NCBI GenBank assembly: GCA_016839745.1
Contig: JAEOTS010000168.1
Span: forward strand, 1-20,620
DNA length: 20,620 nt
Source: Promethearchaeota archaeon
GTDB taxonomy: Archaea; Asgardarchaeota; Lokiarchaeia; Sigyniarchaeales; SOKP01
Direction: 5' to 3'
Of this stretch, positions 1 through 20,620 are shown piece by piece. Both the position numbers and the translations under genes were made by a program. Numbering within the stretch: position 1 is the stretch's first letter; each line of letters starts with the position of its first letter. The notes below the pieces were generated by a model that was given only the letters and a program-made list of their open reading frames with translations, did not search any database and was not told where the DNA came from.

Positions 1-54
1 AACATGGCGTTAGCTGCTATAGAAAAAGTTGGAAAGAAGTTAGATATTATTTAA
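1..54 (+). CDS. 3' end of a gene truncated by the window edge (…NMALAAIEKVGKKLDII*), possibly a class II PLP enzyme (Kbl/BioF-like C-terminus)
   Basis: Frame 1 is open to TAA at 52-54 and followed by a T-rich tract. The peptide resembles the typical Kbl/BioF C-terminal pattern (ALxAxxKVGKxLxII), but only 17 aa are visible. Confidence 0.4.
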   Translation, partial: NMALAAIEKVGKKLDII

Positions 55-77
55 TTTATTTTTTATTCTTCTTTTGT
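55..77. terminator. T-rich tract between convergent genes (archaeal oligo-T terminator candidate for the + strand gene)
   Basis: tttattttttattcttcttttgt lies directly after the stop at 54. Confidence 0.35.
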
Positions 78-662
78 TTATAACGGTTTTGCTAGTATAG
101 CTTTAACTCTTAACTGATGAAATAAACTCGTAGTATTTGGTTTAATTAGGCACACTGTGTCTGCTCCTCTCCCAGTTCCACCAACACAAATGATATCATC
201 ATCAAGATTTGAGATTAGTCCCGCATCAGCAACCATGGTTGCAATCTCCATACAAACTTTTGTACCTTGGCTAAAATTTGTCCTAAGATATTTAGCCATT
301 ATCTCTACTGGCGCCCATTGTTTTAAAGACATCCGAAGACTTCTTTCTACTGAACCAAATGCGTGTGTTGCGGAAAATACGATTAAGCCTTCCTTCCTCA
401 AATCTTCTATTAATTCCTCAGGAAATTCTTGTCTTTTATCTGTTCCACCAAAATAATATGAATGAGTAACAATTATCAGCTTATACTTTTTAAGATCAAA
501 AATGTTTTTAGCCTTTTGAGCAGTCATACCGGTTGTACTAGCGATTACAATTTCCTTTATCCCAAATTTTTCAGCAGATTTTTTCGCGATCTCCAAAGCT
601 TTATCTGTATTTTGTGGTCCTCCGTTCTCGAAATATAATACTTCTAGATTTATATCTGACAT
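78..662 (-). CDS. Pyruvate kinase C-terminal-like (PK_C, COG1751-type) conserved protein
   Basis: Motifs YFE..GPQNT, IVIASTTGMTA, VTH, THAF.SVERS, QGTKVCMEIATMVADAG and GGTGRGADT are typical of this stand-alone archaeal family. Confidence 0.85.
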   Translation of the reverse strand: MSDINLEVLYFENGGPQNTDKALEIAKKSAEKFGIKEIVIASTTGMTAQKAKNIFDLKKYKLIIVTHSYYFGGTDKRQEFPEELIEDLRKEGLIVFSATHAFGSVERSLRMSLKQWAPVEIMAKYLRTNFSQGTKVCMEIATMVADAGLISNLDDDIICVGGTGRGADTVCLIKPNTTSLFHQLRVKAILAKPL

Positions 663-849
663 TTTTTTAAATTACTATTTTTTTTGTATTAAATAATATT
701 TTGTGATATTAGAGCTTTTATTTCTAAAAAGATCGACATTTAAAAAACGCTAAAAAGTTAGAATAAAAAACGATGCAACCTAAAGTTTCTTTTATTATTT
801 TTAATTAAGCCATTTAATATCATTGAAATCAACTTCCGTGATAAAAAAA

Positions 850-1998
850 ATGTCGAATGAAACTGATGCAAAATATAAAGAAATTGGTAACATATTAAAT
901 AAGGCTGGTCCGTATATTCTTACCGATAGTGTTATAGAAATTCTAAAATACTCGATATCGGAAGAGAATTTAGACTTTTTAAAGGCATTTAAAACAAATA
1001 TCTCTCAAACAATGGAACAGTTAAAAGAGAGCATCGCAAGATATTGCGAGAATTCTTATTCTGAAAAAGAAATTTTGGAAAAAGTTGACCAGCTTGCAAA
1101 AAAAGGTGTAATGTTTGATCAACCTAATCGTCATGGCGTAGTGGTCTTTCGATTGGCGCCTATATTCCGCCAGTTTGAATATACTTTCATGAAAAAATTA
1201 GAAAAAACTGATGAATTTATAGAACTCGCGCGTTTATTCTACGAATCTGAAAAAGAATTGGGCGCCATAGCTCAAAAAGATTACGATAATCTTCCTAATA
1301 TGGTGAAAAATATGCCAGCGCAAGATCGAACCGTTCCTATTAGAAAAAATAAAGAGACTGGGGAAGAAATTAAAATAATAGTTGATGAAGATCTAGAAGT
1401 ACCTGAAGAACAGATTGTAACAGCAGAAGATATTAGAGAAATAATTGAAAAATTTGATGACATAGCTGTTGGTCAATGCTATTGTCGACAAAAAGAAGAA
1501 TTCTTGGGACACACATGTCAACAAAATCCTCCTGGAGAAAGTTGTTTCACTTTAGGTAAAAGCGCAAGACATACGACTAAACATGGCTTCACTAGACTTA
1601 TTTCTAAACAAGAAGCGTTAAAAATTATAAAAGACATTGAAGATGCGGGGTTAGTTCATAAGGTTTATCATCTTAATTCAGATTTAAGTAAAGATGAAGT
1701 AGCAATTTGCAATTGCTGCAGCTGTTGCTGTTCAACTAGTAAAGTATCTGTAATGTATCCTAACGTTAACATTTCTAATTATTTAGTAGACATCGATCAA
1801 GATTTATGTATAGGGTGTGGCACATGTGTTGAAAAATGTTTTAATCAGGTACTTGAACTAAACGATCAGGGAAAAGCAGAAAGAGTAGGAGACGAATGCG
1901 TTGGATGTGGTGTGTGTGCATACTTGTGCCCTGAAAATGCGATCTCCTTAATTAATGGGCCTTATCGGCGCGTTAACATTATACCTGAAAAGAAATAA
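850..1998 (+). CDS. Cys-rich iron-sulfur protein with a C-terminal 2x[4Fe-4S] ferredoxin domain
   Basis: CYCR…C…CF, CNCCSCCC, CIGCGTCVEKC and CVGCGVCAYLCP motifs. The ATG at 850 is preferred over the TTG at 823. Confidence 0.8.
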   Translation: MSNETDAKYKEIGNILNKAGPYILTDSVIEILKYSISEENLDFLKAFKTNISQTMEQLKESIARYCENSYSEKEILEKVDQLAKKGVMFDQPNRHGVVVFRLAPIFRQFEYTFMKKLEKTDEFIELARLFYESEKELGAIAQKDYDNLPNMVKNMPAQDRTVPIRKNKETGEEIKIIVDEDLEVPEEQIVTAEDIREIIEKFDDIAVGQCYCRQKEEFLGHTCQQNPPGESCFTLGKSARHTTKHGFTRLISKQEALKIIKDIEDAGLVHKVYHLNSDLSKDEVAICNCCSCCCSTSKVSVMYPNVNISNYLVDIDQDLCIGCGTCVEKCFNQVLELNDQGKAERVGDECVGCGVCAYLCPENAISLINGPYRRVNIIPEKK

Positions 1999-2106
1999 GC
2001 TTGAAAATTAAATTTTTATTTGCTTTTTAATTTAAATTAAAAAAAGTTTTCTTCAGAATTTTTTTAAAAAAAATTATTCAAAAAAAGAAAAATGTAATAG
2101 AATTAA

Positions 2107-2904
2107 TTATTTAATTTTTTTCGCTTCCTCAATCCAATCTTCAATCATTTTTAATGTTGGAGGTTTTCTAAACACATCAGGTTTTTCTTTATCCAGTTTC
2201 CCGATGCGATCTAGAGTGTTATTAGGATTACGTTGAGCTAATTCTTTAACTGAATCGATTCCGATTTCATTAATAACCTCAGCGTATTCAGGACCTATAC
2301 CATCAATTCTCATCAAATCAGCGTGTTCTGCCCATTTATCTATTAATTTTTCTGATATCTTTGTTTTTTTAGCTAAATTTTTAATCGCTTTTCTGTCTAA
2401 TCCTATTAAACTCTCAACATCAAGAAATCCTGCTTTTTCCAAAGTCTTCCCGTATTTAACACCGATTCCCTCGAGGTCGATAATCGGGGTTTCCTTTGGG
2501 GTTGTTTTAGTTTTCTTCACATTGTTTATATCTTGTGCTTCCTTGATCCAACCTTCAACATCTTCAACTTTTGGAATTTTTCTAATAACATCCGGTTGCT
2601 TCTTGTCAAACTCAACAATACTCTCTAATGTATTTTTAGGATTACGATAAGCAAGTTCTTGCGTAGAATCAATACCTACTTTATTTAAAACTTCTGAATA
2701 TTCAGGTCCAATACCTTTAATTGTCATTAACTCCGCTTGATCTTGCCATTTTTCAATTAATTTTAAAGAAATACTCGTGGTATTTGCCAAGTCTTTAATT
2801 TCTCTCCATTTTAAAGGTATTAAGTCTTCTACATTTTCAACGGAAGCTTTTCCTAATGTTTTTGCATATTTCTCTCCAATGCCTTCAATATCAATAATTT
2901 TCAT
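2107..2904 (-). CDS. Tandem DUF4332 (helix-hairpin-helix) domain protein
   Basis: Two homologous halves (IIDIEGIGEKYAKTL / IIDLEGIGVKYGKTL; LMTIKGIGPEYSEVL / LMRIDGIGPEYAEVI; ELAYRNP / ELAQRNP; WIKEA / WIEEA) joined by a Lys/Thr/Pro linker. Confidence 0.8.
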   Translation of the reverse strand: MKIIDIEGIGEKYAKTLGKASVENVEDLIPLKWREIKDLANTTSISLKLIEKWQDQAELMTIKGIGPEYSEVLNKVGIDSTQELAYRNPKNTLESIVEFDKKQPDVIRKIPKVEDVEGWIKEAQDINNVKKTKTTPKETPIIDLEGIGVKYGKTLEKAGFLDVESLIGLDRKAIKNLAKKTKISEKLIDKWAEHADLMRIDGIGPEYAEVINEIGIDSVKELAQRNPNNTLDRIGKLDKEKPDVFRKPPTLKMIEDWIEEAKKIK

Positions 2905-3087
2905 TGTTTTTCTTCTCTATTTCTTAAATTAGTATTTTTATGTATGCAATATAAATATTAATTCCTTGTTTTAAAACATTTATTTCATATTTCATAAAAA
3001 CCTTACTTCATATCTTCAAGCATAATTTTAAATAAAATATAATGTGATCAATTTTAATTACAATTTATATGGAATTTATCTAAAAAA

Positions 3088-4512
3088 ATGACTGAAAGAA
3101 AATTATCTTTTAAAGAAAAAGCATTATTTGCTACGAGTAGCTTTCCAGATCAAATGACCTATCAAGCATTTACCATATATGTTTTTACTTTTTATTTTGC
3201 AGTAGTAGGACTAAGTATGTTTGAGATGTGGATTGGATTTATTCTATGGGGGGTATGGAATATGGTTAACGACCCCCTCTTAGGTGCATTGAGTGAAAGA
3301 ACCAAACAAAAAGGTAAGTTAGGAAAACGGAAGTTCTATTTAATTATCTCGTTTATTCCATTATCTTTAATGATGGTGCTATTATATACAGTTCCTGCTG
3401 GTTTTGAGTTTATTTACTTTATTCTTATAATATTTACTTTTGAATTCTTTTATACAATGTTTTCAGTTAATACTAATGCAGTTTTTCCTGAGATGTTTCC
3501 AGTTGAAAAAGACAGAGCAGCAATTAATGTGTTCTTAAAGAGTTTTACAATGATTGCTGTAATTCTTGCTTCTTTAGTTCCTACATTTATAATATCTCCT
3601 TTAGCTCCGACACTTGGTGAGGGCGATCCAGGATACCTAACAGAAGTCGCTAGTATTAGATCGATGTATATAACAGCAGGGTTAATTCTGTTTGTGATTG
3701 TATTAATAATGGCAGTATTATTTGTGTTCTTATCTGTTAAAGAGAAAGACGAAGATAAGACTGTATTTGAAAAACGACCGTCTTTTATTAAATCATTGAA
3801 GACAACCTTTACAAATAGAACTTTCATAAAATTCACATTAGGAAACATGCTCATCTGGTATTGTTTTAATATTTTATTAACTGTGTTTCCTTTATTCGCA
3901 ATCTATATTCTTGGGCATGTCGAAGGATCTCTTATGATTGGTATTACATTGATGATAGCATTACTTTCGGCTGCAGTATTTATGCCAATACAAAGTAGAA
4001 TTAGAGCTAAAGTAGGAACTCGGAAAGGATTGATGGGAGGTTTAGGAATCTGGATAATAACCTTGTTCCCATTAATTTTCTTATCAAATAATGAAGTAAG
4101 TCGAATTTTATCAATGGTTATATTTTTTACCATTGGTTTTGGGCTCTCATCAGCATTATTTTTTATTGATTTAATTCATGCTGATGTTATAGAAGAAGAT
4201 GCCCTTAAGTTTGGTGTAAAGAGAGCAGCGAGTTATTACGGCGTTAACGCATTTATCCACCGGTTTTCAACGATTCTTGGTATTACTACTATAGCTATAA
4301 TATTCTCCGGAACTGGTTGGAGTGATTATGTTCCTATTATTACCGACCCAGACTTACTCTTTTTGAGAGATATTGGCTTAAAAGCATTAATTTTTCTGTT
4401 TCCCTCAATCGCACTCGTAGGAGCTATTCTTTTCTTTAAATCTTACGGTTTACATGGAGAGAGACTTGAAAAAATGAGAGAAGAATTACAAAAACATCCA
4501 GAATTAAAATAA
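3088..4512 (+). CDS. MFS transporter, GPH (MelB/Na+:sugar-like, MFS_2) family
   Basis: About 12 hydrophobic segments, with WNMVNDPLLGALSERT…GKR, LIHADVIEED…GVKRA..YYG motifs. Confidence 0.85.
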   Translation: MTERKLSFKEKALFATSSFPDQMTYQAFTIYVFTFYFAVVGLSMFEMWIGFILWGVWNMVNDPLLGALSERTKQKGKLGKRKFYLIISFIPLSLMMVLLYTVPAGFEFIYFILIIFTFEFFYTMFSVNTNAVFPEMFPVEKDRAAINVFLKSFTMIAVILASLVPTFIISPLAPTLGEGDPGYLTEVASIRSMYITAGLILFVIVLIMAVLFVFLSVKEKDEDKTVFEKRPSFIKSLKTTFTNRTFIKFTLGNMLIWYCFNILLTVFPLFAIYILGHVEGSLMIGITLMIALLSAAVFMPIQSRIRAKVGTRKGLMGGLGIWIITLFPLIFLSNNEVSRILSMVIFFTIGFGLSSALFFIDLIHADVIEEDALKFGVKRAASYYGVNAFIHRFSTILGITTIAIIFSGTGWSDYVPIITDPDLLFLRDIGLKALIFLFPSIALVGAILFFKSYGLHGERLEKMREELQKHPELK

Positions 4513-4572
4513 TTATTCTACTTTCTCTTTTTTTTATTTATGAAAATTAGTATAAACAATATATTAATTAGT

Positions 4573-5490
4573 CTATATCTTAATTCCTAAGATTTCTTTA
4601 GCTTCATCAACAGTTGCAACTTCTCTATCAATTTCATTAGCAATCCTGACCATCCTCTTTACTAGTTGGGCGTTACTTTCAGCAAGTTCTCCTTTTCGAT
4701 AATAAATAGTATCTTCTAAACCGGTTCTTATATTTCCTCCCATACTCATAGCCATTACAGTCGTTCGCAAATTAAATTTACCAACCGTAACGACTTGCCA
4801 TGTCGAAGCTTCGGGTAACTGATCCACCATATGCATTAAATTAGCTGGCTCCGCTTCAGCTCCTCCTTTTATGCCTAAAACTATACTGAAGTGTAATGGA
4901 GGTTTTAATAATCCTGTCTCGACAAATTCTAAAACATTAGTAATGTGGCTTGAATCATATACTTCGATTTCTATCCCAAAACCCTTTTTATTGCACCTTT
5001 TGATGTATTTACGATTGAAATCTTGAGGATTCATAAACATATCACCACCATATGGCGTTCTAAATTCAAATGAACCAGCGTTAATGGTGTGCATCTCGGG
5101 TTTAGGGTCAATATTTAATAGATTAAGTCGTTCTTCTAAGGATGGTTGGATAATTTCAGTGGTCATTCTTTTTTTACCAGATTTAGTTATGAACTTATGT
5201 TCAATGACTCGTGCACCAATACCATTCCCAATTTGTCTTATCATCGGACACTTATCGCCAATCAATTTAACAGTTTTATTGTAATAATTCAAATCAGGAG
5301 TATTCTGACCATCATCACCACGAACATGTATATGAACGATCGAAGCACCCGCTTCATAACATTCTAAGGCAGCCTGAGCCTGCTCCTCAGCAGTTAAGGG
5401 TAATGAAGGATTAGCCCATTTACCATGAATTCCGCCTGTAATTGCGGCAGTAATTATAACCTTTTTATCTGTTAATAAATTCGGTTTCAT
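4573..5490 (-). CDS. Beta-keto acid cleavage enzyme (BKACE / Kce / DUF849 family)
   Basis: VIITAAITGG, ECYEAGASIVHIHVR (Zn His ligands), EIEVYD and GGNIRTGLED motifs. The ATG at 5490 avoids overlap with the upstream gene; the track start at 5580 is probably too long. Confidence 0.9.
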   Translation of the reverse strand: MKPNLLTDKKVIITAAITGGIHGKWANPSLPLTAEEQAQAALECYEAGASIVHIHVRGDDGQNTPDLNYYNKTVKLIGDKCPMIRQIGNGIGARVIEHKFITKSGKKRMTTEIIQPSLEERLNLLNIDPKPEMHTINAGSFEFRTPYGGDMFMNPQDFNRKYIKRCNKKGFGIEIEVYDSSHITNVLEFVETGLLKPPLHFSIVLGIKGGAEAEPANLMHMVDQLPEASTWQVVTVGKFNLRTTVMAMSMGGNIRTGLEDTIYYRKGELAESNAQLVKRMVRIANEIDREVATVDEAKEILGIKI

Positions 5491-5555
5491 TTTCTTCAAC
5501 TTATTATTGGTTTTATTTCTAACAGAACTTAATCTTACTTTTAAATGGACAAACA

Positions 5556-6407
5556 TTAAGACTTCTTCTTTTTTTTCCAAGTGTAGAATCCTTTTCCAGT
5601 TTTCATACCAAGATCTCCATTTTCTACCATTTGTTTGAGAGCATCTGGTGGTTTATCGCGAGGATCTCCACTTTCTTCGAAATAAGACATTTGTACAGCA
5701 TATACAGTATCTAATCCAATTCCGTCCATTAAGACAAAAGGACCCATTTTCATACCTGTAAAAATCTTCCATGCTGTGTCAATAGTCTCTATGTCAGCGT
5801 ATCCTTTGTCCCACATATTTAAAGCCTCTTTTCTCGCAGAATGCCAGATTCTATTAAACACAAAACCCAGACATTCCTTTTTAACAACGATAGGTTCGCA
5901 TCCTATATTTTTTATCCAATTTTTACCCGTTTCAAATGTTTCGTCACTTGTACCGGTCCCACGCATGATATCTACCATTGGGCGTGTTGGAATAGGTGGA
6001 TAAAAATGTAAATTTAAAACTTTGTCCTTTCTTTTAACTGCAGATTCAATCTTTGACACGGGATAGGAAGAACTATTTGTCCCTATTATTGTATGAACAG
6101 GCGCAAAATTATCTATCTGCGAAAAAACTTCCTTCTTTAACCCTAAATCTTCTGGGACTGCTTCAATTACGAGGTCAACGTCTTCAAGGGCATCTCTCAA
6201 ATCTGAATAATAGGATACCTTCTTAATTGTATCTAATTGGTTTTTTCGTTTTAGTCGTCCCGTGATATATTTTTTAGCGTCTTCGACAATATTTGGGTTA
6301 ATATCATAGACAATTACTATAAAATCGTGTAAAGCTGCTTGAGCAGCTATTTGTTTTCCGGTAAAACCAGCTCCAATAATTCCAACTTTTTTAATTTTAT
6401 TTCTCAT
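5556..6407 (-). CDS. 3-hydroxyacyl-CoA dehydrogenase family protein
   Basis: Rossmann GAGFTG, EAVPEDL.LK, NSSS, LHF, GFVFNR, MGPF.LMDGIGLD and GDLGMKTGKGFY motifs. Confidence 0.88.
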   Translation of the reverse strand: MRNKIKKVGIIGAGFTGKQIAAQAALHDFIVIVYDINPNIVEDAKKYITGRLKRKNQLDTIKKVSYYSDLRDALEDVDLVIEAVPEDLGLKKEVFSQIDNFAPVHTIIGTNSSSYPVSKIESAVKRKDKVLNLHFYPPIPTRPMVDIMRGTGTSDETFETGKNWIKNIGCEPIVVKKECLGFVFNRIWHSARKEALNMWDKGYADIETIDTAWKIFTGMKMGPFVLMDGIGLDTVYAVQMSYFEESGDPRDKPPDALKQMVENGDLGMKTGKGFYTWKKKKKS

Positions 6408-6443
6408 TCTAAATCCTGCTATTCGATTGCCCTAATTTATTGA

Positions 6444-7271
6444 TTAAAATTTAGTATTTAACCAAGATTTGATTTCTTTAAATTTCTCTTCAGTGAATTG
6501 CACAGCATGCTTAGCACCGGGCATTATAAAGAACTTCTTATCTTTGCAAGGAAGTTCGTCGAGCAGCGATTGAGCCGATTCAACAGAGAATAATTCATCG
6601 TGTTCTCCTACACCAAGAAGTATGGGACATTTTATCTCTTCTGTAAGGTCTAAATCTTTAAAACCTACTAGCCTTATAAATCGTAATGTGTATTTAAAAT
6701 TGAATAACGGATCGTCTAAGCCTAAAATGCCCTCTCGATAGTATTTTATCACAGGTTTGCTAGGTCGAAAAATTGAGCTAAAAAGTATTTTTAATTTCTG
6801 TAGAGCTGAAGGACTTTTGTATACTCCTGGTTTAACAGTTATACCGGCACTCAATAATATTAAACCGTCAATTTTTACATCACTATTCAATTTTGCTAAT
6901 AATGCGGTAAGAACACCTAAACTATGTCCAAATAATATTAGCGTACTGAACTGTTTCTTCAGATGCGAGATGGTTTCAACAAGATCGCTTATTAACCTCT
7001 CTTTACTTGGATAATCGCCTCTAATACCGTCAGATAACCCATGTCCTCTTAGATCTAAACCGATTGCAGTAAATCCTGTTTTTGAGATTGCATCAGCAAA
7101 CAACTCATATGGTCCACTATAAGCTGTAATTCCATGTAAGATGAGGATTGCCTTATTTGATGGACTCTGCGATTCCCATTTCCTTAAAAATAATGTAATG
7201 CCATCAGAAGTATTAACTAAGTCGAAAGGTTCTTTGAAGTCTTCTCTTAACTTTTTTACATCTATTCCCAT
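6444..7271 (-). CDS. Alpha/beta hydrolase, monoacylglycerol lipase/lysophospholipase type
   Basis: LHG, DLRGHGLSDG.RG, nucleophile GHSLG, GEHD and AKH motifs. ATG at 7271 (alternative GTG at 7280). Confidence 0.85.
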   Translation of the reverse strand: MGIDVKKLREDFKEPFDLVNTSDGITLFLRKWESQSPSNKAILILHGITAYSGPYELFADAISKTGFTAIGLDLRGHGLSDGIRGDYPSKERLISDLVETISHLKKQFSTLILFGHSLGVLTALLAKLNSDVKIDGLILLSAGITVKPGVYKSPSALQKLKILFSSIFRPSKPVIKYYREGILGLDDPLFNFKYTLRFIRLVGFKDLDLTEEIKCPILLGVGEHDELFSVESAQSLLDELPCKDKKFFIMPGAKHAVQFTEEKFKEIKSWLNTKF

Positions 7272-7355
7272 AAATACCACTTATTTTTTTAATAGACTTT
7301 TTGATAATTTAAAGTATTTTAAAAGTATAAATATTATTTCAATATTAGTATCATT

Positions 7356-8051
7356 ATGGAGAAAAACGATAATACAACAAAAACGACTAGAGATTTTATA
7401 ATAGTTCACCTTATTTTCACAGGTTTATGTTTCGCTGTTTTAATGATACCAATCCCAATTGCTATAGGGATTAAATTATTTATACTTATAGTTAGTTATA
7501 ACTTGTTAATTCCATTAGTAGGATTGTTCCGAAAATATAATGAATGGGTAAAACTTTGGGTTTTTGTTTTCTTAATAAGTTTATTCCAAATATGGCCGGA
7601 TTGGTTCCTATCGGCTCAGTTAAACATTTTAGTCTTTCCTGAGGATGGACTTTTTAAAATTGGCCCTGTTTCAGGATACATGGCGGGATTATGGGCGATC
7701 CCTTTATTTTTACTTTGTTTTATTGGACTGAAGATAAGAGAAAATTATTCCCGCTTTAAGAGCTATTTTGTCGTAGGATTACTTGCTTTTGGTATTTTTG
7801 TATTCTCCGAACAGACATTGTGGATGCTTCAATCGTGGTACCCTCAAAATGTCACTCTGTTTTTCGATCATCTAGCCGTATACATAATTATTCCTGAAGT
7901 TCTACTAGGTTTAAGTACATTTTATTACTTCGAAAAGGTAAAAACTCAGCACTTTTTAATATTAATCTCGGTGGCTTTTGGTATAATGCTTCTATATCTA
8001 GGAAGCGCCTCGTTTTTCTACTTTTTGACAGAAAAAATTATTTTTATCTAA
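7356..8051 (+). CDS. Uncharacterised integral membrane protein (tentatively DUF6989-like)
   Basis: About 7-8 hydrophobic segments and a PDWFLS…LVFP.DG…IGPV..YMAGLWAIP motif. Divergent from the lipase gene. Confidence 0.65.
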   Translation: MEKNDNTTKTTRDFIIVHLIFTGLCFAVLMIPIPIAIGIKLFILIVSYNLLIPLVGLFRKYNEWVKLWVFVFLISLFQIWPDWFLSAQLNILVFPEDGLFKIGPVSGYMAGLWAIPLFLLCFIGLKIRENYSRFKSYFVVGLLAFGIFVFSEQTLWMLQSWYPQNVTLFFDHLAVYIIIPEVLLGLSTFYYFEKVKTQHFLILISVAFGIMLLYLGSASFFYFLTEKIIFI

Positions 8052-8149
8052 ATCGACATTTAATTTTTTCGAAAATAATTAAAATTAAATTCTATTATCT
8101 TAATAATTTGTTTTGAATAACTATAGATTTTTTGAAAAGGGTATAACGA

Positions 8150-9316
8150 ATGAGATATAAAATCGAAAGTATTGAGCTAACTCCTCTCCATGTTCCATTC
8201 AAAGATTATGTAATAAAAGCAATGAAAGAGTCTGAGGGGGGTCTTGGTATGGCAATTGCTGCTGAAGAGGCTTGGCTAGGAGGAGATTTTGTCATAATTC
8301 AATTAAAATGTAATAATGGAAGTATTGGATTAGGTGAATCGTTTGTCTGGTTACCTGAAACAGGAGTATCTCCATATCAGATTATTGATACAGTTAAAAA
8401 TGTATTAGCAAAATATGTCATAGGTGAAAACCCATTTAATATAAGAAGAATAAATTATCGAATGGATGTTAATCTAGCTCGTAATGAGGTTTCGAAAGGA
8501 TTAATAGATATGGCTTTATATGATCTTATTGGAACTATTAAAGAAATACCTGCTTGTTATTTAATGGGCGGAAAAATGACGGAGGAAATCCCATTATCAG
8601 CTTTAATTCCAATTGGTAGTCCAATGTTAATGAAAGGGCTGGTTCGGTCATACTATAAAAAAGGATTTCGTACTTTTAGATTAAAACTTGGAAAGAGTAT
8701 TGAAAAAGATAAAGAGGTAGTCCAATCGATTCGAGATGCTTTAGGAAATGATGTTCATTTACGTGTAGATTATAATCAGGCCTATACACCTCAAAACGCC
8801 ATTCGTGCTATTAAAGCAATAGAACCTTACGGTATAGACTTTGCAGAACAACCAGTGAAAGCCAATGATTATTTAGGAATGGCTTATGTACAGAAAAAGG
8901 TAGATACACCCTTAATGGCTCATGAAGGTTTTTTTTCCTTGAGGGATTTTATCGCTTTAGTAGAATTAAATGCTGTAAGGGTTTTAGGAATTAATTCTGA
9001 AAGACCTGGAGGAGTGACTAATGCATTAAGCGCAATAGAATATGCAAAAATGCGGGGTTTAGGCGTAGTAATACATAATCAACCATTAGGAATTGCCTCA
9101 GCTATGCATATCCATCTCCATACTGCTAAATACGACTCTATTGATTATGCTACGGAACTTTTTGGGCAGGAAATGCTTAAGGATGATTTAATTACGTTCC
9201 CAATTGATTATAACAAAGGTTTTGCTAAAGTTCCGAAGGGCTCTGGATGGGGGGTTAAACTTGATTCAGCTGCTTTAAACAGATTTGCGACAGCAGAAAC
9301 AATTGTTATAGATTAA
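8150..9316 (+). CDS. Enolase superfamily enzyme (mandelate racemase/muconate lactonizing enzyme-like) with an atypical active site
   Basis: N-terminal G.GE and IDMALYDL.G…L.GG; barrel motifs RLKLG, RVDYNQ, FAEQP and VPKGSGWGV. Confidence 0.85.
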   Translation: MRYKIESIELTPLHVPFKDYVIKAMKESEGGLGMAIAAEEAWLGGDFVIIQLKCNNGSIGLGESFVWLPETGVSPYQIIDTVKNVLAKYVIGENPFNIRRINYRMDVNLARNEVSKGLIDMALYDLIGTIKEIPACYLMGGKMTEEIPLSALIPIGSPMLMKGLVRSYYKKGFRTFRLKLGKSIEKDKEVVQSIRDALGNDVHLRVDYNQAYTPQNAIRAIKAIEPYGIDFAEQPVKANDYLGMAYVQKKVDTPLMAHEGFFSLRDFIALVELNAVRVLGINSERPGGVTNALSAIEYAKMRGLGVVIHNQPLGIASAMHIHLHTAKYDSIDYATELFGQEMLKDDLITFPIDYNKGFAKVPKGSGWGVKLDSAALNRFATAETIVID

Positions 9317-9519
9317 CGCAAAGAAAAAAATTTATTTAATCAAAAGTTATAGATTTCTAGTATTCTTTCCAATTATACTTAATTATATATTATAATTTAA
9401 GGATAGTCTTTCTAAAATTTGCCATTTTTTTTAAGATTACGCATATTATTCATACTAACAAGAATAATCTGTTAAAAAAGGTTATTTCAGATATCTTTAT
9501 ACTACATTTAATTGAGGAG

Positions 9520-10494
9520 TTGATTGAGATTTTTAAAAACATCAAAAATGCTTATAAGATATTATCTCATGTAGCAAATATCACACCTATAATGACGAGT
9601 AGAACGTTAGATTCGATTACGGGAGCTAAACGAGTGCTTGTAAAATGCGAAAATTTTCAGCGTACGGGATCGTTTAAGTTTAGGGGTGCGTGGAACTGCA
9701 TCAGCCGTATACCATCGGAAGAAAAGGAAAAAGGAATTATTGCGCACTCATCAGGGAATTTTGCTCAAGCTGTCGCTTTAGTAGCAACAATTTTGAAAAT
9801 TAAAGCTACAATCGTTATGCCTAATAACGCAACTCCTACGAAAATTCAAGCTACAAGAGGATATGGTGCAGAAGTTATTTTATGCGGAAGTAATCCAGGT
9901 GATCGTGCTAAAATGACAGAAGAATTAATACAAGAACGTGAGTATAGGTTAGTACACCCTTTTGATGATTATGATGTCATTTTTGGTGCTGGTACGACTG
10001 CTTTTGAGTTGATGAGCTCCATAAAACCTATTGATTTATTGCTTGTTCCAATAGGAGGTGGTGGTTTAATTAGTGGGTGTTCGATAGCAGCAAAAGGTCT
10101 AGACCCAAGAGTAAAAGTTATTGGTATTGAGCCCAAAAATGCTGACGATGCATTTCGGTCGTATCAATTAGGTAAACGGGTACCTGTAGAAAACCTTAAT
10201 ACTATAGCCGATGGGTTGAGAACCTCCGTAGGAAAATTAACTTTCCCGATAATCCAAAAATATGTTGACAATATTATTACGGTTACTGAAGAACAAATTA
10301 TTGACGCTATGAAATTTTATTGGGAGCGTATGAAAATTGTCGTAGAACCTTCCGGAGCAGTCCCTTTAGCAGGACTATTATCTGGTAATATCGATCCTTC
10401 GTTGATCAAAAATAAAAGAATTGGTACTATCATAAGTGGAGGGAATATCGATTTGTCAGATTTTTTCACATCTTTGAAGCAAAAATTTAATTAA
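9520..10494 (+). CDS. PLP-dependent serine/threonine dehydratase, serine racemase-like (fold type II, no regulatory ACT domain)
   Basis: KCENFQRTGSFKFRGA (PLP Lys), HSSGN, PIGGGGL, EPKNADD, TIADGL, VVEPSGA and SGGN motifs. TTG start; exact start uncertain. Confidence 0.88.
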   Translation: MIEIFKNIKNAYKILSHVANITPIMTSRTLDSITGAKRVLVKCENFQRTGSFKFRGAWNCISRIPSEEKEKGIIAHSSGNFAQAVALVATILKIKATIVMPNNATPTKIQATRGYGAEVILCGSNPGDRAKMTEELIQEREYRLVHPFDDYDVIFGAGTTAFELMSSIKPIDLLLVPIGGGGLISGCSIAAKGLDPRVKVIGIEPKNADDAFRSYQLGKRVPVENLNTIADGLRTSVGKLTFPIIQKYVDNIITVTEEQIIDAMKFYWERMKIVVEPSGAVPLAGLLSGNIDPSLIKNKRIGTIISGGNIDLSDFFTSLKQKFN

Positions 10495-10513
10495 CTAAAT
10501 TTGACGATAAATA

Positions 10514-11293
10514 ATGGAATGTAAACTTAAGAATGCAACAATATATTATAAGTCCTATGGCGAAGGCTTACCAATTATAAATCTGCATGGATTTACGCTC
10601 GATCATCGTATAGTTGAAGGATGCATGGAACCTATTTTTAATAAAAGGAATGGTTATAAACGTATCTATTTCGATTTACCAGGAATGGGAAAAACTAAAG
10701 CTGAATCTTGGATAAAGAACTCAAACCAAATGCTCGATTTGTGTATTGAATTTATAAAAAGAATAATCCCTAAGCAGAGATTTTTAATCGTAAGTGAATC
10801 CTACGGTAGTTATTTAGCTCGGGGTATTATTTATAAGTATCCTAAATATGTTGAAGGCGCACTATTCATTTGCCCAGTTATTAAAGCTGAACAAAACAAG
10901 CGTTCTCTTCCAAAAAAAGACTTACTAATTGCTCAACCGAATATACAAATGTCGAAGCGATATAAGGAGGAGATTCAACCCGCAATAGATATTGCAAATA
11001 CTACTTTCTTAAACGAGTTTGCCAAACGAGGCTATCCCTTTTCGTTTGATGTAGATGAGAAAATAAGAAAGTTCGAGAAACCTTCGCTTTTTTTATTAGG
11101 TAGACAAGATTCAGCAGTTGGCTATCGAGACGCTTGGAATGTGATAGAAAAATACCCTTTTGCCACCTTTGCGATATTAGACCAAGCAAGTCATAATCTA
11201 CAGTTAGAGCAAGAAGAATTATTTAATTATCTAGTGAATGAATGGTTAGGTCGAATTGAATCTTCTCTTTCAAGTAAAATAAGCACAAAATAA
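10514..11293 (+). CDS. Alpha/beta fold hydrolase
   Basis: YGEG.P…LHG, DLPGMG, nucleophile elbow SESYG, GRQD and ASHNL motifs. Starts 19 bp after the PLP enzyme. Confidence 0.82.
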   Translation: MECKLKNATIYYKSYGEGLPIINLHGFTLDHRIVEGCMEPIFNKRNGYKRIYFDLPGMGKTKAESWIKNSNQMLDLCIEFIKRIIPKQRFLIVSESYGSYLARGIIYKYPKYVEGALFICPVIKAEQNKRSLPKKDLLIAQPNIQMSKRYKEEIQPAIDIANTTFLNEFAKRGYPFSFDVDEKIRKFEKPSLFLLGRQDSAVGYRDAWNVIEKYPFATFAILDQASHNLQLEQEELFNYLVNEWLGRIESSLSSKISTK

Positions 11294-11304
11294 AAAAAAT
11301 AAAA

Positions 11305-11664
11305 TTAATCGTCGATATTAGGAATATTTTTAAGACGACTAAAATCGCCATTAGTAGCTTGAACGAGCAATTCTACTGCGTTATCCCATATAGTTTCGAG
11401 AATTTTTGCGATCTTTTGAAAGTCCTCTTCTTCTTGAAATTTTAGAGTAATAATTTGCGTTTCATTGTCAATATCTATTTCCATAGAGATTTCTTCACTC
11501 AAGCCTCCATACATATTTAACATTGTAATAATTTCTTCAGGTTCAGCAATAATGCCCTCGATGTCTTTTTTAACAGTAATTAAAATAACAAAATTGGACG
11601 CGTCTAACTCTATATCTATCGTTTCCTTCAATATACTTTTTAAATGTGGTAATAATTCTTCCAT
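11305..11664 (-). CDS. Hypothetical acidic protein (119 aa)
   Basis: ATG start with an AGGTGA SD-like site upstream; 10 bp from the CocE gene; protein-like composition. Confidence 0.7.
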   Translation of the reverse strand: MEELLPHLKSILKETIDIELDASNFVILITVKKDIEGIIAEPEEIITMLNMYGGLSEEISMEIDIDNETQIITLKFQEEEDFQKIAKILETIWDNAVELLVQATNGDFSRLKNIPNIDD

Positions 11665-11670
11665 TTTTAA

Positions 11671-11676
11671 TCACCT
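11671..11676 (-). promoter_or_regulatory. Archaeal Shine-Dalgarno-like site (AGGTGA) overlapping the CocE stop codon
   Basis: tcacct on the + strand, 6 nt from the ATG at 11664; suggests translational coupling. Confidence 0.55.
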
Positions 11677-13504
11677 ATTTATTCTCATTTTTAATAATTG
11701 GAATATCAATATAAGAAGAATGAGTATTATTTCTTGAAATCCTAATTGTTGGTTTTCCCTCAGATGGATATCGTAGAAAGGTATCTTTATCTGCGCCCGC
11801 TATAGCAACTTTAATTCTGTGCCCTTTTTTAATAAGAATCGATGTTGCGTGCAATCCGAACTTAACTTCTGTTATTTCTCCGGGGATAAGAGGAGCAGAA
11901 TCTTCTTTTTTATAACTATGATATGGAATTAAAATCTTGTATGGAGGATCTTCAGACAAGATTTTTCTATGTATCACTCGAAATTCTCCGTCAGTTACGT
12001 AAGTTATCTTCCCATTTTCGTCCACATCCTCAAAGTAAGCAAAAATTGCTCCATCTTCATGTGTTGAAGCAAAATATAGACATATTACTATTTGCCCAGT
12101 TATCTCAGTGTCTTCTTCAAGTGGTTCGCTAGTATAGCATAATAATTTTTCGTCGACTTTAACTCTGTTCTCGTATGTTATTGGAAGCCCTAATAATGCC
12201 CACCATCGATTATTTCTCCCTGTTGTAGCACGAAAATTGATTCTATATGAATCGTCTCCACTAGCACTCTCAGGTTTCTCTCTTGTTAACGAAAAATTTT
12301 CGGAAAAATACCATTTTTGATAATTATGTCCTACGGGAGGCCAAACATTAGATTTTTTCCACTTTTCTTCGACTAATGTGTAATAATATATTACTTTTCC
12401 TTGTATTCCATCGCCAAATATGCATTTATCAAAGAAATTAATCCAAGCATTCACTTTATCTTTAGGCGTCGGAGTAACTGAAGTTCGATTAGGAAAAAAT
12501 TGGTTTGCTGGTAAGCGTGCTCCGTGAGTCCAATCACCTAAAATAGCAATATGGGGATTAGATATATTCATAAACCTATGAATAATAGCGTCTCCATAGC
12601 CAGAATCTAGCCACGAGCACCAAGCTAAAATTGGTAAATTGGATCGTTCGATCTCGTCTTTTCGGTCGAAAATACTGAAATCATCAAACGAGGAACCATC
12701 TAGTATTTGATCGTCCCTAAAATGTTCTTCGATCATATGCTCATAGACATATTGATTAGAACCATGTTCTTCCACTGCTTTGTTCAACATTTTTAAATCT
12801 TTATCTGTTGCTACTGGTTCTACACCTTTTACAACGAGCCAAGCGTCTGGCATTATCTGCCTAAAAACTTTAGGGTTATTCAAATCTAAGTTTTTACCGA
12901 GAAATGACCACAATTGAATAAATGCATGATCAAAACATCCGCCTGGGAATGCTACATCTGTATATGGATCCCAAAATCCGTGTCCGGGTATAACAGCTTT
13001 TATGGCTGGATGAAGGTTCCTCGCAAATAACTCAGCGGTAGTTCCGGTATAGGAAATACCTTTAGAAACAACATTTCCATCGGACCAAGGTTGAGCGATA
13101 ATCCAATTTACAATATCGTAACCATCTTTAACTTCCTCTTCAGAAAAAGGAGTAATTCTTGAACCTGATGACGCTCCAGTCCCTCTAACATCGGTGTAAA
13201 TGAGAGCGTACCCTCTACTTGTTACAACTTCTGGACTCGGAGCGTTTGGCACCATACTATCAAGAATCCATCTAAATGGAATTCGCAATTCCATCGCTCT
13301 CCAATATCTCGTTTGAGTTATTACAGTAGGAATTTTAGCGCTTGGATATAATCCTTTAGGGAGACAAATGGTAGCAGCTATTTTAACGCCATCTCTTACA
13401 GTAATATATGTTGAATCAATGGTATATCCATCTTTATATTTTTTTTCTGGAATTTCTCCCAATTCCTTAAAAGGATTATTTTCTATAGCATTTGGATCTG
13501 TCAT
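11675..13504 (-). CDS. CocE/NonD family serine hydrolase (peptidase S15-like)
   Basis: RDGVKIA…LP, TRY, DVRGTGASSG, WIIAQPWSDG, nucleophile GISYTG, GDWTH and a C-terminal PepX_C-like region (YTSEPLEED.EITG, KKGHRI). Confidence 0.9.
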   Translation of the reverse strand: MTDPNAIENNPFKELGEIPEKKYKDGYTIDSTYITVRDGVKIAATICLPKGLYPSAKIPTVITQTRYWRAMELRIPFRWILDSMVPNAPSPEVVTSRGYALIYTDVRGTGASSGSRITPFSEEEVKDGYDIVNWIIAQPWSDGNVVSKGISYTGTTAELFARNLHPAIKAVIPGHGFWDPYTDVAFPGGCFDHAFIQLWSFLGKNLDLNNPKVFRQIMPDAWLVVKGVEPVATDKDLKMLNKAVEEHGSNQYVYEHMIEEHFRDDQILDGSSFDDFSIFDRKDEIERSNLPILAWCSWLDSGYGDAIIHRFMNISNPHIAILGDWTHGARLPANQFFPNRTSVTPTPKDKVNAWINFFDKCIFGDGIQGKVIYYYTLVEEKWKKSNVWPPVGHNYQKWYFSENFSLTREKPESASGDDSYRINFRATTGRNNRWWALLGLPITYENRVKVDEKLLCYTSEPLEEDTEITGQIVICLYFASTHEDGAIFAYFEDVDENGKITYVTDGEFRVIHRKILSEDPPYKILIPYHSYKKEDSAPLIPGEITEVKFGLHATSILIKKGHRIKVAIAGADKDTFLRYPSEGKPTIRISRNNTHSSYIDIPIIKNENK

Positions 13505-13625
13505 TTTTCTGTTAACATTTTTTTTTGAATTAATTTAATTTAGATCTTAGAGTTTTTATAGTTTTTATAAAAATTGGATGGTTTCAACAGAAATCGCCTT
13601 AAAGGTTCTTCAAACATCCTAAGCC

Positions 13626-13637
13626 AAAAGAGAACGA
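13626..13637 (-). terminator. Pyrimidine-rich 3' motif TCGTTCTCTTTT downstream of 7TM A
   Basis: Identical 12-mer at 14478-14489 downstream of 7TM B, at almost the same distance from the stop. Confidence 0.4.
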
Positions 13638-13649
13638 TAAACCTTGTTT

Positions 13650-14372
13650 TCATTCTAACTCCTTGCCGAAACTCTTGTAGATTAAATATGCGGCAATGGT
13701 GGAAGTTACTGGCATTATCAGAGAAGCAATTGTCCGGTATATCTGGTTGTCAACCAAAGTATGATATAAGAATACTGAAAAAACTACGCCGAGTTCTAGA
13801 AATACGCTAGCTAAAAACATATTAATCCTACGTTTTAGGATAATGCCTTCAAATACTTTTAATAGCTTTAACGAATAATATATTTGGGGTATAAGCAAAA
13901 AGATTAACAAGAATACCCAGCTAAAAATGGAAAAAAACCAATTATAAGTGGGTATCCAGTTTGTACTCGAATCATATTTTATCCCATTGAAGTAAAATCC
14001 AATCAAAAACACATAAGTTGATATGACTCCATAAAATGTAATGATTAGATGAAATTTCCAATAAGCTGATTTCTTATCGAGCTTAACAAGCACCCAACTA
14101 AAAATAACAAAAAAACAATGGCAAAAAACATAGAAATATATTCCAATTATATATGAAATGTATGCGAAAGGAGTATTCAGAACAAAAATTGAAGTGGTAG
14201 CAAAGATATATGTGATAGAATTCAAAATAAAGAGACTACTCAGAGTATAAGTTGACCTATTTTTAGCTCTCTTCAGTAATTTGTAAGCAAAATAAGAGCC
14301 ATAAAATATTGGCCATACTTGAACTATTAATAAAAAGATAATTCTTTGAGTGAGAATGCTTTGAAGTAGCAA
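13650..14372 (-). CDS. Stand-alone 7TM membrane protein, paralogue A (240 aa)
   Basis: Seven hydrophobic segments; colinear without gaps with the next two ORFs. TTG start at the position of the paralogues' ATG. Confidence 0.8.
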   Translation of the reverse strand: MLLQSILTQRIIFLLIVQVWPIFYGSYFAYKLLKRAKNRSTYTLSSLFILNSITYIFATTSIFVLNTPFAYISYIIGIYFYVFCHCFFVIFSWVLVKLDKKSAYWKFHLIITFYGVISTYVFLIGFYFNGIKYDSSTNWIPTYNWFFSIFSWVFLLIFLLIPQIYYSLKLLKVFEGIILKRRINMFLASVFLELGVVFSVFLYHTLVDNQIYRTIASLIMPVTSTIAAYLIYKSFGKELE

Positions 14373-14477
14373 TTTGGCTCATTTTTATTTTTTTAACCTA
14401 TTAGTTAAAAATTAACGCTTTTAATATTTAAATTCTAATTTTAAATAACACTAAGATTTAAAAATTCATCATTACCT

Positions 14478-14489
14478 AAAAGAGAACGA
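14478..14489 (-). terminator. Pyrimidine-rich 3' motif TCGTTCTCTTTT downstream of 7TM B
   Basis: Identical to 13626-13637. Confidence 0.4.
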
Positions 14490-14502
14490 GTAATCATCTT
14501 TT

Positions 14503-15225
14503 TCATTTTAACTCTTTTATAAAACTTTTATAGATTAGAAATGCGGATATAGGTGAGACTAAAATCACTAACGACATGTAGAATGCCCCGAATAATGGAT
14601 TATCAATCAAAACACGATATAAAAAGAATGTAAAAACCACTACGAGTTCTATAAATGTGCAAATTATAAACATTTTAATCCTACGTTTTAGGATGACTCC
14701 TTCAAATATTTTTAAAAGCTTAAATGAAAAATAAATTTGGGGTATAATTAAAAAGGCTACTAAAAAAGCCCAACTGAAAATGAGAAAAAACCAGCTAAAG
14801 CGAGGTACCCAATTTGTAGTCGAATTATATAATATCCCATTGAAGAAAAACCCTATCCAGAAAACATAAGTAGATATGATTCCATAAAGAATAATGGTTA
14901 AAGAAAACTTCCAATTAGGAGATTTCTCGTCAAGCTTTACAAGCACCCAACTAAAAATAATAAAAAAGCAATGATCAAAAAACAAAAAATACACTGCTAA
15001 TATATAAAAGAAGTATGCCATGGGAGTAAATAGAAACAAAATTGAAAGATTAGCAAGGACATCTGTGAGAGCAAATAAAATAAAGAAACTACTCAGGGTA
15101 TATATTGACCTATTTTTAGCTCGCTTAAGCAATTTGTAGGCGAAATAAGAGCAATAAAATATTGGCCAAATTTGAATAATTAATACAAAGATAATTCTTT
15201 GAGTAAAAATGGTTTGAAGTAGCAT
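14503..15225 (-). CDS. Stand-alone 7TM membrane protein, paralogue B (240 aa)
   Basis: Same length and motifs (WPIFY, YKLLKRAK, FSWVLVKLD, IPQIY, KRRI.MF, YKSF.KEL). Confidence 0.82.
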   Translation of the reverse strand: MLLQTIFTQRIIFVLIIQIWPIFYCSYFAYKLLKRAKNRSIYTLSSFFILFALTDVLANLSILFLFTPMAYFFYILAVYFLFFDHCFFIIFSWVLVKLDEKSPNWKFSLTIILYGIISTYVFWIGFFFNGILYNSTTNWVPRFSWFFLIFSWAFLVAFLIIPQIYFSFKLLKIFEGVILKRRIKMFIICTFIELVVVFTFFLYRVLIDNPLFGAFYMSLVILVSPISAFLIYKSFIKELK

Positions 15226-15253
15226 TGTGTCTATTTTGTTTATTTTAAGTATA

Positions 15254-15271
15254 TATACTTTAAAGTTAACT
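15254..15271 (-). promoter_or_regulatory. Conserved upstream element of 7TM paralogue B (TATA-like TTTAAA within palindrome ACTTTAAAGT)
   Basis: tatactttaaagttaact is identical to 16026-16043; TTTAAA lies 34-39 nt upstream of the ATG. Confidence 0.6.
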
Positions 15272-15277
15272 TGTTTT

Positions 15278-16000
15278 TTAATCTAACTCTTTACCGAAAC
15301 TCTTATAGAGTAAATAGGCGGCTATTGTTGAAGTTTCTGGCACTAACATAATGAAGATTAGCCTAAAAATCTCATTATCCACCCAGGTGTTATATAAGAA
15401 TAGTGAAAAAACCACGGAAAGTTCTAGGAATGCGCTAATTATAAACATGTTAATCCTGCGCCTTAGTTTAGCTCCTTCAAATATTTTGTAAAGTTTAAAA
15501 GAATAGTATATTTGTGGTATTAGTAAAAAGATTACTAAAAAAACCCAAGCAAAGATGAGAAATGACAAGCTATAAGTAGGTATCCAAGAGGTACTCGAAT
15601 CATACTTTATCCCTTCGAAGAAAAACCCAATCAATAAAACGAATGTTGAAATGATACCATAAAAGGTAATAATTAAATGAAATTTCCAATAAGGAGATTT
15701 CTCATCAAGTTTTACAAGCACCCAACTAAAAATAATGAAAAAACAATGGCTGAAAACGAAAAAATATATCCCAAATATATAAAAAAAGTATGCGAGGGGC
15801 GTATCAAAAAAGAAAATTGAGAAAGTAGCAAGGAAATATGTGAGAGAAATTAAAAGAAAGAAGCTACTCAGAGTTAAAGTCGATCTACTTTTAGCTCGTT
15901 TAAGTAATTTATAAGCGAAATATGAGCAGTAAAAAATAGGCCAAATTTGAACAAGCAAAATGATGATTATTCTTTGAGTAAGAACTTCTTGGAGTAGCAT
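15278..16000 (-). CDS. Stand-alone 7TM membrane protein, paralogue C (240 aa)
   Basis: Same length and motifs as A and B. Confidence 0.82.
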   Translation of the reverse strand: MLLQEVLTQRIIIILLVQIWPIFYCSYFAYKLLKRAKSRSTLTLSSFFLLISLTYFLATFSIFFFDTPLAYFFYIFGIYFFVFSHCFFIIFSWVLVKLDEKSPYWKFHLIITFYGIISTFVLLIGFFFEGIKYDSSTSWIPTYSLSFLIFAWVFLVIFLLIPQIYYSFKLYKIFEGAKLRRRINMFIISAFLELSVVFSLFLYNTWVDNEIFRLIFIMLVPETSTIAAYLLYKSFGKELD

Positions 16001-16025
16001 TTTGCCTATAATAATTTTAAATATG

Positions 16026-16043
16026 TATACTTTAAAGTTAACT
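16026..16043 (-). promoter_or_regulatory. Conserved upstream element of 7TM paralogue C
   Basis: Identical 18-mer; TTTAAA lies 31-36 nt upstream of the ATG. Confidence 0.6.
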
Positions 16044-16088
16044 CTTTTAGGATTATAAAGAATTTGTTTTTAAAATTAAAGGTATTCC

Positions 16089-16667
16089 TCACTTCGAAAA
16101 TACTTCATATTTTAATATTTCAGCTCGATAATATTTCCAAATTGTATCATAAATCTTTCTTTGAAAACGCTGACTACTCAAAGTTTTAACGGGTGTATTT
16201 GTTATTAAATCATTTATTGATAGAATAATGGTTTCTGTATATACCTTAAATTTTTCACGGATTTTCTCTTCCTCTTTAATACCATCCACATAACCTTTAA
16301 TAATGTCATTTAACGATTCGCTTACGCTACTTACGGTTGGAAGAATAAATTTTTCGTATTTTTTCCGGATTGTAGGCTTTACATAGATTCTTATTACTTG
16401 TTTTCCGTTTACAGTGGTTTTCTTCTTAAAAGCAAATCCTTTTTTACATAAATTATTAATGTAATCATACCCCTTAGTTTGACTTTTATGATCAAATTCT
16501 AAATCAATAATTTTTTTCAGAATTGATTGTTCTTCTCCTTCATGCATCAGAAGAATCATAAATGCTTCAAATTCGCGCATCGATAATTCTCTTAGATTAA
16601 AAGCATTATCTTTTGAACGAGGGATCTTTCCAATCTCAAGTTTTTGGGGAGAGATGTTATCTTCCAT
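16089..16667 (-). CDS. Putative winged helix-turn-helix DNA-binding protein with a C-terminal helical domain
   Basis: LSMREFEAFMILL…KGYDYINNLCKKGFAFKK…NGKQVIRIYV fits the helix / recognition helix-KG / wing pattern of TrmB/MarR-like wHTH domains. ATG at 16667. Confidence 0.6.
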   Translation of the reverse strand: MEDNISPQKLEIGKIPRSKDNAFNLRELSMREFEAFMILLMHEGEEQSILKKIIDLEFDHKSQTKGYDYINNLCKKGFAFKKKTTVNGKQVIRIYVKPTIRKKYEKFILPTVSSVSESLNDIIKGYVDGIKEEEKIREKFKVYTETIILSINDLITNTPVKTLSSQRFQRKIYDTIWKYYRAEILKYEVFSK

Positions 16668-16883
16668 AATCAAATACAATTTTCAGCTTATGCTTTATTA
16701 GTTGTTTTCTAATGTAAAATTAATTAATCACAATTTTTAGTCAAATTGTCAAATCTGTAAAGAATAAAATATAGTGATTATATAAAAATTTATGGTTCTA
16801 ATTTATAGATATTTCCTCGCAATTGTAAAAATTTTCTTTTAAATTAAAGAACTGAGCTCAAAAATTCACGTTTTTAACAACAT

Positions 16884-16943
16884 TTCTCCAAGATTGGGGA
16901 GGTCCTTTAAATACTCTATGAACTTTTCCTCAAAATTGGGGAA
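16884..16943. repeat. Pair of 18-bp imperfect palindromes (consensus TTCYYCAA-RA-TTGGGGAR), 42 bp apart
   Basis: ttctccaagattggggag at 16884-16901 and ttcctcaaaattggggaa at 16926-16943. Confidence 0.6.
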
Positions 16944-17116
16944 TAAAGCTTAAATTTTATATCGACAATAGAATATTAAGATAGTTTGACATTTTAATTA
17001 AGTTCAAGATTACAGATAAAAATCTCGGGTGGGGTTAGGTTATTTTAATCTATTAAAATCGTCAATTCGACTTTTTTAATAGGTAGAGAGAATTTTTTGG
17101 GGGCAAAATTTTACTT

Positions 17117-17689
17117 TCATAAAACCTTAAAGATTACATCGTCCAATTTTCGCTTAGGAACATGCATATCGTTTCCATCTTTCCAGTACTTGTAAGAGCC
17201 CTCAAAAGGTTCCATTTTGGAAGTTTCGTCCGGATAACCTAAACTAATTACATGTTTAATTTCGTATTTTTCAGGAACTTCAAGCAAACTTCTGATTTTG
17301 CTTCCCTTTATATTGGCCATCCAACAACATCCTAACCCAAAACTGACTGCACCAAGCAAAATATTTTCAACAGCAGCTCCTATATCATAATCAAAATAAG
17401 ATTTCTTAATATCCGTGTTTATTATTACAACAATGTACGCTGTTGGTTCTCTTCCACTTTCAGGCGTTCTTTGGTCTTCAGGAAGTGAGGATGCAAATTT
17501 TACTAATGAAAACATTTTTTCTCTCATCGCGGGACTCTCGACAATAATATATTCAACGCTTTGAATATTGCTAGCTGCAGGTGCTATTCGAGCATAATTG
17601 ATTAATTTCTTCAATATTTCGCTCGGAATAGGATCCTGTTTAAATCGTCTGATAGTTCGCCTTTTAAATATTGCTTCTTCAACATCCAT
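17117..17689 (-). CDS. Nitroreductase family (FMN-dependent) protein
   Basis: AI.KRRTIRRF, ARIAPAASNIQ, DIGAAVENILLGA.S.GLGCCW, ISLGYP and KRKLDDVI motifs. Confidence 0.9.
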   Translation of the reverse strand: MDVEEAIFKRRTIRRFKQDPIPSEILKKLINYARIAPAASNIQSVEYIIVESPAMREKMFSLVKFASSLPEDQRTPESGREPTAYIVVIINTDIKKSYFDYDIGAAVENILLGAVSFGLGCCWMANIKGSKIRSLLEVPEKYEIKHVISLGYPDETSKMEPFEGSYKYWKDGNDMHVPKRKLDDVIFKVL

Positions 17690-17700
17690 ATTTATAACCG

Positions 17701-18750
17701 TTAGTTTTTTTCTAATCTTGAATTGATAACAGATTCTGCTATGTCGTAGAAAGCATATTCTACGTTTTTTCCGGTCATAGCGGAGGTTTCTATATATTTA
17801 AGATTTAATTCCTTAGCTAATGCTAAAGCTTCAACTAATTTAACTTTACGCACTTCTGTAAGATCAGTTTTATTGCCGAAGATATATCCAATCATCTTTA
17901 AATGATGCTTTTCCATATTTTTTATTACATCTTCGTACCAATTTTTAATACTGTTAAAGGAGATTCTGTTTGTCAAGTCAAAAATAAGTAAGATAGCCTC
18001 TGAACCTTGGTAAAAGTGTCTTCTCATCGTTTGGAACTTATTTTGGCCAGCGATGTCCCATAATATTGTTTCTATTGCTTTACCATTAGCATGTATGATT
18101 TTTTCAGTAATACTAACTCCTAATGTAGGAACATAGGTTCTTAGAAATGCGTTATCAGTAAACCGTAAAATTGTTGAAGTTTTTCCGACACCTGGATCTC
18201 CTACTACTACGAGTTTGAACCGATAATCAACGATCTTATCGTCCCTTACTATTATTTCGGGAAATTCTTTTGATGGTGGGAAAGAAACTTCTTTTGCGCG
18301 AAAATCGTCTAATAATTGACCTACACTAATTCTAAGTACATTGATCTCCTCAAAAATTCTTTCTCTCTCAACTTTCTGTTCTTCTAATTCTATGATTTTT
18401 CTTGTTGTTTCATCAAAAGGAGCCTTTAAATAGCTCATATATTTATAAAAGACAACATCGTCTGCTTCTTTAAATAAAAAAGTAATCGCTGATCGCGCAA
18501 ATCCTCCTCTTTTGCTCTCGTCTTCTCTTTCTATATACCTTATTAATCCTTTTAGTTTTAACGAAGGGAAGGGAATTATTAATAAAGAACCCGGCACAGA
18601 TCCTTGATCTCCTGTGAGAATAGTTACAGATTTAATAGCAACAAGCATTCTTATCGATTCTGGCAAATCTGAAGGTAACCAATGAATAGGATCTGGTCCT
18701 AATTCATCGTGAATATCGGTGTAAATTACAGCATCAATTAGTTTCTTCAT
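17701..18750 (-). CDS. Rab-like small GTPase with an N-terminal longin/uDENN-like domain
   Basis: G1 GDPGVGKTS, G2 YVPTLG, G3 WDIAGQ, G4 NKTD, G5 ETSA. About 175-aa N-terminal extension with an HDELGP motif and an RGG.R-beta strand. Confidence 0.85.
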   Translation of the reverse strand: MKKLIDAVIYTDIHDELGPDPIHWLPSDLPESIRMLVAIKSVTILTGDQGSVPGSLLIIPFPSLKLKGLIRYIEREDESKRGGFARSAITFLFKEADDVVFYKYMSYLKAPFDETTRKIIELEEQKVERERIFEEINVLRISVGQLLDDFRAKEVSFPPSKEFPEIIVRDDKIVDYRFKLVVVGDPGVGKTSTILRFTDNAFLRTYVPTLGVSITEKIIHANGKAIETILWDIAGQNKFQTMRRHFYQGSEAILLIFDLTNRISFNSIKNWYEDVIKNMEKHHLKMIGYIFGNKTDLTEVRKVKLVEALALAKELNLKYIETSAMTGKNVEYAFYDIAESVINSRLEKN

Positions 18751-18970
18751 ACTTTTGGATTATGGTTATTGTTTGAAAATAAAATTCTTTAATCTCCTTT
18801 TAAAAGGCAATATATATCTAAAAAATTAAAATTATTTATACTTGAGTTATTCCAAAAATAAGCTGGAAATTTGATAATTGATGAGTTTCTAATCGTTTTA
18901 AAACTTATATTTTTCATCCTTTTCTATATACAGCATGAAAAGCAAAAAAAAACATCAAACTAAACTCAAT

Positions 18971-19369
18971 CTATTCTTCTTTTTCTAACTGCTTTTTCAA
19001 GAATGCTATGTTTTCTTTAATAGTTTCCGTTATTGGTTCATCCTTCAGGTTAAGACGATTTAATATTTGAATAGCATCTTCGATCATTTTCAAAGCTTCA
19101 GGGAATTTGGTACGCTTATAATAGACGCCAGGAATATTAAAAAATTTGAAAGATATTAATTGAATTGCTGTTATGAAAATCCAAATTAAAATGAGAATGG
19201 TTAAGATCCATTCGATTAAAGGTAATGATATACCATGGATCCCAAAAGATTCGAGTATACCATTGATCGCAAAAATAATGAGTACAAAACCAATAAAATA
19301 ACCAAAATAAGCTAGATATTTCTTGAAGTTTGGTCCTGAGTATAATTTGGATTTCGGGCCTTTATACAT
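18971..19369 (-). CDS. Small two-TM membrane protein with a C-terminal TPR-like helical hairpin
   Basis: Two hydrophobic segments, then GVYYKRTKFPEALKMIEDAIQI followed by a capping helix (TIKENIAFLKKQ). Confidence 0.6.
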   Translation of the reverse strand: MYKGPKSKLYSGPNFKKYLAYFGYFIGFVLIIFAINGILESFGIHGISLPLIEWILTILILIWIFITAIQLISFKFFNIPGVYYKRTKFPEALKMIEDAIQILNRLNLKDEPITETIKENIAFLKKQLEKEE

Positions 19370-19411
19370 TAATATGCTATAAAGTACAATATAAATACTT
19401 TAAGCTCCTTA

Positions 19412-19501
19412 ATGAGCGAATTAGGTTATGAGGAAAAGGAAATCTTTAAAGACTTAATTAGAATCGCGAAGCATTGTAAGGATATGGCAGCACTTATTTA
19501 A
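19412..19501 (+). pseudogene. Unannotated 29-codon ORF / gene remnant (MSELGYEEKEIFKDLIRIAKHCKDMAALI), PhoU C-terminus-like
   Basis: ATG at 19412 to TAA at 19499-19501; GC- and purine-richer than its flanks; DLIRIAKH..D.A resembles the PhoU LERIADH..NIA motif. Confidence 0.35.
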
Positions 19502-19628
19502 AAATGAATTTAATAGATTTTAAAGATTTGTTCTTAAGTCACGAAATTCAATATTTATCTAGCAATTTTTAAATTTCTAATTATTTCTTAATTTAACAGG
19601 TTAATAGTAAATAGTGTAAGAATAAGCT

Positions 19629-19901
19629 ATGACAAATGTAGATGTTGTATACGAATCAACTAAAAAGGCTCTTAACAACTTCGAGAACATAAAAGAATGC
19701 ATCCAAGGACTTTATGAAATTCTAAAAATTACTCTCACTTCCGAAAACTTGTATTTTAATATAGGGCAAGACAATATAGAAGCGTTGTACGAAAATCTGC
19801 TAGAATTAATGGTAAATGACTTAGGAACTATTGAATTCATGAAAAAACTTAAAACAGCTGAAGTGGATTTGGATTTGGATTTACCTTTAGGTAATTTATA
19901 G
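19629..19901 (+). CDS. Hypothetical acidic helical protein (90 aa)
   Basis: ATG start, protein-like composition, convergent with ogg. Confidence 0.65.
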   Translation: MTNVDVVYESTKKALNNFENIKECIQGLYEILKITLTSENLYFNIGQDNIEALYENLLELMVNDLGTIEFMKKLKTAEVDLDLDLPLGNL

Positions 19902-19916
19902 AAGTAATTGCAGCTT

Positions 19917-20543
19917 TTATTTTAGCACTTCGTTAGTTTCCAAATACCATAAATATAAATCTAACTTGCCTAAATCAAGATTTAATTCATTTCCTAATTT
20001 TTTAAGAATAGATTCAATCTCCAAATACTTCTTTTTAGTTAAGGTCTTAGGTTTCTCAATGATATTGTATTTCACCAAAAGATCAATAATATGAAAGTCT
20101 ATAATCGCGAAATTTCTATAACCGATATTTCTTAAAAAGTGACTTGCTTCTTTGTAGCCTAACCCTTTAATAACTTTCACAATCCAATTTCTTAAATCAG
20201 TTTCAGCGATGTTTGAATTTAATTTACTCTCTAACTCTGATAAATAACATCTAGCTTCAAGAATGTACTTTGCTCTAATGTTTGGAAAGCGATAGCCAAA
20301 TTCTTTAAAATTTGTTTTTAACTCCTCTTCTGAATTTGTTAAAAAACCATTATTTATCCTTTGTTGTACTTCTATGCATTTTTTAGCTCCACAGTTAGCC
20401 GTCATAATACAAAAACATAGTTCTTTAAATATTTCATCTATTCCCGATCTGTATACTGAGGAGAATTGGTCAATACGCATATCTATAGTATTTGAGATAT
20501 CACTTTTGGTTAAAGATTCAATTGATTTTATGAGTTCTTTCAT
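19917..20543 (-). CDS. ogg: 8-oxoguanine DNA glycosylase/AP lyase (archaeal/thermophile OGG2 type)
   Basis: FKELCFCIMTAN, GYRFPNIRAKYI, HhH KGLGYKEASHFLRNIG, AIIDFH, KKYLEIE, LDLYLWY and terminal VLK motifs. Confidence 0.92.
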   Translation of the reverse strand: MKELIKSIESLTKSDISNTIDMRIDQFSSVYRSGIDEIFKELCFCIMTANCGAKKCIEVQQRINNGFLTNSEEELKTNFKEFGYRFPNIRAKYILEARCYLSELESKLNSNIAETDLRNWIVKVIKGLGYKEASHFLRNIGYRNFAIIDFHIIDLLVKYNIIEKPKTLTKKKYLEIESILKKLGNELNLDLGKLDLYLWYLETNEVLK

Positions 20544-20620
20544 ATATTTTAAAGAAATATTGATATTTTAAAAGCGAAACTCTTTAATTTAATAAGTTCA
20601 ATTATTCATAAAATCTTTAA

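Follow-up and report, generated by a model that had tools for sequence, protein, structure and literature searches.

GPCRs have not been traceable to prokaryotes by sequence (PMC13581589). Recent structure mining has tied the GPCR fold to the 7TM modules of archaeal kinases and to certain 7TM clusters of Asgard archaea (PMC13581589; bioRxiv 10.64898/2026.10.28.762692). One prokaryotic 7TM module, HisKA_7TM (PF16927), has been described as a sensor domain (PMC5847659). A stand-alone arrangement is found in haloarchaea, in which sensory rhodopsins I and II (SRI/SRII) work with the transducers HtrI and HtrII and set a precedent for a stand-alone 7TM protein that signals in trans (PMC13466386).

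The stretch of DNA analysed here (the window) comprises 20,620 nucleotides of a contig from a Promethearchaeota archaeon. It carries an array of three genes that are very probably tandem paralogues of an Asgard family of stand-alone seven-helix proteins, with an N-out/C-in topology, a GPCR-type predicted fold, and HisKA_7TM proteins as remote homologues. The products thus very probably represent a prokaryotic 7TM sensor module of a known kind, in a version that lacks an output. The three genes are:

15278..16000, minus strand: 7TM paralogue 1 (P0003), the array's first gene, 240 aa, starting with ATG
14503..15225, minus strand: 7TM paralogue 2 (P0002), the copy that has diverged most, 240 aa, starting with ATG
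13650..14372, minus strand: 7TM paralogue 3 (P0001), 240 aa, TTG start

ORF calling returned exactly three minus-strand frames of 240 aa in the array, and their alignment bore out the claim of a preliminary description that they are adjacent and gapless. The copies share 64-73% identity, with a mean column identity of 82%. Their nucleotide identity is only 75-77% and dS ranges from 0.67 to 1.08, while dN/dS of 0.15-0.33 indicates purifying selection. These values show that the array consists of real genes and is not an assembly artefact. The dN/dS ratio was 0.29-0.33 for copy 2 against the other two copies and 0.15 for copy 3 against copy 1. A tree of the locus copies gave no resolved branching order, so neither orthology nor gene conversion is claimed.

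The seven hydrophobic segments claimed earlier were recovered by Kyte-Doolittle analysis at about residues 9-30, 43-65, 69-96, 107-128, 143-168, 183-207, and 214-232. An AF2 model built from a 45-sequence alignment likewise contains seven helices (6-33, 39-63, 68-96, 104-127, 145-173, 177-205, and 210-237), with a mean pLDDT of 89.2 and a pTM of 0.86. Basic clusters lie after TM1, TM3, TM5, and TM7, as had been described, at residues 31-39, 97-106, 169-182, and 233-237. The assignment of topology is based on the positive-inside rule and the predicted model. The proposed inside loops contain on average 14.7-14.9 K+R compared to 1.4-2.3 outside in the family sets, and the inside count exceeded the outside count in 45/45 and 95/95 sequences. 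Together with the model, these counts uphold the proposed N-out/C-in orientation. A beta-hairpin had been thought possible in the outside TM4-TM5 loop, and the AF2 model places a two-stranded bridge there. When the predicted model was searched with Foldseek, the best 50 solved-structure matches were all GPCRs (TM 0.47-0.63), and no transporter or enzyme fold was among the best 50 listed. With seven helices and no N-in topology found, the receptor-like 7TM bundle of the preliminary description still stands. The PDB is heavily populated with GPCRs, and a shared fold by itself demonstrates no function.

Conservation differs between the two faces of the bundle when only the three copies are considered. 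Their entropy is 0.24-0.27 bits in the inner thirds and inner loops and 0.53-0.64 bits in the outer and middle parts, so that the best-conserved part is a strongly basic cytoplasmic face. This face contains the motifs KLLKRAKxR after TM1, KLDEK after TM3, and PQIYxSxKLxKxFEGxxLKRR after TM5, and the tail YKSFGKEL. The gradient from a conserved inside to a variable outside stands out clearly in the three copies, fades in the 45-sequence set, and disappears across the whole family. Across the family, only R10, P141, P162, and Y232 are near-invariant, which amounts to no enzyme-like signature. A family-wide search for a conserved acidic or His/Cys constellation found none. Polar residues are conserved within the bundle (R10, Q18, S61, Y71/74/79, and Q163), as are G130, T137, W139, and P141 in the outside TM4-TM5 loop. 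The high conservation of this loop fits poorly with diversified ligand recognition at that site.

How are these proteins related to HisKA_7TM? Searches with single models gave little. The Pfam and NCBIfam models did not match the three window proteins (for Pfam, not even at E 10), and the PF16927 gathering score of 28.6 bits was not reached. Sub-threshold PF16927 matches occurred in only 2 of 95 relatives (best E 0.005), and none occurred across the whole source genome at E 1. HisKA_7TM does occur in Asgard archaea, where it is fused to PAS, HisKA, and HATPase_c. Profile-profile comparison was more informative. With hhalign, the family profile aligned directly to a HisKA_7TM profile made from the N-termini of 17 Asgard kinases with a Prob of 64.6% (E 6e-5, 163 in-register columns), compared to 0.3% for a reversed profile and 0.1% for Asgard rhodopsins (n=17). 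The Prob rose to 83% when the family profile was combined with divergent members, which are stand-alone Heimdall-type proteins from other Asgard families. The divergent members alone reached 95.4% against HisKA_7TM (E 1.7e-8, 209 columns) and 99.3% against the window family (E 3.5e-20). Reversed and rhodopsin controls stayed at 0.1-0.9% across all of these comparisons.

Further evidence comes from the ESM Atlas, whose placement agrees with hhalign and thus supports the HisKA_7TM link independently. A sibling cluster there is automatically named 'Histidine kinase N-terminal 7TM region'. Among the structural neighbours, bacterial GGDEF, HD, EAL, and response-regulator proteins lie at TM 0.65-0.75, and two of these clusters carry PF16927; class A GPCR clusters are also neighbours (TM 0.69-0.74). 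The resemblance to HisKA_7TM, pointed out earlier as a shared topology, therefore goes beyond a topological look-alike to remote homology, given the 95% match via intermediates and controls below 1%. The two families have their seven helices in the same order and register, and hhalign pairs them over 197-217 columns, nearly end to end. In both, a basic motif follows TM1 and another precedes TM6, and the outside TM4-TM5 loop is conserved and contains a Pro; in the ESM Atlas they are structural neighbours at TM 0.71-0.75. They differ in that HisKA_7TM proteins carry PAS, HisKA, HATPase_c or GGDEF, HD, EAL outputs whereas the window family has none. Unlike HisKA_7TM, the window family is also multi-copy, tandemly duplicated, and restricted to Asgard archaea. 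Homology of this kind conveys a role, that of a sensor, but no specificity.

Relatives were found only in Asgard-labelled genomes, apart from a few oddly labelled MAG records, under source names that include Lokiarchaeota, Hermodarchaeota, and Promethearchaeota and that confirm an Asgard origin. They are present in 66 of the 68 genomes of the window's family, at 1-9 copies per genome and often in tandem; the window locus itself holds 1-3 copies across relatives. Such variable copy number, both at the locus and per genome, fits a birth-and-death receptor repertoire. The relatives are about 225-285 aa long throughout (sets of 131, 148, and 61), and no fused form was found among proteins of 449-2000 aa, which is weak evidence by the nature of that search. 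Thus, the earlier statement that no output domain is attached holds across the family.

The likeness to GPCRs is one of predicted fold, and common descent is not claimed. As far as the predicted model goes, the proteins share the N-out/C-in 7TM bundle and helix arrangement of eukaryotic GPCRs (the 7TM core of classes A, B2, C, and F and the GPCR-like domain of LYCHOS/GPR155), along with a hairpin-like TM4-TM5 outside loop. GPCRs are also stand-alone proteins whose partner is encoded elsewhere. In sequence the two are far apart, with 5-13% identity in VIA-align rows and no match of the window proteins or 95 relatives to GPCR Pfam families (7tm_1, 7tm_2, 7tm_3, Frizzled, Dicty_CAR, and others). 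A PDB sequence search gave no match with the 45-sequence profile and three weak ones with the 95-sequence profile (E 0.044-2.6), none of them a GPCR chain. Read from the sequences, the class A motifs D/ERY, CWxP, and NPxxY are absent: TM3 ends in VLVKLDEK, Pro is missing from TM6, and the TM7 sequence AAYL(I/L)YKSF lacks NP. The conserved P162 (TM5) and Y232 (inner end of TM7) lie outside class A motif contexts. At 240 aa in total, the window proteins also differ from GPCRs in their very short termini and loops.

Other 7TM families were compared in the same way. A type 1 rhodopsin is rejected by the lack of a Pfam match and by an hhalign Prob of 0.1% against 17 Asgard rhodopsins. The retinal-binding Lys in mid-TM7 is also missing, the only TM7 lysines being K233 and K237 at the cytoplasmic end, and the source genome has a separate true rhodopsin gene. 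PAQR/hemolysin III proteins are 7TM proteins with an inside N-terminus and a His/Asp metal site. This assignment was rejected in view of the N-out orientation in 95/95 sequences, the lack of a Pfam HlyIII match, and the lack of a conserved His. 7TMR-DISM_7TM (PF07695), the 7TM module of bacterial diverse intracellular signalling receptors, is likewise a prokaryotic 7TM receptor module, but its family has large extracellular domains and cytoplasmic outputs, unlike the window proteins. Three of 95 relatives matched it below the cut-off (best E 0.0026), and 151 Asgard genomes yielded no bona fide member for a comparison profile.

A receptor role for the window proteins is plausible, given that the homologous HisKA_7TM module elsewhere comes fused to PAS/HisKA/HATPase_c or GGDEF outputs. 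The receptor proposal of the preliminary description stood in part: the 7TM bundle, its orientation, the HisKA_7TM homology, and the missing output agree with it, while ligand sensing and signalling in trans gained nothing from the gene neighbourhoods, which gave no partner. Taken as a whole, the data are tentatively best explained by output-less HisKA_7TM-like sensors that would signal to a separate partner. Counted against this explanation are a direct HisKA_7TM match of only 65% and no Pfam match, unrelated neighbours with no linked kinase, MCP, or G-alpha gene, an inside-outside gradient that vanishes family-wide, and a conserved TM4-TM5 loop, besides the limits of fold similarity and of a predicted topology. 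The mechanism is more conjectural still; such a sensor may act on its partner through the basic cytoplasmic face. A signal would arrive at the conserved outside loop or in the bundle's outer half, the helices would rearrange and change the cytoplasmic face, and this face would then bind or release a separately encoded protein. The best precedent for such trans logic would be the sensory rhodopsin/Htr pairs, a resemblance by analogy: these too involve a stand-alone archaeal 7TM protein, but one that is not homologous by any comparison run here.

A somewhat unlikely alternative is that the proteins do not signal and merely share the 7TM bundle, for instance as a transporter or channel for ions or small molecules, as a protein that handles lipids, or as a membrane scaffold or anchor for cytoplasmic proteins. 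The lack of an output domain and of a conserved signalling neighbour would fit, as would the conserved polar residues inside the bundle and the fact that fold similarity alone proves no function. No neighbour is common to the four paralogous loci of the genome (window, C52, C161, and C27), which have unrelated surroundings, and loci in three other Asgard families have mixed neighbours. The examination of family size and neighbourhood suggested earlier thus showed 1-9 copies per genome with neighbours that vary among loci. Transporters and lipid or envelope enzymes do adjoin some of them: EamA, a GDSL lipase, a Na/Ca exchanger, and PIG-L at C161, MFS at C27, and BacA and DegV at L064. However, such inconsistent neighbours favour no particular pathway, and the best 50 solved-structure matches listed contained no transporter or enzyme fold. 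Furthermore, the absence of a conserved acidic or His/Cys constellation argues against this alternative, and the only relatives at the sequence level are sensor modules of kinases and cyclases.

It is also possible, but unlikely, that the proteins are sensors that couple sideways in the membrane to a separate membrane-bound transducer or kinase, as in the sensory rhodopsin-Htr pairs (PMC13466386), rather than to a soluble partner. A HisKA_7TM-type module normally drives a kinase in cis, and the genome has 12 HATPase_c matches (open frames of 221-954 aa), some of which may be membrane kinases without such a sensor. However, no MCP-type transducer was found in the genome (89% complete), and the surroundings of the four loci contain no gene for a kinase, an MCP, or G-alpha. 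In addition, the best-conserved surface in the three copies is the cytoplasmic face and not a lipid-facing helix.

Quite improbable is the strongest form of the receptor proposal, in which Asgard archaea would have true trans-signalling 7TM receptors that sense extracellular or membrane cues and act through the basic face on a soluble switch protein, such as one of the many small GTPases, or on a winged-helix regulator. Two genes upstream of the array bear on the search for a partner:

16089..16679, minus strand: P0123, a soluble protein of 196 aa that weakly matches a TrmB-type winged helix and has a C-terminal half that is long and helical
17701-18750: a 349-aa Ras-family GTPase, two genes upstream and 1.7 kb from the array

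P0123 is a possible partner of the 7TM proteins. Its match to Pfam TrmB (E 0.006) is below the cut-off, and its AF2 model has an H-H-H-strand-strand pattern and long helices at a pLDDT of only 55. Positional orthologues with 51-78% identity occur at L001-L006, always directly upstream at the syntenic locus. P0123 has no paralogue elsewhere in the genome and is absent from the other three 7TM loci; this winged-helix neighbour is specific to the window locus. At two Heimdall-type loci of the same genus there is a convergent winged-helix gene (200-263 aa), which was rejected as a P0123 homologue (Prob 0.2-1.2%). Two winged-helix neighbours in about seven independent contexts are within chance for archaea.

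The Ras-family gene bears on another, very unlikely, possibility, that of a proto-GPCR acting on a Ras/Arf-like GTPase (e.g., the 17701-18750 protein) as an exchange factor or membrane recruiter. The GPCR-like predicted fold fits, a Ras-family gene lies two genes upstream at all related loci examined, and Asgard genomes are rich in small GTPases. However, six related loci share a syntenic block of about 15 kb, so adjacency there is uninformative and the conserved position of the GTPase carries little weight. Given 67 Ras-family genes in a genome of 3.53 Mb, the chance that one or more of four loci fall within 3 kb of a GTPase is about one in three, and none lies near the other three 7TM loci. 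A linkage to the GTPase was rejected as unsupported, this proximity being consistent with chance. Moreover, a nitroreductase gene and a gap of 440 bp lie between the array and the GTPase, the 7TM proteins lack the class A activation motifs, and the best G-alpha hit in the genome (89% complete) scored 21.7 bits against a cut-off of 48.8 and covered only the shared GTPase core. The last alternative, that the genes are functionless remnants of histidine kinases whose kinase halves were lost, would fit the homology to a kinase N-terminal module and the absence of canonical HisKA_7TM kinases (0 of 25 genomes of the window's family, 0 in the source genome), but is effectively refuted by the selection and distribution data, namely dN/dS of 0.15-0.33, a length of about 240 aa shared uniformly by hundreds of relatives, and presence in 66/68 genomes at 1-9 copies, and is further opposed by the high-confidence predicted fold and by an S15 peptidase gene, not kinase fragments, next downstream.

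The significance of output-less HisKA_7TM-like sensors would lie in their gene architecture. The closest prokaryotic relatives of eukaryotes carry a kinase-type 7TM sensor module as free-standing, multi-copy, tandemly duplicating genes, and a free-standing multi-copy 7TM gene family is the architecture of eukaryotic receptors. Being compact (240 aa), confidently modelled, and conserved on its cytoplasmic face, the protein is a candidate for asking whether trans-coupled 7TM signalling predates eukaryotes. If a trans-signalling receptor system is indeed present, it would be a prokaryotic forerunner of the signalling logic of GPCRs and possibly of the GPCR lineage. If the proteins are no receptors, they still form an unannotated Asgard-wide membrane family that merits a Pfam entry linked to HisKA_7TM.

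The copies each appear to be served by a promoter of their own. Two promoter-like elements accompany the array:

16014..16043, minus strand: AT-rich element of 30 nt that has a TATA-like core (CTTTAAAGTATA) and stops 13 nt short of copy 1's ATG
15242..15271, minus strand: second copy of the 30-nt element, which shows 2 differences and stops 16 nt short of copy 2's ATG

The first of these is probably copy 1's own promoter. The element was not found verbatim at related loci; it has two matches in the window compared to 0 expected in 100 shuffles.

The window is AT-rich (26-37% G+C), and its minus strand carries three consecutive genes for seven-transmembrane (7TM) proteins, bearing out the tandem array of three adjacent 240-aa 7TM genes recorded in the preliminary description:

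15278-16000, minus strand, 7TM copy 1, open reading frame of exactly 240 codons
14503-15225, minus strand, 7TM copy 2, open reading frame of exactly 240 codons
13650-14372, minus strand, 7TM copy 3, open reading frame of exactly 240 codons with a TTG start

The three proteins align without gaps at 64-73% identity, and no Pfam or NCBIfam model matches them. The copies are 75-77% identical in DNA, with pairwise dS of 0.67-1.08 and dN/dS of 0.15-0.33, which identifies them as old duplicates that are each maintained by purifying selection and rules out an assembly artefact. The start codons of copies 1 and 2 are preceded, at 13 and 16 nt, respectively, by a 30-nt AT-rich element that has a TATA-like core (two matches in the window, none in 100 shuffles), and only a looser version is present at copy 3. 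These elements suggest that each gene probably has a promoter of its own.

Hydropathy analysis identified seven hydrophobic segments per protein, close to the positions originally proposed. A confident AF2 model based on a 45-sequence alignment (pLDDT 89.2, pTM 0.86) has helices at residues 6-33, 39-63, 68-96, 104-127, 145-173, 177-205, and 210-237, and its TM4-TM5 loop forms a small two-stranded bridge. About 15 Lys and Arg residues fall in the loops following TM1, TM3, TM5, and TM7 versus 1-2 in the remaining loops, a bias present in all 45 close and all 95 diverse relatives. By the positive-inside rule, this predicts an N-terminus outside and a C-terminus inside, the topology assigned in the preliminary description. 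The best 50 PDB matches of the model in Foldseek were GPCRs only, with weak E-values (4e-3 and worse). The resemblance to GPCRs is at the level of the fold of a predicted model.

A search of 5.8 billion proteins returned 131 relatives, almost all of 238-250 aa, whose source names, where given, were Lokiarchaeota, Hermodarchaeota, or Promethearchaeota. An exhaustive representative search returned 148 clusters, with the full-length ones all ~230-256 aa, and a dedicated search for the family among longer proteins found none. In whole genomes, the family profile had matches in nearly all members of the window's taxonomic family (66 of 68 genomes), in all seven sister-family genomes, and in scattered genomes from five other families of the phylum. 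Each genome had one to nine matches, with many tandem pairs; in the window's own genome, six copies are spread over four loci. A search seeded with divergent members added 61 stand-alone proteins, most of 250-270 aa, labelled Heimdall-, Hod-, or Thorarchaeota or Asgard group, and a few Bathyarchaeia or Zixibacteria. Four proteins of this divergent branch (P0292, P0295, P0315, and P0323) are encoded on long contigs, of 35-207 kb, in MAGs carrying the latter two labels, which could reflect mis-binning, mislabelling, or real occurrence outside Asgard archaea.

The family is very likely a free-standing version of the HisKA_7TM-type sensor module that lacks an output, has a GPCR-like predicted fold, and has undergone expansion and tandem duplication in Asgard archaea. 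A Pfam scan of 95 relatives gave sub-threshold hints only, the top multi-member ones being 7TMR-DISM_7TM (n=3) and HisKA_7TM (n=2). In hhalign comparison, a profile of 17 aligned Asgard sequences that are bona fide HisKA_7TM domains matched the family profile with Prob 64.6% over 163 in-register columns, versus 0.3% for reversed profiles and 0.1% for 17 Asgard rhodopsins, likewise N-out 7TM proteins. A set of eight divergent members, all stand-alone and drawn from other Asgard families, matched both the window's family (Prob 99.3%, E 3.5e-20) and HisKA_7TM (Prob 95.4%, E 1.7e-8, 209 columns), with controls at Prob <1%. Independent agreement comes from the ESM Atlas, for which a homologue of 63% identity served as the query. 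One sibling cluster was auto-named 'Histidine kinase N-terminal 7TM region domain-containing protein', and the nearest Pfam-bearing cluster by features carried PF16927 (HisKA_7TM). Structural neighbours (TM 0.65-0.75) were bacterial GGDEF, HD, EAL, and response-regulator proteins, including two clusters with PF16927, and class A GPCR clusters (TM 0.69-0.74) were interleaved among them. The Asgard HisKA_7TM domains examined form the N-terminal part of proteins that also contain PAS, HisKA, and HATPase_c domains, whereas the window proteins stand alone without an output.

In the literature, HisKA_7TM counts as a sensor domain of archaeal kinases (PMC5847659, PMC6944256). The array is no new category. 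A 2026 structure-mining paper already relates the GPCR fold to the 7TM modules of archaeal kinases (PMC13581589), and a 2026 preprint mentions Asgard structural clusters of 7TM and GPCR-like type (10.64898/2026.10.28.762692). The family is a useful, compact candidate with which to test whether 7TM signalling coupled in trans is older than eukaryotes.

In a sister-family genome, a stand-alone 247-aa 7TM ORF (locus L028, 1411-2154, minus strand) scored 27.1 bits against HisKA_7TM, just below the 28.6 cut-off, and matched the window's family weakly (Prob 14%, hhalign). It may represent a second, independent output-less lineage of HisKA_7TM. The window's own genome also encodes a true Bac_rhodopsin-family protein (contig C65, 6742-7317, locus L043; E 2e-23, open frame of 206 aa), probably a schizorhodopsin-type pump; thus, the 7TM family coexists with a real rhodopsin.

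Do these proteins signal? The preliminary description had read the array as receptors. That reading is partly supported, and receptor function is what we infer because the homologous module otherwise always drives a signalling output, because the cytoplasmic face is conserved and strongly basic (entropy among the copies of 0.24-0.27 bits versus 0.53-0.64 in the outer and middle parts), because no catalytic-looking invariant residues were found in the family, and because the copy-number pattern is repertoire-like. However, the contrast in conservation between inside and outside weakens across the wider family, conservation also extends to the outside TM4-TM5 loop (G130, T137, W139, P141), and neighbours of the window, paralogous, and distant loci yielded no partner. 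Signalling in trans is a tentative reading, quite conceivable but short of probable, and a non-signalling membrane role is rather unlikely.

The decisive comparison for a partner is with the paralogous loci. Their upstream genes are unrelated and their neighbours mixed: MetRS (contig C52); EamA, GDSL lipase, Na/Ca exchanger, and PIG-L (C161); SET and MFS (C27). Neighbours at distant loci in three other Asgard families were mixed as well. Lateral coupling to a membrane kinase is improbable; no kinase linked to the 7TM loci was found, and no MCP was found in the window's own genome.

At the window locus, the order in the direction of transcription is a Ras-family GTPase gene, nitroreductase, a ~440-bp gap, P0123 (196 aa, weakly matching a TrmB-type winged helix), the 7TM array, and an S15 peptidase. 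The GTPase gene is:

17701-18750, minus strand, Ras-family GTPase protein of 349 aa, C-terminal Ras/Roc/Arf-type domain at residues 175-341 (Ras E 2e-47)

Its N-terminal extension of ~175 aa has no Pfam match, and its size and place are constant in all related loci examined. Each of the six related loci retrieved has this gene order and between one and three 7TM copies, but adjacency says little because the whole ~15-kb block is syntenic in them. The gap (16680-17116, 437 bp) is the longest non-coding one in the window and is likely a boundary between transcription units, with the GTPase/nitroreductase pair on one side and the winged-helix/7TM genes on the other. A GTPase-coupled proto-GPCR is very improbable: Ras-family genes number 67 in the 3.5-Mb genome (one per 53 kb), so chance alone would place a GTPase near one of four 7TM loci in about a third of cases, and no G-alpha was found in this genome above the cut-off.

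P0123 has no paralogue found elsewhere in its genome. In two Heimdall-type genomes of the same genus, winged-helix genes (L062, 5071-5862, and L063, 5195-5800, both plus strand; 200-263 aa, ArsR/TrmB-like) are convergent to stand-alone 7TM genes. Their products are homologous to each other (E 3e-4) and show no homology to P0123; a recurring pairing of 7TM and winged-helix genes is a weak lead. On C161, a 198-aa soluble ORF (L014, 5679-6275, plus strand) lies 546 bp upstream of a divergent 7TM paralogue; it has no Pfam match at E 0.01 and by eye recalls a degenerate small GTPase (INLGLIGTEDS, IAIANEFED, DAIIIAVNL, VLVGVDT). Elsewhere in the window, consecutive genes for alpha/beta hydrolase, 3-hydroxyacyl-CoA dehydrogenase, and BKACE, all in one orientation (4573-7280, minus strand), adjoin a divergent gene for a DUF6989 protein (7356-8051, plus strand), an arrangement kept in several related loci (L006, L007).

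Follow-up and report, generated by a model that had tools for sequence, protein, structure and literature searches.

An unannotated Lokiarchaeial family of seven-helix membrane proteins with a predicted GPCR-like fold and a tandem array of variable copy number

Introduction

Three consecutive genes on a 20,620-nt stretch of DNA from a Promethearchaeota archaeon (contig JAEOTS010000168.1; hereafter the window) encode closely related membrane proteins, which we call paralogues A, B and C (Table 1). The locus raises the question of what such a small set of seven-transmembrane (7TM) proteins does. An earlier note had read the three copies as proteins with different ligand pockets, coupled through an almost invariant cytoplasmic face to one shared downstream partner, as in chemoreceptor expansions. 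Here we describe the array and its history, the predicted fold and the extent of the family, the distribution of conserved and variable residues, and a candidate partner, and we weigh a sensory role for A, B and C against transport, scaffolding and a common metal site.

Results

Organization and turnover of the array

A, B and C are tandem genes whose products align without gaps, with pairwise protein identities of 73% (A/C), 66% (B/C) and 64% (A/B). Every junction of the three-copy array is bridged by contigs of runs X1 and X4, the latter being a separate sample from the same study, which rules out an assembly artefact. An 18-nt element, AGTTAACTTTAAAGTATA, lies upstream of C and is probably the promoter of that copy, since it contains a TATA-like TTTAAA; the second occurrence of the element, upstream of B, was duplicated together with the gene.

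Table 1. Positions in the window of the 7TM genes and of the elements upstream of them
Feature	Positions	Strand	Description
7TM paralogue A	13650-14372	minus	ORF, 240 aa, TTG start
7TM paralogue B	14503-15225	minus	ORF, 240 aa; most divergent of the three copies
7TM paralogue C	15278-16000	minus	ORF, 240 aa; copy used for the structure model
orf196	16089-16679	minus	directly upstream of C, same strand
18-nt element AGTTAACTTTAAAGTATA	16026-16043	minus	25 nt upstream of the C start codon (ATG); holds TATA-like TTTAAA
Second copy of 18-nt element AGTTAACTTTAAAGTATA	15254-15271	minus	28 nt upstream of the B start codon (ATG)

The neighbourhood of the array holds many metabolic enzymes and a peptidase. 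Orf196 gives a weak winged-helix (TrmB-like) signal and is confined to this genus, where every genome that has it also carries 7TM genes of clade I, the clade of the array; the ORF upstream of another paralogue (C52) proved to be unrelated to it. The longin-Ras gene at 17701-18750 is not supported as a specific partner, given at least 67 Ras-family matches in the genome, or approximately one per 53 kb, and a longin-Ras match is absent upstream of the array of G021 (L044).

In 12 genomes of the same genus, the syntenic site holds between one and four 7TM copies, with independent duplications in three lineages (G000/G015/G012/G014, G008 and G023). Up to 12 matches to the 7TM family are present per genome, and half of the genus is devoid of clade I. 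The array is a birth-and-death locus, and its genes form a young clade within the family, confined to a single genus.

Predicted fold and extent of the family

Seven hydrophobic segments are present, and the distribution of Lys and Arg residues, with 16 on the proposed inside and three outside, points to an N-out/C-in topology. The AlphaFold2 model of C (pLDDT 89.7, pTM 0.87) displays seven helices (residues 6-33, 39-63, 68-96, 104-127, 145-173, 177-205 and 210-235), and its ECL2 forms a small hairpin that carries G130, T137, W139 and P141. When this model was compared to 48,161 chains with VIA-align, the top 50 matches were all GPCR-fold proteins, with Z scores ranging from 17.6 (CD97 and MAS1) to 15.0 (rank 50), 211-238 of the 240 residues aligned and rmsd values of 3.6-4.6 Å. 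The top 50 Foldseek matches were also all GPCRs, with TM-scores of 0.46-0.64 and weak E values near 1e-2. Judged from the model, the fold of A, B and C is GPCR-like. The fold gives no function, since transporters and cargo carriers are also found among GPCR-fold proteins.

Searches with A, B and C yielded no Pfam match at E up to 1, no NCBIfam family and no sequence relative in the PDB at E up to 10, and GPCR Pfam families were absent from the matches of 118 family members. The 131 close homologues all come from Loki, Hermod or Promethearchaeota MAGs. A profile search of 1.84 billion proteins returned 332 representatives, the best 150 of which are at most 329 aa long, nearly all of them 225-255 aa. 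A, B and C belong to an unannotated, stand-alone 7TM family of approximately 240 aa, found specifically in Lokiarchaeia and in related MAGs of Asgard archaea.

Conservation and selection across the membrane

Invariant columns among A, B and C make up 35 of 50 positions in the cytoplasmic loops (70%), 49 of 77 in the inner TM halves (64%), 34 of 76 in the outer TM halves (45%) and 16 of 37 in the outside loops (43%); overall, 66% of the inner half is invariant versus 44% of the outer half (Fisher p=0.0007). Every loop motif quoted in the earlier note is exact in the three proteins. Its description of the inside loops as almost invariant was overstated, since they are indeed more conserved than the rest, but at 70% versus 56% invariant columns (p=0.026). 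The strong divergence that it reported for the outer half of TM7 is clear, with none of 11 columns invariant (212-222) versus five of 10 in the inner half. Hydrophobic interchange accounts for much of the variation in the outer half of the proteins, and the contrast between the halves weakens and is no longer significant when only radical columns are counted (20% inner versus 30% outer, p=0.07).

Tree-based dN/dS values, calculated from 23 sequences with dS close to saturation, were 0.26 for the cytoplasmic loops (0.10 for ICL1), 0.30 for the inner TM halves, 0.46 for the outer TM halves and 0.39 for the outside loops. A site-wise analysis across orthologues, which had been put forward as a check for diversification, revealed no region or site above 1 on the tree: regional values remained below 0.5, and no site among the 23 sequences carried a nonsynonymous excess, although with dS near saturation the power to detect positive selection is low. 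For one close pair, the outer TM halves gave a dN/dS of 1.37, based on small counts. In B-C (p=0.006), G023_1-2 (p=0.03) and G009-G017 (p=0.02), nonsynonymous relative to synonymous changes were more frequent in the outer half.

In the cytoplasmic loops, pS is 0.52-0.58, as elsewhere, and pN is 0.09-0.13. These pS values rule out gene conversion as the source of the invariant inner loops and, since synonymous divergence is equally high everywhere, their conservation reflects purifying selection. Thus, purifying selection acts throughout, and the outer half and TM7 change faster than the cytoplasmic side, the contrast being modest.

Between clades that are less than 40% identical, mean variability is equal in all four regions, and the cytoplasmic consensus common to them covers 12 of 50 loop positions versus five of 37 in the outside loops. 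The outside face carries family-wide residues of its own (R10, G130, T137, W139, P141, N204 and R213), and is thus not a ligand surface that is free to vary. The notion of one conserved inside face is borne out insofar as much of the cytoplasmic motif set is common to distant clades, but constraint of this kind is not exclusive to that face.

Polar residues of the membrane core

The residues that had been described as switching between A, B and C within the membrane do so, at positions 51 (N/F/I), 55 (Y/D/Y), 59 (T/N/T), 84 (C/D/S), 204 (H/R/N) and 222 (V/L/E), and Q18, W20-P21, H85-C86, P162-Q163 and E193 are the same in all three copies. B had been credited with the gain of two Asp residues and an Arg; both acids, D55 and D84, are fixed in its orthologues, but R204 is replaced by His in them. 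Six residues are diagnostic of B (D55, N59, F82, D84, A157 and F200) and fixed in the orthologues G015_2 and G012_C31; all six lie near helix centres, on TM2, TM3, TM5 and TM6. P221 is lost in B. All three B orthologues have D55, N59 and D84, which also occur together in 10 clade-I metagenome sequences; of the 11 sequences with D55, 10 have D84 as well. This fixation and co-occurrence argue against drift at the three positions, and the fixed residues suggest, at the level of sequence, that the membrane core of B has been remodelled. The A-type signature C84-H85-C86 is common to A, G014_2 and G012_2, and E222 of C is also present in its orthologue G015_1.

Helical moments of variability and hydrophobicity singled out no helix at p<0.1; they gave one consistent hint only, which places residues 51 and 55 on the side of TM2 opposite its lipid-like face. 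The top couplings from mean-field DCA (248 sequences, Meff 171) were gap artefacts.

A candidate partner in the sister clade

An older sister clade of the 7TM family, and not the clade of the window, is linked to a gene that we call c1 (L006:331-927). The c1 protein has a Ras/Rab fold, as indicated by a Foldseek match to Rac1 (E 2e-9) and a VIA match to Rab3C (Z 16.2, 157 aa, 2.9 Å), and is devoid of nucleotide-binding motifs, being a Ras-fold pseudo-GTPase. In at least 28 genomes from at least 10 genera, the c1 gene precedes a 7TM gene of the same strand by no more than 4 kb. It is present in 13 of 13 genera and is essentially single-copy (50 genomes carry it, 48 of them with one match); it was not found in five genomes of a sister taxonomic family. 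Orf196 and c1 are not one partner family (hhalign probability 0.1%).

Since the sister clade adjoins this single-copy Ras-fold pseudo-GTPase across many genera, a small-GTPase-fold protein would be the best candidate type of shared partner, with orf196 as an alternative candidate.

Discussion

Proposed mechanism and alternatives

We consider it plausible, though somewhat short of probable, that A, B and C are sensors with paralogue-specific cores, coupled through a conserved inner face to a common partner. A small ligand or cation would bind inside the bundle, at the mid-membrane polar cluster that differs between the paralogues; in B, the acid pair D55/D84 together with N59 would be suited to a cation or an amine. 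The change upon binding would then be passed on to the conserved and strongly basic cytoplasmic surface, formed by ICL1, ICL2, ICL3 and the YKSFGKEL tail, and this surface would engage a partner common to the paralogues.

A GPCR-like 7TM fold could also serve small-solute or ion transporters or channel-like carriers, in the manner of OSTalpha/TMEM184 or of the GPR155/LYCHOS module. Translocation would then follow a path formed by Q18, H85, E193, Q163 and E222, with D55/D84 in B, and substrates would differ from one paralogue to the next. Indeed, LYCHOS/GPR155 is among the top structural matches (Z 16.1), TM184C, which has a GPCR-like fold, is represented by homologues in archaea (PMC13581589), charged and polar residues lie close to helix centres, conserved motifs are found on both membrane faces, and metabolic enzymes and a peptidase are abundant nearby. 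Transport is nevertheless unlikely, in our view: no transporter family is matched by sequence, the protein is very small and has no internal repeat, and the sister clade is linked to a GTPase-fold protein and not to metabolic genes. In addition, only clade I has the polar core, whose counterpart in older clades is hydrophobic, so that transport would not be a mechanism of the family as a whole.

The copies could also be membrane anchors or scaffolds that have no ligand of their own, in which topology, lipid contact or docking would maintain the basic inner face; their differences would stem from constraint that was relaxed after duplication, with B merely the fastest. The tree-based dN/dS values, all below 1 and with positive selection at no site, are compatible with such a role, as are the largely hydrophobic interchange in the outer half and a copy number that appears dispensable, half of the genus being without clade I. 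This remains an improbable account, however, because the two core Asp residues and the Asn of B, fixed in three species and present in 10 metagenomic sequences, are hard to square with drift, unpaired acids being costly in a bilayer. Moreover, loop residues that are not basic are also invariant in A, B and C (SYFAY, FEG and SF.KEL), and loop pS is as high as elsewhere, which implies strong selection there.

A metal site or catalytic switch common to the family and made up of H85, C86, Q163 and E193, which takes up a secondary idea of the earlier note, is highly improbable and already contradicted by the alignments: A, B and C all have these four residues, and A-type C84-H85-C86 adds a third ligand-like residue, but the positions vary among the 23 syntenic clade-I proteins (85 H/Y/F/N/Q, 86 C/S/G, 193 E/Q/S/V/G, 163 Q/E) and turn hydrophobic in distant clades (mostly P/L/F, I/V, L/I/Y and T/I in 108 distant members), and a metalloenzyme fold is absent from the top 50 structural matches.

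Returning to the sensor reading, its most specific form, in which 7TM paralogues with different cores converge through the basic inner face on the single-copy c1 to make up a Lokiarchaeial receptor-to-switch pathway, is a long shot. If this form is correct, receptor-G-protein coupling would have an archaeal counterpart, or even a forerunner, in the receptor-to-c1 pathway. Described here is a stand-alone family with a confidently predicted GPCR-like fold, gene dynamics similar to those of receptor arrays, a core whose remodelling appears to follow the orthogroups and a linkage to a Ras-fold protein that is conserved in an older clade. These features raise a testable question, namely whether 7TM sensors were talking to GTPase-fold proteins before eukaryotes. 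Should the proteins be transporters or scaffolds instead, they would still make up a new, unannotated family of Lokiarchaeial membrane proteins.

Comparison with known systems

Among GPCRs, the model is matched best by adhesion receptors and by orphan receptors of class A (CD97, MAS1, GPR6, MRGPRD and ADGRL3). As in eukaryotic GPCRs, the predicted structure has seven helices in the same arrangement, an N-out/C-in topology and, in the C model, a hairpin in the TM4-TM5 loop; the A/B/C family also resembles them in its inner loops, which are short and basic, and in its expansion into tandem multigene arrays. Unlike GPCRs, its members show only 6-13% identity to these receptors and no Pfam match, have no TM3-ECL2 disulphide (C carries Cys25 and Cys86 only) and are just 240 aa long, almost without tails. 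The DRY, CWxP and NPxxY motifs of class A receptors are missing from A, B and C; the end of TM3 reads FSWVLVKLD, TM6 is without Pro and TM7 holds PETSTIAAY. Heterotrimeric G proteins are not known from archaea.

The sodium pocket of class A GPCRs consists of an Asp in mid-TM2 with a polar partner in TM3. B-type proteins would resemble it in their predicted positions, with D55 near the centre of TM2, N59 one turn above it and D84 near the centre of TM3; unlike the class A pocket, this feature is confined to one orthogroup and is not family-wide. Microbial rhodopsins were ruled out, since TM7 (212-232) of A, B and C has no Lys, K233 being located at the cytoplasmic end.

Among prokaryotic proteins, HisKA_7TM (PF16927) and 7TMR-DISM_7TM (PF07695) are 7TM modules of similar length, toward which a protein atlas lead also pointed. 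They are the only recurrent weak Pfam matches among 118 family members, with 7TMR-DISM_7TM in seven (best E 0.0026) and HisKA_7TM in two (best E 0.005), all below the curated cut-off. Alignment of the family to 13 Asgard HisKA_7TM domains with hhalign gave 52% probability over 160 collinear columns, a type of score that hydrophobic helices inflate, and none of the 16 genomes searched in the genus carried a HisKA_7TM match. These modules are fused to kinases or cyclases (375-1144 aa in Asgard examples), whereas the A/B/C family stands alone.

TMEM184/OSTalpha and other 'superdark' GPCR-like 7TM proteins have archaeal homologues (PMC13581589), and Asgard 7TM and GPCR-like structural clusters have already been reported (bioRxiv 10.64898/2026.10.28.762692). 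The present family is similar to both in that a GPCR-like archaeal fold is seen by structure and not by sequence; it differs from TMEM184/OSTalpha in that no member matches Solute_trans_a or another such Pfam family at E up to 1.

Finally, the chemoreceptor arrays of animals are a partial parallel. Unlike those of nematodes and insects, the locus has just one to four copies, and no positive selection was detected among the 23 sequences analysed, dS being close to saturation. The chemoreceptor-like expansion proposed earlier holds for tandem gain and loss and, modestly, for the more constrained inner face: like the animal arrays, the locus combines tandem genes, lineage-specific turnover and faster change away from the cytoplasmic side.

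The array and its locus

The three seven-transmembrane (7TM) paralogues A, B and C are co-oriented on one contig of a 3.5-Mb metagenome-assembled genome (MAG; ~31% G+C) and align without gaps at 64-73% identity; residue numbers refer to this 240-position alignment. Each junction of the array is spanned by contigs of two sediment samples, and one of these samples carries no flag as a possible assembly source; the array is therefore real and no assembly artefact. The motifs and residue switches listed in the earlier note each proved exact, and the observation is confirmed; its interpretation, distinct ligand pockets coupled to one shared downstream partner, is partly supported. The window DNA was found in marine-sediment metagenomes, and MAGs of Lokiarchaeota, Hermodarchaeota or Promethearchaeota are the source of all named homologues.

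Coordinates and strands of the features discussed
Feature	Position	Strand	Remarks
7TM paralogue A	13650-14372	-	240-aa ORF, TTG start
7TM paralogue B	14503-15225	-	240-aa ORF
7TM paralogue C	15278-16000	-	240-aa ORF
18-nt element AGTTAACTTTAAAGTATA	15254-15271	-	28 nt before ATG of B
18-nt element AGTTAACTTTAAAGTATA	16026-16043	-	25 nt before ATG of C
orf196	16089-16679	-	
longin-Ras gene	17701-18750	-	349 aa; 1.7 kb from array
c1, Ras-fold pseudo-GTPase	L006:331-927 = G000:C161:5679-6263	+ (L006)	198 aa; upstream of distant 7TM paralogue
Distant 7TM paralogue beside c1	L006:1474-2196 = G000:C161:6822-7535	+ (L006)	

Synteny of the locus extends across 12 genomes of the genus, with the order Ogg, longin-Ras, nitroreductase, orf196, one to four 7TM copies, S15 peptidase, orf119 and PLP enzyme. 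The 7TM clade of the window (clade I) and orf196 are confined to this genus and always co-occur, and the window thus contains a young accessory module. The orf196 gene, present only in genomes with clade I, always lies directly upstream of the clade-I genes on the same strand; its product shows weak similarity to TrmB-like winged-helix proteins (E 0.006), and homologues are annotated in some sources as 'predicted transcriptional regulator'. The 18-nt element, which includes a TATA-like TTTAAA, is identical at B and C, and upstream of A we found only the looser GTTAATTTTTAAC. In the longin-Ras protein, a 175-aa N-terminal region precedes a strongly matching Ras-family G domain (residues 179-341, E 2e-47). 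The gene was discounted as an informative partner, since the genome holds at least 67 Ras-family matches and no longin-Ras gene was found near the array of genome G021.

In the tree, orthogroups predate species. B groups with G015_2 and G012_C31, and C with G015_1 (support 100 in both cases); A groups only loosely with G014_2 and G012_2; the tree sets these two apart, placing G014_2 beside the B group (support 95) and G012_2 beside the C group (support 45). Independent duplications gave rise to four copies in G008 and two in G023. Elsewhere in the genome of the window (G000:C52) there is a fourth clade-I-like paralogue; the gene after it (L004:2388-3620, plus strand) encodes a P-loop protein of 410 aa that weakly matches archaeal ATPase_2 (E 1e-4).

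Constraint on the two membrane faces

The share of alignment columns identical in A, B and C is 70% in cytoplasmic loops, 64% in inner TM halves, 45% in outer TM halves and 43% in outside loops. The cytoplasmic conservation described earlier is thus beyond chance (inner versus outer half, p=0.0007), although the contrast is modest; the strong divergence of the outer half of TM7 was borne out, with 0 of 11 columns invariant. Synonymous divergence in the cytoplasmic loops (pS 0.52-0.58) matches that of any other region, and loop invariance is therefore attributed to purifying selection rather than gene conversion.

When changes were counted on a tree of 23 sequences, dN/dS was 0.26 in cytoplasmic loops (0.10 in ICL1), 0.30 in inner TM halves, 0.46 in outer TM halves and 0.39 in outside loops. 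Regional values are thus higher towards the outside, but no single site displayed a nonsynonymous excess on this tree, and positive selection was not shown for A/B/C and their relatives. The N/S ratio is raised in the outer half for B-C (p=0.006), the G023 pair (p=0.03) and G009-G017 (p=0.02), and not for the other pairs examined. The G009 and G017 genes are close orthologues (L041:6917-7633 and L042:1882-2598) that differ by 38 nonsynonymous and 8 synonymous changes in the outer half, versus 17.5 and 13.5 in the inner half, with an outer-TM dN/dS of 1.37 on small counts.

Uniform variation after removal of hydrophobic interchange had been named as evidence against distinct ligand pockets, and the data go halfway towards it: radical columns represent 20% of the inner versus 30% of the outer side (p=0.07). 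Some of the contrast comes from ordinary turnover at lipid-facing positions.

Residue switches in the membrane core

D55, N59 and D84 are invariant across the three B orthologues, and the triple recurs in 10 of 134 metagenomic clade-I sequences, where D55 without D84 was seen in a single case. Together with F82, A157 and F200, they are fixed in B and missing from the other 20 clade-I proteins, and all six lie at most 6 residues from the centres of TM2, TM3, TM5 and TM6. This pattern (two acids and one amide gained, one large-to-small change, two changes to aromatics) fits a remodelled internal site; membrane energetics make it unlikely that fixed mid-membrane acids face lipid. The polar switches proposed for B thus hold for its two acids and N59, but not for R204, which is His in the orthologues and Asn family-wide. 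C84 distinguishes the A-like copies (G000_A, G014_2, G012_2), which thereby read C84-H85-C86, and E222 of C recurs in several lineages. A coupled membrane change (N90 and R110 gained, E193 lost, H85 to Y/F) was observed in the G008/G002 clade, including its four-copy array (L037:9006-12385, G008:C20; L038:9568-10287, G002:C18); each of the two gained residues is present in 49 of 134 clade-I sequences.

The suggestion that H85, C86, Q163 and E193 may form a common switch or metal site is contradicted by the alignments: in syntenic orthologues H85 becomes Y/F/N/Q, C86 S/G, E193 S/V/G/Q and Q163 E, and in clades below 40% identity the four positions are hydrophobic. Family-wide residues are found outside (R10, G130, T137, W139, P141, N204, R213), in TM1 (Q18) and inside (K31, L33, K34, R35, R39, P162, K169, F174, L179, K180, Y232, G236), and conserved features therefore mark both faces; the consensus common to distant clades is somewhat richer inside (20% versus 11.5%, p=0.08).

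A pseudo-GTPase linked to sister-clade genes

Other 7TM paralogue clades each have their own gene context. In a sister clade, c1 precedes a single 7TM gene or a pair of them. The structure model of c1 (pLDDT 90.6) shows small-GTPase topology and aligns with Rac, Rab and Ras structures (Foldseek E 2e-9; VIA Z 16.2 over 157 aa, 2.9 A); the G motifs are degenerate, which indicates a pseudo-GTPase. The gene was detected in 50 of 61 genomes, covering 13 of 13 genera of the taxonomic family, and a genome rarely yields more than one match. According to a hand tally of these matches, at least 28 genomes from at least 10 genera carry it no more than 4 kb upstream of a 7TM gene, with both genes on one contig and in the same orientation. 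Genomes carry up to 12 7TM-profile matches, and a ratio of one c1 to many 7TM copies would, by extension from the sister clade, agree with the idea of a shared partner. Further along the same strand, downstream of the pseudo-GTPase and 7TM genes, a 115-141-aa protein is encoded (L069-L075; L006:2362-2718) that by eye combines helix-hairpin-helix and Cys4 zinc-ribbon segments, and a Na+/Ca2+-exchanger-like membrane protein is another conserved neighbour.

Fold and comparison with known receptors

Sequence searches of Pfam, NCBIfam and PDB with A/B/C gave no match. A profile search of 1.84 billion representatives returned just 332 relatives; nearly all of the best 150 measure 225-255 aa, so the family is stand-alone, without output domains. 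The only recurrent sequence signals, both weak, were the prokaryotic sensor modules 7TMR-DISM_7TM and HisKA_7TM, and profile-profile comparison with Asgard HisKA_7TM domains gave a probability of 52%. True HisKA_7TM domains, in long fused proteins (375-1144 aa), were seen in 21 of 201 sampled Asgard genomes (L049-L068, other Asgard families), and in 0 of 16 genomes searched of the window's genus.

The AlphaFold2 model of C, made from 119 homologues (pLDDT 89.7, pTM 0.87), predicts seven helices, with TM4 and TM5 joined by a loop that contains a small hairpin. The Lys/Arg distribution (16 inside versus 3 outside) indicates an N-out/C-in topology, and the absence of Lys from TM7 rules out rhodopsins. 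Taken together, the proteins form a receptor-shaped, expanding family, putatively of sensors, with a core remodelled in at least one orthogroup and a more constrained inner face.

Unlike in class A GPCRs, the class A motifs are all absent from A/B/C. When the model was compared with 48,161 PDB representatives by VIA-align, the best 50 matches were without exception GPCR-fold chains (Z 17.6 to 15.0; 211-238 of 240 residues aligned; identity 6-13%), including adhesion, class A, class C and class F receptors, LYCHOS/GPR155 and one designed GPCR-like fold; the best 50 Foldseek matches were also GPCRs only, though with weak E values. Archaeal and bacterial GPCR-like folds are already known (PMC13581589, PMC10760455), and the Asgard-eukaryote families listed in a 2026 preprint include 7TM proteins and four structural clusters that resemble GPCRs (bioRxiv 10.64898/2026.10.28.762692).

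Follow-up and report, generated by a model that had tools for sequence, protein, structure and literature searches.

A winged-helix gene and tandem seven-transmembrane genes as a putative cassette beside a separate GTPase-nitroreductase pair in a Loki-type Asgard archaeon

The locus appears to consist of two independent units

Do neighbouring genes for a small GTPase, a predicted DNA-binding protein and three seven-transmembrane (7TM) proteins make up one receptor signalling module in an archaeon, or do they only share a stretch of chromosome? The DNA that we analysed (the window, 20,620 nucleotides) comes from a Loki-type Asgard archaeon. A first-pass annotation had placed six genes on its minus strand and had proposed that the GTPase docks on conserved cytoplasmic loops of the 7TM proteins, as in GPCR signalling, with a winged-helix (wHTH) protein as regulator or output. 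We found all six minus-strand open reading frames at exactly the positions given there. In transcription order, from 18750 to 13650, these are the GTPase, a nitroreductase, a gap, the wHTH gene, and 7TM-C, 7TM-B and 7TM-A.

We compared the locus across about 400 Asgard genomes, with family-level counts taken from 135 genomes. The comparison points to two units independent of each other, which adjoin only within part of a single Lokiarchaeial genus. The first (Unit 1, 17117-18750) would be an old, family-wide gene pair, in which a Rab-like GTPase, predicted to be active and to carry a regulatory domain at its N-terminus, is followed by the nitroreductase. Unit 2 (13650 to about 16945) would be a lineage-specific cassette, in which the wHTH gene is followed by one to four tandem 7TM genes, three of them in the window. 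Judging from sequence comparison and structure models, the wHTH protein may be a local regulator of the cassette that it shares with the 7TM array, and the cassette would operate without the GTPase. We give this reading as a whole, two units and a locally regulated cassette, a probability of about 0.55. The first-pass annotation had itself cautioned that a 437-bp gap argues against a single operon, and rightly so. Breakpoints and insertions in relatives fall within the intergenic region between the two units (16668..17116).

The GTPase is paired with a nitroreductase

The GTPase gene (17701..18750, minus strand) encodes a Rab/Ras-like G domain (residues 176-349) behind a 175-aa N-terminal domain. 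The protein matches Pfam Ras (PF00071, E 2.2e-47, residues 179-341) and TIGR00231 (E 2.5e-26), and its G1-G5 motifs are intact (GDPGVGKT, the T in YVPTLG, WDIAGQ, GNKTD and ETSAM). Its C-terminus (...ESVINSRLEKN) is free of cysteine, so the prenylation cysteines that are a hallmark of Rab proteins are missing. Because the tail has no cysteine and the protein has no transmembrane segment, we agree with the earlier statement that the GTPase lacks a membrane anchor. Residues 1-175 had no match in Pfam, and a profile search of the PDB returned only coiled-coil noise (residues 96-162). Published architectures suggest that this domain is longin-like: longin-GTPase ("LG") fusions were described for Lokiarchaeia in MK-D1, where a roadblock or longin domain is reported to be attached to 26 of the 74 small GTPases (Tran et al. 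2024, PMC10933270). The window's GTPase resembles the LG fusions in its length of about 350 aa, in its order of N-terminal domain and Rab-like G domain, and in having several paralogues per genome; this architecture of N-domain plus Ras is found in 132 of the 135 family genomes, with several paralogues in each. It differs in that its N-domain is longin-like by architecture only, and in a conserved pairing with the nitroreductase, which is absent from the text of that paper.

The nitroreductase-family protein (17117..17689, minus strand, 190 aa; PF00881, E 3.3e-25, 89.6 bits, with the curated cut-off at 23.5) is encoded by the second gene of the unit, which starts 11 bp past the GTPase stop codon. 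It is the conserved partner of the GTPase. The two genes are also paired in genomes that are free of the cassette, both in the same genus and in another, and in the surrounding stretches of up to 15 kb we found no 7TM gene.

Synteny argues against a GTPase-7TM module

The GTPase unit adjoins the cassette in 11 of 19 cassette loci. In five, the GTPase lies 12 kb off or, in two genomes, has its best match on a different contig, and only nitroreductase fragments are left at two of the five loci; three further loci carry 2.5-3.4 kb inserted in the gap. Elsewhere in the 7TM family, a canonical G domain lies within 6 kb at 2 of 40 loci, against about 18-20% expected, and no Ras-family gene adjoins any of the three further 7TM loci in the window's genome. 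The genome holds 67 Ras-family matches, and the probability that a 2.4-kb block placed at random lies within 1.7 kb of one is about 0.10; for at least one of the genome's four 7TM loci, the chance of such a neighbour is 0.35. Thus, the caveat of the first-pass annotation that the proximity may be chance was correct, and the synteny and co-occurrence check against random expectation that it had suggested revealed no conserved GTPase-7TM linkage across the Asgard genomes.

The model in which a longin-Rab GTPase without an anchor docks onto the cytoplasmic loops of the 7TM proteins, with the wHTH protein as output, draws on the shared direction of the GTPase, nitroreductase, wHTH and 7TM genes, the 11 adjacent loci, the missing lipid anchor and a GPCR-like model of the 7TM protein (see below). 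It is unsupported because the GTPase sits in a separate and older pair that stands without 7TM genes in other genomes, and because canonical GTPases are not enriched near 7TM loci. With the pair separated or decayed in five cassette loci and split from the cassette by inserts in three more, we consider this model very improbable and largely refuted by synteny.

The 7TM proteins are predicted to have a GPCR-like fold

The array consists of 7TM-C (15278..16000), 7TM-B (14503..15225) and 7TM-A (13650..14372, with a TTG start), which are its first, second and third and last copies, all on the minus strand and each of 240 aa. The copies are mutually 64-73% identical, 7TM-A sharing 73% and 7TM-B 66% with 7TM-C. 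A hydropathy and charge map showed seven hydrophobic stretches and placed basic loops at 31-40, 97-106 and 169-184, and the positive-inside rule, from which alone the orientation comes, gives an N-out, C-in topology. A confident AlphaFold2 model of 7TM-C has seven helices (pLDDT 88.5, pTM 0.86). In VIA-align, the best 50 matches listed for this model all have the GPCR fold (Z 15.2-18.0), and the best five have an rmsd of 3.3-3.8 over 216-227 of 240 residues; the model superposes on MAS1, CD97, GPR6, GPR3 and ADGRL3 at Z 17-18. The Foldseek matches shown are also GPCRs, though weak (E ~4e-3, TM 0.45-0.66). The model therefore has GPCR-type helix packing, as a prediction built from 33 sequences and not a solved structure.

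Like eukaryotic GPCRs of class A, adhesion and Frizzled type, 7TM-C would have seven helices with the N-terminus outside and the C-terminus inside, as well as a short ECL2 hairpin, and its family shares with them a cytoplasmic side conserved over the outer side and growth by tandem duplication. In contrast to GPCRs, its loops and tails are minimal, and motifs of the DRY, NPxxY and CWxP type are not visible. Identity of 7TM-C to its structural matches is only 6-13%, without a Pfam GPCR family, and the likeness, one of predicted fold, may reflect either homology or convergence.

Three assignments to known classes found no support. For the GPCRs this concerns only the sequence relationship, by 7tm_1-type profiles or class motifs: identity is low, as given above, and in Pfam searches the three copies matched no family at E up to 0.1 and 33 members of the 7TM family no relevant one at E up to 10. 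A microbial rhodopsin would carry a retinal lysine in the middle of TM7, which is absent; K233, the sole lysine close to TM7, sits at the cytoplasmic end, outside the invariant or nearly invariant columns, and rhodopsins are missing among the best 50 structural matches. The HisKA_7TM (PF16927) and 7TMR-DISM proteins are, like those of the window, prokaryotic seven-helix putative sensors, and a protein-language-model search put a HisKA_7TM-labelled cluster near the window's 7TM proteins. However, the window's family stands alone, and both of those types come fused to a kinase or cyclase output. Both hmmscan and a whole-genome search for HisKA_7TM were blank, and hhalign of the 7TM family against 13 Asgard HisKA_7TM domains gave a probability of 0.6%.

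Two features ascribed to the 7TM proteins in the first-pass annotation hold across the family. They lack an output domain, as about 350 family clusters are all about 230-250 aa long; a search for longer, fused forms found none, which is weak evidence. Their cytoplasmic loops are indeed conserved, with a mean column entropy of 1.05 bits against 1.29 (p = 0.012); conservation is highest in ICL1, ICL3 and the C-tail, and the outer half varies more. We suggest that these are membrane proteins that pair a conserved cytoplasmic face with a receptor-like expansion and contraction in tandem. A receptor role would fit this pattern, and they could also be transporters or immunity proteins.

The wHTH gene accompanies the 7TM array

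Alignment of orthologues places the start of the wHTH gene (16089..16667, minus strand) at the ATG at 16667, for a protein of 192 aa; the reading frame continues without a stop to a TTG at 16679. The gene is single copy in the 3.5-Mb genome. The best Pfam match is a sub-threshold one to TrmB (16.8 bits, where the cut-off is 25.6), and sequence searches of the PDB and NCBIfam were blank. In the structure model, a winged helix at 30-96 (helices 30-41, 47-57 and 65-75, wing strands 79-96) precedes a C-terminal helical hairpin at 109-191 (helices 109-156 and 166-191). The best Foldseek matches are MarR, PadR, SSV1 F-93 and RTP (E 1e-3 to 1e-2), with Rv3488 and AbfR2 as further structural matches. 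The label given by the first reading is thus borne out by the model and by MarR, PadR and F-93 in Foldseek, rather than by sequence profiles.

Both genes are assembled at 17 loci, and at every one of these the wHTH gene directly precedes a 7TM gene in the same orientation; in four MAGs the two carry consecutive NCBI locus tags. Nineteen of the 135 family genomes, all of one genus, have the wHTH gene. These are the genomes whose 7TM copies are more than 40% identical to those of the window, plus one genome (G253) with a wHTH fragment at a contig end after the nitroreductase. Among the 135 genomes, the gene was never found without this 7TM subfamily. Adjacency also survives rearrangements that deleted or shifted other neighbours (Type II loci). 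The 7TM array varies from one to four copies across the cassette loci by tandem duplication, and the changes in copy number are always 3' of the wHTH gene. Lineage-specific duplications gave rise to the four copies of G249 and the two of G254, in a birth-and-death pattern, and 7TM-A, 7TM-B and 7TM-C each have orthologues. In the tree, the orthologue of 7TM-A is copy 2 of G234, and those of 7TM-B are copy 2 of G236 and a dispersed copy of G234. Taken together, the strict position upstream and the matching presence and absence support the earlier proposal of the wHTH protein as regulator or output.

This adjacency could partly be inheritance, because the cassette genomes are close relatives and their neighbourhood, with an S15 peptidase and other genes, is syntenic. 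At its strongest, this argument makes the wHTH and 7TM genes nothing more than inherited neighbours in a young clade, and the 7TM proteins perhaps transporters, immunity or structural membrane proteins. The restriction of the cassette to one sub-clade with a wholly syntenic neighbourhood would be explained, as would two dispersed 7TM copies (C52 and G234 contig 31) near which no wHTH match was found; inspection of the genes around the C52 copy also found none related. Palindromes described below are, moreover, missing at the 7TM promoters. We judge this explanation improbable, because the adjacency outlasts the loss of other neighbours, copy number changes only downstream of the wHTH gene, and the wHTH gene does not occur without the subfamily.

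Candidate operators lie upstream of the wHTH gene

The first-pass annotation had noted a repeat-bearing gap. The repeats are real, in the form of two 18-bp palindromes, and are not tandem, as TRF was blank. The proximal palindrome (16884..16901, CTCCCCAATCTTGGAGAA on the minus strand) lies about 233 nt and the distal one (16926..16943, TTCCCCAATTTTGAGGAA on the minus strand) about 275 nt 5' of the wHTH ATG, at a spacing of 42 bp. A genome motif scan with the consensus TCCCCAA-NN-TTGGGGA returned only two matches at up to one mismatch in 3.5 Mb, both in this gap. Allowing up to three mismatches, a palindrome is found 5' of the wHTH gene in all 18 loci examined: 12 have a pair spaced by 30, 41-42 or 53 bp, roughly whole helical turns, in two the paired sites are over 200 bp apart, and four have a single site. 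Two of the 18 loci have a single weak match only. The palindromes persist in three loci (L009, L016 and L020) where the GTPase unit is gone. Motif scan and promoter comparison alike found none at the 7TM promoters.

The intergenic region also holds blocks that are more conserved than the flanking proteins in the seven-genome alignment. No open reading frame of at least 20 aa is contained in the region entirely; two short ones overlap its edges only. An Rfam search found no family, and the conserved blocks could instead be part of an unrecognised small RNA. Within the array, a promoter-like element of TATA type (15242..15276, minus strand, AGTTAACTTTAAAGTATA...) precedes 7TM-B as a 35-nt direct repeat (D11), 89% identical to the element 5' of 7TM-C (16014..16048, minus strand), and related elements lie 5' of orthologous 7TM copies.

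From these elements we infer how the cassette may work. The wHTH protein would dimerise through its C-terminal hairpin and bind the two phased palindromes, candidate operators by their position and conservation, 5' of its own gene. In this way it would govern how its own gene and, through read-through, the 7TM array are transcribed; each 7TM copy probably has a TATA-type promoter of its own as well. Such a protein would resemble local regulators of the MarR/PadR type (PadR, LmrR, MarR), which likewise combine a winged helix with C-terminal dimerising helices, have palindromic sites 5' of their own gene and adjoin membrane-protein genes under their presumed control. The wHTH protein differs from these in having no family-level sequence match and in candidate sites that lie far upstream. 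Because the palindromes are 230-275 nt upstream of the wHTH gene and absent at the 7TM promoters, direct control of the 7TM genes stays putative.

The same two proteins could instead form a signalling pair, in which the cytoplasmic face of a 7TM sensor holds or releases the wHTH protein, which then acts on the palindromes. Anabaena sensory rhodopsin offers a precedent, as a stand-alone 7TM protein encoded beside a soluble transducer, ASRT, which is small, DNA-binding and a possible output carrier. The window likewise pairs stand-alone 7TM proteins with a small, soluble, predicted DNA-binding protein, but its 7TM proteins are without the retinal lysine, and the partner is a winged helix and not of the ASRT fold. 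Strictly shared presence, absence and adjacency, the lack of an output domain and the conservation of ICL1, ICL3 and the C-tail all speak for such a pair. So does a second, unrelated context of the 7TM family, where a small nucleic-acid-binding protein (HhH plus zinc ribbon) adjoins the 7TM genes. However, MarR/PadR-type proteins usually sense ligands on their own, and simple local regulation accounts for the adjacency equally well. We regard a signalling pair as rather unlikely.

A putative Ras-like pseudoGTPase lies near the oldest 7TM paralogues

The oldest paralogous 7TM context has a degenerate Ras-like pseudoGTPase upstream. In the window's own genome, this protein of about 199 aa is single copy (C161:5679-6275) and is encoded with a 64-aa zinc ribbon upstream of 7TM paralogues. 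Pfam and PDB searches with it were essentially blank. Profile-profile comparison to the genome's G domains matched it over its full length and in register (157 columns, probability 89.6%, P 1.9e-6; controls P 0.03-0.8). The family occurs in all 13 genera, with members in 119 of the 135 genomes.

The pseudoGTPase might be the G-protein-like partner of the 7TM family, acting also in trans on the window's copies, with the wHTH protein controlling expression only. The profile match and the breadth of the family favour this idea, together with the location of the gene. However, its fold is predicted from sequence profiles only, and with degenerate G1, G3, G4 and G5 motifs it probably does not act as a switch. 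Its flanking genes are syntenic too, several genera have an opposite-strand gene between it and the 7TM gene or a distance of 8-11 kb, and nothing ties it to the window's 7TM subfamily. We would give this idea little credence and prefer local regulation within the wHTH-7TM cassette. By hand comparison of coordinates, some 45-50 genomes from four genera carry the pseudoGTPase gene within roughly 1.5 kb 5' of a 7TM gene and in the same orientation; two more loci come from a fifth genus, and in one genus the pseudoGTPase is fused to the zinc ribbon directly 5' of the 7TM gene.

Gene layout of the locus

The genome is that of a Loki-type Asgard archaeon, 3.5 Mb in 192 contigs and 89% complete, and the window is one entire 20.6-kb contig of it. 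The open reading frames that we found agree with the coordinates and gene order of the first-pass annotation, and all genes of this locus lie on the minus strand. A Rab/Ras-type GTPase of 349 aa (17701-18750) carries a Ras/Rab G domain at residues 179-341 (Pfam E = 2.2e-47); its G1-G5 motifs are intact, and its C-terminus lacks a cysteine. The start of a nitroreductase (17117-17689, E = 3.3e-25) lies 11 bp past the GTPase stop. After a 437-bp gap there follow a winged helix-turn-helix (wHTH) protein of 192-196 aa (16089-16679) and three hydrophobic paralogues of 240 aa, 7TM-C (15278-16000), 7TM-B (14503-15225) and 7TM-A (13650-14372), which are 64-73% identical to one another. From the comparisons described below, we conclude that the locus is an old GTPase-nitroreductase pair juxtaposed with a young cassette, that is, a wHTH gene with its downstream 7TM genes, which carries its own candidate operators.

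The 7TM proteins have a GPCR-like predicted fold

Hydropathy gives seven segments in the 7TM proteins, with basic clusters in the loops at residues 31-40, 97-106 and 169-184 and in the C-terminal tail, suggesting an N-out, C-in orientation. The proteins had no family match in Pfam, NCBIfam, PHROGs or PADLOC. An AlphaFold2 model built with 33 homologues (pLDDT 88.5, pTM 0.86) consists of seven helices with a short hairpin between TM4 and TM5. When the model was compared exhaustively with 48,161 PDB representatives, the top 50 matches were all GPCR-fold proteins (Z 15.2-18.0), and the matches include MAS1, CD97, GPR6, GPR3, ADGRL3, Smoothened and LYCHOS. The top five superimpose with an rmsd of 3.3-3.8 across 216-227 of the 240 residues, and identity to the structural matches is 6-13%. 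Foldseek returned the same kind of match, weakly (E about 4e-3).

Kinship with HisKA_7TM, a lead from a protein language model, was rejected after hmmscan and a genome search gave no match and hhalign a probability of 0.6%. Rhodopsin, PAQR and transporter-type readings are disfavoured: the 7TM proteins have no lysine in mid-TM7, where retinal would be held, and no His-rich motif, and these folds are absent from the top 50 structural matches. A virus or defence origin found no backing in PHROGs or PADLOC, where the wHTH protein, the 7TM proteins and the small transmembrane protein of the region had no match.

The first-pass annotation had stated that the 7TM proteins lack an output domain, and this holds: searching 1.84 billion representatives with a profile yielded about 350 clusters of the family, nearly all of 230-250 aa, and no fused form longer than 467 aa was found, which is weak evidence. 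Its mention of conserved cytoplasmic loops was likewise borne out. Across 109 close homologues, mean column entropy was 1.05 bits on the cytoplasmic side versus 1.29 bits on the outer side (p = 0.012). Conservation is highest in ICL1, in the C-terminal tail and on the inner side of TM1 and TM5 (one half of each helix), and lowest in TM7's outer half.

Sampling of 400 Asgard genomes showed the family in 126 of them, of which 123 belong to the 134 other genomes of the organism's own taxonomic family. The genome under study has six copies at four loci, on contigs C151 (three copies), C52, C27 and C161. Copies more than 40% identical to those of the window are confined to 18 of the 42 genomes of the genus, our own included. 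In a tree of the copies, 7TM-A, -B and -C are each matched by orthologues from close relatives, and separate duplications occurred in other genomes (four copies in G249, two in G254). The array thus shows a birth-and-death pattern, always 3' of the regulator gene. We also observed that the apparent start of most genes in the window's subfamily is TTG rather than ATG (14370-14372 in 7TM-A; loci L009, L010, L013-L020, L022 and L025), which may hold down their translation.

The wHTH gene is linked to the 7TM array and preceded by candidate operators

Orthologues place the wHTH start at the ATG at 16667, giving a protein of 192 aa. Its model has a disordered basic N-terminus, a winged helix (residues 30-96) and a long helical hairpin (109-191), and the best structural matches are MarR, PadR, Rv3488, SSV1 F-93, RTP and AbfR2. 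The gene is present once in its own genome and in 19 of the 135 genomes of the family, namely the carriers of the close 7TM subfamily and, with a contig-end fragment, one more genome. At all 17 loci with both genes assembled, it lies directly 5' of one to four tandem 7TM genes on the same strand; in the public annotations of four MAGs the two carry consecutive locus tags, and G253 has an additional contig-end wHTH fragment after a nitroreductase. The matching distribution and the 17/17 linkage support the earlier suggestion that the wHTH protein is a regulator or output of the 7TM system. A true sensor-transducer pair formed by the wHTH and 7TM proteins would also suit this linkage and the conserved cytoplasmic face; we regard it as the weaker alternative to local transcriptional control.

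The 437-bp gap had been described as repeat-bearing. The repeats are there in the form of two 18-bp palindromes, while no tandem repeat, no Rfam family and no open reading frame of at least 20 aa wholly inside the gap was found. The palindromes, TTCCCCAA-TT-TTGAGGAA and CTCCCCAA-TC-TTGGAGAA, lie 275 and 233 nt 5' of the wHTH ATG, with centres 42 bp apart, and each is preceded by a TATA-like element at 5-6 nt. Allowing at most one mismatch, TCCCCAA-NN-TTGGGGA occurs at these two sites alone in the whole 3.5-Mb genome. The blocks around the palindromes hardly differ between seven genomes with wHTH proteins of just 57-80% identity. A match with at most three mismatches precedes the wHTH gene at 18 of 18 loci examined, two of them having a single weak match only. 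Spacing is a pair at 30, 41-42 or 53 bp in 12 loci (roughly three, four and five helical turns), a pair more than 200 bp apart in two and a single site in four. The motif is also retained at loci from which the GTPase unit has been lost.

We infer that the palindromes are candidate operators for a dimeric wHTH protein, and that the 7TM array is most likely under local transcriptional control by this protein. The palindromes were not found at the 7TM promoters, which have conserved TATA-type elements of their own 35-45 nt 5' of each start. The distance from the wHTH stop to the first 7TM start is only 19-90 nt, so read-through from the wHTH gene into the array would be plausible. The window offers a compact testable system of one regulator, two candidate operator sites and three receptor-like genes.

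In the gap, a C-rich block about 75-95 nt 3' of the nitroreductase stop (17021-17040, CCTAACCCCACCC.AGATTTT) hardly varies among seven genomes; it may serve as a terminator or as a processing site, or may belong to a small RNA. On the other side of the array, an S15-family X-Pro dipeptidyl peptidase and a 119-aa acidic protein (11305-13504) are invariably paired 3' of the 7TM genes in cassette-bearing genomes; neither is present at three loci of the genus that lack the cassette (G232, G238, G266) but keep other neighbours.

The GTPase is conserved with the nitroreductase

The first-pass annotation had proposed that the GTPase and the 7TM proteins form a receptor module, and the adjacency of the GTPase unit to the cassette speaks for it. 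Comparison across genomes did not support this link. The architecture of an N-domain plus a Ras domain occurs in 132 of the 135 family genomes, mostly in two to four copies and in five in our genome. (The longin fold of the N-domain was not shown by sequence in Pfam or PDB profile searches; the label agrees with a published architecture, PMC10933270.) The GTPase orthologue lies immediately 5' of the nitroreductase in genomes of the same genus that lack the cassette (G237, G259, G239, G265) and in genus g12 (G183, G229, G228, G218), and the two are 1.4-2.3 kb apart in three further g12 genomes (G179, G209, G211). The stretches covered for these cassette-free pairs, up to 15 kb long, contained no 7TM-family gene. 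The pair is often preceded by a second GTPase paralogue. As an observation in its own right, the pair (17117-18750, 11 bp apart in the window) is conserved and tightly spaced in at least two genera (loci L057, L058, L060, L061, L050, L052 and L053).

Among the 19 cassette loci, 11 have the GTPase unit, or its visible part at a contig end, adjoining the cassette. Three (G247, G260, G267) have 2.5-3.4 kb inserted between nitroreductase and wHTH gene, and five are rearranged, with a small transmembrane gene 5' of the wHTH gene (G268, G244, G246, G241, G252). The nitroreductase is reduced to fragments in G244 and G246, the longin-GTPase is 12 kb distant in G268 and G246, its best match is on a different contig in G244 and G241, and the G252 contig ends at the small transmembrane gene. 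All breakpoints fall in the gap. In the window, a 132-aa two-TM protein with a weak SLATT_4 match (E = 0.025) is encoded at 18971-19369, and its gene holds 2.5 copies of a 27-nt tandem repeat (19218-19284); in the rearranged relatives, the two-TM gene and a different, opposite-strand Ras-like GTPase take the place of the GTPase-nitroreductase pair upstream of the wHTH gene.

The 3.5-Mb genome has 67 Ras-family matches, so in Asgard genomes chance alone is expected to bring small GTPases next to genes of interest. In simulations, such a match fell within 1.7 kb of a random 2.4-kb block with P = 0.10, and of at least one of four loci with P = 0.35. A canonical G domain lies within 6 kb of only 2 of 40 other 7TM-family loci, and no homologue of the wHTH protein or the GTPase N-domain was found near these 40. 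Given these counts and chance probabilities, coupling of the 7TM proteins to the adjacent Rab-like GTPase is unlikely. The negative result matters too. The conserved partner of the window GTPase is the nitroreductase, a redox enzyme.

A putative pseudoGTPase accompanies other members of the 7TM family

Clustering the neighbours of distant 7TM family members revealed two conserved contexts besides the cassette. The first, here context X, consists of co-directional genes for a ~199-aa protein, a zinc ribbon of 64 aa, one or two 7TM proteins and a 115-aa protein with an HhH motif and a zinc ribbon (HHH_5, E = 8.6e-14). It includes the copy on contig C161 of our genome (5679-8066; locus L006, 331-2718), where a 198-aa member of the ~199-aa family is 5' and a 118-aa HhH-plus-zinc-ribbon protein 3' of the 7TM paralogue.

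The ~199-aa family had no Pfam match; Pfam and PDB searches gave one weak match to CENP-M, and Plexin at noise level. Its profile (36 sequences) aligned with 31 G domains of our genome at full length and in register (hhalign probability 89.6%, P = 1.9e-6; control P values 0.03-0.8). Its G1, G3, G4 and G5 motifs are degenerate, so the family looks like a Ras-like pseudoGTPase by sequence. It is found in 119 of 135 genomes and 13 of 13 genera, as a single copy in nearly all genomes. By hand comparison of coordinates, the gene lies within about 1.5 kb 5' of a same-strand 7TM gene in about 45-50 genomes from four genera (g1, g12, g3, g4), with two g2 loci on top. In these two (L137, L138), the ~199-aa protein and the zinc ribbon are fused into 326 aa directly 5' of the 7TM gene, and the nearby HhH protein is longer (248-251 aa). 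In g6, g8, g10, g13 and g3 an opposite-strand gene lies between the two; in two g11 genomes the 7TM genes are 8-11 kb away, and none was found in the stretch covered at sampled g5 and g7 loci and one g13 locus. Genes flanking the pseudoGTPase and 7TM genes are syntenic too, and the neighbourhood is therefore a lead rather than a demonstration.

It is a long shot, at roughly one chance in eight, that these stand-alone GPCR-fold proteins form a genuine class of archaeal receptors and use their cytoplasmic face to engage small soluble proteins encoded nearby: the winged-helix regulator in the window's cassette, and the pseudoGTPase with its zinc ribbon and HhH/zinc-ribbon DNA binder in an ancestral, family-wide context. 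If true, a prokaryotic 7TM receptor with a G-protein-fold partner would exist in the closest relatives of eukaryotes, bearing on the source of GPCR-type signalling. A functional pseudoGTPase-7TM neighbourhood would be the first genomic hint of such a pairing outside eukaryotes.

For the origin of GPCRs, which has yet to be settled, a review of July 2026 tentatively proposes descent from microbial rhodopsins, and in the passages searched it names Asgard archaea only as the host lineage (PMC13466386). An October 2026 preprint reports a few Asgard-eukaryote structural clusters of GPCR and 7TM proteins, in lists without context (bioRxiv 10.64898/2026.10.28.762692). The family described here is not a rhodopsin family, is predicted to have a GPCR-like fold and reaches 123 of the 134 genomes in one Lokiarchaeial family; the literature searched held no description of the cassette, the candidate operators or the pseudoGTPase neighbourhood.

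The other conserved 7TM context is seen on contig C27 of our genome (2080-5366; L005, L026) and at L067-L069, L072, L080, L083 and L089. Its neighbours, none of them a signalling protein, are a GNAT-like protein of roughly 250-370 aa, a ThiF/E1-like protein and a protein of 400-415 aa.
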